Assembly: GCA_963755025.1 (NCBI GenBank)
Contig: CAVWIH010000034.1
Location: forward strand, 64,001-128,000
Direction: 5' to 3'
DNA length: 64,000 nucleotides
From: an uncultured Actinomycetes bacterium
GTDB lineage: Bacteria; Actinomycetota; Thermoleophilia; UBA2241
The translations under genes were made by a program, and so were the position numbers. Position 1 is the first letter of the stretch, and each line of letters begins with the position of its first letter. Under the pieces are notes generated by a model. That model was not told where the DNA came from and searched no databases. It saw nothing but the letters and a program-made list of their open reading frames with translations. Positions 1 to 64,000 of this stretch are shown one piece after another.

Positions 1-697
1 CAGCGCCGCCGCCGCCGCAGGGCTGCTCTCGGTGCAGGGGTACAAGACGGCCGTCGCCGGCAACGTCCTTCAGGGCGACTCCAAGGCGACACTCGTCTAC
101 GCCACGCAGGCCTACGCGGGCAATGCCCGCGCGCTGGCCGCCATGCTCGCTCCCGGCCGCGTCGTGATCGTCGCTCGCGCCCCCGGCGTGCAGCCCGGCG
201 TCGCCGTCGTCCTGGGCCCCTCGTACACGGGCACGCTCGTGCTGCCCACTAAGGCGGCGACCGGCCCCGCTCTCACGCTGCACAGCCCGCAAGACGTCGC
301 CGAGTGGCACGCCCTTGCCCTCAAGACCAAGCTCAAGATCCGCATGCCCAGCGCCTGGCTGCCCGGGTTCGCCTACGACTGGTCAATGTCGCGCGCCTAC
401 ACGATCGCCAGTGACCACGGCGGCCGGGCGGCCGTGGTCGTGGTCGGCACCACCGGCACCGGCGGGTACTGGCACATCGAGGAGACCGACTGGAGCGACC
501 CGCCCGCGATCGCCTCGCCCGACAGCTCGACCGTCGTCAAGGGCGTGCGCTACCTACAGTTCTACGACGGCAACAAGCTCCACATGGTCGCCTGGAAGCT
601 CCACAAGGACCTGTTCTGGGTGGCCAACACCCTCGATAACGAGCTTGCCAACGACACGATGATGGGACTTGCCACGTCGTTTACCGGCGTGAAGTGA
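1..697 (+). CDS. C-terminal part of a probable LCP (LytR-CpsA-Psr) family envelope protein (LytR_C-like domain plus extra C-terminal domain); 5' end lies outside the window
   Basis: Frame is open from the window edge. It has a LytR_C-like stretch (GYKTAVAGN...TLVY...A..LA.....VVLG) and a C-terminal YLQFYDGNKLHMVAW...WVANTL domain. Its stop overlaps the next LCP-like gene (GTGA). Confidence 0.55.
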   Translation, partial: SAAAAAGLLSVQGYKTAVAGNVLQGDSKATLVYATQAYAGNARALAAMLAPGRVVIVARAPGVQPGVAVVLGPSYTGTLVLPTKAATGPALTLHSPQDVAEWHALALKTKLKIRMPSAWLPGFAYDWSMSRAYTIASDHGGRAAVVVVGTTGTGGYWHIEETDWSDPPAIASPDSSTVVKGVRYLQFYDGNKLHMVAWKLHKDLFWVANTLDNELANDTMMGLATSFTGVK

Positions 698-2550
698 GCC
701 GCAGGCTCGTGCCGCGGCGCCTCGACCCCTGGGCGGCGCTGCTGCTCGGCGTGGCGGTCGCGCTGGGCGTCATCATCCTGCTCGCCACCCCCGGACCCTG
801 GCACAAGGTGGTGCCGGCCGTGGCCAAGCGGCCGCCACTCGCCCCGCCGGCGCCGCCGCGCGATATCGCCGTCTTTCTCAAGGGCCCCAGCCACGAGGGC
901 TTCGCCGGGGCGCTGTGGCTGCACATCGACTACGAGCAGTCGCATTTCACGGCCGTCGTCGTGCCGGTGAGCCTGGCCTGCGACCTGCCGAGTGCCGGAC
1001 AACTGCCGCTGTCCGAGATCGTCGATAAGGCCGGACCGCGGGTCGCCGCGGCGGCGCTGGGCGACCGGCTGTCGGTCGCGTTCGGCTCGTGGATCACGCT
1101 CGACCCCGAGTCGGTGCGTGTCGCGCTTCCCGGATTCGTCACGTCCGCCACCGCGAGCCTGCATCGTCCCGCGTTGACGCTCACCGGCGTCTGGGCGCTC
1201 GACCAGGCGCCGCTCGTCGCCCTGCAGCGCCAGATGCGGTACCTGCAGTTCGCGCTCAAGGACGGGCTCACCGACGAGATCAACCTCGACGGCTTCGTGA
1301 ACTACGTGCTGGGCTCAAACGACGTCAGCACCACGCTGCGCCTGCAGGCGGCCTCGGCGATCGGCGCGGCCCTCGACAGCGCTGGTCCCGGAGATGTCGT
1401 CGCAAGCTCGCTGCCGGCGATCGTGCATCGTCGCGGCGGCTACGAGCGCTGGTCGGTGTCGCCGGCGGCGCTGCTCGCGCTGCGTCAGTCACTGGCCTTC
1501 GACGCGGCGCCTCCCGTCTACCAGCCCGCGTTGAGCGTGCGGCCCGCCGGCCACACCGTGGTCGTCCTGACCTCGCCCCTGGGGCGTTTCACGGCGACCT
1601 ATCGCACCGCGTTCGCGCGAGCGCTGCGGTCGTACGGCGCAGGCGCGGCGACGGTCGAGTTGCGCGCCGTCACCACCCCCACCGCGGCCATCCGGGTGCT
1701 CGCCCGACCGGCCAGCGGCACGCCCCTGGGCATCGTCGTGGCGCTCGGCCGATCGGCGAAAGGCGCGGTGTCGCCGAGGCGCACGACCACGCTGCTGAGC
1801 GCGGCGCTGGGGACGGTCCTTGCCTCTGAGGTGCCGGCGGTGGTGTCCGAGGCGCCGGCCACCCCGGCGGCGGTCAACAAGGTCATCGACGCGCAGGCCA
1901 AGCGCGCCGGCCTGCCCCTGTCGCCGGTCGCGGCCGCGCTCGCCGCGCCGAGCACCTCTGCCACGCCGCGCCCCTCCGCTAGGCCGACCGCACGCGCCAC
2001 GCCGACTTCGGGCGCCACGCCGACCGCGGGCGCCACGATCGCCGTCGGCGCTACGCCGGCCGCGGGCGCGACGACCGCCGGTCCCACACCGACCGCGGGC
2101 GCTACCGCCGCCGCGAGCCCTCGGCCCACGCCCGCCGCCGCGGCATCGTCCGCCGCCGCCGGCGCCCCGCTCACCACCGCCCTGGTCGAGGCCTGGGCCC
2201 GACTCGACGCGGCGACCTTTGTGCGCGCCGTGCAGCCCGCGTTCTTCGCCCCGCGCCTCGCGGCGACGGGGCTTGGGGTCACCTATTACGATCGCACACG
2301 CACGAACGTCATCGTGGCAGGCCCCGCGGCCGCCGCCGGGCGCCTGGCGACGCGCCTCGACGTGTTCGGCTACGCGGCGAAGGCCGGCTCGACCGGCTTG
2401 CCGGCGACCCCCCTGTTGCCGGTGATCTACTACCAGCCCGGCGACCGCTGGCTGGCCAGGGCCCTGGCGGGCGATCTCGGGCTGCCCGCGTCGCAGGTCG
2501 TGGCCGCCCTCAGGGCGCCGGCGGCGCTCACCGTGGTCCTGCCGCGCTGA
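694..2550 (+). CDS. Divergent LCP-like membrane-anchored protein with Ala/Thr/Pro-rich linker and C-terminal LytR_C-like domain
   Basis: N-terminal TM helix, LCP-like core (VVVPVSL...QRQMRYL), T/P/A-rich low-complexity linker, and a C-terminal IYYQPG...ARALAGDLG...LTVVL segment. Confidence 0.5.
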   Translation: MSRRLVPRRLDPWAALLLGVAVALGVIILLATPGPWHKVVPAVAKRPPLAPPAPPRDIAVFLKGPSHEGFAGALWLHIDYEQSHFTAVVVPVSLACDLPSAGQLPLSEIVDKAGPRVAAAALGDRLSVAFGSWITLDPESVRVALPGFVTSATASLHRPALTLTGVWALDQAPLVALQRQMRYLQFALKDGLTDEINLDGFVNYVLGSNDVSTTLRLQAASAIGAALDSAGPGDVVASSLPAIVHRRGGYERWSVSPAALLALRQSLAFDAAPPVYQPALSVRPAGHTVVVLTSPLGRFTATYRTAFARALRSYGAGAATVELRAVTTPTAAIRVLARPASGTPLGIVVALGRSAKGAVSPRRTTTLLSAALGTVLASEVPAVVSEAPATPAAVNKVIDAQAKRAGLPLSPVAAALAAPSTSATPRPSARPTARATPTSGATPTAGATIAVGATPAAGATTAGPTPTAGATAAASPRPTPAAAASSAAAGAPLTTALVEAWARLDAATFVRAVQPAFFAPRLAATGLGVTYYDRTRTNVIVAGPAAAAGRLATRLDVFGYAAKAGSTGLPATPLLPVIYYQPGDRWLARALAGDLGLPASQVVAALRAPAALTVVLPR

Positions 2551-2568
2551 AGCAGGGAGCGGGAACGA

Positions 2569-2596
2569 CGAAGCGCCCCGTTGCCGGGGCGCTTCG
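2569..2596. terminator. Probable bidirectional terminator hairpin between convergent genes
   Basis: CGAAGCGCCCCG-ttgc-CGGGGCGCTTCG, a perfect 12-bp stem between two convergent stop codons. Confidence 0.7.
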
Positions 2597-2625
2597 GTGT
2601 GATGACCGCGTGAAGAGAAGGTGTT

Positions 2626-2991
2626 CTAGGCGGCGAGTCGCTTGCGCAACAGAAGGCCGCCGCTCATGAGCGCCAGGCCGACCCCGAAGATGGCGATGGT
2701 CGAGCCGCCGGTGAACATGAGGCCGCCGGTCTGGGCGGTGGGAGCGGAGAGGCTGGACAGGAAGTCTTCGAGGACGCCCTCGACCTTGGTGTACTGCGTG
2801 AGCGAGGGGTCGCTCTTCACGAACGTCAGCGCCGCCTGCACCTGGGCCGCCGTGTAAGTGCCGTCGAGGTGGCCGTCTTGCGCGTCTTTGATGATCGCGG
2901 TCGTCGTGCCCGAAGCCGCCTGCGCGACAGACGCGACCATGAGCAGCGCGACGACCGCTAGGACTGCGATGGTCACGATCTTCATTTTCAT
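2626..2991 (-). CDS. Small secreted protein with C-terminal sortase-type sorting signal (LMFTG + TM + basic tail)
   Basis: Signal peptide MKMKIVTIAVLAVVALLMVASVAQA; C-terminus GGLMFTGG-hydrophobic helix-RKR; GGAGG SD upstream. Confidence 0.7.
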   Translation of the reverse strand: MKMKIVTIAVLAVVALLMVASVAQAASGTTTAIIKDAQDGHLDGTYTAAQVQAALTFVKSDPSLTQYTKVEGVLEDFLSSLSAPTAQTGGLMFTGGSTIAIFGVGLALMSGGLLLRKRLAA

Positions 2992-3145
2992 GGAGACCCC
3001 CTCCAGATACGGTCTACTGATTGCCTGCTCGACTACTGCTGTATGAGTAGATTCGATACGTAGTTCTTATACCATGCCGGTCGGACGACTGTCATCTGCT
3101 TAGTCGCCTGGTGGCGGTACCGCTCTGCGCACGTATACTGCCCGT

Positions 3146-5350
3146 GTGGAACCTGCAGAAGCGATCCTGGGCGACAGGCCCGCCGCCTCGCGCCGCGGCT
3201 ACGACGTCCTCGCGCGCCGCCTCGCCCTGTCGTTGCCCGTAGCGGCCGTCCTGGCCGCGATCCTTGCGCTCTCGTTCCTCTCCGGCGGCTACATCTTTTC
3301 CCGGACGGCCCCGGTGGTAGTCATCCTCCTTCCGTTGGCGGCCGTCTGGGTCTGGCTCGCGCCGCGTCGCCCCCGCCTCGACGCGACCGCCCTTGTCGCC
3401 CTCTCGGCGCTCGCGCTGTTCGCCCTCTGGGAGGGGCTGTCGATCGCCTGGTCGGTGGGCCCCGACCTGTCGTGGGTCGCCTTCGACGTCACCCTGCTGT
3501 ACCTGATCGTCGCGTGCGTCGCGACGGTCACGCCGGCCGGTCCCGCCCAGCTGCGCCTGGCCGGCTACGGCTTCGCCTGCGTCATGGTCCCGGTGGCGCT
3601 CTACGCGTTTCTCGGAAAAGTGTTGCCCGAGGTGGTGACGCACGCCCACCTCTACGCTCGCCTGAGCGCGCCGATCGGCTACTGGAACGTGCTCGCCGTC
3701 ATGCTCATGATGGCCATCTTGCCGGCGCTCGAGGGCGCCTCGCGCCGCGGCCTGCCGGCCGCGGCGCGAGGCGCCCTCGCCGGCACGCTCGCCCTCTTCC
3801 TGCTCACCTTCTTCTTCACGTTCTCGCGCGGCGGCATGCTCGCGCTGGCGCTTGCGCTGGTGGTCTACTTCGCGCTCACCAACGAGCGGCTGCAGGGCGC
3901 GCTCACGCTGGCGCTCGCCGCGGCGCCCGTGGCGGCCGTCCTGTACCATGCGCGCCACCTCGCCACCCTCTTCAACGCCACCGACAACGACGCGCTGCGC
4001 ACCGCCCAGGGCCACGCCTTCGGGCGTTGGGCGCTCCTCGCCGTCGCCGTGGCCGTCGCCGCTCAGGTCGCCGCCGCGCTGCTCGCCCGGCGCCTGCGGC
4101 TCGGCGCCCGCCTGCGCGTGGTGGTGGGCGGCGCCGTGCTGGCTCTCGCCGTGCTGATCGTGGCCGCCGGTGTGCTCTCGTACGCCGCGCGCTACGGTGG
4201 AGTGGGGGGGATGGTGCACAAGATCACCCAGCAGTTCAGCTCGTCGTCCGCGGGCGCCGACCTCAGCAACGGCGGTGCGGGACGGCTCCTCGCTTTGGGC
4301 AACGATCGCCGCATCCCCATGATCCGCGAGGGCCTGCGCAGCTTCCCGGCCCACCCGCTGGCCGGCACCGGGGCCGGCACATTCGCCTTCGTCAACGACC
4401 TGTACCGGACCGACGCCTCGTTCGTCGTGAGGCACGCCCACGACCAGTGGGTCAACGTGCTCGCCGAGCTCGGTCTCGTCGGTCTCGTGCTGTTCGTCGT
4501 GGCCGTGGGCGGCCTGCTGGCGGCCGCCCTGCGGCCGATCGGGCGCGCGGCGCGCGACGCCGATCGCGGCCTGCTGGCCGCACTGCAGGCCGCCGCGGTG
4601 GCCTTCGTCGTGCACATCACGATCGACTGGGATTGGGACATGGCGGCCGTCGCGCTCGTCTTCTTGCTGTTCACCGGCGTCGCCGCCGCCTACGTGCGCC
4701 GCCGGCGCGCCGAGCACGCCGCCTCCGCCCTCGCGCCGGCCGCTCTCGCTCCGTGCGACGACGCCGCCGACGGATCGGCCGCGCCCGACCCGACCGCTGA
4801 CGCCGCCGACCGATCGACCGCGCCGGCCCTGAGCGACGACGCCGCCGACGGCCCGGCCGCGCCGGCCCCGCGCGCGCGCCGCAGCCTCGACCGCTGGGCG
4901 GGGGAGCGGCGACTGGGCGCCGCCGGTCGCGCCCTGGCCACGGGCGTGCTCGTGCTGGTCGGGCTCTCCTTCGCGGCTCCCTACCTGTCGGAGCGCGCCC
5001 TTTCGCGGGCGATCGACTTGTCGGGCGCCGGCCACACGGCGGCGGCCGCCGTGCAGGCGCGCCGCGCCCATCGCTTCGACCCCCTCGCCGTCGACCCCCT
5101 GTTCACGCTCGCGCTCGTCGAGCAGCAGCAGGGCCGTGCGAGCGCCGCGCTCGCCACCCTCGAGCAGGCCGTCCGCCTGCAGCCGCGCAACTACCTGACG
5201 TTCTACCAGCTGGGCGTCATGCAGCTCGACGTGCTTGGGCAGCGCGCCCAGGCGGCGAGCTCACTGCGCCGCGCACTCGCCCTCAACCCCTTCGACGGCG
5301 ACTCGGCTGGCGAGTTGAACGCGGCGCTCGCGCCGGCCGCGACGCCCTGA
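3146..5350 (+). CDS. O-antigen ligase-like (Wzy_C) membrane protein with C-terminal TPRs
   Basis: Many TM helices; YWN, TFSRGG, GTGAGTF and HAHD..N.LAELGLVG motifs; TPR-like C-terminus. Confidence 0.85.
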   Translation: MEPAEAILGDRPAASRRGYDVLARRLALSLPVAAVLAAILALSFLSGGYIFSRTAPVVVILLPLAAVWVWLAPRRPRLDATALVALSALALFALWEGLSIAWSVGPDLSWVAFDVTLLYLIVACVATVTPAGPAQLRLAGYGFACVMVPVALYAFLGKVLPEVVTHAHLYARLSAPIGYWNVLAVMLMMAILPALEGASRRGLPAAARGALAGTLALFLLTFFFTFSRGGMLALALALVVYFALTNERLQGALTLALAAAPVAAVLYHARHLATLFNATDNDALRTAQGHAFGRWALLAVAVAVAAQVAAALLARRLRLGARLRVVVGGAVLALAVLIVAAGVLSYAARYGGVGGMVHKITQQFSSSSAGADLSNGGAGRLLALGNDRRIPMIREGLRSFPAHPLAGTGAGTFAFVNDLYRTDASFVVRHAHDQWVNVLAELGLVGLVLFVVAVGGLLAAALRPIGRAARDADRGLLAALQAAAVAFVVHITIDWDWDMAAVALVFLLFTGVAAAYVRRRRAEHAASALAPAALAPCDDAADGSAAPDPTADAADRSTAPALSDDAADGPAAPAPRARRSLDRWAGERRLGAAGRALATGVLVLVGLSFAAPYLSERALSRAIDLSGAGHTAAAAVQARRAHRFDPLAVDPLFTLALVEQQQGRASAALATLEQAVRLQPRNYLTFYQLGVMQLDVLGQRAQAASSLRRALALNPFDGDSAGELNAALAPAATP

Positions 5351-5473
5351 CGAGCGCCCGGGTGTGGCGCCGCTGTGCGGTGGGCAGACAAGCCCTCAGG
5401 GGCCGCCCCGTAACGCTGTCTCGCGACATTGGTCTGCAGTCATCTCTGGTAGACTAAGCGCCCGCCAGCACGA

Positions 5474-6835
5474 GTGAGGAGCAGATTGAACGTGCCACAA
5501 TCAGAGCGCCCCGTAGGCGTCATCGGTGTCGGGTACGTCGGTCTTGTGACCGCCGTCTGCATCGCCCACCTCGGCCATCAGGTGGTGTGCCTCGACGTCG
5601 ACGAAGCCAAGGTGGCGACCTTGCGGGCAGGCGCCGTGCCCATCTACGAGCCCGGCCTCGACGACCTCATGGCCGGGGCTCGCGACCGCCTCACGTTCAC
5701 GACCTCCTACGACGAGCTCTGCCAGGCGTCGCGCGTCCTCTTTGTGGCCGTCGACACGCCGCCGTCGCCGTCGGGCGACGCCGACATGTCGCGCGTCGAC
5801 AGCGTCGTGCGCGAAGTCGTGGCGCGCGGCGGCGAACGCCTGCTCGTCATGAAGAGCACGGTGCCGGTCGGCACCGGCGAGCGCGTCACCGCCGAGCTCG
5901 AGAGCGCCGGCGCCACGGCCATCGGCTACGTCTCCAACCCCGAGTTCCTGCGCGAAGGCGCCGCGGTCGACGACGTCCTGCACCCCGACCGCATCGTCAT
6001 CGGCTCGTACCGCGCGAGCGACGGCGACGAAGTCCAGGCGCTCTTCTCCCAGGTCGAGACGACCGTCGTGCGCACCAGCGTGGCCACCGCCGAGATGATC
6101 AAGTACGCCTCCAACGCCTTTCTGGCCACCAAGATCTCGTTCATCAACGAGATCGCCAACGTGTGCGAGGTCGTGGGCGCCGACGTGCGCGTGGTGGCCG
6201 ACGGCATGGGCCTCGACCACCGCATCGGGCCGCATTTCCTGCAGGCGGGCATCGGCTACGGCGGTTCCTGCTTTCCCAAAGACGTACAGGCGCTCAAGCA
6301 GCTCGCCGGCAACTCCGGCTACCACTTTCAGCTGCTGAACGCCGTGATCGAGGTCAATCACCTGCAGAAGCGCCGGGTCGTGGGCAAGCTGTCCGAGCGC
6401 CTCGGCCGGCTGCGCGGCAAGCACATCGCGCTGCTGGGCCTCACCTTCAAGCCCCAGACCGACGACCTGCGCGAGGCCGCCTCCATCGTGCTCGCCGGCC
6501 GGCTGCGGGCCGAAGGCGCCCGCGTGTCGGCCTACGACCCCGTGGTCGGTCCGGGCTCGCACGCCGACCTGTTCCCCGGCGTCGAGATCGCCGCGAGCGC
6601 CCTCGAGGCCTTAGACGGCGCCGACGCGGCGGTGCTCGTCACCGAGTGGCCCGAGTTCGTGGCGCTCGACTGGGTCGTGGTGCGCGAGCGCATGCGCGGC
6701 CGTCACGTGATCGACGGGCGCAACGTGTTAGACGCCGGCCGCGTGACCGCCGCCGGGCTTGTGTACGGCGGCATCGGCACCGTCGACCAGCCACTTGCGA
6801 CCGGCGACCCGGTCGGCTCTCCCGAGGCCAGGTAA
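5474..6835 (+). CDS. ugd: UDP-glucose/GDP-mannose 6-dehydrogenase
   Basis: GVGYVG Rossmann motif, KSTVPVGT, SNPEFLREG, GYGGSCFPKD with catalytic Cys. Start may be the GTG at 5492. Confidence 0.93.
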   Translation: MRSRLNVPQSERPVGVIGVGYVGLVTAVCIAHLGHQVVCLDVDEAKVATLRAGAVPIYEPGLDDLMAGARDRLTFTTSYDELCQASRVLFVAVDTPPSPSGDADMSRVDSVVREVVARGGERLLVMKSTVPVGTGERVTAELESAGATAIGYVSNPEFLREGAAVDDVLHPDRIVIGSYRASDGDEVQALFSQVETTVVRTSVATAEMIKYASNAFLATKISFINEIANVCEVVGADVRVVADGMGLDHRIGPHFLQAGIGYGGSCFPKDVQALKQLAGNSGYHFQLLNAVIEVNHLQKRRVVGKLSERLGRLRGKHIALLGLTFKPQTDDLREAASIVLAGRLRAEGARVSAYDPVVGPGSHADLFPGVEIAASALEALDGADAAVLVTEWPEFVALDWVVVRERMRGRHVIDGRNVLDAGRVTAAGLVYGGIGTVDQPLATGDPVGSPEAR

Positions 6836-6847
6836 GCTATCGCGCCC

Positions 6848-8014
6848 GTGCCCGGCGACTCGTCGTGCGCTCAAGCCGTCGTGCTGGTCGGTGGCGAGGG
6901 CACGCGCCTGCGGCCGATCACCTCGCGTGTACCCAAGCCGGTCGTGCCCCTGGTGGGCCGGCCGTTCGTGGGCTACATCCTCGAGAACCTCGCGCGCCAC
7001 GGCGTGCGGCGCGCCGTCTTTTCGGCCGGGTACCTGGCGCAGGCCCTCGAGCGCTCCATCGGCGACGGCGAGCGCTACGGCCTGTCCGTGAGCTACGTGG
7101 TCGAAGAACAGCCGCTAGGCACCGCCGGGGCCATCAAGAACGTCCAGTCCGAGCTCGACGGCGGCTGCCTGTACGCCTTTAACGGCGACGTCCTCACCGA
7201 CGTCGACCTGACCGCCATGACCGCCTTCCACAGGGAGCGGGGAGCGCTCGCCACCATCCTCCTCACCCGGGTCGACGACCCGCGGCGCTACGGCCTGGTC
7301 GAGATCGACGACGACGGCCGGGTGGCCGAGTTCGTCGAAAAGCCGGGCGCCGAGTACGCCGTGCCGGCGCACGGCGCCCTCATCAACGCCGGCGTGTACC
7401 TGCTCGAACCCGAGGTGCTCGACATGATCCCGGCCGGCAAGCAGCTCTCGATCGAGCGCGGCGTGTTTCCGCAACTGGCCGCCGGCGGACGCCTGTACGC
7501 CTTCGTCTCCGACGCCTACTGGCGCGACATCGGCACGCCCGACAGCTACCTGCAGGCGCACTTCGACCTGTTGCAGAGCACGATCGCCACCAGCGTCTCG
7601 CGCGACGTCGGCTCGTCGTACCTGTTCGTGGCGCCCGACGCCGTCATCGCGCCCGGCGCCAAGGTCATACCTCCCGCGCACGTGGGGAGCGGCACCACCC
7701 TCGCCGCCGGCAGTCGCGTAGGGCCGCTCGCCGTCGTCGGCGAGGGCTGCGTGGTCGAACGCGGCGCCGAAGTCATCGAGTCCGTCGTGCAAGACGGCGT
7801 CACGGTCGGCGCGCGCACCTCGATCGAGCGCAGCGTGATCGTGAGCGGCGCCTCGTTGGGCGAGAACAGCCACGTCGTGAACGCCGTCATAGGCGATGGC
7901 TGTCGGGTCGGCGCCGACAACGTCATCGCCAACGGCTGCTGCCTGTTCCCCGAAACGGTGCTCGCCGACGGCGCCATGAAGTTTCGCGAGTTCGACGGAG
8001 TGGAGGGCCGATGA
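6848..8014 (+). CDS. NDP-sugar pyrophosphorylase (mannose-1-phosphate guanylyltransferase-like) with hexapeptide LbH tail
   Basis: LVGGEGTRLRP, PKP, EEQPLGTAGA, NGD and WRDIGTP motifs; hexapeptide repeats. Confidence 0.88.
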   Translation: MPGDSSCAQAVVLVGGEGTRLRPITSRVPKPVVPLVGRPFVGYILENLARHGVRRAVFSAGYLAQALERSIGDGERYGLSVSYVVEEQPLGTAGAIKNVQSELDGGCLYAFNGDVLTDVDLTAMTAFHRERGALATILLTRVDDPRRYGLVEIDDDGRVAEFVEKPGAEYAVPAHGALINAGVYLLEPEVLDMIPAGKQLSIERGVFPQLAAGGRLYAFVSDAYWRDIGTPDSYLQAHFDLLQSTIATSVSRDVGSSYLFVAPDAVIAPGAKVIPPAHVGSGTTLAAGSRVGPLAVVGEGCVVERGAEVIESVVQDGVTVGARTSIERSVIVSGASLGENSHVVNAVIGDGCRVGADNVIANGCCLFPETVLADGAMKFREFDGVEGR

Positions 8015-9366
8015 CCGTCTCGCCCGATGCCTTCAAGGCCTACGACGTGCGAGGTCTCTACCCTCAGGAGCTCGACGCCGAAGGCGCCCGGCGCATAGGC
8101 GCCGCCCTGGCGGAGCAGCTCGGCGCCCGCAGTCTGGCCGTCGCGCACGACCCGCGGCTCTCGTCGCCCGAGCTCGCCGCCGCCTTCGCCGTGGGCGCCG
8201 AGTCGGCGGGGGCGCAGGTCACGAGCTTCGGCATGACCCCGACCGAGATGCTCTACTTCGGGGTCGCCGACCGCGGTCTCGACGGCGGCGCCGCGGTGAC
8301 GGCGTCGCACAACCCGCCCGAGTACAACGGCATGAAGCTGGTCGGCGAGGGCGCCCTGCCGCTGTCGGGCGACGCCGGCATCCCCGAGCTCAAGCGGCGC
8401 GTGGCCGACATGGCGAGCGCGCCGCCCGCCGGCGAGCCGCACGTCATAGCCGACGACCTCTACCCCGATTACGTGCGCCACCTGCTCGCCCAGGTCGACG
8501 CCGCGAGTCTGCGGCCCTACCGCGTCGTGATGGACGCCACCAACGGCGCCGCCGGCAAGCTCGCGCCCCTGGTCTTCGACCGCACGCCGATCGAGCGCGT
8601 CGAGCTCTACTTCGACGTCGACGGGAGCTTCCCCAACCACGCCCCCAACCCGCTCCTCGAAGAGAACAGCCGCGAGCTGCGCGAACGCGTGGTCGCCGAA
8701 CAGGCCGAGCTCGGCATAGCCTGGGACGGCGACGCCGACCGCTGCTTCTTCATCGACGAGAACGGCGCCTTCGTGCCCGGCGACTTCGTCACCGCGCTGC
8801 TCGCCGAGGCCCTGCTCGTGCGCAACCCGGGGGCGAAGATCCTCTACGACCTGCGCGCCAGCCGCGCCGTGCCCGACACCATCCGGGCCTGCGGCGGCGA
8901 GGCGCTCATCAACCGTGTGGGCCACGCCTTCTTCAAGCAGCGCATGCGCCGCGAAGAGGTGCTGTTCGGCGGCGAGGTCTCGGGCCACTACTACTTCAAG
9001 GCCAACCACAACGCCGACTCAGGCTTCATTCCGGCGCTGCTCATCCTCGAGCTGCTCTCGCACAAGCGCGCCACCATGGCCGAGCTGCTCGAGCCGCTGC
9101 GCGCCCGCTACTTCATCTCGGGCGAGATCAACTCGCGAGTCGACGACGTGCCGGCGGCGCTGGCGCGGATCGAAGCACGCTTCGCCGACGGCGAGATCGG
9201 CCACCTCGACGGCGTCTCGGTCGACTATCCCGACTGGCACTTCAACGTACGCGCCTCGAACACCGAACCGCTGCTGCGCCTCAACCTGGGCGCGGCCAGC
9301 GCGGCGCAGATGCAGGAGAAACGCGACCTGGTGCTGTCGGTCATGCTGCCAGGGGGCGCCTCGTGA
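8011..9366 (+). CDS. manB: Phosphomannomutase/phosphoglucomutase
   Basis: FKAYDVRG, TASHNP (phospho-Ser), DGDADR metal loop, GEVSGH, RASNTEP. Confidence 0.92.
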   Translation: MTVSPDAFKAYDVRGLYPQELDAEGARRIGAALAEQLGARSLAVAHDPRLSSPELAAAFAVGAESAGAQVTSFGMTPTEMLYFGVADRGLDGGAAVTASHNPPEYNGMKLVGEGALPLSGDAGIPELKRRVADMASAPPAGEPHVIADDLYPDYVRHLLAQVDAASLRPYRVVMDATNGAAGKLAPLVFDRTPIERVELYFDVDGSFPNHAPNPLLEENSRELRERVVAEQAELGIAWDGDADRCFFIDENGAFVPGDFVTALLAEALLVRNPGAKILYDLRASRAVPDTIRACGGEALINRVGHAFFKQRMRREEVLFGGEVSGHYYFKANHNADSGFIPALLILELLSHKRATMAELLEPLRARYFISGEINSRVDDVPAALARIEARFADGEIGHLDGVSVDYPDWHFNVRASNTEPLLRLNLGAASAAQMQEKRDLVLSVMLPGGAS

Positions 9367-10483
9367 GCGCCGACGGCGTGACCGACGCGGGTGCGCGCGT
9401 GACGAGCGACGAGCTCGGCGCCGCCCGCGTGGCCGAGCTCGACAGCGACGGCCAGTTCGCCACCGTGGCGCGCCTGGCCGACCAGCTCGAAGAGGGCTAC
9501 ACCCACGCCGTGGCCGGCCTGCTGGGCAAGCGCCTCATGGCCGCCGAGCGGCCCGACGGCGTCGTGGCCTGCGGCATGGGCGGCTCCGCGATCGGCGCCG
9601 ACGTCATCGGCGCCTGCCTCGCCGGGCTGCCGGTGCCCTATCAGGTGGTGCGCGGCTACGAGCTGCCGGCCTGGGTCTCCGAGCGCACGCTCGTGCTGGC
9701 GGTGAGCTACTCGGGCAACACCGCCGAGACGCTCGCCTGCGTCGAGCGCGCGCTGCCGCGGGGCTGCCGGCCGGTCTGCGTGGCGTCGGGCGGTCGGCTG
9801 GCCGCGCTTGCCGCGCAGCACGCCCTGCCGCTCGTCGCGGTGCCGGGGGGCCTGCAGCCGCGGGCCTCGATCGGTCACCTGGCCATGCCGGTCGGCGCCG
9901 CCCTCGAGGCGGCCGGTCTGGCGCCGGGCTTCGACGAACAGGTCGCCGAGGCCATCGAGGTCGTCGCCGCACTCGGCGCCGAGCTCGGCCCCGGCGTACC
10001 CGACGACGACAACGAGGCCAAGTCGATCGCCCGCCGGCTGGTCGATCGCCTGCCCGTCATCTACGGCGCGGGCGTCACGGCGCCGGCAGCGCGGCGCTGG
10101 AAGGGCGAGATCAACGAGAACGCCAAAGCGCCGGCCTTCTTCAACGAGCTGCCCGAGCTCGACCACAACGAGATCGCCGGTTGGGAGAGCAACCCCGGCG
10201 TGGCGGAGCGCGCCGTGCTCGTCATGCTCGACGATCCCGCCGGCGACGAGCGCCTGCGGCGCCGCATGGACTTCACGGCGGCGATCGTGGCGCCTCGCGT
10301 GGCCGGCGTGGTGCGCGTGGCCAGCCGCGGCGTGCTGCCGCTGGCGCGCCTCATCTCGAGCGCCTACGTGGGCGACTTCGCCTCGCTCTACCTGGCCCTG
10401 CTCTACGGCGTCGACCCCGCGCCGGTCACCGCCATCGAAGACTTGAAGGTGCGCCTGGCGGCCCAGGGCGGCGCGGCGCCGTC

Positions 10484-10487
<4 letters not shown>
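9363..10487 (+). CDS. Bifunctional phosphoglucose/phosphomannose isomerase (SIS domain)
   Basis: GMGGSAIG, SYSGNT.ET, QPR, RWK..INENAK and PELDHNEI motifs. Confidence 0.92.
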
Positions 10488-12520
<2,033 letters not shown>

Positions 12521-12625
12521 GTCCATCCGGTCGAGCGGCGCGACGGGGGCTCGCTGAGCCCCCGTCGCGCCGCCACACCGCCGGCGTCATGCGCCGCCCG
12601 CCGGCCAGCGCAAGGACCACGCCCG

Positions 12626-13714
12626 CTGAACGCCGATAACCCCCAGCACAAGCTGCGCATCGAGACCGTCGAGATCCGTGCCGACTCGGTCGTGCTCATC
12701 GACCAGCTCGCGCTGCCCGCCGACGAACGCTACGTCACCTGCTCCACCTGGCGCGACGTCGCCGCGCGCATCCGCGACATGACCGTACGCGGGGCGCCCG
12801 CCATCGGCGTGGCCGCGGCCGGCGCCCTGGCGCTGGCCGCCCGCGAGGCCGCCTTCGCCGGCGGCGAGCGCGCCGCCTTCGACGCCGCCTTAAGCGAGGC
12901 GGCGGCCGGCCTCGCCCAAACGCGGCCCACCGCCGTCAACCTCACCTGGGCCATCGCCGAGATGCGCGCCCTGTGGCAGCGCTGCGACGCGGCGCCCGAC
13001 GAATGCTGGCTCACCCTGCTCGCCCGGGCGCGCGAGATCCACGACGACGACATCCGCCGCTGCTACGCCATCGGCGCGTTCGGCGCGCCGCTCTTCGCAG
13101 CCGGCGCCGCCATCCTCACGCACTGCAACGCGGGCGCCCTGGCGACCGCCGGCTACGGCACCGCGCTGGGCGTCATCCGCTCCTGCCACGAGCGCTACGG
13201 CGGCGCCGTCTCGGTGTTCGTCGACGAGACCCGGCCCTGGCTGCAGGGCGCGCGCCTTACGGCGTGGGAACTCGGCGTCGAGGGCATCGAGTACAGCGTC
13301 ATCAGCGACAACATGGCTGGGCACTTCATCTCGAGGGGAGAGGTCGACGGCATAGTGGTAGGGGCCGACCGCATCGCCGCCAACGGCGACACCGCCAACA
13401 AGATCGGCACGTACACGCTGTCGGTGCTGGCCAAAGAACACGGCGTGCCGTTCTACGTGGCCGCGCCGCTCTCGACCGTCGACCTGGCCGTCGCGGGCGG
13501 CGCCGACATACCCATCGAAGAGCGCGACCCGGCCGAGGTCACCCACTTTCGCGGCACGCGCGTCACTCCGGCGGGAGCCCACGCCCGCCACCCGGCCTTC
13601 GACGTCACGCCGCAGGCCAACATCAGCGCCATCATCACCGAGGTCGGCGTGCTGCGCGCGCCCTACGACCGCGCGCTGCGTCTGGCGTGCGCCAAGGGCG
13701 AGTGCGCCCCGTGA
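12626..13714 (+). CDS. mtnA: S-methyl-5-thioribose-1-phosphate isomerase
   Basis: VRGAPAIG, RPTAVNL, THCNAGALAT, ETRP.LQG, GADRIAANGD.ANKIGTY, FDVTP. Coding frame extends upstream of GTG 12692; start provisionally placed at an in-frame CTG (12626) after AAGGA. Confidence 0.92.
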   Translation: MNADNPQHKLRIETVEIRADSVVLIDQLALPADERYVTCSTWRDVAARIRDMTVRGAPAIGVAAAGALALAAREAAFAGGERAAFDAALSEAAAGLAQTRPTAVNLTWAIAEMRALWQRCDAAPDECWLTLLARAREIHDDDIRRCYAIGAFGAPLFAAGAAILTHCNAGALATAGYGTALGVIRSCHERYGGAVSVFVDETRPWLQGARLTAWELGVEGIEYSVISDNMAGHFISRGEVDGIVVGADRIAANGDTANKIGTYTLSVLAKEHGVPFYVAAPLSTVDLAVAGGADIPIEERDPAEVTHFRGTRVTPAGAHARHPAFDVTPQANISAIITEVGVLRAPYDRALRLACAKGECAP

Positions 13715-14856
13715 ACCCCGGCAAAGCGCCCAAGGCGCCCAAGGCGCACATCATGGCGGCCGGCCTGGGCACTCGCCTGGCGCCGCTCACCGACCGCACC
13801 GCCAAGCCCATGGCGCCCATCGTCAATCGCCCGGTCATGGAGCACACCCTGCGCCTGCTGGCGCGCCACGGCGTGACCGAGGTCTGCATCAACCTGCACC
13901 ACTACGCCGACGACATCCAGGGCTACTTCGGCGACGGCCGCGACTTCGGCCTGCAGGCGCACTACTGCTTCGAAGAGAAGCTCCTGGGCACCGCCGGCGG
14001 CACCGGCGGGTTTCGCGACCTGCTCGGCGACGAGACCTTCCTCGTGGTCAGCGGCGACGCCCTCACCGACGTCGACATCTCGTCGTTCGTGGCCGCGCAC
14101 CGCGACAGCGGGGCGCTCGCCACGCTGGCCGTCAAAGAGGTCGAAGACCCCTCGCACTACGGCGTCGTGGTGCACGACGCCGCCGGCCGCGTGCTGGGCT
14201 TTCAAGAAAAGCCGGCCCGGGCCGACGCCCTGTCGAACCTGTGCAACTGCGGCATCTACGTCTTCGAGCCGGCCATCTTCGACCACATCCCGCGCGGCGC
14301 CTTCGTCGACTACGCCAAAGACGTCTTTCCGGCGCTGCTCGCCGCCGACCTGCCGTTCCACGTGTGGCGCCTCGAGACCTACTGGAACGACGTGGGCAGC
14401 ATCCGCGAGTACCGGCGCAGCAACTTCGACGCCCTGCTGGGCCGCGTCGCCGTCACGCTGCCCGGCCGCGAGCTGCGCCTCGGGGTGTGGATCGGCGACG
14501 ACACCGAGGTCGCCGACGACGTCGAGATCGTGCCCCCCGTGCTCATCGGCGACGGCTGCCGGGTGGGCCCTCACGCGCGCCTCGTCGGACCGCTCGTCAT
14601 CGGCGACGGCTGCACCATCGGGCGCGGCGCGCTGCTCGAAGGCGTCATCCATTGGGACGGCACCGCCACCGGTCGCGGCGCCTCGCTGGCCGGCGGCATC
14701 GTCGGCCGCGGCGTCACCATCGGCGACCACGCCGTCGTGCACCGCGGGGCGGTGATCGGCAACGGCTGCAGCATCGCCGACGGCGCCGTCGTCAGGGCCG
14801 ACGCCCGGCTCGGCCCGCAGACCGCGGTCAAGGTCGCGACCGAACCCCTGGCGTGA
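13711..14856 (+). CDS. Second NDP-sugar pyrophosphorylase (mannose-1-phosphate guanylyltransferase-like)
   Basis: GTG overlaps the mtnA stop; MAAGLGTRLAPLT, KPM, EEKLLGTAGG, SGD and YWNDVG motifs; LbH tail. Confidence 0.88.
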   Translation: MNPGKAPKAPKAHIMAAGLGTRLAPLTDRTAKPMAPIVNRPVMEHTLRLLARHGVTEVCINLHHYADDIQGYFGDGRDFGLQAHYCFEEKLLGTAGGTGGFRDLLGDETFLVVSGDALTDVDISSFVAAHRDSGALATLAVKEVEDPSHYGVVVHDAAGRVLGFQEKPARADALSNLCNCGIYVFEPAIFDHIPRGAFVDYAKDVFPALLAADLPFHVWRLETYWNDVGSIREYRRSNFDALLGRVAVTLPGRELRLGVWIGDDTEVADDVEIVPPVLIGDGCRVGPHARLVGPLVIGDGCTIGRGALLEGVIHWDGTATGRGASLAGGIVGRGVTIGDHAVVHRGAVIGNGCSIADGAVVRADARLGPQTAVKVATEPLA

Positions 14857-15635
14857 CCGCGCTCGGCCGCTTGGCCGACGGGGCGGTCGACCTCTTTCTT
14901 CCTAAGCGCTGCGTCGTCTGCGGCCGCGCCGGCGGCTGGCTGTGCCCGGCCTGCGCAGCGGCGCTCGCGCCGCTGCCCGACTGCGTCTGCGGGCGCTGCG
15001 GGGCGCCGCTCGGCCGGCCGCGCGACGAGTGCCGCGAGTGTCGCGGGCGCGACCTCGCCTTTGCCTCGGCGCGGGCCGCCTACCTCTACCAGGGTCCGGC
15101 GCGCCGCCTGGTCACGGCCTGCAAGTTCCGCTCGCTGCGCTCGCTCACCGCCGAGATGGCCGAGCTCTCGCGACCCGCCTTCGAGCGCGCCCTCGTGCTC
15201 GCCGCCGGCGCCGGCGGGGGCGTCGACCTGGTCACCTGCGTGCCGGTGCATCGCGAGCGCGACCTCGAACGCGGCTTCGACCAGGCCGCCCTGCTGGCGC
15301 GCCGCCTGGCCGCCGGCGCCGGCCTGCCGTACGCGCCGCTGCTCGTGCGCCGGCGGCGCGGGCGGCGGCAGAGCGGCCTCGGCGCCGCCGCCCGCGCCGA
15401 AAACGTGCGCGAAGCGTTCAGGCTCGACGACAGATTGGTCGATAAAGCGGGTAGAGTGTGTACCGTGTTGGTCGTTGATGACGTCTACACGACGGGTGAG
15501 ACACTACACGCGTGTTCTCTAGCTTTACGACACGCGGGCTGCGAGCCGCATGCGTTCACGTTTGCGCGCGCCGCCCGCGGTTTTCGTTCTACAGACCGCT
15601 TCGGATCGTCGGTAACAAAGGAGCCGCCTTCATGA
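14853..15635 (+). CDS. comF: ComF family protein (double zinc ribbon + phosphoribosyltransferase domain)
   Basis: Four CxxC pairs, VPVH..R..ERGFDQA, and the VVDDVYTTGET PRPP-binding loop. Confidence 0.88.
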   Translation: MTALGRLADGAVDLFLPKRCVVCGRAGGWLCPACAAALAPLPDCVCGRCGAPLGRPRDECRECRGRDLAFASARAAYLYQGPARRLVTACKFRSLRSLTAEMAELSRPAFERALVLAAGAGGGVDLVTCVPVHRERDLERGFDQAALLARRLAAGAGLPYAPLLVRRRRGRRQSGLGAAARAENVREAFRLDDRLVDKAGRVCTVLVVDDVYTTGETLHACSLALRHAGCEPHAFTFARAARGFRSTDRFGSSVTKEPPS

Positions 15636-16309
15636 AGATCCAGGTCAAAGGTCGTCACGTGGTCGTTACCGAGCCGCTGCGCGACTACGCCGAGGAGAAG
15701 CTCGCCAAGCTGCATCGCCAGCTGAGCGAGCGTCACATCGACGAAGTCACCCGCGTCGAGCTCGAGCTCATCGTCGAGAAAGGCCACAACAGTGCCGACT
15801 CGCAGGTCGCCGAAGCGACGGTGTTCACACGAGGGCCGGTCATGCGCGCCCGCGAGTCGTCGCCCGATATGTACGCCTCGATCGACCTCGTGACCGAAAA
15901 GCTCCAACGACAGGCCAAAAAGTATCACGACAAGGTCCACCACAAGGCGCTGCGGCACACCGCGGCCAAAGCGGTCGCGCCGCTCGGCGGCCCCCGCGGC
16001 ATCGAGCTCGGCGAGCGGCCGGCCGACGCCGGCGAGGCAGCCGACACGGGCGAACCGCGTCCGGCGCCGGCGCCGCTCACCCTGGCCCCCGAGCCGACCG
16101 ACAACGGCGGCAACAACCACGACGACGCGCGCGTGGTCAAGAGCAAGCAGTTCGCCCTGAAGCCCATGTCGGTCGACGAAGCCACGCTGCAGCTCGAGCT
16201 GATCGGCCACAGCTTCTTCGTGTTCACCAACGCCGAGAGCGGCGACACCAACGTCGTCTACCGGCGCAACGACGGCGACTACGGCCTGATCGAGCCCATC
16301 CGCCAGTAG
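15632..16309 (+). CDS. hpf: Ribosome hibernation promoting factor (long HPF/RaiA)
   Basis: MKIQVKGRH...LRDYAEEKL..., DMYASID, and C-terminal KPMSVDEA.LQLEL.GHSFFVF.N...NVVYRR.DGDYGLI; AAGGAG SD. Confidence 0.93.
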   Translation: MKIQVKGRHVVVTEPLRDYAEEKLAKLHRQLSERHIDEVTRVELELIVEKGHNSADSQVAEATVFTRGPVMRARESSPDMYASIDLVTEKLQRQAKKYHDKVHHKALRHTAAKAVAPLGGPRGIELGERPADAGEAADTGEPRPAPAPLTLAPEPTDNGGNNHDDARVVKSKQFALKPMSVDEATLQLELIGHSFFVFTNAESGDTNVVYRRNDGDYGLIEPIRQ

Positions 16310-16484
16310 CCGCCGGCGGTCAGGCCGGCGCCGCGCCGGGCCGTCGCAGGGCCCGTACGCGGTGCGTCGGCGCGCCTTGCGCATTCGCCCAGGTCGATCG
16401 GCCTATAGGGTAATCTTGAGCGTGCGCGAACATGGTAACGACCAGGACGACAGGTAACGACCAAGAGGATCGGTAAAAGAGCTC

Positions 16485-19139
<2,655 letters not shown>

Positions 19140-19146
19140 GCGCTTC

Positions 19147-19298
19147 GCTTGCCCCGTCAAATGCCGTCGCTGCCGCCTGAGGCGGCAGGTCGCTCATTCC
19201 ATGGCGCCTGGGCAAGCCGGCAGGCAAGCTTTGCTTGCCTGCCGTGGCGCCATGGAACGCCGTCGCTCTCGCCTGACGGCGAGAGGGCGCTCGTTTCA
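19147..19298. repeat. Structured intergenic element: two covarying hairpin modules flanking a perfect central palindrome (REP/MITE-like or ncRNA)
   Basis: AATG-CCGTCG-CTGCCGCC-tga-GGCGGCAG-GTCGCT-CATT (19160-19198) and AACG-CCGTCG-CTCTCGCC-tgac-GGCGAGAG-GGCGCT-CGTT (19256-19295); central CGGCAGGCAAGC-ttt-GCTTGCCTGCCG. Confidence 0.65.
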
Positions 19299-19361
19299 CT
19301 CCCGCTGCGACCCTAGAGCCTTCTCCGCCTGCGGCTGGGGCCTGGTTCGGCAGCCCTAGAG

Positions 19362-20503
19362 TGTCCTATCCCCGAGTAGTACCGACACTCGGAGCTTTCT
19401 TGCTTCTCTTGTCTCACTGAGGTGGGGCGGCGCATCCTTTCTGCAAGGAACTGCCAGGTTCTCGCAGAAGGAGCGCCGCCCCATGACCAATGATGATGTC
19501 CTTTTCGCCTACCGTCTACGTGTGCTTGCCAGCGCCCGGGAGCTGGGATCGGTGGCCGCGGCCTGCCGCGTGCACGGCATCCACCGCTCGACCTTCTACC
19601 GCTGGAAGGGCGCCGTCGACCGCTTCGGGCTGGAGATCCTGCGACCGCGCGAACGCCGCCGCCCGCAGATGCCCAACGCCATCCCGGTCTTAGTCGAGCA
19701 GCGCATCGTCGCCTTCGCCCTGGGCTACCCGGGCTACGGACCGGCCCGAATCGCCTCCGAGCTGGCGCGCGCCAAGCACGGCGGCTTTACGGTCTCGCCC
19801 AACGGCGTGTGGCGCGTGCTGCGCCGCCATGGCCTGCACACCCGCGCCCTGCGCAACGCCCTGCTGGCCGGTTATGCGGCGCCGCCCGCACCGGCCCGCG
19901 AGCCCGCCCCGGAGCGCCACATCGCAGTCGACCACCCCGGCGAGCTCGTGCAGATGGACTGCTTTTGCATCGGGCGCCTGGCCGGCACCAAGGGCGTGGT
20001 GTGGCAGTACAGCGCGATCGACGCAGCCTCCTCTTTCACCTGGGCCGAGCTGCACACGACACCCAGAAACCCCGACGTGCGCTTCTGCTCGCACCCGGCG
20101 CACCGCGTGGCCGGCGATCTGCGCAACGCCGGCTGGCGCCTGGAGCGCGTGAGCACCGACAACGGCTCGGAGTTTCGCAACCACGCCTTCGACGCCACCC
20201 TCGAGCGCCTCGGAGCCGGCCACACGCTGATCAGCCCGGGGCGCCCGCAGTCGAACGGCTTCGTGGAACGTGTGCAGCGCACCATCTTGGAGGAGTGCTG
20301 GAAGCCCTCCTTCGCGCGCTACCTGGTGCCCAAGTACATGGGGCTGCGCCGCGAGCTTGAGCGCTACCTCGAGCTCTACAACTACGACCGCACGCACAAC
20401 GGGCGCCTGACTCGTGGTCGGACGCCCGCTGAGGTGTTCGGTGCCGCTAAGATGTTCGAGTAGTGGCAGACGGGATGCGTCGCTACATCTTGGGGTCAGT
20501 ACA
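19362..20503 (+). mobile_element. IS481-family insertion sequence
   Basis: Ends are TGT...ACA with imperfect 25-bp inverted repeats (TGTCCTATCCCCGAGTAGTACCGAC vs TGTACTGACCCCAAGATGTAGCGAC, 18/25). CCTAGAG lies on both flanks (19355-19361, 20505-20511). Single DDE ORF. Confidence 0.88.
19483..20463 (+). CDS. IS481-family DDE transposase
   Basis: N-terminal HTH (ACRVHGIHRSTFYRW) and rve core VQMD / TDNGSEF / PQSNGFVER with an intact DDE triad. Confidence 0.92.
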   Translation: MTNDDVLFAYRLRVLASARELGSVAAACRVHGIHRSTFYRWKGAVDRFGLEILRPRERRRPQMPNAIPVLVEQRIVAFALGYPGYGPARIASELARAKHGGFTVSPNGVWRVLRRHGLHTRALRNALLAGYAAPPAPAREPAPERHIAVDHPGELVQMDCFCIGRLAGTKGVVWQYSAIDAASSFTWAELHTTPRNPDVRFCSHPAHRVAGDLRNAGWRLERVSTDNGSEFRNHAFDATLERLGAGHTLISPGRPQSNGFVERVQRTILEECWKPSFARYLVPKYMGLRRELERYLELYNYDRTHNGRLTRGRTPAEVFGAAKMFE

Positions 20504-20586
20504 ACCTAGAGCGTCGTACCTGCTCATCAACTCGCGCGCCGCGCTCCCCCGCGACGGCGAGGCTGAGTAGGGTATACTTTCTCACC

Positions 20587-21745
20587 ATGACGATGACCGT
20601 ACCCGAAGCCCTCGAACACCTAGACTCGCTCCGCGAGCGGCTGCACGGCGCCTCAGAGCGCCTCAGTTGGCTGCGGAGCTATCTTTGACCCCCCTCGCCT
20701 GACTGCCGACATCGAGGCGCTCGAAGAGCGCATGCGGGCCCCCGACTTCTGGGACGACGCCGAGTCGGCGCAGACCACGTCGGCCACCTATAGCCGACTC
20801 AAGCGCCGCTTCGACGACTTTGCCGCGCTCGAAGCCGGCTTTGGCGACCTCGAGACCACCGAAGAGATGATCCGCGAGGAGCTCGCCGCCGACGAGGTCG
20901 ACGAGCCGCTCTTCGCCGAGCTCGGCCAGGGCGTGGCGGCCCTCGAGCGCGAGCTCGAGCACGGCGAGGAACAGCGCTTCTTCAGCGGCCGCTACGACGA
21001 AGGCGGCGCCGTGATGACCATCCACCCGGGCGCCGGCGGCACCGAGTCGCAGGACTGGGCGGCCATGCTGTTCCGCATGTACCTGCGCTGGTTCGAGAAC
21101 CGCGGCTTCAAGGTCGAGGTCAACGACACCCAGGAGGGTGGCGAGGCCGGCATCACGAGCGCGACCATCTCGGTCGAGGGCGAGAACGCCTACGGCCTGC
21201 TGGCCTCAGAGAAGGGCGTGCACCGGCTGGTGCGCATGAGCCCCTTCGACTCGGCCAACCGCCGCCACACGAGCTTCGCCGCGGTCGAGGTCAGCCCCCT
21301 GGTCAGCGACGACGTCGAGATCGACATCGACGAAGACGACCTGCGGGTCGACACCTACCGCTCCAGCGGCGCCGGCGGCCAGCACGTCAACAAGACGAGC
21401 TCGGCGGTGCGCATCACGCACATCCCCACGAACATCGTGGTGCAGTGCCAGAACGAGCGCTCGCAGCTGTCGAACCGCGCGACCGCCATGCGCATGCTCA
21501 AGAGCCGCCTGATCGAGCTCGAGGAGCGCAAGCGCGCCGAGGAGCTCGCCCGCGAGCGCGGCCAGCAGCTCGACGTGAACTTCGGCTCGCAGATCCGCAG
21601 CTACGTGCTGCACCCCTACCAGATGGTCAAAGACCTGCGCACCGACCACGAGACCGGCAACACCCAGGCCGTGCTCGACGGCGACCTCGACCCGTTCGTG
21701 CACTCGTTCCTCATGTGGCGCGCCGGCAACGACCACCGCGGGTGA
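20587..21745 (+). CDS. prfB: Peptide chain release factor 2, translated through a programmed +1 frameshift at CTT-TGA-C (20683-20689)
   Basis: ORF1 from ATG 20587 ends ...SYL-stop. Internal SD-like GGAG precedes TAT CTT TGA C. The +1 frame joins the 20732 ORF, which has SPF and GGQ motifs. Confidence 0.95.
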
Positions 21746-21776
21746 TCGCGGCGAGCACGCGCCGCCGCTCCTTGCC

Positions 21777-22286
21777 GTGAACCAGCCCGACGACACGCCC
21801 ACGCTGCGCGGCGCGCGCGTCGTGTTACGCCCCCTCACCGAGGCCGACGCCCCGATCATGCTCGCCATGCTGAGCGAGCCCGGCGTCGCCACCTGGTGGC
21901 GGCGCTCCGAGTGGGACCAGCTGACCGAAGACGGCGCGACCGTCTTTGCCGTCATGGTCGGCGAGGCCATCGCCGGCTGCATCCAGTTCGCCGAAGAGAC
22001 CGACCCCGACTACCACAGCGCCTCCATCGACATCTTCATGGGCGACGCCTGGCAGGACCGCGGCCTGGGCACCGAGGCCATGCGCACACTCATCGACTAC
22101 CTCATCGGGCAGCGCGGCCACCACCGCATCACGGTCGATCCGGCGGCCGCCAACGCGCGCGCCATCCGCGTTTACGAGCGCCTCGGGTTCGCCCCGGTCG
22201 GCGTCATGCGCGCCTACGAGCGCGTAGCCGAGGGTACCTGGCGCGACGCCCTGCTCATGGAGCGTATCGAGCCCGAGCGGGGCTGA
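21777..22286 (+). CDS. GNAT N-acetyltransferase (RimJ/RimL / AAC(6')-like)
   Basis: RPL...D, WQDRGLGTE, DP...NARAIRVYERLGF motifs. Confidence 0.85.
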   Translation: MNQPDDTPTLRGARVVLRPLTEADAPIMLAMLSEPGVATWWRRSEWDQLTEDGATVFAVMVGEAIAGCIQFAEETDPDYHSASIDIFMGDAWQDRGLGTEAMRTLIDYLIGQRGHHRITVDPAAANARAIRVYERLGFAPVGVMRAYERVAEGTWRDALLMERIEPERG

Positions 22287-22296
22287 CCGGGCGCCA

Positions 22297-22881
22297 TCAG
22301 GTTTCGACGGCGCCCATGACGAGCGGGGTGAGGCGAGCCTCGACGACGTCGAGGCTCGCCTCACGATCGAACACCAGCCAGTCGAGCGCCGCGGTGGCGA
22401 TCATGCCGAACAGGGTCGAGGCCGTGCTCTGCACGTCTAGTTCGGCGCGGAACTCGCCGGTCGCCACGCCGCGGGCGAGCACGCCGGCGAAGACGGCGAC
22501 GTACTCCTCGCGCAGGGTGCGCAGGTTGTCGCGCCAGTCGCGGTCGGCGCGCCACATCTCCGACATCACGAGCTTCGAGAAGGCCTGGTAGCGCTCGATG
22601 TAGACGAGCTCGGCGTGGACGAGGGCGCGCAGGGCGGCTGCGCCGCCCTGCGCGCCCTCGAGTTCGCTGCGAAACGAAGCCGCCAGGCGGCGCAGGCCGT
22701 CGTCGAGCAGGGCCGAGACGAGCTCGGACTTGCTGCGGAAGTGGTAGTACACCGTGCCCTTAGCCACCCCCGCGCGCTCCACGATGTCGTCGACCGTGGC
22801 GCCCGCGTAGCCGCGCTCGCCGAACAGCTCGATGGCCGCCGTGAAGAGGCGGTCGAGGGTCCCGCTGCGGGCCTGCGGCAT
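22297..22881 (-). CDS. TetR/AcrR family regulator
   Basis: LFGERGY.GATVDDIVERAGVAKGTVYYHF.SK HTH; ATG at 22881 after AAGGG. Confidence 0.9.
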   Translation of the reverse strand: MPQARSGTLDRLFTAAIELFGERGYAGATVDDIVERAGVAKGTVYYHFRSKSELVSALLDDGLRRLAASFRSELEGAQGGAAALRALVHAELVYIERYQAFSKLVMSEMWRADRDWRDNLRTLREEYVAVFAGVLARGVATGEFRAELDVQSTASTLFGMIATAALDWLVFDREASLDVVEARLTPLVMGAVET

Positions 22882-23009
22882 GGTGGTCCGTCCCTTCGCT
22901 TCGGTTGTGCTGCGCCGTACGGTCACGGCATCGTCGTCGCGCCGCCGCGAGGTCGTCACCGACAATGCCGCGCCGCCGTCAAGAACGATGCCGCGCCGCC
23001 GCGAAGCCG

Positions 23010-25248
23010 TCACGACATCGTGATGATGGGCTTGAGGCGGTCCATCGTCCAGGTCCGCCTGCGGTGCGCGGTCAGTATAGTCGCACACACGGCGAGCGCG
23101 GCGAAGCCGAGCAGCACGGCGGCGTCGAGCGCCAGGGCGCGCAGGTCACCGCCCGAGATCGCCTGGCGCAGGCCCGAGACCACGTAGGTCATGGGCAGCC
23201 AGGGGTTGATGATCTGGAAGAAGCGCGGCACGGTCTGCATGGGGAACGTGCCGCCCGACGAGGTGAGCTGCAACATGAGCAGCACGATGGCGGCGAACTT
23301 GCCGGCCGTGCCCAGGGCGGCCGACAGAAACTGCAGGATGGCCGTGAAGGCAAAGGCGGCGACGAGCACGAAGCCCAGCAGCGCCAGCGGTTCGACCGGG
23401 TGCAGCCCCAGAGTGAAGCGCAGCACCGCCACGAGCACGATCGCCTGCACCGCCGTCAGGGCGGCGCCGGGCCACAGGCCGGCGAGGGCCACCTGGGTGT
23501 CGGGCAGGGTCGAGGCCAGGGCGCGGCTGCTCAGCGGCCGCACGATGAAGTAGGTCATGAGCGCCCCTACCCAGAGCGCCAGAGGGATGAAGTAAGGCGC
23601 GAAGCCTGTACCGTAATTGGGCACCGGGTCGACGCGCGTGGTGTGCAGCTGCACGGGATCGCTCATGATCGCGGCGTGCGTGCACGCGCTGCGCGGCGCT
23701 GTAGGCGGTCATCGCGGCCGCCCCCTCGGCGAGGCTGCGGGTCAGCGTGCTGCCGCCGGCGTGGGCCTGGGCGAGGCCGCTCGTGAGCTTGGTACCGCCG
23801 GCCTCGAGGCGGTCGAGCCCCAGAACGAGGGCGCCGCCGCCGCTCGCCGCCTGCGCGGCGCCGCCGGCGGCCTTGGCGGCGCCGCCGGCCAGCGTGCGTG
23901 CCCCGCTGGCCAGGGCGCCGGCGCCGGCGCTCCCCCGGCTCACGCCGGACTGCAGCGCGCCGGCGCCCTGGGCGAGCGCGCTCGCCCCGCCGGCCACCGT
24001 CTGCGCACCCGAGTGGGCCTGGGTGACCGCCGCCTCGTAGGTGGCGAGCGAGCCGGCGAGCTGCGCGCCGCCGCTGTCGAGCTGGGCGGCGCCCGCCTCG
24101 AGTTGCTGAAGCTGGGGCGTGGCGGCCGCGAGGCCGCTGTGCAGCTGCGAGAGGCCGTCGGCTACCTGGCCGGCGGCGCCCGCGGCGGTCTGCAGGTCAC
24201 CGAGGTCGGCGGCGTCGGGGTGCGCGGCGATGTAGGCGGCCAGCGCCTCCTGTACCTGGCCGGCGGCGCCGGAAAGCGTGCCGGCCGAGTCGGCGGCGGT
24301 CGCCGTCTGGGCGGCCGCCGCCGTCAGTCCGGCGTGCACCTGGCTGGCTCCCGCAGCGAGGGTGGTCGCTGCGCCGTGGAGCTGCGTGGCGCCGCTCGCC
24401 AGGCTGTCGAGCCCGCTCGCCAGGGCGCCGGCGCCGCTTGCCAGGCTGTGACTGCCGGCGCTCACGGCGCGCGCCCCGGCGGCGGCGCTGGTGAGGCCGC
24501 CCGACAGCCGGCTCGCGCCGCTCGCCAAGGCGCCGGCGCCGCTCGCCAGAGAGTGTGTGCCGCTCGTCAGGCTGATGAGCCCCGAAGAGAGCGTGCGCGA
24601 TCCCGTGGCCGCCGTGGTGATGCCGCTCGCAAGGCTCGACGAGCCCGAGGTGGCGCGGCCCAGGGCCACCGTCAGGTGGTCGGCGCCGCCGGCCGCCTTG
24701 TTGGTGCCCCGCTTCACGTCGGCCAGGCCGACGAAGATGTGCGACAGGTAACCTTTGGCCGTGACGGCCGACAGCGAGGCGCGCAGCTCCACGAAGATGC
24801 GCCCGCCGATCTGCGTGGCGAGCAGGTTGTGGGCCTCGTTGGCCTGCACCTGCAGCGTGGCGGCCTGGGGCTTGGCGCTCGACGCCGAGGCCACGTGCGC
24901 GCTGAAGTCGGCGGGCACCGTGAGGGTCATGGCGTAGCGGCCGCTGCGCAGCCCGGAACGCGCCTGGGCGGCCGAGGTCGGCAGCCACTCGAACGACTTG
25001 TCGGTGCGCAGCTGGCGCATGAGGTCGGCGCCCACGTGCACCGTGCCGCCGGCGGAGCGCACCGGCTGATCCAAGTTGACGACCGCGACCGGCAGCTTGT
25101 CGAGGCGCGAGTAGGGGTCCCAGAACGCCCAGAGGTAGAGGACGGCGTAGAGCAGCGGCACGACGCAGACGACCCCGGCGGCAATGCGGAAGGCTCGCGC
25201 CGAAAGGAGCCGCTTGAGCTCTGATTGAGCGAGCCTAAACGAGCGCAC
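23010..25248 (-). CDS. YhgE/Pip-family membrane protein (apparent frameshift near 23680)
   Basis: PLLYAVLYLWAFWDPY...LPVAVVNLD N-terminus, Gly/Ala heptad repeats, and C-terminal NYGTGFAPYFIPLALWVG...SGGTFP in a second frame; AGGAGG SD. Confidence 0.85.
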
Positions 25249-26068
25249 GATCGGCCTCCTTGCGGGGCGTGGGGAGTGGGGTGGCGAGAGACGTGGCGGT
25301 CGCCGCCGGCCTGCGGCCGGCCGCGGCGGTTTCTGTCGCAACGCTTGCGAGAGCGTCGACGGTGTCCGAGACGGCGCCGACCGGGCCGGCCGCGGGCCGG
25401 CCGTCGGCGTCGAGCCAGAGCACGACGTCGGCGTGGGCGGCGAGGCTCGGGTCGAGGCTGCCGGCGACGACCGTCAGTCCACCGCTCGCGAGCTCGCGCA
25501 GCCGCGCCAGGGCGATCTCGTGGTCGGCGGGCGTGAGGTCTTCGTGGACGTCGTCGACCACCAGCACGGGCGGCCGGCCGATCAGCGCCAGCGCGACGCC
25601 CAGCAGCAGCCGGTCGGCGGCGTGCAGGTCGCCGACCTTGACGCGCGCGTCGAGCTCGAGGCCGACGGGGGCGAGCGCCAGCGCGACGTCGGCGCGCGAG
25701 CGGCGCTTGCCGTGCAGAGCGAGCTCGGCCTTTACCTGGTCGCCTACCGTGAGGGTGGCGTCGAGCTCGTTGACGCCGGCGGTCTCGCCGAGGCCCACGA
25801 GGCGGCGGGCGCGCTGCGGCTGGGCGGCTGCGTCGCAGTCGCCCAGCCGCAGCGCGCCCGCGCTCGGCCGCATGCGCGCCGCCAGGGTGAGCAGCAGCGC
25901 CGTCTTGCCACAGCCGGCCGGTCCGCTGACGAGCGCCACCGAGCCCGGAGGCACGTCGAGGTCGACATCGCGGTACACCCAGCCGCTCGAAGTGAGCAGG
26001 CCAAGGCCACTGGCTGCGATCCCTCGCCGCTCGTCCCCGATCCCCCGTTGCTCGTCTGGCGTGGTCAC
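25235..26068 (-). CDS. ABC-type ATP-binding protein (divergent signature) associated with YhgE/Pip
   Basis: GPAGCGKT Walker A, LVVDD Walker B variant; overlaps the pip start. Confidence 0.75.
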   Translation of the reverse strand: MTTPDEQRGIGDERRGIAASGLGLLTSSGWVYRDVDLDVPPGSVALVSGPAGCGKTALLLTLAARMRPSAGALRLGDCDAAAQPQRARRLVGLGETAGVNELDATLTVGDQVKAELALHGKRRSRADVALALAPVGLELDARVKVGDLHAADRLLLGVALALIGRPPVLVVDDVHEDLTPADHEIALARLRELASGGLTVVAGSLDPSLAAHADVVLWLDADGRPAAGPVGAVSDTVDALASVATETAAAGRRPAATATSLATPLPTPRKEADRALV

Positions 26069-26096
26069 ACGGCACCTCCCGGTCCGGTCGTCATGA

Positions 26097-26113
26097 ACTG
26101 ACTAGTCAGTATA
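26097..26113 (-). promoter_or_regulatory. Perfect 14-bp palindrome overlapping a -10 box; probable TetR operator of the ABC-pip-tetR operon
   Basis: ACTGACTAGTCAGT (26097-26110) overlaps a minus-strand TATACT (26108-26113). Confidence 0.7.
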
Positions 26114-26321
26114 AATCGAGATTGGAGCTTGCGCAACCGTGGGGGAGGAGGGTTTCGGACAACCGCCAGCCACTGCCGGACCCCGAGGCGCGGAGGCGCC
26201 CGCGGCGCTCCAGTTGCCGGGGCGTCGACGCAGCGCCGGGCGCGCTCTTGGGTCCGGCGCGCGCACCTACGGCTGTACGGCTGGCAGGCCGCCGGAGGTC
26301 TGCTATAATCCCTACTCTCGT

Positions 26322-26398
26322 GGGCGACTAGCTCAGTTGCGTAGAGCGCCAGCTCGACAAGCTGGAGGTCGTTGGTTCAATTCCAACGTCGCCCACCA
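26322..26398 (+). tRNA. tRNA-Val(GAC)
   Basis: GGGCGAC/GTCGCCC acceptor stem, encoded CCA, anticodon arm CCAGC-TCGACAA-GCTGG, GGTTCAATTCC T-arm; TGcTATAAT promoter at 26301-26309. Confidence 0.9.
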
Positions 26399-26504
26399 TT
26401 CTTACTCTCGACACCTGACCCCGGGATCGTCGGAGTGCACCGAAACGCCGTTTACGATTCTGCGCGGCCACGTTCGCGTTCCGGGCGATCGGCGCCCGAG
26501 TCTC

Positions 26505-26936
26505 CTACCTGCCGACGGTAAAGTTGCCTGAGGCGATCAGGTTCTTGGCCACCAGGTCGCGAGCGGGGAACTGGAGGTACTTGGTCGCGCGGGTCGCTTC
26601 GGCGTAGACGAAGTACCGGTAGCCGCCGGGATGCAGGTCCTTGAACCAGTCGAACGCCGTCCCACCGCCGGCGCCGTCCTGAAGCAGCGTGCAGCCCCAG
26701 AGCTTGCGGTGGCCGTCGGGGAAGCGGAGGACCGTGGCCGCCAGGCCTATGCCGCTGCCGTGCGACGCGATGGTGATCGAGTCGCGCCGATTCGCCTCGA
26801 ACGTGACGCTGACGCGAGGCAGATGAAGAGAAGAGGCGCAGGACGCTGTACCGGCGAGTACGGCTGCTGCGGCGACCACGGCGACCAAACGTCTCAGATG
26901 CAACGTCCCTCCCGTGAGACTCACCCCTTGCACCAT
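26505..26936 (-). CDS. Hypothetical secreted protein (start uncertain)
   Basis: Signal-like RRLVAVVAAAAVLAG followed by a beta-rich domain. Confidence 0.45.
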   Translation of the reverse strand: MVQGVSLTGGTLHLRRLVAVVAAAAVLAGTASCASSLHLPRVSVTFEANRRDSITIASHGSGIGLAATVLRFPDGHRKLWGCTLLQDGAGGGTAFDWFKDLHPGGYRYFVYAEATRATKYLQFPARDLVAKNLIASGNFTVGR

Positions 26937-27105
26937 CTTGCGAGAGATATCCTACTACCATCACCAGAGTCGTGCCGGCCGGCCGCCAGCCCGCATGGCT
27001 GGGACCTGGCCATTCAGGTGCGGCCCGACCCGTGCCGATACTCATCCCGCGTACGGGGCATCGCAGGCCAGCCCCTTGACCGGCCCGCCCACCCGGGGGA
27101 CCACG

Positions 27106-27810
27106 GTGAAGATCACAGAACAGAGCGACTCGAAGATGGTGGCGCTGCGCTCGCCCTACAGCCAGATGGCCATGGGCGCGGTCTTCATCGCCGGCGGGGT
27201 CTGCGTGATGGTCACCGCCTACCGGCACAGCTCGGTCGTGGCGATGCTCGTCTGCCTGGCCCTCGCCCTGTTCGGCGTCTACGAGATCCTCACCGCAAAG
27301 CGCGTCACCCTGGTCGCCGACCTGTCGTCGGCCACGGTGTCGGCCGCCTGGCGTTCGCTGCTGGGCTCCGGCGAGCGGTCGGCCGGCATCGCCGACGTCG
27401 ACCGCATCACCTACCGCGAGTTCACCTCGACGGAGCGCACGACCCGTGGTCCGCGCACGACGCGGCAGGACACCTCCATGCTCGTCCTCAAAGACGGCAC
27501 GAGCTTCCTGCTCGACAAGGAACAGACGTCGGTCCGCGGCTGGTTCCAGACTCTGGGGAACTCGAGCGACGAAGGGGTCGACAGGGCGCTCTCCGATCTC
27601 ATCGGCGTGCCGTTCGCCTCCAATGGGATCACGCACACGCCACTCACGGCGCCGTCAGCCGCGCTCGGCTCCGAGCAGGTGCAGACGCAAGCGCTCACGC
27701 CTCCTGCACCCGCGGCGTCTCCACTGGCGTCGCCGGCCGCGCCGCTCACCGGGCCGGGCTCCTCTCCGTATTGGAACTCCACGCCGCCACCGTGGGCGCG
27801 CTCGAAGTAG
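27106..27810 (+). CDS. Hypothetical membrane protein (2 TM + bPH-like domain, Pro-rich tail)
   Basis: GTG after GGGGGA; two hydrophobic helices; GC3-biased codons. Confidence 0.6.
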   Translation: MKITEQSDSKMVALRSPYSQMAMGAVFIAGGVCVMVTAYRHSSVVAMLVCLALALFGVYEILTAKRVTLVADLSSATVSAAWRSLLGSGERSAGIADVDRITYREFTSTERTTRGPRTTRQDTSMLVLKDGTSFLLDKEQTSVRGWFQTLGNSSDEGVDRALSDLIGVPFASNGITHTPLTAPSAALGSEQVQTQALTPPAPAASPLASPAAPLTGPGSSPYWNSTPPPWARSK

Positions 27811-27946
27811 CTCGCCGCGGCGGCAGCCCCGGTCCTGTTGTCGGAGATCGGGTCGCCGACCGCGTCCGCGCCGGGCTCGCCGCCCCAGCCCGCAGTTGTA
27901 TGATTCTCGGTGGCAGGTGACCGTGTCGTCGAGCGCAGGAGCAGGC

Positions 27947-29167
27947 ATGATGGCGAGTGTCTTGATCGAGGCGATGGCGCGCGCCATCGAAGAAGTCCGC
28001 AAGATGCCCGAGAAGGTCGTGCAGGTCTTTCACCACAACGACTCCGACGGCCTCACCTCGGGCGCCATCCTCACGCGCGCCTTCGAGCGCGAGGGCTTCG
28101 CGGTGCGGCGCTTCTGCCTCGAAAAGCCGTACCCGGCCGTGCTCGAGAAGGTCTACGAGCAAGAGGGCAAGCTGATCGTCTTCGCCGACTTCGCCGGCCG
28201 CATCGCGCCGCTGCTCTCCGAGTTGAATCAGGGCCGCAACCTCACCCTGATCCTCGACCACCACGTCGCCGAACCCTCGACCGACCCGCGCGTCATCAAC
28301 CTCGACCCCGATCTCTTCGGCCTCAAGGGCGACCGCGACATCTCGGGTTCGGTGACCTGCTACCTGTTCGCGATCACGCTCGACCCCGCCAACCGCGACC
28401 TCGCCCACGTGGCGACCGTGGGGGCGGTGGGCGACGGCTTCTTCATCGACGGCGCGCTGGTGAGCGAGAACCGCAACGTCGCCGTCGAGGCCGAGCGCCA
28501 GGGCCTGGTCGAGATCGTGCCACTCGACCACGGCGAGCAGTACCTGCTGAAAAGCTCCAACGGCCGGCTGCCCGTCATCGACTTCGGCGACTACCTCGAC
28601 GTGCTCGGCGGAGTGGGCTACTACAACAAGGGTCCCGACGTGGGCATCACCGCCTGCCTCGAGGGCGTCTCGGCCGCGTCCGACCGCATGGTCGACGAGC
28701 TCAAGGCCGTGCGCACCAGGCTCTTCGACGCCGAGATCGCCGCGCTCAAGGCGGGCGCCATGCACCAGGCGCCGCACATCCAGTGGTTCCATCTGCAGCG
28801 CCGCTTCTTTCCGATGGGCGTCAAGATGGTCGGCGCCTTCTGCGACGCCATCAGGTTCACCGACCTGATCGACCCCGACAAGTACCTGGCCGGCTTTCAG
28901 GTCGTGCCCGACGAGATCCCGGGGTTCGGCGCCATCGACTTCAACCAGGTCAAGGTCTCCATGCGCTGCTCGCCGGCCATGGAAGACGAGATCCGCGCCA
29001 AGCGGGCGATGGGGCTCAACGTCCTGCTGCCCGAAGCGACGCAGCGGCTCGGGGGGTTCTCCGACGCCTGTCACAGCCTGACGGCCGCCACCACGGTGGC
29101 CATCGGTAAAGAGGAGCGCCTGATCGGCGAAATGGAATCGATCCTGGACGGGGAAGCGCATGGCTAA
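27947..29167 (+). CDS. DHH-family phosphoesterase
   Basis: HHNDSDG (motif I), FADF, ILDHH, GAVGD, and a DHHA1-like KVSMR...SDACH; AGGAG SD. Confidence 0.8.
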   Translation: MMASVLIEAMARAIEEVRKMPEKVVQVFHHNDSDGLTSGAILTRAFEREGFAVRRFCLEKPYPAVLEKVYEQEGKLIVFADFAGRIAPLLSELNQGRNLTLILDHHVAEPSTDPRVINLDPDLFGLKGDRDISGSVTCYLFAITLDPANRDLAHVATVGAVGDGFFIDGALVSENRNVAVEAERQGLVEIVPLDHGEQYLLKSSNGRLPVIDFGDYLDVLGGVGYYNKGPDVGITACLEGVSAASDRMVDELKAVRTRLFDAEIAALKAGAMHQAPHIQWFHLQRRFFPMGVKMVGAFCDAIRFTDLIDPDKYLAGFQVVPDEIPGFGAIDFNQVKVSMRCSPAMEDEIRAKRAMGLNVLLPEATQRLGGFSDACHSLTAATTVAIGKEERLIGEMESILDGEAHG

Positions 29168-30095
29168 GGGAACTGGGTTCGGCAAGACGATCCTGATCGG
29201 CGATCAGTTCGTGCTCGACGAGGTACCGGCGATCGTCTCGTCGATCCCCTTCGTGACAGAGACGACGGTCGAGCGGATCGACGGCGAGGGCTGGGTGCTG
29301 CAGGACGACCGCATCGAGGTGCCGGGCTACAAGGCGAAGAAGGCCGAGCAGCAGGGCCAGTCGATCGACCGCATCCTCGACGTCATGGGCATCGACGCCA
29401 CAAAGACGCCGATCAAGATCACCGTGGCGGGCACCTTGCTGGCCGGCAGCGGCGTGGGGGCGAGCGCCGCCATCTGCGTCTCGCTGGCGCGCGCCCTGAA
29501 CGCCGAGTTCGAGCTCGGCCTGCCCATCGAAGAGATCAACCGCGTCGCCTGGCAGGGCGAGTTTCCCTACCACGGCGTGGCGAGCGGCGTCGATAACACC
29601 GCCTCCACCTACGGCGGCATGCTGCTCTTCTGGCTCAAGGACGGCAAGCAGAACTTCGAGCGCGTGGCGACGCCCAAGCCCTTCGAGATCGTGCTGGCCA
29701 ACAGCGGCGTCACGGTCAACACGGCGGCCCTCGACGAGTTCCTCGACGCCCAGAAGAGCGGCGAGCCCGAGCTCTTTGCGGCTCGCCTCAAGAAGCTCAC
29801 CGGCCAGGTCTTCGAGATGAAGGCGGCGCTCGAGGCCGGCGACCTTCCGGCCATGGGCCAGATCATGACCGACAACCACAGCCTGCTGATCGACATGCAG
29901 ATGTCGCACCCCACGCTCGACGAGATGTGCAAGACGGCCCTCGCCAACGGCGCCCTGGGCGCCAAGGTCACAGGCGGCGGCCGCGGCGGCTACATGGTCT
30001 CGCTGACTCCCGGCAAGGAGCTCCAGGAGAAGGTCGCCGCCGACTTCGAGAAGGCGGGGCACAAGGTCATCCGCACCACCATCGGCGGCAGTTGA
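29160..30095 (+). CDS. GHMP kinase, mevalonate-kinase-like
   Basis: GKTILIGDQFV, GSGVGASAA ATP loop, HG.ASGVDN, GALGAKVTGGGRGG. Confidence 0.8.
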   Translation: MAKGTGFGKTILIGDQFVLDEVPAIVSSIPFVTETTVERIDGEGWVLQDDRIEVPGYKAKKAEQQGQSIDRILDVMGIDATKTPIKITVAGTLLAGSGVGASAAICVSLARALNAEFELGLPIEEINRVAWQGEFPYHGVASGVDNTASTYGGMLLFWLKDGKQNFERVATPKPFEIVLANSGVTVNTAALDEFLDAQKSGEPELFAARLKKLTGQVFEMKAALEAGDLPAMGQIMTDNHSLLIDMQMSHPTLDEMCKTALANGALGAKVTGGGRGGYMVSLTPGKELQEKVAADFEKAGHKVIRTTIGGS

Positions 30096-30168
30096 CGTTC
30101 TGAGGGCCGGCGGCAGCGGACGTTCCGAACGTGCGCGCGCGGCCGGCGGCTTCGCCGCCGGCCGCGCG

Positions 30169-30831
30169 CTACGAGATCTCCTGCCAGCCGTCGGCCGTCT
30201 TGTCGCGCGCAAAGATGCCGGCGACCGCGAAGATCGCGTCGGTCGCCAGACCGGCGGCGTCGTCGACCACCATGCCCCCACCGTAGCGGCCGTAGTGTAG
30301 GGGCGCCGACACCGTGCCCGGCGTCTCCAGAGCGACGTCACTGGCCTCGAGCTCGGCCTGGTCAGCCCGCGGGAGGGTGACCACGTTCTGCAGGATGGGG
30401 TCGGACCAGGCGCCGGCGTCGTCTTGGACGAAGATGGTGTAGTGGTAGGTGTGGCGCGGCCGCAAGCCGTCGTCGACGAACCGGTCGTTGACCCGGTCGA
30501 AGACACAGAGCTGGTCGCCCGCGCGGTCGTCTGGACGCCGTGCACATCGCGTGTCGGACCGCAGGATGCGCAGACGGTGCTGGCGCCCTCGCCGCCACAG
30601 CCAGGCGAAGGTCACGCTCGCGCCGTCGGTGCGGTAGGCGAGCCGCTCGAGCGATGACGGCAGAGTCCGCGCGACGTGCTTCTCACGCCGCCCCGCGTAG
30701 ACCAAGAAGGCGAGACACAGCACGCCGACCACGGCGAACGGCGCCCAGGCAAAACCTGAGCGCAGCAAGAAGGCAAGAAAGCAGGATCCGATGATGCCTG
30801 CAAACGCAAGGCCCCGCGCCAACCTGCCCAT
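30169..30831 (-). CDS. Hypothetical membrane protein with FN3-like segment
   Basis: Two N-terminal TMs; FVDDGLRPRHTYHYTIF...GAWS resembles FN3. Confidence 0.55.
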   Translation of the reverse strand: MGRLARGLAFAGIIGSCFLAFLLRSGFAWAPFAVVGVLCLAFLVYAGRREKHVARTLPSSLERLAYRTDGASVTFAWLWRRGRQHRLRILRSDTRCARRPDDRAGDQLCVFDRVNDRFVDDGLRPRHTYHYTIFVQDDAGAWSDPILQNVVTLPRADQAELEASDVALETPGTVSAPLHYGRYGGGMVVDDAAGLATDAIFAVAGIFARDKTADGWQEIS

Positions 30832-31031
30832 GACCCCCCGTTTGCTTTGTTCGAGCCGCGCCCGCGTCGCGCTCCCGCGTGCGACGAAGTGCCGTCATCA
30901 TATGCCCGCGCGCGGCCGCGCGCCCGGTCGCCGCGCACACGACCGCGCGCCCGATTCCCGTGCACTGCGCGGTTTGGTCGCCCCCGCCCGGGGGCATCGC
31001 CAAGGCAGTCCCTCCAAGCAAAGGAGCCGCC

Positions 31032-31322
31032 ATGAATCGCGCGCGATTCCTCATTGTGGCGCCGCACCGTCCCGAAGAGTGCCTCGATGCGGTCGAGGCC
31101 ACGATCAACCAGGGGCCGGGCTTTCAGGAGGCCTACGACTGGGGCTGCTTCGTCGGCAACCACACGGGCTACCTGTTCGTGCGCGCGGGCGGCTCGCAGG
31201 AGGCCATCGACGACTACGTGCCGGCGTTTCTGCGCTCGCGGGCGACCGCCTACCGGGTCACCCAGATCAGGGCTCGCGACCTGTACGACCTGCGCGACCG
31301 TGAGCTCAGGCGCAGCGCCTGA
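31032..31322 (+). CDS. Small hypothetical protein (H..EEC...WGC..G.H motif)
   Basis: AAGGAG SD; conserved-looking His/Cys pattern. Confidence 0.6.
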   Translation: MNRARFLIVAPHRPEECLDAVEATINQGPGFQEAYDWGCFVGNHTGYLFVRAGGSQEAIDDYVPAFLRSRATAYRVTQIRARDLYDLRDRELRRSA

Positions 31323-31412
31323 CCGACGCGCGCGGCGGGCTGTGGTGCGGCTGCGGGTTCGCGGGGCTTTGTCGGGGTTGCGCAACGCAAGCGCCCGAGC
31401 GCCGCGGGCGCG

Positions 31413-31919
31413 CTACGTCGTAGGCACCCAGAAGTGGAGCTCGTCGTCGTCGCGGCCGGCGTAGGCGCCGCCGTTGGCCTCGATCACCCGCCGCGAGATC
31501 GCGTTGCTCACGTCGCAGGTGACGAGGGCGGGGTCGATCCCCATGGCGGCCGCCAGCGGCAGCGCCGCGGCCAGCATGGCGGTGGCGTGGCCGGCGTGGC
31601 GCCGGCTCGGTCTGATCTCGTAGCCTATGTGGCCGCCGATGCGGCGCAGCCCGGCGTTCAGGCGGTGGCGTATGGCGATGCGACCGATGTACTGGTCGTC
31701 CTCGACCCACCACAGGTTGGTCTGCGGCACGCGGCCTGAGCGGTCGAGCGCCAGCAGGTGTTCTTCGGCGCGCAGGGCGGCGACGTAGCGCGCGAAGGTG
31801 GCGGGGTCGCGCAGCGTGGCCACGCCGAGCTCGAGGTGACGGCGCTCGTCGTGGTACTCGGCGAGGGCCGAGAGAAACGAGAGCTGGTACTCGATCGCTG
31901 GGGCAACGAGCTGCGGCAT
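31413..31919 (-). CDS. GNAT N-acetyltransferase
   Basis: IRHRLN..L...GGHIGYEIRPSRR..GHAT, TCD..N.ISRRVIEANGG. Confidence 0.88.
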   Translation of the reverse strand: MPQLVAPAIEYQLSFLSALAEYHDERRHLELGVATLRDPATFARYVAALRAEEHLLALDRSGRVPQTNLWWVEDDQYIGRIAIRHRLNAGLRRIGGHIGYEIRPSRRHAGHATAMLAAALPLAAAMGIDPALVTCDVSNAISRRVIEANGGAYAGRDDDELHFWVPTT

Positions 31920-31998
31920 GCCCGCAACAATACGCGTGACGAGGGCCGACGCAAACAGTAGAGCCGCATGCGGGGCGGTCGGCGGCGCTTTCTTTGGC

Positions 31999-33033
31999 CT
32001 ACGCGCCGGCCGATCGAGCGGCGCGGTCGAGCTCGGCGAGCAGCTCGGCCTGGCGGTCGGCGGGCAGCAGCGAGCCCGTGATCGAGTGCCGGGCAAGCGC
32101 GACCAGGTCGTCGCGCCCGAGGTGGAGCGCCGCGGCCACCGCCAGGTAGTTGTCGACCAGGTAGCCGCCGAAGTAGGCGGGGTCGTCGGAGTTGACCGTC
32201 ACCGGCACGCCGGCGTCGAGCAGGCGCTTGAGCGGGTGGTCGGCGAGGTCGGCGACGACCCCCAGGCGCAGGTTCGACAGGGGGCACATGGTGAGGGCGA
32301 TGCGGTCGCGGGCGAGGCGCGCCACGAGCGCCGCGTCGTCGATCGCCCGCACGCCGTGGTCGATGCGCGTCACGCGCAGCACGTCGAGCGCCTCGCTCAC
32401 GTAGGCGGCGGGGCCCTCTTCGCCGGCGTGGGCCACGGCGATGAACCCGGCCGCGCGCGCCGCGGCGAAGACGTGGGCGAAGTCGCCCGGCGGGTGGCCC
32501 ACCTCGGCCGAGTCGAGGCCCACGCCCACAATGCGGTCGCGATAGGCGCGCGCCTGCTCGAGCACCTCGAGGGCGCTGGCAGGGCTCTCGTCGCGCAGAA
32601 AGCACATGATGAGCCGCGACGAGATGCCGAACTCGCGACGGCCTTCGTCGAGAGCCGCGCAGATGCCGGCGACGACCTCGTCGAAGGCCACGCCGCGCAC
32701 GAGGTGGCTCTGTGGGTCGAAGAAGATCTCAACGTGGCGCGTGCCGTCGGCCGCCGCGCGGCGCAGGTAGGCCGCCGTGAGCTCGTAGAAGTCGCGCTCG
32801 TGGAGCAGCACGGCCATGCCGCGGTAGTAGAGGTTGAGGAACGAGCGCAGGTCGGAGAAGCGGTAGGCGGCGCGCGCCTCGCCGGCGTTGGCGTAGGGCA
32901 CCTGCACGCCGTTGCGCGCGCCCAGGTCGAGCATGAGCTCGGGCTCGAGGGTGCCCTCGATGTGCAGGTGGAGCTCGGTCTTGGGCAGTCCGCGCACGAA
33001 GCGCGCGAGGTCGGCTGCCGGTGAGGCGGCCAC
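31999..33033 (-). CDS. add: Adenosine/adenine deaminase
   Basis: PKTELHLHIEGTLEPE, HAGEEG, RIDHGV, CPLSN, NSDDPAYF. Confidence 0.92.
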   Translation of the reverse strand: MAASPAADLARFVRGLPKTELHLHIEGTLEPELMLDLGARNGVQVPYANAGEARAAYRFSDLRSFLNLYYRGMAVLLHERDFYELTAAYLRRAAADGTRHVEIFFDPQSHLVRGVAFDEVVAGICAALDEGRREFGISSRLIMCFLRDESPASALEVLEQARAYRDRIVGVGLDSAEVGHPPGDFAHVFAAARAAGFIAVAHAGEEGPAAYVSEALDVLRVTRIDHGVRAIDDAALVARLARDRIALTMCPLSNLRLGVVADLADHPLKRLLDAGVPVTVNSDDPAYFGGYLVDNYLAVAAALHLGRDDLVALARHSITGSLLPADRQAELLAELDRAARSAGA

Positions 33034-33035
33034 GG

Positions 33036-34215
33036 CTACTGGCTCCGGCCGCGTCCGGCCACGGCCCACAGGTCGATCAGCCGTCCGGCGCGCATGACGT
33101 GGAACTGGTCGTAGAGGTTGACGGTGGTGCAGCCGTGGCGCGGCACGAGGGCGATCTTGTCGCCCACGGCGAGGCCGCGCGCCGCGCCGCTCACGGCGAG
33201 CTCGCCGTGCTCTTCTGAGAAGTCGAGCCACCGCGCGCCGTCGACCAGCACGGCGGGGTCGCCGAACTCCGGGGTGACCGCCTTGAGGCCGGCGTCGATC
33301 ACCGCGCGGTCGGGCCGCGGGCGGCTGATGACCGTGGCGAGCACGGTGAGGGCGTTCTCGAAGTCGGCGCCGCCGACCGACCGGTACTGCGCGTCCATGG
33401 TGGCGTACGAGCCGCACTGCAGCTCGGTCATCCACGGCAGCCGGCCGGTCACCATGTGCGTGCCGGTGCCCCCGCCGCTGACCTCGGCGACCGCCAGGCC
33501 GCCGGCCTCGATCGCCTCTTTGGCGGCCAGGGCGAGGCGCAGGTCGTGCTCGGCGCGCGCCACGCGGTCGGCGAGCGGCGTCACGTTCTGCAGGTGGCCC
33601 TCGTAGGTCTGCAAGCCGCCGAACGTGAGGCCCGGCGACTCGGTGATGAGCCGGGCCAGCGCCAGCGCCGCCCGGCCGTCGGCCACGCCGCAGCGCGCCA
33701 TGCCTATGTCGACCTCGACATAACAGCGGATGCCGACGCCGGCCGCGGCCGCGGCCGGCGAGAGCTGGGCCACGTTGCCGGGATCGTCGACCGCCACGGT
33801 GAGCGCGCAGCGGCGCGCGAGCGCCACCAGGCGGGCGATCTTGATGGGCCCCGACGATCTCGTTGGCGATGAGGATGTCGGTGATGCCGCCGTCGGCCAG
33901 GGCCTCGGCCTCGCCGACCTTGGCGCAGGTGATGCCCACTGCGCCGGCGGCGAGCTGCAGGGCCGCGACCTGCACGCACTTGTGGGTCTTGGCGTGCGGC
34001 CGCAGCTTCGCCGGGCCGCCGGCGGCAAAGGCCGCCATGCGCGCCACGTTGCGCTCGAGCTTGTCGTGGTCGAGCAGCAGCGCTGGCGTGTCGATCTGGG
34101 CCGGGCCGACGCCCAGCGGGGCGCGGTAGGTCGGCGTGGCTGTGGCGCCGGGGGCGGCGGCCGGGCCGGCAAAGCTGGGGTGAGCGGTGTCGGGCGTGGG
34201 GTGGTCGGCGGACAT
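33036..34215 (-). CDS. DSD1/D-threonine aldolase-family PLP enzyme (apparent frameshift near 33850)
   Basis: TPALLLD, RPHAKTHK (PLP Lys), RCGV, YEGH, SGGGTGT, SEEHG, HGCTTVNL. The break falls in a G/C homopolymer. Confidence 0.85.
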
Positions 34216-34508
34216 GCGGTGGAACCTCCGTGGCTGCTGGTCGCCAGCCTATCATCGCCGGCCGAGCGCGGCCTCCGCTTGCGCGCGCGGCGGCTCTTTT
34301 CGCATCTTCCCGGCGGGGGACGCCCGTGACCCCTCGGGTGGTAAGCCGGCCCGGCGGCTCACCCCGCCACGCGTGCGGCGGTCGCGCGAAGTTCCCCCCG
34401 CGGTTGACCCTGAGTTCCACCGCCGGGGCGACGCCGCGCGCCGCGCCCGTCGCTAGCCTTCACTCAGGAGCCCGAACGGGGTGAACGCCAGAGGAGTGGG
34501 GTGCGCAA

Positions 34509-36846
34509 ATGAAGCGAACGGCACGAAGGATCGGAAGAGCTGAGAGGCGCGAGGGGCGGTCGTTCACCGAACGCCTGGCGCGCGCCAGCGCCACCCACCC
34601 GTGGCGCACCATCACGGCCTGGCTTGCGCTGGTCGTGGTGGCGGTCGCCTCGATGGGCGCCCTGCTCTCAAGCGGCATCACCTCGAACACGGAGTTTCGC
34701 GGCACCAAGCCCGAGAGCGTGATCGGCCAGAAGCTGATCGAGGACCGCCTCACCGGCCCCGAGCGCATGACCGACTTCGTGATCGTCAGGTCGGCCACGC
34801 TCAAGGCCGGCGACCCCGCCTTCCGCAGCTATGTCGAGGGCATCGCCTCGCGCATCTCCGACCTGGGCCCCGCCGTCGTGCAGAACGTCACGACGCTCTA
34901 CACCACGCACGATGCGACGCTGCGCTCCCGCGATGGGCACGCGACGCTCATTCCCGTGGTCATGGCCGGTGACCAGGATACCGCCATGAAGAACGTCGCC
35001 AAGCTGCACGCCGTCGTGCTGGCGAGCGCCGGCCCCGGATTCACGCTCGCCCAGACCGGCGACGCCAGCCTCGAACCAGATGATCACCCAGGTGGCCAAG
35101 AGCGACCTCGAGCGGGCCGAGATCTTCGGCGTGCCCGCCGCGCTCGTCGTGCTGGTCATCGTGTTCGGCGCGCTGGTGGCGGCCGGCCTGCCGCTGCTGC
35201 TCAGCATCGTCAGCATCGTGCTGGCGCTCACCATCACCGGGCTCATCGGCCAGATCTACCCCATGAACACCTTCGTGCTCAACATCCTCACGATGATGGG
35301 CCTGGCGGTGGGCATCGACTACACGCTGTTCGTGATCAGCCGCTACCGCGAGGAGCGCGCCCGCGGCCTGGCCAAGGTCGACGCCATCGCGGCCACCGGC
35401 GCCACCGCCAACCGCGCCATCTTCTTCAGCGGCATGACCGTCTTTCTGGCCATGCTCGGCATGGTCATCGTGCCGCTCGACGTCACCATCAGCATGGGGC
35501 TGGGCGTCATGCTGGTCGTCTTCACCACGCTGCTCACCACGCTGATGCTGCTGCCGGCGCTGCTCGGCCTGCTGGGCGACCGCGTGAACGCCCTGCGCGT
35601 GCCGGTCTTCGGGCGCCTGGCCATGAACCGCGCACGGGGCCGGTCGGGCCTGTTCGAGCGGCTGGCGCACAGCATCATGCGCCGTCCGGTCGTCTGGCTG
35701 ACCGTCGCCGTCGTCGCGCTGCTCGCCCTGGCCGCGCCGGTGCTCGCCATGAAGACCGGCAACACCAACATGACGGCGCGCTACCTGCCCGCCGACCAGT
35801 ACTCCAAGCAGGGCTGGGACCTGCTCGGCCGCGAGTTCTCGCTGGGCAAGGCCAACCCGCTGCAGATCGTGATCGACGGGCCGGCCGCGGCGCCCGGGGT
35901 GAAGCACGGCGTGGCGCGCCTCGAAGCGGCCCTGCGCAGCGACGGCCGCTTCGGCCCCGCGCAGACGGTCGTCGACAAGGCGGGCGACCTGACGCTCGTG
36001 ACCACCAGCCTCACCGGCGACCCGGCAGGCGACGCCACGCAGGCGCTCGTGAAGCACGTGCGCACGGCCCTCGTGCCGGCCGCCTTCGCCGGCGCGCCGG
36101 CGAAGGTCTACGTCTCGGGTAACACCGCCTTCGTCGTCGACTACCTGGCCTTCTTCCACCGCTGGCTGCCGATCGCCCTGACCGTGGTGCTCTCGCTGTC
36201 GTTCGTGCTGCTGCTCGTGGCCTTCCGCTCCATCGTCATCCCGGCCAAGGCGATCGCCATGAACCTGCTCTCGGTGGGCGCTTCGTACGGCCTCATGGTG
36301 CTCGTCTTTCAGAAGGGCGTCGGCGCGCACCTGCTCGGACTGACCCGCGTCGACACGATCGAGGCGTGGGTGCCGCTGTTCCTCTTCAGCCTGCTGTTCG
36401 GCCTCTCGATGGACTACCAGGTCTTTCTGCTCAGCCGTATCAAGGAGCGTTTCGACCACACAGGCGACACCCGCGAGGCGGTGGCCTACGGCGTCGGGCG
36501 CACGGCCAGCATCATCACCGGCGCCGCCGCCATCATGGTCTGCGTCTTTGCCGGCATGGCCGGCGGCCAGCTCGTCATGTTCCAGCAGATGGGCTTCGGC
36601 CTCGCGGTCGCGGTGCTGATCGACGCCACGGTGGTGCGCACCATCATCGTGCCGGCCGCCATGGAGCTGCTCGGCGACTGGAACTGGTACCTGCCGCGCT
36701 GGCTCGAGTGGCTGCCCAACGTGAGCGTCGAGGGTCGGGCCGGAGAGCCGGCGCCACGCGCCGAAGGCTCCGCCGGCGAGCCGGCGCCACACGCCGAGGA
36801 GCGCCTGCTGCCCGGCCGCGGCACGGCGGCGGCCGCCGGCCGGTAA
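34509..36846 (+). CDS. MMPL (RND) family transporter (apparent frameshift near 35075)
   Basis: GLAVGIDY.LF.ISRYREE, FGLSMDYQVFLLSRIKE, DATVVR, WNWYLPRWL. The N-terminus is in a different frame. Confidence 0.88.
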
Positions 36847-37018
36847 CGCCCTCACGCAGACCTTCTCGGGGACCCCACTCCTCGAGTCCGGGGGCGGCGG
36901 CGCGCAGCGCCGCCGCCCCCTTCGCCCAGTCGTGCCGGCCCTCTGCGTTTGCGTCGCCCGCCTCACGCGCCCGCTCACAACCTTGCGGCGCGCGGGCGCA
37001 GCGGGTAGAACGGGGCGC

Positions 37019-37705
37019 ATGAGATTGCTCGTGGTCGAAGACGCCGAGAAGCTCGCCCGCACCCTCAAGCGCGGCCTCGAACAGGAAGGCTACGCCGTCG
37101 ACACGCTGGGCGACGGCCGCCTCGCGCAGGCGCGCCTGCGCAGCCGCGCCGACGAGTACGACCTCGTGCTGCTCGACGTCATGCTGCCCGGCGTCGACGG
37201 CTTCGCCATCTGCCGCGACCTGCGCGACCGCGGCCTGAGCGTGCCGGTCCTCATGCTCACCGCACGCGACACGACTGACGACAAGGTGACCGGCCTCGAC
37301 AGCGGCGCCGACGACTACCTGGTCAAGCCGTTCGCCTTCGAGGAGCTGCTCGCCCGGGTGCGCACCCTGCTGCGGCGGCCGCGCGCCGCGCTGCCCGCGG
37401 CACTCGTGGCCGGCGACCTCGTGCTCGACCCGGTGTCGCGGACGGCACGCCGCGGCGCGACCGAGCTCGAGCTCACCACCAAGGAGTTCGCCCTGCTCGA
37501 GCTCCTCATGCGCCACCCCGGCGAGGTGCTCAGCCGCGAGCGTATCCTCGATCACGTCTGGGACGACGAGTACGACGCCTCGAGCAACGTGATCGACGTG
37601 CACCTGAAGAACCTGCGACGCAAGGTCGACGGCGCCGACGGACCGAGCCTCTTTCGCACAGTGCGCGGCGTCGGCTACTCGCTGCGGGCGCAGGACCCGG
37701 CGTGA
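37019..37705 (+). CDS. OmpR-family response regulator
   Basis: LLVVED, LLDVMLPG.DG, GADDYLVKPF, and winged-helix RTVRGVGY. Confidence 0.93.
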   Translation: MRLLVVEDAEKLARTLKRGLEQEGYAVDTLGDGRLAQARLRSRADEYDLVLLDVMLPGVDGFAICRDLRDRGLSVPVLMLTARDTTDDKVTGLDSGADDYLVKPFAFEELLARVRTLLRRPRAALPAALVAGDLVLDPVSRTARRGATELELTTKEFALLELLMRHPGEVLSRERILDHVWDDEYDASSNVIDVHLKNLRRKVDGADGPSLFRTVRGVGYSLRAQDPA

Positions 37706-38721
37706 CCCCGGCCGCCGCCCCCGACGTCTTCGGTCGGGCGACGACGCGCCTCGTGGCGCTCTTCACGGCCATCGTCGTGCTGCTCGTCGTCGCCTCGGGC
37801 GTGTTCATGTACCTGACCGTCAAGTCGAACATCTCCGACGTGGCTCAGGGCCGCGGCGGCGAGGGCGAGAACGCGCTCGAGACAGAGCGGGCCTCGCGCT
37901 CGGTCAGCCGGCTGGGGTGGCAGCTCGTCGCGCTCGACGGTGCGATCATCGTGGCGGTCGGCGCCCTGGGCTACTGGTACGCGCGTCGCACCCTGCACCC
38001 CATCCGCGAGCTGTACGGCGCCCAGAAGCGTTTCGTCGCCGACGCCTCGCACGAGCTGCGCACGCCGCTCGCCATCATGAAGGCCGACTTCGAGGTGGCG
38101 TTGCGCAGCGAGCGCGACGACGCCCCCGGCGGGCAGCGCTCCGACGAGCTGGGCGAGGCGGTGACGAGCGGCCTCGAAGAGGTCGATCGCATGAGCGCCA
38201 TCGTCGACGACCTGCTCACGCTGTCGCGCATCGACGCCCACCAGGAGGAGTTGCGTTTCGCGGCTGTCGACCTCACGGCGCTCGTGCGCGACACGACCGA
38301 GGCCCTGCGCACGATCGGCGACGGGGCGTGCGTGGCGCTGGCGGTGACGGCGCCGCAAGGCGCCGTCACCGCCAGCGCCGACGCCGCCCACCTCGAGCGC
38401 GCGCTGCGCAACGTGGTGCGCAACGCCATCGAGCACTCGCCGCCGGGAGCCAGCGTGGGCGTCGCCCTGACCGCCACCCCCGACGAAGCCGCGGTGCGCG
38501 TGACCGACCAGGGAGCGGGCATCGCGGCGGCCGACATGGAGCACGTCTTCGACCGCTTCTACCGGGGCGACTCACCGCGCTCGCGCGAGGGCGGCAGCGG
38601 CCTTGGCCTGGCCATCGCCCGCTGGATCGTCGAGCGCCACGGCGGCCGTATCACGGCGAGCAGCACGCCGGGACAAGGCACCACGATGGCCCTGCACCTG
38701 CCCTTGGCCGGTCCGCGCTGA
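37702..38721 (+). CDS. Sensor histidine kinase (2 TM, short loop)
   Basis: DASHELRTPL H-box, N-box, DQGAGI, FDRFYR, GSGLGLAI. Confidence 0.93.
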   Translation: MTPAAAPDVFGRATTRLVALFTAIVVLLVVASGVFMYLTVKSNISDVAQGRGGEGENALETERASRSVSRLGWQLVALDGAIIVAVGALGYWYARRTLHPIRELYGAQKRFVADASHELRTPLAIMKADFEVALRSERDDAPGGQRSDELGEAVTSGLEEVDRMSAIVDDLLTLSRIDAHQEELRFAAVDLTALVRDTTEALRTIGDGACVALAVTAPQGAVTASADAAHLERALRNVVRNAIEHSPPGASVGVALTATPDEAAVRVTDQGAGIAAADMEHVFDRFYRGDSPRSREGGSGLGLAIARWIVERHGGRITASSTPGQGTTMALHLPLAGPR

Positions 38722-38776
38722 CGGGGCGACGGCCGGTCCGCGCCGGCGCGGCGAACCCCGCGCCGCCTCGGCGCCG

Positions 38777-38865
38777 GGCGACCGCGACCGCCCACCCGCG
38801 AACGCCGCGCGCCACTCAGGCGACCGCGACCGCCCACCCGCGAACGCCGCGCGCCCTCAGGCGAC
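38777..38865. repeat. ~42-bp tandem direct repeat between convergent genes
   Basis: GGCGACCGCGACCGCCCACCCGCGAACGCCGCGCGCC occurs at 38777 and 38819. Confidence 0.75.
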
Positions 38866-39966
38866 GTCGATGGTGAGCTGGCTCGCTCCGCCGCTCATGC
38901 GCACGTCGAAGCTGTTCTGAGCCGTGCCGTAGTCGGGCGACTCTATGCGGGCGCCGCGGCCCATCGAGGCCTGCTCCTTGCCGTCGAAGACGAGCTGGCT
39001 GGCGCCGCCCGTGACCTGGGCGGCCAGGGCGCAGCCGGCCGGCCTGTGCAGCCGCACGTTGCTGGCGCCGCCCGAGACGCGCACCGGCACGGCGCCCACG
39101 GCGAGCGGCAGCCAGATCTCGACGTCGCTGGCCCCGCCGCCCACCTCGAGCGAGCGCAGCGTGAGACCGCGCAGATCGCAGACGAGCTTCCACATGCCGC
39201 CCTTCATGGAGATCTCCCAGGGCACGGCGGGGTTCAGCGCGATGGTCGACTTGGCCACCCGCCAGTCGAAGGGCAGCAGGTGCCGCCGGTGACCTATCGT
39301 CACCGTGCCGCCGTCGACGCTGATCTCGGGCACGCTGCCCTTGAACTCGCCGCGGTAGAGGGTGGTCAGCGAGGCGTCGACGCCGATCTTCGCCTTGGCG
39401 GCGCCCTTGATGAACTCGAGCCTGCCGAGCGACACGCCGTTGAGCGGGGCCGTGAACTGTCCGTCCGCCGGCGGGGCGGTGGCCGCCGTGTCGGGGGCGG
39501 GCGGCGGGGGAGAGGCGATGCCGCGCAGCAGCTCCTCGTAGAACTCGCGGATGCCGTGCAGGTAGTCGCGGATGACGGCCACGGCGCCGGGCTCGATCTG
39601 CTCGAGCTGCGCGCGGCCGGCGAGCTCGACCTCGCCGTACACGCGCGCCCCCAGCTCGCGGGTGGCGACGGTCGAGGTGACCATCACGCGGCGCCGGTCG
39701 CTGGGGTCGGCGACGCGGTTGGCGTAGCCGTTGCGCTCCATGCGGTCGAGCACGGTGGTGATGGCGCCCGGGGTGAGGCCGCTCTCTTCGGCAAGCTCGC
39801 CGGCGGTCACGCGGCCGCGGCGGTAGAGGATGCCGATGCAGCGCAGGTCGGTGCGGTTCAGGCCGGATTGCGCGGCGACCGCCTCGTCCAAGCGGTCGGC
39901 GGTGCGGCGCAGCTCGCCGAGCTCCGTGCCTACTTCGTCGATCAATCTGTCGTGGTCGTCTGCCAT
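38857..39966 (-). CDS. MarR-family regulator fused to a C-terminal beta-repeat (DUF4097/LiaF-like) domain
   Basis: LNRTDLRC...TAGELA...LTPGAITTVLDR.E...DRR; C-terminal repeats of GGAS. Confidence 0.8.
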   Translation of the reverse strand: MADDHDRLIDEVGTELGELRRTADRLDEAVAAQSGLNRTDLRCIGILYRRGRVTAGELAEESGLTPGAITTVLDRMERNGYANRVADPSDRRRVMVTSTVATRELGARVYGEVELAGRAQLEQIEPGAVAVIRDYLHGIREFYEELLRGIASPPPPAPDTAATAPPADGQFTAPLNGVSLGRLEFIKGAAKAKIGVDASLTTLYRGEFKGSVPEISVDGGTVTIGHRRHLLPFDWRVAKSTIALNPAVPWEISMKGGMWKLVCDLRGLTLRSLEVGGGASDVEIWLPLAVGAVPVRVSGGASNVRLHRPAGCALAAQVTGGASQLVFDGKEQASMGRGARIESPDYGTAQNSFDVRMSGGASQLTIDVA

Positions 39967-40087
39967 GTCTCGCCTCGCTGCCGGAAAGAACTGCCGCACG
40001 CGCGGCCTTCGTGAGCTTTCCTGATCTCGTCGTGCCGGTGAGCTAGTTCGCCCGCCGACGGTTGTTTCCTTGCCAGATAATATACCA

Positions 40088-40102
40088 CAAACAAATTGTT
40101 TG
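40088..40102. promoter_or_regulatory. 7-1-7 inverted repeat, probable MarR operator
   Basis: CAAACAA-A-TTGTTTG in the AT-rich divergent promoter region. Confidence 0.6.
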
Positions 40103-40208
40103 ACACTCGAAATATCGTGGCAGTAAACTGCTGCTGTTCTGAAATGCCTCCACGGCGCGACACGCAAGCTCGCGACCCGACGAGGGCTCCGACAAGGCGG
40201 TAGTTTCC

Positions 40209-41189
40209 ATGACTGAGATGGCGATCGAGGCAACGGGCCTCGTGAAGACGTACCCCAAGGGGGTGAAGGCGCTCGCCGGAGTGAGCTTCGGCGTCGCCCC
40301 CGGCAGCGTGTTCGGCCTGGTCGGGCCCAACGGCGCCGGCAAGTCGACCACGGTGAAGATCCTGACGACCCTCTCGCGGCCCGACAGCGGCGCCGCCGAG
40401 GTGGCCGGCATCGACGTGCTGCGCCGCCCCGACGACGTGCGCCGCGCGATCGGCTGCGTCGCCCAGAAGTCGGGCGTCGACGTGCAGGCGACGGGGCGCG
40501 AGAACCTGCTGCTCCAGGGCCGCCTGTACGGCATGAGCGGGCGCGCGCTCGACCAGCGGGTCGAGGCCATGCTCGGCCGCTTCGGCCTGGCCGACGCGGC
40601 GCGCCGGGTCACGCGCACCTACTCGGGCGGCATGCAGCGCAAGCTCGACGTCGCCATGGGCCTGATCCATAGTCCCCGGGTCCTGTTCCTGGACGAGCCC
40701 ACGACCGGCCTCGACCCCGAGGCGCGGGCCGACATGTGGAGCGAGATCGAGCGGCTGGCCGACGAGGAAGGCCTCACCATCCTGCTCACCACGCACTACC
40801 TCGAAGAGGCCGACAGGCTGGCGCACAGCCTGGCGATCGTCGACCGGGGCAGGATCGTGGCGCACGGCGCCCCGGAGGACCTGAAGAGCGAGCTGCACGG
40901 CGACGCCGTGCACATCGAGCTCGACGCGGTCGAGACCAACGGTCACGTGGCCGCGGCGCTCGCCGACCTGGGCGACGTGCGCGACGTCGTCGTCGAGCAG
41001 GGCCGCCTGTTGCACGCGCGAGCCGACAACGGCGCCCGCGCCGTGCCCGTCATGCTGCAGGCCCTCGAGGCGCGCGGCGTGTCGGTCGTCGCCGTCACGG
41101 TCGCGCGCCCCTCGCTCGACGACGTCTATCTGAAGTACACAGGCCGCCGGTTCGAAGAGGCCGACGCGACCCCCGAGGTGACCCGATGA
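40209..41189 (+). CDS. DrrA-like ABC exporter ATP-binding protein
   Basis: GPNGAGKST, YSGGM, FLDEPTTGLDP, TTHYLEEAD. Confidence 0.92.
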   Translation: MTEMAIEATGLVKTYPKGVKALAGVSFGVAPGSVFGLVGPNGAGKSTTVKILTTLSRPDSGAAEVAGIDVLRRPDDVRRAIGCVAQKSGVDVQATGRENLLLQGRLYGMSGRALDQRVEAMLGRFGLADAARRVTRTYSGGMQRKLDVAMGLIHSPRVLFLDEPTTGLDPEARADMWSEIERLADEEGLTILLTTHYLEEADRLAHSLAIVDRGRIVAHGAPEDLKSELHGDAVHIELDAVETNGHVAAALADLGDVRDVVVEQGRLLHARADNGARAVPVMLQALEARGVSVVAVTVARPSLDDVYLKYTGRRFEEADATPEVTR

Positions 41190-41959
41190 CAGCCCTGCGA
41201 CACACGTACCATCTCACCGTCCGCCAGGTGCGCAACTTTCTGCGCCAGCCCTGGTTCGTGGCGCTCTCGCTGTTCCAGCCCATCATCTACCTGCTGCTCT
41301 TCGGCGCCCTGTTCAAGAAGGTCGTCGAGATCCCCGGGTTCAGCACCGACTCCTACGTCTCGTTCCTCACTCCCGGCATCGTCGTCATGAGCGCCATGTT
41401 CGCCGGTGGCTGGAGCGGCATGGGCCTGATCGACGACCTCGACCGCGGCGTCATGGACCGCTTTCTGGTGGCCCCCACGAGCCGCGGCGCGATCATGCTC
41501 GGCCGCGTCACGCCGCAGGTGCTCACGATCCTCATTCAGACGCTCATCATCGTGGGCCTGGCGCTGGCCGTGGGCGGGCGGTTCGGCGGCGGCGTGGCCG
41601 GCGCGGTCATGCTGATCGTCGTCTCGACCCTGCTGTCGATCGGCGTCGCGTCGTTGTCGAACGGCATCGCGCTGCTGCTGCGCAAGGAAGAGTCGGTGAT
41701 CGCCGCCGTCAACATGGTCCTGTTGCCGCTGATCTTCCTGTCGTCGGCCTTCCTGCAGCAGAACCTGGCGCCGCAGTGGATCCAGGACATCGCCCGCTAC
41801 AACCCGGCCGACTGGGCGATCGAGGCGGGCCGCACCGCCCTCTCGAGTAACGCCACGGCGCACACGGTGCTCACGCACACGCTCTACCTGGCCGTCTTTG
41901 CCGTGGTCTGCACGTTCCTCGCCACGCGCGCGTTCCGCTCCTACCAGAGCTCCGTCTGA
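41186..41959 (+). CDS. ABC-2 type (DrrB-like) permease
   Basis: Six TMs, QPIIYLLLFG, FLSSAF, NP motif; ATGA overlap. Confidence 0.9.
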   Translation: MTALRHTYHLTVRQVRNFLRQPWFVALSLFQPIIYLLLFGALFKKVVEIPGFSTDSYVSFLTPGIVVMSAMFAGGWSGMGLIDDLDRGVMDRFLVAPTSRGAIMLGRVTPQVLTILIQTLIIVGLALAVGGRFGGGVAGAVMLIVVSTLLSIGVASLSNGIALLLRKEESVIAAVNMVLLPLIFLSSAFLQQNLAPQWIQDIARYNPADWAIEAGRTALSSNATAHTVLTHTLYLAVFAVVCTFLATRAFRSYQSSV

Positions 41960-42054
41960 GCCGCGGGCCGGGCCGGCCGCGGCGCCCGGCGCCGCGGCCG
42001 GCCCGCCAACGGCGCCCAACGCTTGCCGCGTGGGGCCCGAGGGTATGATGCCGG

Positions 42055-42190
42055 CGAGCGAGAGCTCGGTCGTGTGCGGGATGAAGGTCTTCGGGTCGTA
42101 AACCGCTGTGGGGAGGTGACTCCTCCAAAGAAAGCTCCATGCTCGCGCGCAAGTGCGGGGGAGCTACCGCGCCGGCTTTCGCTCGTTTCG
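42055..42190 (+). ncRNA. Putative standalone structured RNA mimicking the 16S rRNA h16/h17/h18/h3 junction
   Basis: TATGAT -10 at 42044; h16-like GTGCGGGATGAAGGTCTTCGGGTCGTAAACCGCT; two GNRA-capped stems; 11-bp closing stem; downstream terminator. Confidence 0.7.
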
Positions 42191-42214
42191 CGCGGCCCTT
42201 CGGGGCCGCGTTTT
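42191..42214 (+). terminator. Intrinsic terminator
   Basis: CGCGGCCC-TTCG-GGGCCGCG followed by TTTTCGTT. Confidence 0.85.
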
Positions 42215-42238
42215 CGTTGGGGATTGCGGAACAGGCCG

Positions 42239-42325
42239 TTGCCCTCACAGCCCTGAACGGGTCGCTGAGCTCACAGTTTTGGGCAGTCCGCCGAGCTCAC
42301 GGCTTTGGGCAGGCCGCTGAAGCTC
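42239..42325. repeat. Three degenerate 26-bp tandem repeats
   Basis: TTGCCCTCACAGCCCTGAACGGGTCG / CTGAGCTCACAGTTTTGGGCAGTCCG / CCGAGCTCACGGCTTTGGGCAGGCCG. Confidence 0.55.
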
Positions 42326-42329
42326 CGGG

Positions 42330-43406
42330 CTAGAGCAAGCCGGTGAAGTTCCCGGTCCCCCAGGGTGAGGCCGCCACGGCGTCGGCCACGGCTATGGCGC
42401 TGGTGCCCGAGCGCAACGCGGCGAGGATGCCGCCGTAGTAGCCGTTGCGCAGCGTGGCGATGGTCGCGGTGAAGCCCTGCGCCCAGCTCACGTAGGCCTT
42501 GACGCCCACGGAGTTCATGGAGGTGGCGCCGGGCTCGGGCATGGTCGTGTCGAGGGGATTGTAGTGGGCCGTGTTGTGCCAGTTGCCGCCCTCAGCCATC
42601 TCCCAGGCGGTGATCGCGGCCGCGTTTTGCTGGGTGAGCGGCATGTTGAGCTGTTCGAGCAGCGCCCTGGCCCACGTGATGGGCGTGTAGCGGCCCGAGA
42701 GCGGCACCGACGAGACCATGCCCCCGCTGTGCGGGTTCTGCGCGGCCAGGATGCGCTGGATCTGGCGCGTGAACGCTTCGAGGATGGCGCGCCGCTGGGC
42801 GATCTTGTCGGACATCGCGAGGCGTTGCGCGTCGACCTGGTCCTGGGCGGCCTGCGACTCGCTGCGCTGGCCGGCGAGTGAATCGGCGAGGCGCGTGACC
42901 TGGGCGTTCAGGCGGGCGAGGTTCGCGGTGTCGCGCTGGCCCTGCTGGGTCAGGCGCTTGAAGAAGGTGACCTCGGTCTGCGCCTGGGTGATCGTGGCCG
43001 AGCCGGCCAGCACGTCGACGAACGAGAACGTGCCCATCTTGTACATGGCGGCGAGGCGCCCGCCCACCAGGGCGCTCTGCTGACTGAGGGCGTTCTGGGA
43101 CTGGGCGAGCTGCAGACGAGTCTGCGAGAGCTTCATGTTCACGGCGGTGAGGTTGGCGACGGCGGCGTTGTACTGTGCGCCGATCGTCTGCATCTGCGTT
43201 TCGAGGAGGGCCATCTGGCGGCGCTGACCGCGGGCCGCGGCTTCGAGGCCGTTGAGCGTGGTCGGGGTCTGCACGGCGATGATGGCGGTGGGCGAGGCGG
43301 CAGCCGGCCCCGGCACGAGGGCGGCGCAGCAGAGGGCGACGGCGGCGGCCGCCACGGCGGCCGCCGCCGTCGCCCGCACGAGTCGTTTGTACCGGCGCCG
43401 ATCCAT
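42330..43406 (-). CDS. Secreted PcsB/CwlO-like coiled-coil protein with probable lysozyme-like C-terminal domain
   Basis: Signal peptide, long coiled coil with the RLAAMYKMG..SFVDVL.GS motif, and C-terminal W..AEGG...NPL.TT...VKAY.SW..G. Confidence 0.7.
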   Translation of the reverse strand: MDRRRYKRLVRATAAAAVAAAAVALCCAALVPGPAAASPTAIIAVQTPTTLNGLEAAARGQRRQMALLETQMQTIGAQYNAAVANLTAVNMKLSQTRLQLAQSQNALSQQSALVGGRLAAMYKMGTFSFVDVLAGSATITQAQTEVTFFKRLTQQGQRDTANLARLNAQVTRLADSLAGQRSESQAAQDQVDAQRLAMSDKIAQRRAILEAFTRQIQRILAAQNPHSGGMVSSVPLSGRYTPITWARALLEQLNMPLTQQNAAAITAWEMAEGGNWHNTAHYNPLDTTMPEPGATSMNSVGVKAYVSWAQGFTATIATLRNGYYGGILAALRSGTSAIAVADAVAASPWGTGNFTGLL

Positions 43407-43490
43407 GCTAGGAATATCGGTCTGTCGGCGGCGGTCTTTACACCCGAACGCCGGACCGCGTGGATAGCCCGGCGTTCTCTCGTGTGACTG

Positions 43491-43694
43491 CTAACCCAGG
43501 CGCCGGTGCGACCTCAGGTCGCAGGCCTCCCAGGCCTTGTCGTTTTCCTCGACGTCGGCGTCGGTCATGAGACACCGCTCGCTCGTACCGGCGACCCTCT
43601 CGAAGTGCACCTTCCCGTGACAGGTGGGACACTCGTCGGCCGTCTCGGGGGGAGTGTCGAGGCATACCCCGCAATAAGGGCAACAGACTTGCAT
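43491..43694 (-). CDS. Small zinc-ribbon protein
   Basis: CPYCG and CPTCH pairs; AAGGGG SD. Confidence 0.6.
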   Translation of the reverse strand: MQVCCPYCGVCLDTPPETADECPTCHGKVHFERVAGTSERCLMTDADVEENDKAWEACDLRSHRRLG

Positions 43695-43878
43695 GGCAAC
43701 CCCCTTCGTGACTCCAATCACAGCACGATGGTACTCTCTTTTTGTCGCTGTGGGCAGGTGTTTAGTGCTGCGGAGCGCGGTGGACCCGCCGTGGCGCCCG
43801 GCCCCGAGCGTCGCGGCGCGCGCGCCCGGTCGCGCGAAACGCGCAGGCCAACACACCCGACCGGCGACGTCGCCGCGC

Positions 43879-44586
43879 CTAGCGTGAGCCCGCCGCGGCG
43901 ACGACCAGCCGCACGTTCAGCAGGGGCGTGCCGACGGCGCCCATGAAGCGCAGCCAGAGCGGCAGGTACATCTCCAGCCCCCGTGCGGCGGTGATGTCGC
44001 CGACGTCGGTGACCCGGGTCCAGCCGAGCCAGGTGTCGAGCACGTTGGCGCTCACCCAGGCCTTGGCCGCCGCGTCGTTGCCGGCGATGAACAGGTCGGT
44101 GTCTTCGCCCAGGCGTGCGGGATCGACCATCACGTCGACCGTCACCGTGTTCAGCGTCTTGACCACACGCGCGCCCGGGTAGGCCGCCTGAATGCGCTCG
44201 CCCAGCGAGTCGTCGTTGCAGAAGGCCAGGGCGGACGGCATGCCGTGCGAGAAGTCGAGCGGGTTGGAAAGGTCGAGGAGGATCTTGCCCTCGACGTCGC
44301 CGCGGTCGACGCTGCCCAGGGCGGCCAGCGAGGCGGTGCCCGCCGTGGCGTTGATCAGCAGCTCGCCGAACGCGGCGGCCTGGGCGAAGGTGCCGGCCGC
44401 GGCCTCGCGCCCCACGTCGAAATTGACGGTCGCCCAGGCGTCGGCCGACGGGATCACGCCGCGGGGGCCGAGGTCTTTGGGTACGTCGGGGTCGCGCGCG
44501 CTGATCATGACCGCCTGACCGACCGCCAGCAGCCGTTCGCCCAGCGTCTGGGCGACGAGCCCCGAGCCGATGATGCCGATGTTCAT
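43879..44586 (-). CDS. NADP oxidoreductase (F420-dependent NADP reductase-like)
   Basis: IGIIGSG, DLSNPL, SLGE.IQ...P.ARVVKTLNT, AGND; GGAGG SD. Confidence 0.85.
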   Translation of the reverse strand: MNIGIIGSGLVAQTLGERLLAVGQAVMISARDPDVPKDLGPRGVIPSADAWATVNFDVGREAAAGTFAQAAAFGELLINATAGTASLAALGSVDRGDVEGKILLDLSNPLDFSHGMPSALAFCNDDSLGERIQAAYPGARVVKTLNTVTVDVMVDPARLGEDTDLFIAGNDAAAKAWVSANVLDTWLGWTRVTDVGDITAARGLEMYLPLWLRFMGAVGTPLLNVRLVVAAAGSR

Positions 44587-44798
44587 GGCGCCCTCCGTGA
44601 CCGACTGAGAAGAACTCGCGGCGACCGGCGCCCGCGGGGGCATCGGCGCCCGACCCCCCGACTGTACCCGGAGCCCCCAGCGGCGCACGCCGTCGGGCGC
44701 CCGCGCCGCGCCGCGCCGGCGGGCGGCGGGTGATATCGTGGCCCCAGGTATCGGCAACCGCCGGGCGAGGCCCGGCCCGGCTAAGACGGGGCTCGTCC

Positions 44799-46043
44799 AT
44801 GACTCAGGCAGTAGAGCAGACCCTCGCCCACGGCATCGACCGCGCCGGCCTGCGCAGCTACGCCGACCTCGTGCTGCGCTGCGGCGTGAACCTCGAACGG
44901 GGTCAGAAGATCCTCATTACCGGCGACGTGCACCACGCCTACCTGATCGCCGCCCTGGTCGAGCGCGCCTACGCTAACGGGGCGAGCGCCGCCGAGACCC
45001 TGTACTTCGACGATCGCGTGCTGGCCGCCAAGGCCGGCGGCGCGCCCACCGACGCGCTCGCCGCCTGGGTGCCGGCCTGGTACGAGGCCGCCTACCAGAC
45101 CGTGATCGACGAGCGCTGGGCGCGCATCCGCACGCTCGGCGACCCCATCGACGACCCCTACGCCGGCGTGCCCGTCGGGCGCGCCACCGCGCTGCAGACG
45201 GCCGTCACCCTGCCGGCCTACCGCACGATCGACGCCCGCGTCAACTGGAACCTGTGCCCCTGCCCGACCCCGGCCTGGGCGCGGCGCATCTACGGCGAGC
45301 CCGACGTCGCGCGGCTGTGGCGCGACCTGCGCTACGCCGTGCGCTTGGACGAGGCCGACCCGGTGGCCGCCTGGAGCGCCCGCCACGACGAGCTGGCGCT
45401 GCGCGCCGCGCACCTCGACCAGGCGGGCTTTGTGGCGCTGCGCTTTCGGGGCGGGGGCACCGACCTCTTCGTGCCGCTGCACGGCGACGCCCACTGGCAG
45501 CCGGCCTGGCTGACCACGAGCTGGGGCCGCGAGTTCCTCTGTAACCTGCCCAGCGAGGAGATCTATGTGGCGCCCGACTTCAGGGGCGTGCAGGGCACCG
45601 CCGTCGCCACGCGGCCGGTCACGGTGAACGGTGTGCTGGTGAGCGGCCTCACGCTGCGCTTTGCCGACGGGCTTATCGTCGAGGTGAGCGCCGACAGCAA
45701 CGCCGACGCGGTGCGCGCCAGCCTCGACGAAGACGCCGGCGCGCGGCGGCTGGGCGAGGTGGCGCTGGTCGATGCATCGTCGCGCGTGGGCGAGCTCGAC
45801 ACCGTCTTCTTCGAGACGCTGCTCGACGAGAACGCCGCCTGCCACATCGCCTGGGGCGCCGCCATCCACGACTCGTTTTCCGACGACCTGCCCCAGGACG
45901 AAGCCGCCCTGACGGCGCGCGGCATCAACGAGTCGGCCGTCCACCAGGACGTCATGATCGGCGGCCCCGACGTGGCCGTGACCGGCATCAGCGCCGGCGG
46001 CGACGAGCGGCCGGTCCTGATCGGGCAGCGCTGGGAGATCTAG
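44799..46043 (+). CDS. M29 aminopeptidase (AmpS/AmpT family)
   Basis: NLPSEEIY, LGEVALV, LLDENAACHIAWG, NESAVHQDVMIG. Confidence 0.9.
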   Translation: MTQAVEQTLAHGIDRAGLRSYADLVLRCGVNLERGQKILITGDVHHAYLIAALVERAYANGASAAETLYFDDRVLAAKAGGAPTDALAAWVPAWYEAAYQTVIDERWARIRTLGDPIDDPYAGVPVGRATALQTAVTLPAYRTIDARVNWNLCPCPTPAWARRIYGEPDVARLWRDLRYAVRLDEADPVAAWSARHDELALRAAHLDQAGFVALRFRGGGTDLFVPLHGDAHWQPAWLTTSWGREFLCNLPSEEIYVAPDFRGVQGTAVATRPVTVNGVLVSGLTLRFADGLIVEVSADSNADAVRASLDEDAGARRLGEVALVDASSRVGELDTVFFETLLDENAACHIAWGAAIHDSFSDDLPQDEAALTARGINESAVHQDVMIGGPDVAVTGISAGGDERPVLIGQRWEI

Positions 46044-47941
46044 CCAGCGAGCTCGCCGAGCTCGGCAGGGTCGGGCGCGTCCTGGGCGCGGAACTGGGTG
46101 CGGTGCAGGTCGGCGTAGAGGCCGCCGGCGGCCAGCAGCTCGTCGTGGCGGCCGCGTTGCACGATGCGGCCGTCCTGCAGCACGAGGATCACGTCGGCGT
46201 CGCGCACCGTCGAGAGCCGGTGGGCGATGACCAGCGACGTGCGCCCGGTGAGCGCCGCCTTCAGGGCGTGCTGCACGGCGACCTCGGACTCCGAGTCGAG
46301 GTGCGCCGTGGCTTCGTCTAACACCACGATGTCGGGCGCCTTGAGCAGCAGCCGGGCGATCGCCAGACGCTGCTTCTCGCCGCCCGACAGGCGGTAACCG
46401 CGGTCGCCCACGACCGTGTCGAGACCGTCGGGCAGCGACTCGACGAGCGCCATGATCTGCGCGGCCCGCAGCACCTCGTCGACCTCGTCGGCGCTGGCGT
46501 CGGGCTTTGCGTAGAGCAGGTTGGCGCGGATCGTGTCGTGGAACAGGTGGACGTCCTGGGTGACCATGCCGATCACCTGGCGCAGCGAGTCGAAGCTCGC
46601 CTCGCGCACGTCGACCCCGTCGATGCGCACCGCGCCGGCGCGCACATCGTACAGGCGCGGCACGAGCTGGCTGATCGTCGTCTTGCCGGCTCCCGACGGA
46701 CCGACCAGGGCGATGAGCTGCCCCGGCTCGGCCGTGAAGCTCACATCGTGCAGCACCTCCTGGCCGGGCGTGTCGTTCAGCACCGCCACCGACTCGAGCG
46801 AGGCCAGCGAGACCTCGCTGCTCGTCGGGTAGGCGAAACGCACGTGGTCGAACTCTATGCGCGCCGGCCCGCGCGGCACGCTCGCGGCGCCGGGCTTCTC
46901 GACCACCATGGGCGGCAGGTCGAGGACCTCGAACACGCGGTCGAACGAGACCAGCGCGGTCATGAGGTCGACGTTGATGTTGGAGAGCGCGGTGAGCGGG
47001 CCGTAGAGCCGGTTGAGGTAGGCGGTGAGGGCCACGACCGTGCCCACGTCGAGCACGCCGCGGACCGCCAGCACGCCGCCCCAGCCGTACACCAGCGCCG
47101 TCGCCAGCGCCGCGGTGAGCAGCAGGGCGATGAAGAAGAAGCGCGCGTAGATAGACTGCACGATGTCGATGTCGCGCACGCGCGCCGCCTTGGCCTTGAA
47201 CTCGTCGCTCTCGGCGTCGGGGTGGCCAAAGAGCTTTACGAGCAGCGCGCCGGCCACGTTGAAGCGCTCGACCATGCCGTTGTTCATCTCGGCGGTGAGC
47301 TCGTAGCGCTCGCGCGTGATCGATTGCAGGCGGCGCCCCAGCCAGCGGGCGGGCAGCAGAAAGGCGGGCAGCAACGCCAGCGCCACGAGCGTGATCTGCC
47401 ACGACAGGAAGAACATGATGACGAGCACGATGGCCACGCTGATCAGGTTGCCGATCACGCTCGAGAGCACGTCGGTGAAGGCTTCCTGGGCGCCGGTGAC
47501 GTCGTTGTTCAGGCGGCTCACCAGGGCCCCGGTCTGCGTGCGCGTGAAGAAGGCGATGGGCATGCGCTGCACGTGGTCGAACACCTTGGTGCGCATGTCG
47601 TAGATCAGGTTCTCGCCGACCCGCGCGCTGATGAAGCGCTCGATCAGGGTGAGGCCGGCGTCGATGATCGCCAGCACGGCGACCAGCACGGCCAGCACGA
47701 CGATGAGCTCGGCGTCGTGGTGGTAGATGCCCTTGTTGATGATCTCGCGGTAGATCAGCGGGTTGGCGGCGCTCACCACCGCGTCGAGCACGACCAGCAC
47801 CAGAAAGACCGCCAGCAGGGCGCGGTAAGGGCGCACGAACGTGAGGATGCGGCGGGTCGTGCCCTTGGGCACCTTCTCGTGCTGGACCGACTGGTCACGG
47901 CGCAGCGAGCGCAGCGCCGTGAAGCCGCCGGGACCCATCAT
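46040..47941 (-). CDS. ABC exporter, fused permease/ATPase
   Basis: TM domain, GPSGAGKT, LSGGEKQR, LDEATAHLD, IAHRLST. Confidence 0.92.
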   Translation of the reverse strand: MMGPGGFTALRSLRRDQSVQHEKVPKGTTRRILTFVRPYRALLAVFLVLVVLDAVVSAANPLIYREIINKGIYHHDAELIVVLAVLVAVLAIIDAGLTLIERFISARVGENLIYDMRTKVFDHVQRMPIAFFTRTQTGALVSRLNNDVTGAQEAFTDVLSSVIGNLISVAIVLVIMFFLSWQITLVALALLPAFLLPARWLGRRLQSITRERYELTAEMNNGMVERFNVAGALLVKLFGHPDAESDEFKAKAARVRDIDIVQSIYARFFFIALLLTAALATALVYGWGGVLAVRGVLDVGTVVALTAYLNRLYGPLTALSNINVDLMTALVSFDRVFEVLDLPPMVVEKPGAASVPRGPARIEFDHVRFAYPTSSEVSLASLESVAVLNDTPGQEVLHDVSFTAEPGQLIALVGPSGAGKTTISQLVPRLYDVRAGAVRIDGVDVREASFDSLRQVIGMVTQDVHLFHDTIRANLLYAKPDASADEVDEVLRAAQIMALVESLPDGLDTVVGDRGYRLSGGEKQRLAIARLLLKAPDIVVLDEATAHLDSESEVAVQHALKAALTGRTSLVIAHRLSTVRDADVILVLQDGRIVQRGRHDELLAAGGLYADLHRTQFRAQDAPDPAELGELAG

Positions 47942-48474
47942 AAGGGCGCACCCGGGCGGCGCGGCGCCGCGTCGCGTTCGTTCAGGATGGCGAGGAGCCC
48001 GAGGAGCTGCTCGCACTGCGCGCCGTCGAGCCGCGCGAACAGCGCCTCGGCGCTCGCCCGGCGGGCACGACCCAGGCGCGCCAGCAGCTCATCGCCCGCG
48101 CCGGTGAGGCAGACCAGCACCGAGCGGCGGTCGAGGGGGTCGGGGCGCCGCTCGACCAGGCTCGCCGCCTCGAGGGCGTCGACCATGGCCGTGGCGGAGC
48201 GCGGCACGACTTCGAGGCGCACGGCGAGCTCGCCCATGCGCAAGGGCGCCTCGGCGCGCGAGAGCAGGCGCAGGGCGCGCGCCTGGCCGAACGTCAGCCC
48301 CAGGGGCTCGAGCTCGCCGCGCGCGGCGCGCCGCAGACGCCACGACGTGCAGGTCAGCAGCTCGCCGAGCTGGGCGACCAGGTCGGCGCCGGCGCCGGCG
48401 GCGGTCGCCGCGCCGTCGGACGCGCGGCCGGGGGTCGCCGCGTCGGGAATAGTCGGGTCTGTGGTCGCCGCCAT
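47938..48474 (-). CDS. MarR-family regulator
   Basis: LTFGQARAL...MGELA..LEVVPRSAT..VD.LE...DRR; AAGGAG SD. Confidence 0.88.
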   Translation of the reverse strand: MAATTDPTIPDAATPGRASDGAATAAGAGADLVAQLGELLTCTSWRLRRAARGELEPLGLTFGQARALRLLSRAEAPLRMGELAVRLEVVPRSATAMVDALEAASLVERRPDPLDRRSVLVCLTGAGDELLARLGRARRASAEALFARLDGAQCEQLLGLLAILNERDAAPRRPGAPL

Positions 48475-48731
48475 GGCTGCTCCTTGGGGCCCGCCGCCTC
48501 GTTCGAGTCGGCGCATAGCGTTGAGTCTACCACATAGTGATCGTCTCTCAACATCACGCGGCGAACGGTCGGGCGGCGCGCCCGTCGCAGTGCGCTCGCT
48601 GCGGTGCGCCGGCCGCGGTGCGCCGGCCGCGGTGCGCCCGGGCTGCGACGCGGCTAACGGGCCTGCCGCGTCCGCGGCGGGGAAGAGCCCTCGGTGACCC
48701 TGAAACACGCCCACGGATGGAGAGTCAGGCC

Positions 48732-49166
48732 ATGTCGACTGAGAACAACATCGAGGCCTATCGGCGCCTTACCGCGGCCTTTGCCAACGGCGACCTCACG
48801 GTCGTCGACGAGCTCGTCGCGCCCGAGATGGTGGAGCACCAGATCGGGTCGCTGGGCAACGGACCCGAGGCGCTCAAGCAGATGATCACCTACCTGCGCT
48901 CGTCGATGCCCGACCTGGAGGTGACGATCGACGACCTGGTGGCGGCCGACGACGAGGTCTGGTCGCGCGGCAAGTTCCGCGGCACGTTCAGCGGCGAGCT
49001 CATGGGGCGGGCGTTCCACAACGAGCCGATCGCCCTCGACGCGGTCGACGTCGTGCGCTTTCGCGACGGCAAGGTGGTCGAGCATTGGGGGGTCATCGAC
49101 CGCCTGCAGCAGCTCGAGCAGCTCGGCATCGTGCCGCAGACGCAACCGGAGCAGCGCGCCGCCTGA
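48732..49166 (+). CDS. SnoaL-like ester cyclase
   Basis: PDL.VTIDDLVA, GTFSGELMG, RFRDGKVVEHWG..D. Confidence 0.85.
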   Translation: MSTENNIEAYRRLTAAFANGDLTVVDELVAPEMVEHQIGSLGNGPEALKQMITYLRSSMPDLEVTIDDLVAADDEVWSRGKFRGTFSGELMGRAFHNEPIALDAVDVVRFRDGKVVEHWGVIDRLQQLEQLGIVPQTQPEQRAA

Positions 49167-49241
49167 GCGACGCCGGGCGTTCGAGCCGCGCCGCCTGAGC
49201 GACATCGGCGGCCGGGCTCGGCGGAGCGTGAGCGCCGGCCC

Positions 49242-50673
49242 TCACCCGTGGAGCCCGGCGGCTCCTTCGGCGACGGCCCGCCAGGTGGCGAGCCGGGTGG
49301 CGGCTTCGTCGGCCGAGACGCGCGGCTCAAAGCAGGCCGCTCGGACGCCAGTCGCCCACGGCGGCGGCCGGGTCGGCGCACTCCCCAGCGCCCAGGCGCG
49401 CGAAGGCGGCGACGCCCAGGGCGGTGGCGTGGGGCAGAGGATAGACCTCGACCGGCGCCTGCAGCAGGTCGGCCTGCAGTTGCATGAGCGTCGTCGAGCG
49501 CGCCAGGCCGCCGTCGACGCGCAGGCGCTCGAGTGGCCGCCCCAGGTCGGCGGCCGCCGCCTGGGCCAGAAAGGCGACCTGGGCGGCGATGCCCTCGCAG
49601 ACGGCGCGCACCAGGTGAGCGCGGTGCGTGCCCAGCGTGAGGCCCACGAAGGCGCCGCGCGCCTCGGGCTTCCAGAAGGGCGCGGCCAGCCCCGCGAGGC
49701 CCGGCACGAACACCGCCCCGCCGGTGGTCGTGACGCTGCCGCCGAGCGCATCGAGGTCGGACGGCCGCGCGATCAGCCCGACCTCTTGCAGCCAGCTCAC
49801 GGCGGCGCCCGCCGCGTAGACCTGGCCGTCGAGGCAGTACGTCGTCGCGGCGCCCAGCTTCCACGCCACGCAGCCCACCAGGCCGGAGCCCGAGCGCGTG
49901 GCCTTGGGACCCACCGTGGTCAGCAGAAAGGCGCCCGTGCCGAAGGTGCACTTGGCCTCGCCGGCCGCGTGGCAGCTCTCGGCGAACAGCGCGGCCTGCT
50001 GGTCGACGCAGGCGCCGGCGACCGGGATGGGCGCGCCGAACAGGCTGCTCTCGCCCACCACCGACGCGCAGGGAACGACCGCGGGCAGGTCGGCGGCGGC
50101 GATGCCGAAGGCGGCGCACGCCGCCGGCGACCAGGCCGCGGAGTCGAGGTCGAGCAGCATGGTGCGCGACGCGGTCGCGGCGTCGGTGACAAACGCGCCG
50201 CAGAGCCGGTGCAGCAGCCAGACGTCGGAGGTGGTCACGACGCCGGCGCGCGTGACGTGCTCGCGCAGCCACGTCATCTTGGGTCCCGCGAAGTAGGGGT
50301 CGAGCTTGAGCCCGGTGAGCGCCTCGAGCTCGTCGGCCCTCCCGGCGAGCGCGTCGGTCACCTCGACCGCGCGCCTGTCCTGCCAGACGATGGCCCGCGA
50401 CAGGGGCGCGCCGCTCGCCCGGTCCCAGGCGAGCACCGTCTCGCCCTGGTTGGCCAGGCCGATGGCGCCGACCGGCTCGCCGGCCCCGGCAAGGGCCGCG
50501 CGCGCCGCCGCGATGACGGATTGCCAGAGCGCCTCGGGGTCGTGCTCGACCCCGCCGTCGGTGGTGGCGACCGGCGCCACCTGGACTTCGGCTTCGGCGA
50601 GCACCTCGCGCCGCGGGCCGAAGACGAGCGCTTTGGTGCTCGAGGTGCCCTGGTCTATGGCGAGGGTGTTCAC
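49242..50673 (-). CDS. FGGY carbohydrate kinase (glycerol-kinase-like); apparent frameshift near 49335
   Basis: AIDQGTSSTK, NQGET, IVWQDRR, DQQAAL, KCTFGTGAF, VDGG. The expected C-terminus FEPR...W..AV lies in another frame. Confidence 0.85.
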
Positions 50674-50674
50674 G

Positions 50675-51175
50675 CTAGAGATCGACGCTGTCGGGCGCCT
50701 CTCGCGGGTCGCTGAACCAGTCGCGTTTGTCGAACTCGCCGTCGGTGATCGCGTCGAGCGGCATCTTGACGTAGCGGCCGCGCGCCTCGACGGCGACCGT
50801 ACCGTCGTCGAGCACGATCTCGCCGCTGCCCTCGAAGAGGCGCGAGGTGTCGCGGGTGATGCGGGCAAGGGCCCTGATGGTGCCGCCCAGGGGCACCGGT
50901 CGACGATAGCGCACGGTGAGCTCGGCGGTCACGCCCCAGGTGCCCGGGTGGGCGATGGTGATCGCGCGCCCGATGGTCTCGTCTAAGACCGCAGAGGAGA
51001 TGCCGCCGTGCAGGCGGCCGGGATAGCTCTGATGCTCGTTGCGCGCGTGAAAGACGCCCAGCAGCTCGCCGTCGTCGAGCTCGTAGAAGCTGCCGTGGAG
51101 CCCGTGAGGGTTCTCGTCGCCGCACACGAGGCACATGCGACTGATGTTCTGGGCGCTGCGCACTTTGCGTTCCAA
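50675..51175 (-). CDS. PaaI-family thioesterase
   Basis: CLVCG.ENPHGL, QSYPGRLHGG.....LDE, TAELTVRYRRPVP. Confidence 0.88.
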   Translation of the reverse strand: MERKVRSAQNISRMCLVCGDENPHGLHGSFYELDDGELLGVFHARNEHQSYPGRLHGGISSAVLDETIGRAITIAHPGTWGVTAELTVRYRRPVPLGGTIRALARITRDTSRLFEGSGEIVLDDGTVAVEARGRYVKMPLDAITDGEFDKRDWFSDPREAPDSVDL

Positions 51176-51292
51176 CTAAAAAGCGCTCCTCTCGCCTGCG
51201 GTGTCTGGCGTGGGGTCGCCGCACGACCGCGCCGACGATCGGCCCATCATATGGCACGAGGCCGCCCCGCCGCTCGGCGGAACGCGCAGGCG

Positions 51293-52006
51293 TCAGGGCT
51301 GGCGCGAGCCCGGGCCGGCGTGGCCGTCGGCGGCGTCGAACGACGGCATGACGCCTTCGAGCATGCGGTAGAGGATGCGGCAGGGGTTGGCGAGGTCGAG
51401 CGTGGGGTCGATGGCGGCCTGTATCGCGAGACCGTCGATCACCGCCGAGAGCAGCTGCGTGAGGCCCAGGAGGTCGGGGTCGTCGAGCGCTCCCGAAGGC
51501 TTGGCGACGCCCAGCCACTCGAGCTTGATGCTCCAGTACCAGCGGTAGAGCAGGGCGATGCGGCGCCGCAGCCCCTCGTCGCGCAGCACGTGGGGCAGCA
51601 TCTCGAAGAACACGCGGAACTCCTCGGCGGCGCCCGCCATGCGGCGCACCTCTTCGGCGAGCTGCTGGCCCCGCCGTTCGGGGCTCGCGTCTTTCATGCG
51701 GTTCTGCGAGGCGACGTACTCGTCGTGGATCACGGAGTCGAGCACGGCGGCCACAAGCCCGGCTTTGTTGCCGAAGTAGTAGGCGATCATCGCCTTGTTC
51801 TCGCCGGAGGCGGCGGAGACGGCGTTCAGGGTAAGGGCGTCGAAGCCGTGGGTCGCGATGAGGTGCTTGGCGGCCAGCAGCAGCTTCTGGGCGGTCTCGG
51901 GCAGCGCCGGCAGCGGGTCGTTGAACACGGCCTGCGGCCGCCGCACCACCTCGGGTGGTCTGGTCTCCGCGAGAGGCGGCTTGCCGCTGGCCCTTTCGGT
52001 CTTCAC
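51293..52006 (-). CDS. TetR family regulator
   Basis: LLLAAKHLIATHGF..LTL..V...SGENKAMIAYYFGNKAGL. Confidence 0.85.
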   Translation of the reverse strand: MKTERASGKPPLAETRPPEVVRRPQAVFNDPLPALPETAQKLLLAAKHLIATHGFDALTLNAVSAASGENKAMIAYYFGNKAGLVAAVLDSVIHDEYVASQNRMKDASPERRGQQLAEEVRRMAGAAEEFRVFFEMLPHVLRDEGLRRRIALLYRWYWSIKLEWLGVAKPSGALDDPDLLGLTQLLSAVIDGLAIQAAIDPTLDLANPCRILYRMLEGVMPSFDAADGHAGPGSRQP

Positions 52007-52028
52007 GATGCCCCCCCTGAGCTCCGTT

Positions 52029-52046
52029 GACTGACCGGTCGATTAG
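52029..52046. promoter_or_regulatory. Probable TetR operator (copy 1)
   Basis: GACTGACCGGTCGATTAG; its reverse complement matches 53636-53653 at 15/18. Confidence 0.6.
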
Positions 52047-52155
52047 CTCCGTGCAGAATCCTATCAGACGCGTCAACGGGCCCAGGAGCTCGCCGCAGCT
52101 CGTCGCCGGGGCGCGACCGGCTGCGCTATGCTTGGCGCGAACCACCGGAGGGCGC

Positions 52156-53514
52156 GTGAGAACCATCGAAGAAGGGGCCAGGACGACCCCCGTCCTGGGC
52201 GAGACCGACGTGCTGGTCGTGGGCGGCGGGCCCGGCGGCCTGGCGGCCGCCGTGAGCGCCGCGCGCGAGGGCGCGCACACGATGCTCCTCGACCGCTACG
52301 GCTGCTTTGGCGGCGTCATCACCCAGGTCGGCATCGAGAGCGTCGCCTGGTACCGGCACGAGGGCACGACCGATCTCGAGGGCATCGGCATCGAGTTCGA
52401 GCAGCGCGCCAAGGCCTTCGGCGGCACACAGGCCGAGTGCCAGTCGTGCAGCGAGGCCCTCGATCCCGAGCTCTTCAAGTGCGTCGCCGACGAGCTGGTG
52501 CGCGAGGCCGGCGTGCGGCCGCTGCTGCACTGCCTCGCGGTCGCCCCCATCGTCGCCGACGGCGCCATCGGCGGGGTCGTGGTCGAGAGCAAGTCGGGGC
52601 GGCAGGCGGTGCTCGCGAGGCGCGTGATCGACGCCACCGGCGACGCCGACATCGCGTACCGCGCCGGGGCGCCGTGCCGCACGACGCCGGTGGCCGAGAT
52701 GATGGGCGTGAGCGTCGTCTTCTCGTGCTCCGGCGTCGACCGCGCGCGCTTCTTCGACTACGTCGCCGAGTGCGCGCCCACCTACAAGGACTGGACCGCG
52801 GGCTGGCGTATGGAGACGAGCGGCAAAGAAGACGATCTCTTCAGCCCCTTCCTGCAGGAGCCGTTCGACCTGGCGCGCGCCGCCGGCATCATCCCCGAGA
52901 GCATCACGAGCATCGGCGGCACCTGGAGCCGCATCTCCGACTCCGGCGAGGCCACCGGCCTCAACCTGGTGTATCTGTCGGGCTACGACTGCACCGACGT
53001 GGCCGACCTCACCCGCGCCGAGATCGAGGGCCGCCGCCAGGTGCTGCTCGCCATCGAAGCCCTGCGGCGCTTCGCCCCGGGCTTCGCCAACGCACGCCTG
53101 CGCAACTTCGGCATGACCCTCGGCACGCGCGACTCACGCAAGATCCGCGGCCGCTACGAGCTCACCGGGCACGATGTGCGCGGCGAGGCGCGGTTCCCCG
53201 ACTCGGTCGGCATCTTCCCCGAGTTCATCGACGGCTACGGCGCCCTCGTGCTGCCCACCACGGGGCGCTACTTTCAGGTGCCCTACGGCGTGCTCGTGCC
53301 GCAGGGGGTCGAGAACCTGCTGGTCGCCGGACGCTGCGTGGCGGGCGACCGTGTCGCGCACGCGGCCACGCGCAGCCAGATGTGCTGCGCCGTGACCGGG
53401 CAGGCTGCCGGCGCCGCCGCCGCGCTCTCGCTGCGCGACGGCACGACCACCGCCGGCGTCGACGTGGCCGGCCTGCAGTCCACGCTCGCGCGCCAAGGGG
53501 TCCGGCTCTTCTAG
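52156..53514 (+). CDS. FAD-dependent oxidoreductase (FAD_oxidored family)
   Basis: DVLVVGGGPGG, IDATGDAD, GTRDSR, VPY..LVP..VENLLVAGRC, TGQAAG; GGAGG SD. Confidence 0.88.
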   Translation: MRTIEEGARTTPVLGETDVLVVGGGPGGLAAAVSAAREGAHTMLLDRYGCFGGVITQVGIESVAWYRHEGTTDLEGIGIEFEQRAKAFGGTQAECQSCSEALDPELFKCVADELVREAGVRPLLHCLAVAPIVADGAIGGVVVESKSGRQAVLARRVIDATGDADIAYRAGAPCRTTPVAEMMGVSVVFSCSGVDRARFFDYVAECAPTYKDWTAGWRMETSGKEDDLFSPFLQEPFDLARAAGIIPESITSIGGTWSRISDSGEATGLNLVYLSGYDCTDVADLTRAEIEGRRQVLLAIEALRRFAPGFANARLRNFGMTLGTRDSRKIRGRYELTGHDVRGEARFPDSVGIFPEFIDGYGALVLPTTGRYFQVPYGVLVPQGVENLLVAGRCVAGDRVAHAATRSQMCCAVTGQAAGAAAALSLRDGTTTAGVDVAGLQSTLARQGVRLF

Positions 53515-53635
53515 GGGACGGTATCGACGCGCGACGGCGGCGCACATGTAACAGATTGCGCGCTTGTAATTAGCAGTTCATGCTGACGGATGGGCCACTT
53601 TTAGAATTAATCGACGACGTCACGGGGTCTGCGGA

Positions 53636-53686
53636 CTAATTAACCGGTCAATCTCTCTTGCCATACCGTGAAACAGCTTGTATGGT
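53636..53686 (+). promoter_or_regulatory. Probable TetR operator (copy 2) next to a sigma70-like promoter of the ABC importer operon
   Basis: CTAATTAACCGGTCAATC followed by TTGCCA-N17-TATGGT. Confidence 0.6.
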
Positions 53687-53777
53687 GCGACAAATGTGGT
53701 TAGGGCCGGAGGAGTCGTGCCGGCGCCGCGCCAGTCCGGTCCGCGTCGCGGGTCTGAGCTCAGGGGGAGTATCGAAC

Positions 53778-55465
53778 ATGGACGACCAAGAGTACCGTAG
53801 GGAATATGGCCAGCACCTTGTAGAGCAGGTCATCAACGGCCAGATGACCAGGCGCCAGCTGCTCGTGCGCGCGTCGGTCTTTGGCCTGTCGGCGACCGTC
53901 ATCGGCTCGCTGCTCGCCGCGTGCGGCAGCTCCGGCGGCTCGGCCGCGACGTCGCCTTCGGCGGCCGCCAGCGGCAGCGCCCTTCCGCCCGTCGTCACCG
54001 GCGGCACGTTGAAGGCAGTCATCCCGCCGCCGCTCAAGACCCTCGATCCGGTCACGATCTACGACCAGGGCGGCATCGTCCTCGTCTATCAGGTCGCCGA
54101 GTACCTGATCGACCTTTCCAACACCAACGCTCTCAAGCCCAAGCTCGCCCTCAGCTGGACTCCCAACCAGAAGGGCGACGTCTGGACCTTTGCGCTGCGC
54201 CAGGGCGTCACGTTCAACGACGGCACGCCCTTCGAGGCCGCCGACGTGGTCGCCAGCATCGAGCGCGTGATCAACCCCAAGAGCGGTTCGGGCGCCCTCG
54301 CCGCCCTCGCCGGCATCCTCGCGCCGGGCGGCACCAAGGCCACCGACACGCATACCGTGGTCTTCAACCTCGAAAAGCCGTTCGCCGACTTCCCGTACCT
54401 GGTGAGCTCGTCGTCGTACAACACGGCCATCCTGCCGCGCAACTACGCCGGCAACTTCCAGAAGAAGCCGATCGGCACCGGCCCCTGGATGCTGAAGAGC
54501 TTCGTCACCAACCAGAGCGCCTCGTTCGTCAAGAATCCCACCTACTGGGGCAAAGACGCTCAGGGCCGCCAGCTGCCGTACCTCGACGCGCTCGACTTCG
54601 CGCTCGTCACCGACACCTCGGCCGCCAACCTGCAGCTCCAGTCGGGCACCGTCGACGTCAGCCCCAGACGGTGTTCCAGGGCGGCGCGTCCGTGCTCAGC
54701 GACTCCGCCCTGCGCGTCGACGTCTACCCGTCGAGCGGTATCCGCGAGGTCGCCTTCAACGTCAACAAGACTCCGTGGCAAGACAAGCGGGTCCGTCAGG
54801 CCGTGGCCTACAGCCTCGACCGTAAGGCCATCAACCAGGCCCTCTACGGCGGTCGCAGCAACCTCGGCTACGACACCTTCTGGGATCCCACGGTGTTCCC
54901 CGGCAGCCCGCCCGCGCCCGTGCGCGCTCAGGACTACACCAAGGCCAAGTCGCTGCTCTCCGCCGCCGGTCATCCGAACGGCATCGACGTCACGCTGACC
55001 GTGGCCAACTACCTCGAGAACCCGGCCTACGCGCAGCTCATCCAGGCGCAGTGCAAGCCGGCCGGCATCAACGTCAAGATCAACGAGATCAGCTACAACG
55101 CGATCTACGCCGGCACCAACGCCACCACGCCGTGGCTGAACGCGCCGATGGTCATCGTCGAGTGGGGCAGCCGGCCTACGCCGGGCGTCTACGCTCAGGC
55201 CATGCTGCTCCCGACCAGCGCCTGGAGCTCCTCGCACTGGAACAACCCCGCCTTCGTCAAGGCCTTCAACCAGTACGAGTCGACCACCGACGAAGCCAGC
55301 CGCACCACGCTGGCCACGCAGCTGTCCTCGATCCAGCAGGACGAGACGCCGATCCTCGTGGCCTTCTACATCTCGCAGCTGCGCACACAAAAGAAGAACG
55401 TCTACAACATCCAGGGTCCGGGCTCGTTCTACTTCGACTGCAGCCAGGCCTACATCACCAAGTGA
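53778..55465 (+). CDS. Peptide/nickel-type ABC substrate-binding Tat lipoprotein (apparent frameshift near 54660)
   Basis: TRRQLL Tat motif and LAAC lipobox; LRQGVTFNDG, GTGPW; continues DKRVRQAV in another frame. Confidence 0.85.
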
Positions 55466-55500
55466 CGACCGTAGCAAGAAACTGACGTAGGGGGACCGGG

Positions 55501-56448
55501 ATGGGGCGCCTCATCGGGCGGCGACTGCTGCTCATGGTACCGACGCTTATTCTGGTGTCGATCCTCGTGTTCGCCCTGGCAGAGGTCCTGCCGGGCAACG
55601 TGGGGCGCTTCATCCTCGGTCCCTACGCCACTCAGTCTGCGGTCGACCAGCTCAACCACAGCCTGGGCATGGACAAGCCCATCTACACGCGCTACATCGA
55701 GTGGGCCGGCCACTTCGTCACCGGTCACTGGGGCACTTCGTACCAGTACAATCTGCCGGTCACCTCGATCGTGTGGCACGCGCTGGGCAACTCGTTGCTG
55801 CTCGCCGGATTCGCGCTCGTGATCATCGTGCCTACGTCGATCGCGGTGGGTGTGTTTGCCGGTTTGCGGCGCGACAGCTTCCTCGACCGGGCGATCACCG
55901 TCTCGTCGCTGTCCATGACCGTCATTCCCGAGTTCGTGAGCGGCGTCATTCTCATCGTGGTGTTCGCCGTCACCCTGCACTGGCTGCCGGTCACGGCCGT
56001 GCCGCCGCAGGGGTCGCCCTTCATCGACCGCTTCTACTACCTCATCCTGCCGGCCATCCCGCTCATGCTGATCGAGCTCGGCTATATCGCGCGCATGGCT
56101 CGCGTGGGCACCGTGCAGGTGCTCAACATGCCCTACATCCGCACCGCCGTGCTCAAGGGCCTGCCCAAGCGTCGCGTCGTCTTCGGCCACGTCCTGCGCA
56201 ACGCCCTGGTGCCGACCGTCACCGTGATCGGCAGTCAGGTCGGCTGGCTGATCGGCGGTCTCGTCGTGATCGAGTTTCTGTTCAACTACCCGGGCATCGG
56301 CAACTACATGGTCAATGCGGCCCTCAACCACGACCTGCCGCTGCTCGAAGCCAGCGTCCTGGTCATCGCGCTGATCTACCTGTTCTCCAACCTCATCGCC
56401 GACATCGTGGTGGCGCTGCTCAACCCGCGCATCCGCATGGGGGGCTGA
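55501..56448 (+). CDS. DppB-like ABC permease
   Basis: YIRTAVLKGL...HVLRNAL, IEFLFNYPGIG. Confidence 0.92.
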   Translation: MGRLIGRRLLLMVPTLILVSILVFALAEVLPGNVGRFILGPYATQSAVDQLNHSLGMDKPIYTRYIEWAGHFVTGHWGTSYQYNLPVTSIVWHALGNSLLLAGFALVIIVPTSIAVGVFAGLRRDSFLDRAITVSSLSMTVIPEFVSGVILIVVFAVTLHWLPVTAVPPQGSPFIDRFYYLILPAIPLMLIELGYIARMARVGTVQVLNMPYIRTAVLKGLPKRRVVFGHVLRNALVPTVTVIGSQVGWLIGGLVVIEFLFNYPGIGNYMVNAALNHDLPLLEASVLVIALIYLFSNLIADIVVALLNPRIRMGG

Positions 56449-56449
56449 G

Positions 56450-57343
56450 GTGGCGGCCACCAGCCCCGACCGCCAGTTAGACGAGCTGCAGGCCGACGCC
56501 GCCGCGTCGGCCGAATCGCGCCGTCAACGCCGTTACCTCGTCAAGGCGCTGCTGCGTAGTCCCACGTTCGTCACGGGCTGCCTGATCGTGCTCTTCTGGA
56601 TCGTCATGGGCGTTTTTTCGACCATGTTCACCCAGGCTCCCGCGCTGCCGCACCCGTTCGCCATTCTGCAGTCGCCCAGCGGCTCGCACTGGTTCGGCAC
56701 CGACGACCTCGGGCGCGACGTCTTCGCCCGTACCATGGCCGGCGCCCGCACGGTGCTCATCATCGCGCCGCCCGCCACTATCCTCGCCTTGCTGTGGGGC
56801 GGCACCGTCGGCCTCATCGCCGGCTTCCACCGCGGCCTGCTCGACGACGTCATGATGCGCATCGTCGACGCCTTCCTGGCGCTGCCGATCGTGATCACCT
56901 CGATCCTCGTCATCACGCTGCTCGGCAGGTCGTACGCCGTGCTCATCCTCGTCATCGGGGCGCTGTTCACGCCGGTGGTCTCGCGTACCATCCGCTCGGC
57001 GGTCATCGGCGAGCGCGAGCGCGAATACGTCATGGCGGCGCGTCTGCGCGGCGAGCGCTCGGCGTTCATCATGGCGCGCGAGATCCTGCCCAACATCACG
57101 CAGCCGATCATCGTCGAGGGCACCGTGCGCCTGGGCTACGCCGTGTTCACCGTCGCCACGCTGTCGTTCCTCGGCTTCGGGCTCGAACCGCCCTCGCCCG
57201 ACTGGGGCCTCACCGTCGCCGTCGAGCGGGCCAACCTGCAGGCGGCGCCGTGGACGGTGTTGTTTCCGGCGATCGCCCTGGCCACGCTGGTCGTGGGCGT
57301 GAACCTCGTGGCCGACGGCCTGAGCTCGGTGTTCTCCAAATGA
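56450..57343 (+). CDS. DppC-like ABC permease
   Basis: HWFGTDDLGRD, EYVMAARLRG, LSFLGFG..PPSPDWG. Confidence 0.92.
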   Translation: MAATSPDRQLDELQADAAASAESRRQRRYLVKALLRSPTFVTGCLIVLFWIVMGVFSTMFTQAPALPHPFAILQSPSGSHWFGTDDLGRDVFARTMAGARTVLIIAPPATILALLWGGTVGLIAGFHRGLLDDVMMRIVDAFLALPIVITSILVITLLGRSYAVLILVIGALFTPVVSRTIRSAVIGEREREYVMAARLRGERSAFIMAREILPNITQPIIVEGTVRLGYAVFTVATLSFLGFGLEPPSPDWGLTVAVERANLQAAPWTVLFPAIALATLVVGVNLVADGLSSVFSK

Positions 57344-59538
57344 GCGTCATCGAGCGCAACGATAGCCCCCAGGGCCCGACGCCGTCGGCGCTCGACGTTC
57401 AGGACCTCGAAGTCACGTTCCATCGCCGTGGCCGCGACCTGCCGGTGTTGCGCGGCGTCACGCTGCACATCAAGCCGGGCGAGGCCTACGGCCTGGTCGG
57501 CGAGTCGGGCTGCGGCAAGACCACGTTGGCCATGGCGGCCCTGCGCTACCTGGCGGCCAACGGCACGGTCGACGCCGGCAAGGTGTCGGTCGAGGGCCGC
57601 GACGTAAGCACGCTCTCAGACGAAGCGCTGCGCCAGTGGCGCGGCGAGGCCGTCTCCATGGTCTATCAAGATCCGGCCACGGCGCTCAGCCCCGCCATGC
57701 GCGTCGGCGACCAGGTCGCCGAGGTCTTCCGCTACCACGAGGGCCTGCCCAAGGAAGAAGCGCTCTAGTACGTGCCAGGGAGAGCTTGCGCAAGGTCGCG
57801 TTGCCCGACCCCGACGCCACCATGCGCCGCTATCCGTTCGAGCTCTCGGGCGGCCAGCAGCAGCGCGTGGTGATCGCCATGGCGCTGGCCGTGAACCCGC
57901 ATCTGCTGGTGCTCGACGAGCCCACCACGGGGCTCGACGCCACGGTCGAGGCCGAGATCCTCGATCTCATCGAAGAGCTGCGCGGCCGCATTCACGCCGC
58001 CATCCTGCTGATCACCCACAACCTGGGCCTGGTGGCGCGCCTCTGCGAGCGCGTCGGCGTGCTCTACGCCGGGCGCCTTGTCGAAGAAGGCCCGGCGCGC
58101 GAGATCTTCACCGACCCACGCCACCCCTACACCATGGGGCTGCTGCGCTGCGTGCCCAAGTTCGGCATGAACAAGACCGACGCCGCGCTGCAGACCATTC
58201 CCGGTACGCTGCCGGCGCTGGGCGAGCCGCTCGACGGCTGCGTGTACTCCGCCCGCTGCCCGGTGGCCAAGCCGGTCTGCACCAGGCGTGAGCCCGACCT
58301 TTACGCCTGGCCGAGCGACGCCCCGGCGCAGGGGCGCGCGTGGGCCGAATCGCAGCCGCCCGACCCCGCGATGTTCTCGCCGCATCACGCCAACCCGGTG
58401 GGCGAAGCCGCCCGTCACTCGCGCTGTTACTTCGCCGCCGAGGTGGCCGACATGCCGCACGGCACGCCCGTGCTGGCCACGAGCCTCGAAGCCCGGGTCG
58501 GCGACGTGGGCGACGTGCTCGACATCGCGTCGATGCGCCGCACCTTCAGAGACGGCAGCAAGAAGCTGACGGCCGTGAGCGACGTCTCGCTGAGCCTGCG
58601 CCGCGGCGAGACCTTCGGTCTCGTCGGCGAGTCGGGCAGCGGCAAGACGACACTCGCCAAGTGCATCACCGGTCTCATCGCCGCCGACTCGGGCACGGTC
58701 GTCTTCGAGGGCAAGCAACTGCGCGCCACCGCGGGGCGCCGCTCGCAAGAGGCGCTGCGCGCCATCCAGATGGTCTTCCAGAACCCCGACTCCACGCTCA
58801 ACCCAGCCTGGAGCACGCGCGCCATCCTCACGCGCGCGGTGCGCAAGCTGGGCGGCGGCGGCGGGGTGCGCGCCAAGGTCGACAAGCTTTCGGCCGACGT
58901 GCGGGTCGAGCCGCGCTTTCTGGCGCAAAAGCCGACCGACCTTTCGGGCGGCCAGAAGCAGCGCATCGCCATCGCCCGCGCCTTCGCCGGCGACCCCACC
59001 CTCGTGGTGTGCGACGAGCCCGCCTCGGCGCTCGACGTGTCGGTGCAGGCGAGCATCCTCAACCTGCTGGTCGAGCTGCAGACCAAAGAGCAGGTCTCGT
59101 ATGTCTTCATCTCGCACGACCTGGCGGTGGTGCGCTACATCTCCGACCGCATCGGCGTCATGTACCTGGCCCAGCTCATCGAGGTGGGCTCCGCCGACGA
59201 GGTCTTCAACGCCGCCGCACCACCCCTACACAGAGGCGCTGCTCTCGTCCATTCCCAAGCTCGAGTTCGGCACCGAACGACAGCGCATCGCGCTGCGCGG
59301 CTCCATGCCCAGCCTGAGCGAGCCGCCCAGCGGCTGCCGTTTTCACACTCGCTGCCACCGGTTCCTCGGCGACATCTGCGTGCAGCACGACCCGCCCCTG
59401 CAAGAGCCGGCCAGCGGCCACACCTATAAGTGCCACATTCCGCCCGACGAGCTCCTGGCCGCCCAGCTTGCGACCGCGGGCGAATCGGCGGGCGCTGCGG
59501 GCGAACCGGCCCAGCGCAGCGAGTCCAGCGACTCGTAG
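57340..59538 (+). CDS. Fused DppD/DppF double ABC ATPase (apparent frameshifts near 57768 and 59215)
   Basis: Two GESG.GKT Walker A motifs, two LSGGQ signatures and two HPYT..LL oligopeptide tails, spread over three frames. Confidence 0.85.
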
Positions 59539-59651
59539 CGCGCAGCCGTCCGGTCACGGGCGATCGACTTCGGCTGGTCTGTGGGCACACCTCGAACCCC
59601 GCCCACTCTGAGCGCAACGGCACCGGCGCAGGTGGGGCGACGTTGAGCCGG

Positions 59652-60686
59652 CTACTCCTTCTCGACCTCGCCCTGCGGGTCGATGAGCGCGGCCAGTCCC
59701 TCGATCACCGCGACGCCGTCGTCGACGACGACAGCGTCGGCGTTGCGCGCGATGGGGGCGCGATCATCTGAGTTGATCGCGGCGATGAAGGCGGCGCGCT
59801 CTATGCCCCAGTGCAGGGCCGGCGCGCCCGACGCCCCGACCACAAGGCAGACCGCCGGCGCCGTGCGCGTGCCCGAGGCACCGACGAGCCGGTCCGCCGG
59901 CGCCCAGGCGTTCATCACCACAGGGCGGCTGACGCCGAAGTCGGCTCCCATGCGCTGGGCGGCGCGCGCGATGCGGGCGACGCCGTCGGGACCGCCGGCC
60001 CCGTACCCCGCGACCACCACGAACCGGCTGTCGGCGAGACCGCCGGCCGGCGGCCCCGCCACCAGCTCGACGTCGGTCATCGGGGCGGGCCCGGCGTCGC
60101 CGGGGCCGGCAGCGTCGGACACGACGTGGTGAGCCGGCGTGGGGAGCGGGCGAGCGTCGTTCCACGAGGCGTCGAGCGCCACGCACCACGGCCGGCGCGA
60201 GAGCTCGAAGCGCCCTGCCATGTGGTTGGAGTAGACGTTGGCGCGCGCCCAGAGGCGCGCGCCGCCGAGCACGCCGGTGAGCTCCGCGTCGAGCACGCCG
60301 GTGAGCACGGCGCCGTCGCTGCCGCAGGCGAGGCGCGTGAGCACCTCGGCGCCCCAGGGCCCCGCCGGCGCCAGGAACAGCTCGGTCTCGCCGCCCCGGG
60401 CCGCCGCCAGAAGGCTCGCAGCCGCGAGGTCGGGGCGGCGCGGCGGCACGCGCACGAGCCGCACGTCGCGGGTGGGCGCCAGGGCGACCAGCTCCTGCGC
60501 CTCGCAGTCGTCGGTCACGAAGATGACGGTCTCGCCGACGAGGCCCTCGCCTGCGCTGCCCTCGGCCGTGACGTGCGCGCCCGTGGGGCCGCCGGCCGTC
60601 AGGCCGCCGGCCAGGAAGGCGGCCAGCGCGCGCGCCTGACGCGACGCGCTGGCGGTCGTGCCGTCGATGAGGGCGGCGAACCTCAC
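59652..60686 (-). CDS. Electron transfer flavoprotein alpha subunit (YgcQ/FixB-like)
   Basis: GVSRPVV, VGASG...AP, GASGAPA, AINSD..API. Confidence 0.85.
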   Translation of the reverse strand: MRFAALIDGTTASASRQARALAAFLAGGLTAGGPTGAHVTAEGSAGEGLVGETVIFVTDDCEAQELVALAPTRDVRLVRVPPRRPDLAAASLLAAARGGETELFLAPAGPWGAEVLTRLACGSDGAVLTGVLDAELTGVLGGARLWARANVYSNHMAGRFELSRRPWCVALDASWNDARPLPTPAHHVVSDAAGPGDAGPAPMTDVELVAGPPAGGLADSRFVVVAGYGAGGPDGVARIARAAQRMGADFGVSRPVVMNAWAPADRLVGASGTRTAPAVCLVVGASGAPALHWGIERAAFIAAINSDDRAPIARNADAVVVDDGVAVIEGLAALIDPQGEVEKE

Positions 60687-61771
60687 AGCGCCTCGAGGAG
60701 CACGCGCAGGTGGCTGTCGTACAGGGCTCGCGCCTTGTCGCGCGGTCCGGCGCCGTCGACGACGGCGCCGGACCGCGCGCGGTCGATCACCTCGAGGTTG
60801 CGCAGGGCGGTGGGCTCGCGGTGCAGTCCCGCGGCCACGTCGACCCCCAGCTCGGCCGGCGCGACGATCTCGGCGGGGCTGTCGCGGCGCGCGAGGCGGT
60901 CGCGCAGGGTCGGCACGCGCAGGCGCGACACGATCGCGTTGCCGACGGCCAGCACCACGGGGCCGCGCACCGTGAGGCGCAGCAGTCCCTCGTCGGTCGT
61001 GCAGGCCACGCGCAGGCCGCCGCCGGCCAGCGGTTCGAGCTCGGTGACCTGGCTGAGGCAGGGCCGGCCGAGCGCCGCGGCCACGCGGAACGGTACCGTG
61101 CCGCCGTCGCCCGGCCCGCTACGGCAGCCCAGCAGCAGAACGTCGCAGGGCTCGCGCCGCGCCACATAGCTCGCGATCAGCGACGCCACGACGGCGGGGG
61201 CAAAATCGAGGTCGGGCTCGACGTCGAGTCTGGCGGCGCGCTCGTAGCCCAGCGCGAGCAAGGTGGTGAGGTGCGGCTCGACCTCGCGCCCGCCGACCGA
61301 CAGCGCGGCAAGGCTCGCGCTGCCGCCGCGTTGCGCGACGGTATCGCGCAGGCGCAGCGCCAGCTCGAGGGCGCTTTCATCGAAGCAGTTGAGTACGCGG
61401 CGCACGTAGCGCGTCGGCACGCGCGGCGCGGCCTCGTCGGCGGCCGAGACCCCGCCGCCCGGCCTCGCGGCCTCGTCGGCGGCCGAGACCCCGCCGTTCA
61501 GCCTCGCGGCGGCGTCGGCCGGCGCCCCGCCGCCTGGCCCTCCGGCCGCGCCGGCGGCCCAGTCGGCGGGGCGCAGCGCCTCGAAGTCGGGGGTCACCTC
61601 GAACGACACGAGCACCCGCAGGGCGCCCGGCGAGCCGGGAGCGCGCGCGTCGCCGGCGCCGTTCGCCGAGCCGGGAGCGCGCGTGTCGCCGGCGCCGCTC
61701 ACCGCAGCGGGAACGTCACCGGGCGTGGAGCGGCCCTCACCACCGCGGGAGCGCCGTCGTGTCGGGCGCAC
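60683..61771 (-). CDS. Electron transfer flavoprotein beta subunit (YgcR/FixA-like) with repeat-expanded N-terminus
   Basis: LNCFDESALELALRL, LALG, LLLG.RS..GD.G.VP...A..LG.P. Confidence 0.8.
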   Translation of the reverse strand: MRPTRRRSRGGEGRSTPGDVPAAVSGAGDTRAPGSANGAGDARAPGSPGALRVLVSFEVTPDFEALRPADWAAGAAGGPGGGAPADAAARLNGGVSAADEAARPGGGVSAADEAAPRVPTRYVRRVLNCFDESALELALRLRDTVAQRGGSASLAALSVGGREVEPHLTTLLALGYERAARLDVEPDLDFAPAVVASLIASYVARREPCDVLLLGCRSGPGDGGTVPFRVAAALGRPCLSQVTELEPLAGGGLRVACTTDEGLLRLTVRGPVVLAVGNAIVSRLRVPTLRDRLARRDSPAEIVAPAELGVDVAAGLHREPTALRNLEVIDRARSGAVVDGAGPRDKARALYDSHLRVLLEAL

Positions 61772-61774
61772 CGC

Positions 61775-63217
61775 TCACCGCGGAAAGATCGTCCCCACGT
61801 TCATGATGCCCTTGGGGTCGAACGCCGTCTTGAGCGTCTCGAGGATGTAGTAAGAGGAGCCGTATTCGTCTTTGACCCAGGGCGCCCGCGCCTTGCCCAT
61901 GCCGTGGTGGTGCACGATGGAGCCGCCGCGCTTGAGGGTCTCTTCGCAGATGATGCTGATGATCGGCAGGTAGTAGGCGGCGGTCTCCTCTTCGGGGCCC
62001 ACGCCGACCACGTTGAAAAAGTAGTTGAAGTACATGTTGGTGCCGTTGATGTAGCTGTGCGAGGAGTGCCCGCCCATCATGGTGATGTCGGGGATCTCGG
62101 CGATGATGCGCGCCCGCGCCGCCTGGTAGATGTCGTTGATCGAGCCCCAGTCGGCGGAGATCTCAGTGGTGCGGTTCACGTTGCGCGTCTGGCGGATGCG
62201 CTCGTCTTCGGCGGTGATCTTGCTCGCGTCCCAGCAGAGGTCGTTGAACCAGGTCTCGATGTAGGCGCTGTCGACCGGCGTGCACTCGGGGTGGCGCGCG
62301 ACGATCGCGGCGATGCCCTCGGCCGTCGCCTTGGCGATGCCGGCGGGGCCTTCGGCCATGAAGAGCAGCACGCAGTCGTCGGGAGCGGCGAAGTGGGCGA
62401 AGTGGATGCCGGCGTCGCCCGGGTCGTAGACCCGCGCCACCGACGGCTTGTAGCCGTTGACCATGACGTCGCGCAGCGCCTCGAAGCCGACCTTCATGTC
62501 TTTGAGCGTCCAGCCGAGGAAGGCGTTGTTCTCGGGGAAGTACGGGAAGAGCTTCACCGTGACCTCGGTGATGAAGCACAGGGCGCCCTCGTTGCCGATG
62601 ACGACGTGGCGGATGTCGGGCCCCGCGGCGCGGCGCGGCACGTTCTTGATGCGCGTCACCTGACCGTTGGGGAACACCGCTTCGAGGCCGACGACCATGT
62701 CTTCGATGCCGCCGTAGAGCGTGGAGAACTGGCCGATGCTGCGCGTCGCCACGAGCCCGCCCAGGTGGGCCACGGGCTTTGACTGCGGCGAGTGGCCCGT
62801 GGTGAGCCCGAGCTCGCGCACGCGGTCTTCGAGGGCCTGCAGCGGGACGCCGCACTGGCAGGTGGCCTGCATGTTGTAGGCGTCGATGCTGACGATCTCG
62901 TTCATGGCCGAGCCGTCGATGATGATCGAGTCGGGCACGGCGCTCTCGAGGCCGCCCTCCGTGGCCGTGCCGCCGGTGCGTGGGATGACGTTGACGCCGT
63001 GCTCGGCGGCGAAGCGCAGGATGGCGGCGACCTGCTCGGCGCTGCGCACCATGGCGATCGCCGCCGGCACCGGCATCGTGTGCGCGTCGAAGATGTTCTG
63101 CAGCTTGCGGAAGTTGTCGACGCTGCTCTGCACGAGGATCTTCTCGTCGGTCACGACGTCGGCGGGCGCGACGATGCGCCGCAGGCCCTCGACGATGCCC
63201 TCTCTGCTCAGGTCCAT
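61775..63217 (-). CDS. FAD-linked oxidase, alkyl-DHAP-synthase/YgcU-like
   Basis: GHSPQSKP, ATRSIGQFSTLYG.IEDMV, PRRAAGPDIRH, GHSSHSY.NGTNMYF and HHHG match E. coli YgcU as recalled from memory. Confidence 0.88.
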   Translation of the reverse strand: MDLSREGIVEGLRRIVAPADVVTDEKILVQSSVDNFRKLQNIFDAHTMPVPAAIAMVRSAEQVAAILRFAAEHGVNVIPRTGGTATEGGLESAVPDSIIIDGSAMNEIVSIDAYNMQATCQCGVPLQALEDRVRELGLTTGHSPQSKPVAHLGGLVATRSIGQFSTLYGGIEDMVVGLEAVFPNGQVTRIKNVPRRAAGPDIRHVVIGNEGALCFITEVTVKLFPYFPENNAFLGWTLKDMKVGFEALRDVMVNGYKPSVARVYDPGDAGIHFAHFAAPDDCVLLFMAEGPAGIAKATAEGIAAIVARHPECTPVDSAYIETWFNDLCWDASKITAEDERIRQTRNVNRTTEISADWGSINDIYQAARARIIAEIPDITMMGGHSSHSYINGTNMYFNYFFNVVGVGPEEETAAYYLPIISIICEETLKRGGSIVHHHGMGKARAPWVKDEYGSSYYILETLKTAFDPKGIMNVGTIFPR

Positions 63218-63287
63218 GGTGGCGATCCTTTGTCTACTGTCGTTTGCGTGTCGGACTGTACGGCCGGGCCGGGCGCTGACGCCTTCG

Positions 63288-64000
63288 TCAGTGAAAGATC
63301 GGATAGGAGCGTTCGAGGATGCCGTCGGTGGCCGTGCCGATGCTCTGATAGACGGTCTTGTTCATGCGCTGGTAGACGTCGGCGTTGGCGGGGCGCGGCG
63401 CGAACGATTCGCGCGCCTTGGTCATGCGCGCCACGGCCGTGTCGAAGTCGGGGTAGACGCCGGTGGCGACCGCCGCGCAGATGGCGGCGCCGAGGCTCGC
63501 CCCGCCGCTCGCCACACAGCGCGACGAGGGGATGCCGAAGACGTCGGCGAAGATGCTCATGAACAGGTCGCTGGCGGCGCCGCCGCCCGAGACGGCGATG
63601 CTCTCGAGCGTGATGCCGAGCTCGTCGCACATGGCGTCGACCTTGTTCTTCATGGTGAGGGCGATGGCTTCGAGGATCGAGCGGTAGACGTGGCCCCTGG
63701 TGTGGCGCGCGTCGAAGCCGATCATGACGCCCTTGCGGAAGGGCTTGTCGTCGGGCGCCAGCCAGTCGAGCACGGTCATGAGGCCGTCGCTGCCCGGCGC
63801 CACGAGCTGCGCCTCGCGTTCGAGGTAGAGCTCACGCGAGATGCCGGCGTTGGCGGCGGCCTGGGCGAACTCTTCGCCCAGCAGGTCGAGGAACCAGGTG
63901 ATCGTCCACATGCCGCGCCGTATGCCGTGGCTCTCGTAGAGGTACTTGTGCGGCGCGCAGGCGAAGTTCGTCCAGAACTCGGTGGGCGTCTTCACGTTGT
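63288..64000 (-). CDS. FGGY sugar kinase (YgcE-like), 5' part outside the window
   Basis: GIRRGMWT..W, GSDGLMTVLDWL, YRSILEAIA, SGGG..SDLFM.IFADVF, LGAAI.AAV. Confidence 0.82.
   Translation of the reverse strand, partial: NVKTPTEFWTNFACAPHKYLYESHGIRRGMWTITWFLDLLGEEFAQAAANAGISRELYLEREAQLVAPGSDGLMTVLDWLAPDDKPFRKGVMIGFDARHTRGHVYRSILEAIALTMKNKVDAMCDELGITLESIAVSGGGAASDLFMSIFADVFGIPSSRCVASGGASLGAAICAAVATGVYPDFDTAVARMTKARESFAPRPANADVYQRMNKTVYQSIGTATDGILERSYPIFH

Follow-up and report, generated by a model that had tools for sequence, protein, structure and literature searches.

A free-standing RNA element derived from the h16-h17-h18 region of 16S rRNA in one family of uncultured Actinomycetota: a candidate decoy for ribosomal protein uS4

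Introduction

RNAs that imitate ribosomal RNA (rRNA) have hitherto been met as operators that act in cis within the mRNAs of ribosomal proteins. Autoregulatory ribosomal-protein leaders, among them the Bacillus rpsD leader and the S4 leader families of Rfam, act in cis from the 5' UTR of the operon that they regulate, and some of them imitate rRNA sites. The element described here shares with these leaders the likeness of an RNA outside the ribosome to an rRNA site, but it has no ribosomal-protein gene nearby. It lies at 42053-42187 on the + strand of the window, by which we mean the whole 64,000-nucleotide stretch of DNA that was analyzed. Where does such an element come from, is its structure under selection and what might an imitation of 16S rRNA do at a distance from the genes of the ribosome?

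Architecture of the element

The + strand of the element is predicted to fold into a long closing helix that encloses three hairpins (42076-42106, 42109-42127 and 42133-42165). The fold has an energy of -90.7 kcal/mol (z -4.26), with none of 200 shuffled sequences equally stable, and that of the - strand is weaker (z -2.73). In the five-way junction of 16S rRNA, which is formed by helices h3, h4, h16, h17 and h18, the order of parts is h16, h17, linker, h18 and closing strand, and the same order is found here. A preliminary description of the locus had likened it to the h16-h17-h18 junction, and the three hairpins do align to helices 16, 17 and 18; both the hairpins and the U-tailed UUCG terminator that it reported are in place, the latter also according to a terminator scan.

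The first hairpin (42076-42106, +) is a full-length mimic of helix 16, with a GCGG/CCGC lower stem, an internal loop, an upper stem and a TTCG loop, and the alignment to the Rfam small-subunit (SSU) model contains the complete 31-nt helix 16 including the internal loop. It is entered through the junction letters G-T-G (42074-42076, +), the equivalents of 16S positions 404-406, and followed by a T at 42107 (+) equivalent to U437, all of which are the letters of the family's real 16S. The numbering of these letters (404-406 and 437) comes from the alignment and, in part, from what we take to be their 16S positions. The second hairpin (42109-42127, +) is a stub of 6-7 bp, closed off by a GTGA loop, that corresponds to the base of the real h17, 4 nt standing for 33 positions of the SSU model. 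A purine-rich linker (42128-42133, +), which the same alignment equates with the h17-h18 linker of 16S rRNA and which is kept among copies as AAAGAAA, AGAGAAA or GGAGAAT, leads into the third hairpin (42133-42165, +), a mimic of helix 18 that in the minimum free energy (MFE) fold has a lower stem of 5-6 bp, a 3-nt 5' bulge, a 7-bp upper stem and a GCAA loop. The 530 loop and its pseudoknot are missing, and the inner h17 and h18 of the SSU model are replaced by 4 and 20 nt, respectively.

The closing helix, present in both the MFE fold and the consensus, has its 5' strand at 42053-42074 (+; outer part 42053-42065, inner part 42066-42069 and 42071-42074) and its 3' strand at 42166-42187 (+). The 3' strand stands where 16S helix 3 has its 3' strand, and the inner 5' strand aligns with the 3' strand of helix 4 in the real 16S of the genus. 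The earlier picture, of closure by h3 with h4 absent, is corrected to one in which h3 and h4 are merged in a single closing helix. The outer closing stem pairs as previously described (42055-42065 with 42175-42185). The letters of a proposed short helix CGGT/ACCG are also there, but they pair in 81.7% of cells across relatives, and a rival register (42066-42069/42172-42175 with 42071-42074/42168-42171) is part of a helix with 95.3% of cells paired; the register of the inner closing helix stays ambiguous. Beyond the closing helix lies a terminator-like hairpin (42190-42214, +; hairpin 42190-42211 followed by the T run) of 9 bp with a TTCG loop, the single terminator site found within 41900-42400 against 0.4 expected. 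Among the 18 copies examined, this hairpin is confined to the window copy (genome G000) and the copies of G002 and G004, and behind the closing helix of most others there is only a tail rich in T or pyrimidines.

Derivation from 16S rRNA

At gathering thresholds Rfam has no match at the element, the gathering score of the bacterial SSU model (SSU_rRNA_bacteria, RF00177) being 50 bits; over the whole window the same search returns only a tRNA (26322-26395). Among the seven matches at E-values up to 10 in 41900-42400, none is to a ribosomal-protein leader family, and the best by E-value is a partial match to RF00177 (model positions 401-535 on 42074-42164, 18.1 bits, E 0.0035). The outcome is the one that had been predicted, a partial SSU match with no full-length match to another family. 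PhotoRC-I, Atu_C8, ryfA and the like were rejected as the identity of the element, since these weak matches cover only the terminator hairpin or have E-values above 0.3 and are attributed to chance. In the opposite direction, two models built from the element family (R1 and R2) find, among the other matches that were checked, only real 16S genes (27-43 bits). An 18-nt run identical to helix 18 of the family's 16S persists in the copies of G021 and G081, which retain GGCTAACTACGTG of the real h18. Because the SSU model matches the element, the family model matches 16S and the 18-nt run of h18 survives, a derivation of the element from the h16-h17-h18 region of 16S rRNA is supported. Bacterial SSU rRNA is homologous to it over model positions 401-535 and measures ~1500 nt versus ~135 nt for the element, which differs from SSU rRNA fragments in having its own promoter-like motif and terminator.

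Three variants of h18 exist among the relatives. The full h18 bulge sequence is present in two of the 18 copies (G021 and G081), and in the other 16 it is 3 nt long or rebuilt. The letters equivalent to A509/A510 are found in just 2/18 copies.

A low Rfam score is also what one would meet in a decaying, functionless fragment of an rRNA gene, a reading to which the narrow distribution and repeated loss of the element (below) would lend themselves as well. Helix 16 argues otherwise. The preliminary description had called its 34-mer nearly identical to 16S helix 16, and this holds for more distant 16S genes (32/34 identical to that of a class relative, and 31-32/34 to those of other Actinomycetota, a Planctomycetota MAG and a Longimicrobiaceae MAG) but not for those of the element's own family (27/34 in eight of nine checked, 26/34 in one). 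The lower stem is GCGG/CCGC in the element and GAGC/GCTC in the family's 16S, and the genus has intact real 16S genes that depart from the element in helix 16. The view of the element's origin is corrected to that extent: its helix 16 is no copy of the organism's own helix 16, and, being unlike the family's present 16S, it is not a recent copy.

Selection on structure

Conservation was assessed on 18 distinct copies against slid-alignment controls and 500 shuffles. Across the copies 95.9% of cells pair, versus 44-55% when the alignment is slid, and 12 pairs carry compensatory (both-side) changes versus 1-4 in the slid controls; in 0 of 500 shuffles were the observed pairing and compensatory values matched. 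The excess of compensatory pairs over the slid controls supports selection on the structure of the element, as had been argued from pairing kept despite sequence change. By part, the closing helix (17 consensus pairs) is paired in 95.3% of cells with four pairs changed on both sides, the lower stem of helix 18 in 95.6% with four of its five pairs so changed, and the helix 17 stub in 92.7% with three, mostly through the G081 copy. Length differences of h18 among the copies are not multiples of three, and the element is therefore not a coding region.

The compensatory changes in the closing helix and h18 speak against a decaying fragment, as do the tidy caps in place of the deleted parts, the conserved promoter-like motif at fixed spacing and the retention of the element in three genera and two genomic contexts. 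Functionless decay is already disfavoured on these grounds, and we consider it very improbable.

Helix 16 is conserved in another manner. Its lower stem is invariant in 18/18 copies, as is the T equivalent to U437, and eight of the nine variable positions of the 34-mer fall within the upper stem and loop or next to them. Among the junction letters only the middle one varies (T in 17 copies, G in one), and all four letters that correspond to S4 contacts are thus the same as in the family's 16S in 17/18 copies, the 405 equivalent being G in the remaining one. The invariance of helix 16 may partly be due to the closeness of the genomes. In single-sequence MFE folds the complete helix 16 forms in just 10/18 copies; in the others the 5' strand of the helix finds another partner, which in several copies is a CCCGC stretch 3' of h18.

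A narrow distribution

Relatives in related genomes and metagenomes, for which the preliminary description had proposed a search, exist in small number. With the covariance model, full-length relatives were found in three genera of the family, in 10 of the 89 family genomes, and in 10 metagenome contigs. Among further genomes of the class (125) and of the phylum (150) there were none; a search at the level of the order covers the same 89 genomes and makes no additions. The record titles of the family read Thermoleophilia or Actinomycetes. A pattern scan of 185,579 species genomes gave 38 stretches, of which eight are known members, four are real 16S and 26 were rejected as members, being chance-like and without a match to model R1. 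The corresponding metagenome scan gave 31 stretches: the 10 members, 16 without a model match and five of 16S type, these five having been classed as a group by scores like those of checked Planctomycetota 16S.

The element is thus narrowly distributed, in one family of uncultured Actinomycetota. It is missing from 4/12 genomes of its own genus, in one case through a visible deletion, and from 53/54 genomes of genus g10; at the loci of non-carriers model R1, run without filters, finds nothing above 15.6 bits. Given these absences the element is dispensable, which counts against the uS4 reading that we favour below.

Genomic context

In the window the element lies between a gene for an ABC-2 permease and a convergent gene of 358 codons without a Pfam family. 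No ribosomal-protein gene is found on the element's strand or nearby, in agreement with the earlier statement that no ribosomal-protein gene follows the element, and the single-copy rpsD, which encodes a uS4 of 206 aa, belongs to the usual rpsM-rpsK-rpsD-rpoA cluster on another contig (C2). It consequently does not occupy the 5' UTR of a ribosomal-protein operon, the place of an autoregulatory leader, and its position is a stand-alone one.

The element adjoins the convergent gene tightly in 15 of 19 loci (tblastn), with a 16th recognized by eye; the stop codon of that gene lies 12-133 nt away. This arrangement would suit an RNA that forms the structured 3' end of a transcript from upstream, or one that serves the convergent gene in cis (as a bidirectional terminator, an insulator or an antisense partner). 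The pyrimidine-rich tail after the closing helix is compatible with such a role, and a hairpin upstream of the promoter-like motif and an RNA-library contig that starts before that motif (both described below) permit a longer transcript. In G081, however, the element has unrelated surroundings, in which the methyltransferase gene upstream is divergent, a HAD hydrolase gene is convergent and no gene follows downstream on the element's strand, and in G021 a hemerythrin gene intervenes between the element and the convergent gene. The upstream gene varies among loci, whereas the GGGTAY unit stays with the RNA. Nor can a role as terminator or antisense partner account for the retention of a 16S-like junction and an invariant helix 16. 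We therefore regard a cis or 3'-end role as improbable.

A promoter-like region upstream

Upstream of the element lies a promoter-like -10 region, GGGTATGAT (42041-42049, +), with the conserved core GGGTAY. A -10 box TATGAT had been proposed at 42044-42049; its letters are there, but its last base varies (T 8, C 6, A 2 and G 2 among the 18 copies) and the conserved part is GGGTAY instead. GGGTA is present in 18/18 copies, always 32-36 nt before the start of helix 16, and is followed by T in 14, C in three and G in one. A sigma-70 scan of 41900-42400 found no sigma-70 promoter, and with GGGTAY as the conserved part the sigma-70 reading of the box was dropped.

Two papers describe GGG(T/A)A as the -10 element of the SigB/SigF type (PMC8346170, PMC4694148), recognized by group 3 sigma factors, and GGGTA in every copy agrees with it. 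A -35 element is not conserved across the 18 copies: sequences like GTTT, GGTT or GCTT at 14-19 nt occur in three (GCTT or GGTT at 16-17 nt) and in none of the other 15. In Streptomyces, according to this literature, the -35 element of some SigB homologues is only GNNT. The genome that carries the window (G000) encodes a sigma factor of the SigB/F/G subfamily (296.5 bits against an NCBIfam cut-off of 234.35), and the pattern G[GT]TT-N14-17-GGGTAY has 15 sites genome-wide. GGGTAY, invariant ahead of the element, suggests that a stress sigma factor of the SigB/SigF type transcribes it, with production when growth slows.

Directly upstream of GGGTAT, at 42007-42040 (+), lie a conserved AACGG motif and an inverted-repeat hairpin, here called P0. 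NAACG occurs 34-35 nt before GGGTA in 14/18 copies, at exactly 34 nt in 13. The hairpin folds in every copy (-12.7 to -36.0 kcal/mol) and in one fixed register pairs in 69.2% of cells versus 39-47% when slid, and RNAalifold gives no consensus structure for it. Candidate roles for P0 are an insulating terminator, an operator or the 5' part of the RNA.

Fit to the uS4 site

The junction that the element resembles is the binding site of uS4 on 16S rRNA, and the engineered five-way-junction (5WJ) RNAs of Bellur and Woodson (2009, PMC2665224) provide a natural comparison. In the binding experiments of that study in vitro, in which Geobacillus S4 was used, truncating H16 abolished binding of S4, substitutions at 404, 405, 406 or 437 reduced it to the detection threshold and U437 is named as an S4 contact, whereas the distal part of h17 and the 530 loop were dispensable (PMC2665224). 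The 5WJ RNAs with truncated h17 and h18 still bound S4, and the hairpins of the element are likewise shortened and capped, the parts trimmed being the ones dispensable for S4 in vitro; the 5WJ RNAs were engineered, whereas the element is natural and separately encoded. The element keeps helix 16 at full length together with the four contact letters, and the lower stem of h18 is kept and covarying.

In other respects the fit is poorer. In the same study, h3 and h4 were both required, deletion of either having cut S4 binding more than 300-fold in vitro, nucleotides 508-512 contact S4 and a double mutation of A509/A510 abolished binding (PMC2665224). Where the 16S junction has h3 plus h4, the element has a single closing helix, and the 6-nt h18 bulge of 16S rRNA is cut to 3 nt in most copies. 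The departure of the helix 16 lower stem from the host's own 16S also counts against uS4 as the ligand, as do the single-sequence folds in which helix 16 is incomplete. The absence of separate h3 and h4 helices, and in most copies of the A509/A510 equivalents, would agree with a decoy or platform for another reader of the 16S 5' domain, such as an assembly factor or RNA helicase that acts on the junction, a different S4-domain protein, or a nuclease or toxin with helix 16 as its target. That helix 16 is nearly invariant shows sequence-specific recognition, by whichever reader, and the genome encodes three further S4-domain proteins. Yet in the papers considered uS4 is the only protein with the junction as its documented primary site, and no candidate partner gene is common to the two contexts of the element and travels with the RNA. 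The known modification sites of this 16S region are presumably in the 530 loop, which the element has deleted. Another reader is, in our judgement, unlikely, though less so than a cis role.

A candidate uS4 decoy

We propose that the element is a separately transcribed small RNA of ~135-165 nt, derived from the junction in the 5' domain of 16S rRNA and kept by selection, that serves as a trans-acting decoy or holding RNA for uS4; about half of our confidence rests with this reading. The RNA would present the whole of helix 16 along with the junction letters read by uS4 and the stubs of h17 and h18, all joined by one long helix, and free uS4 would bind it as it binds nascent 16S rRNA; action in trans, the sigma factor and the transcript ends we likewise infer. 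Bellur and Woodson associate S16 with helices 15 and 17, and S12 with the opposite face of h18 (PMC2665224). Since the element lacks the regions linked to S16 and S12 (distal h17, 530 loop), a uS4 complex on it could not recruit these proteins, and the RNA would be a dead-end decoy or a holding site. Less uS4 would then be available for nucleating 30S assembly, for rRNA antitermination and for any repression of its own operon.

The logic would be that of other stable RNAs that imitate a natural target and titrate an abundant protein, possibly in slow growth: 6S RNA mimics an open promoter and holds RNA polymerase, and CsrB/RsmZ hold CsrA. Both protein and RNA differ from those considered here, and uS4 binding by the element is a proposal. 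Literature searches and a review (PMC10931766) yielded no ribosomal-protein sponge RNA of the 6S/CsrB type, and the literature searched contained no free-standing rRNA-mimic RNA for S4. The S4 operator in the alpha operon of E. coli is a pseudoknot (PMC10931766), whereas the element keeps the layout of the 16S site and much of its sequence. By analogy, and more tentatively than for decoy binding as such, the element could be the first natural trans-acting 'ribosomal-protein sponge', a stress-induced 16S-derived RNA that traps uS4 and so throttles or buffers 30S biogenesis, antitermination and alpha-operon feedback.

If true, this would add a new layer of control on ribosome assembly, acting through titration of the 30S-nucleating protein uS4. 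The element would also be a rare case of a functional small RNA born of an rRNA gene fragment, and a natural experiment on uS4 recognition in which evolution removed the parts that mutagenesis finds dispensable and yet fused h3 and h4. Being short and well defined, the RNA lends itself directly to a gel shift.

Matches in RNA libraries

Part of the stretch is represented in two metatranscriptome runs (shares 0.24 and 0.14), stored as contigs only, which give no level, strand or ends and are counted neither for nor against expression. A 183-nt contig covers 42041-42174 with two differences and has adapter at both ends, and a 151-nt contig covers 42067-42213 with eight differences. One element-covering contig begins ~11 nt upstream of GGGTAT, which does not fit a transcription start after that motif unless read-through, or DNA present in the library, is its source. 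The flanking genes appear at similar depth in these libraries, and several of the contigs stem from real 16S, their match being limited to helix 16.

Locus and Fold

The mimic RNA, a trimmed copy of the h16-h17-h18 junction of 16S rRNA that forms the uS4 site, belongs to a genuine small-RNA family that is encoded on its own, is under selection and derives from the five-way junction of 16S. It lies in a gap of 370 nt that separates its upstream neighbor, an ABC-2 permease gene (41186-41959, + strand), from a convergent 358-codon gene (42330-43406, - strand) that has no Pfam family. The parts of the fold and the terminator named in the preliminary description are present on the + strand: the promoter-like stretch GGGTATGAT (42041-42049, +) is followed by three hairpins (42076-42106, 42109-42127 and 42133-42165, +), enclosed in a long closing helix that pairs 42053-42074 to 42166-42187 (+), and then by a terminator-like hairpin with a T run (42190-42214, +; one site in the terminator scan vs. 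0.4 expected). The + strand folds at -90.7 kcal/mol (z -4.26; none of 200 shuffles is as stable), and the - strand fold at the locus is weaker (z -2.73). Single-sequence folds contain the full helix 16 in 10 of the 18 distinct copies that make up our alignment; in the other 8, the 5' strand of this helix has a different partner, which in several is a CCCGC stretch 3' of h18. This alternative pairing, which joins 42076-42080 to 42166-42171 in the window and equivalent places in the relatives' copies, may be a real alternative conformer or an artefact of G+C-richness. The spacer from the terminator to the convergent gene's stop codon contains a 26-nt tandem unit (42263-42325; 2.4 copies, 83% matches) that is not seen in the shorter spacers of the relatives.

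Selection on Structure

Standard pairs account for 95.9% of the cells in the 18-copy alignment vs. 44-55% with slid partners, 12 pairs have changed on both sides vs. 1-4 when slid, and none of 500 shuffles attains the observed pairing values, bearing out the suggestion that selection acts on the structure. Of the compensatory pairs, 4 fall in the closing helix, 3 in the h17 stub and the rest in h18, where 4 of the 5 lower-stem pairs and 1 upper-stem pair are affected. The proposed short helix CGGT/ACCG is paired in 81.7% of cells, and an alternative register lies in a helix pairing in 95.3%; either register may be right. Copies differ in h18 length by numbers of nucleotides not divisible by three, which excludes a coding region. 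The lower stem of helix 16 does not vary at all among the 18 copies, and just 9 positions vary in the 34-mer (42074-42107) that forms the helix-16 part, 8 of which belong to the upper stem and loop or adjoin them; this near-invariance points to a helix 16 that would be read sequence-specifically.

Descent From 16S rRNA

At gathering thresholds Rfam has no match at the locus. By E-value the best match is SSU_rRNA_bacteria, the partial match that had been expected, with model positions 401-535 aligned to 42074-42164 (18.1 bits, E 0.0035), 33 h17 positions reduced to 4 nt and 35 h18 positions to 20 nt. In the reverse test, covariance models built from nine (R1) and twenty (R2) relatives were searched against 89 family, 151 class and 151 phylum genomes and returned matches of two kinds only, full-length family members at 85-157 bits and others at 27-43 bits. 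The latter were real 16S genes wherever checked (31/31 loci, then 14/14); of the 14, 12 contain the 515F site, another runs off its contig and the last has a variant of the site. The two directions of search agree that the mimic RNA is a piece of 16S by descent, and the likeness to h16-h17-h18 seen earlier thus holds. The copies in two relatives, G021 and G081, still match helix 18 of the family 16S exactly over 18 nt and have a small hairpin instead of the 530 loop.

The near-identity of the 34-mer to 16S helix 16 holds for some other taxa but not for the family itself: it shares 31-32 of 34 positions with the 16S of two other families in its class, a Planctomycetota MAG and a Longimicrobiaceae MAG, whereas it shares 27 with the family's own 16S in eight of nine compared and 26 in the ninth. 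The lower stem of helix 16 in the family 16S is GAGC/GCTC (23 real 16S sequences). Since its helix 16 is unlike the family's present 16S, the mimic RNA is not a recent copy. The TGT directly after helix 16 and the base of h17 resemble the 16S of its own class. It looks like an old derivative with an ancestral helix 16, the family 16S having been altered by compensatory substitution.

Distribution and Loss

The window genome, an 84% complete MAG, has one copy and no assembled 16S. Full-length copies occur in 10 of 89 genomes of the family: 8 of 12 in its own genus, the one genome of genus g11, 1 of 54 in genus g10 and none of 22 in the eight other genera. None was found in 125 genomes from the rest of the class or 150 of the phylum sample. 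Scanned for the exact pattern, 185,579 species genomes yielded only the family, besides real 16S and stretches failing the model, and a metagenome scan gave 10 further copies, two identical to known ones. The carriers' records are titled uncultured Actinomycetes, Thermoleophilia or Actinomycetota bacteria. Three genomes of the own genus (G001, G005 and G007) lack the mimic RNA at the syntenic site; in G007 (L143, G007:C43, about 1363-1480 in the orientation analysed) the body has been deleted, leaving behind the adjacent upstream flank and the closing helix's 3' strand. Being missing from several genomes of its own genus, the mimic RNA is dispensable. Slightly upstream of the deletion site in L143, ~230 nt of unrelated sequence is inserted.

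Genomic Context

As had been noted, no r-protein gene follows the element: in the window genome rpsD is single-copy and lies on contig C2 in the usual rpsM-rpsK-rpsD-rpoA cluster, where the R1 search gave no match; the mimic RNA is not a ribosomal-protein leader. At 15 of 19 loci, and by eye at a 16th, the opposite strand carries a homologue of the 358-codon gene, whose end is 12-133 nt downstream of the mimic RNA; the upstream gene varies among loci. In G081 the neighbors of the mimic RNA are a methyltransferase gene, divergent from it, and a convergent gene for a HAD hydrolase. Its presence in two unrelated contexts, without a gene downstream on its own strand, speaks for a gene in its own right.

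A hemerythrin gene is inserted 3' of the mimic RNA in G021 (L085, 3929-5393); it is two-domain and on the same strand as the mimic RNA. By eye, a look-alike adjoins the convergent gene at two loci without the mimic RNA, L142 (G005) and L144 (G001). The SigF regulon table of M. smegmatis includes a hemerythrin gene (PMC4694148).

Fit to uS4 Requirements

E. coli numbering was set on the mimic RNA by alignment and by what we take to be the position of the helix-16 loop. Truncating H16 is disastrous for S4 binding (Bellur and Woodson, 2009; PMC2665224), and H16 is complete in the mimic RNA. Single substitutions at 404, 405, 406 or 437 abolish binding (PMC2665224); all four equivalents (42074-42076 and 42107) match the family 16S in 17 of 18 copies. 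Deleting H3 or H4 is also disastrous (PMC2665224), whereas the mimic RNA has one helix in place of h3 and h4, in which the strand homologous to the h4 3' strand pairs with a strand in the h3 3' position. Binding is likewise lost in the A509C/A510C double mutant (PMC2665224), and the A509/A510 bulge of h18 is shortened in 16 of 18 copies. From these sequence comparisons a uS4 decoy would be the best fit, a reading we consider about evenly poised between right and wrong; the h3/h4 fusion, the reduced h18 bulge and the repeated loss of the mimic RNA are concrete points against it. A uS4 complex on such a decoy could go no further in 30S assembly.

For uS4, a 2024 review on extraribosomal roles describes alpha-operon repression, rrn antitermination and a cross-link to PA2504, and its passages on uS4 do not mention an RNA sponge (PMC10931766). 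A full-text search of the literature returned no free-standing rRNA mimic for S4, and within the literature searched such a mimic is thus not in print.

Promoter Region and Expression

The letters of the proposed -10 box TATGAT are present, but its last T is kept in only 8 of 18 copies and a sigma-70 promoter scan found nothing at the locus. All 18 copies have GGGTA 32-36 nt before helix 16, with a sixth base of T (14), C (3) or G (1). This resembles the GGG(T/A)A -10 element of SigB/SigF-type promoters: SigB of B. subtilis recognizes GTTTAA-N12-14-GGG(A/T)A(A/T), promoters of Streptomyces SigB homologues share an unvarying GGG and an A at the fifth position, and their -35 is weak (PMC8346170), and SigF of M. 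smegmatis recognizes GTTT-N14-19-GGGTA (PMC4694148). In the window genome a sigma factor passes the NCBIfam cut-off for the SigB/F/G subfamily, and GGGTAT is about three times rarer there than base composition predicts (291 vs. ~925, both strands); a GTTT-like -35 is found in only 3 of 18 copies. That a SigB/SigF-type sigma may drive the mimic RNA is a lead, not a result. Directly adjoining GGGTA on its 5' side is another conserved unit. It consists of an AACGG motif, found in 14 of 18 copies at 34-35 nt from GGGTA (13 of them at exactly 34 nt), and, between the two, an inverted repeat that can form a hairpin. This unit travels with the mimic RNA, not with the upstream gene, and its possible roles are an insulating terminator, an operator or the 5' part of a longer RNA. 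Two wetland metatranscriptome runs contain parts of the stretch, as contigs only, in which coverage of the mimic RNA is comparable to that of the flanking genes; the start of one contig is ~11 nt upstream of GGGTAT.

Neighboring Genes

The 358-codon gene has 4-6 matches in each of four related genomes. Judged by eye, its protein is hydrophobic at the N-terminus and coiled-coil-like over a long middle stretch, and its conserved C-terminal domain ends in GNF(T/S)GLL; it could be secreted, as a cell-envelope protein of a family not yet described. A MarR-type regulator encoded upstream of the ABC genes (38857-40233, -) carries a long C-terminal extension; a paralogue of the extension alone (~40% identity) lies between the ABC genes and the mimic RNA in L096, L112 and L114 (metagenome). 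At 34509-36846 (+), two long ORFs overlap in different frames: the first (34509-36122) is membrane-transporter-like for ~190 residues and then low-complexity, and the second (35080-36846) continues transporter-like, which may reflect a frameshift or assembly error near 35080-35100.
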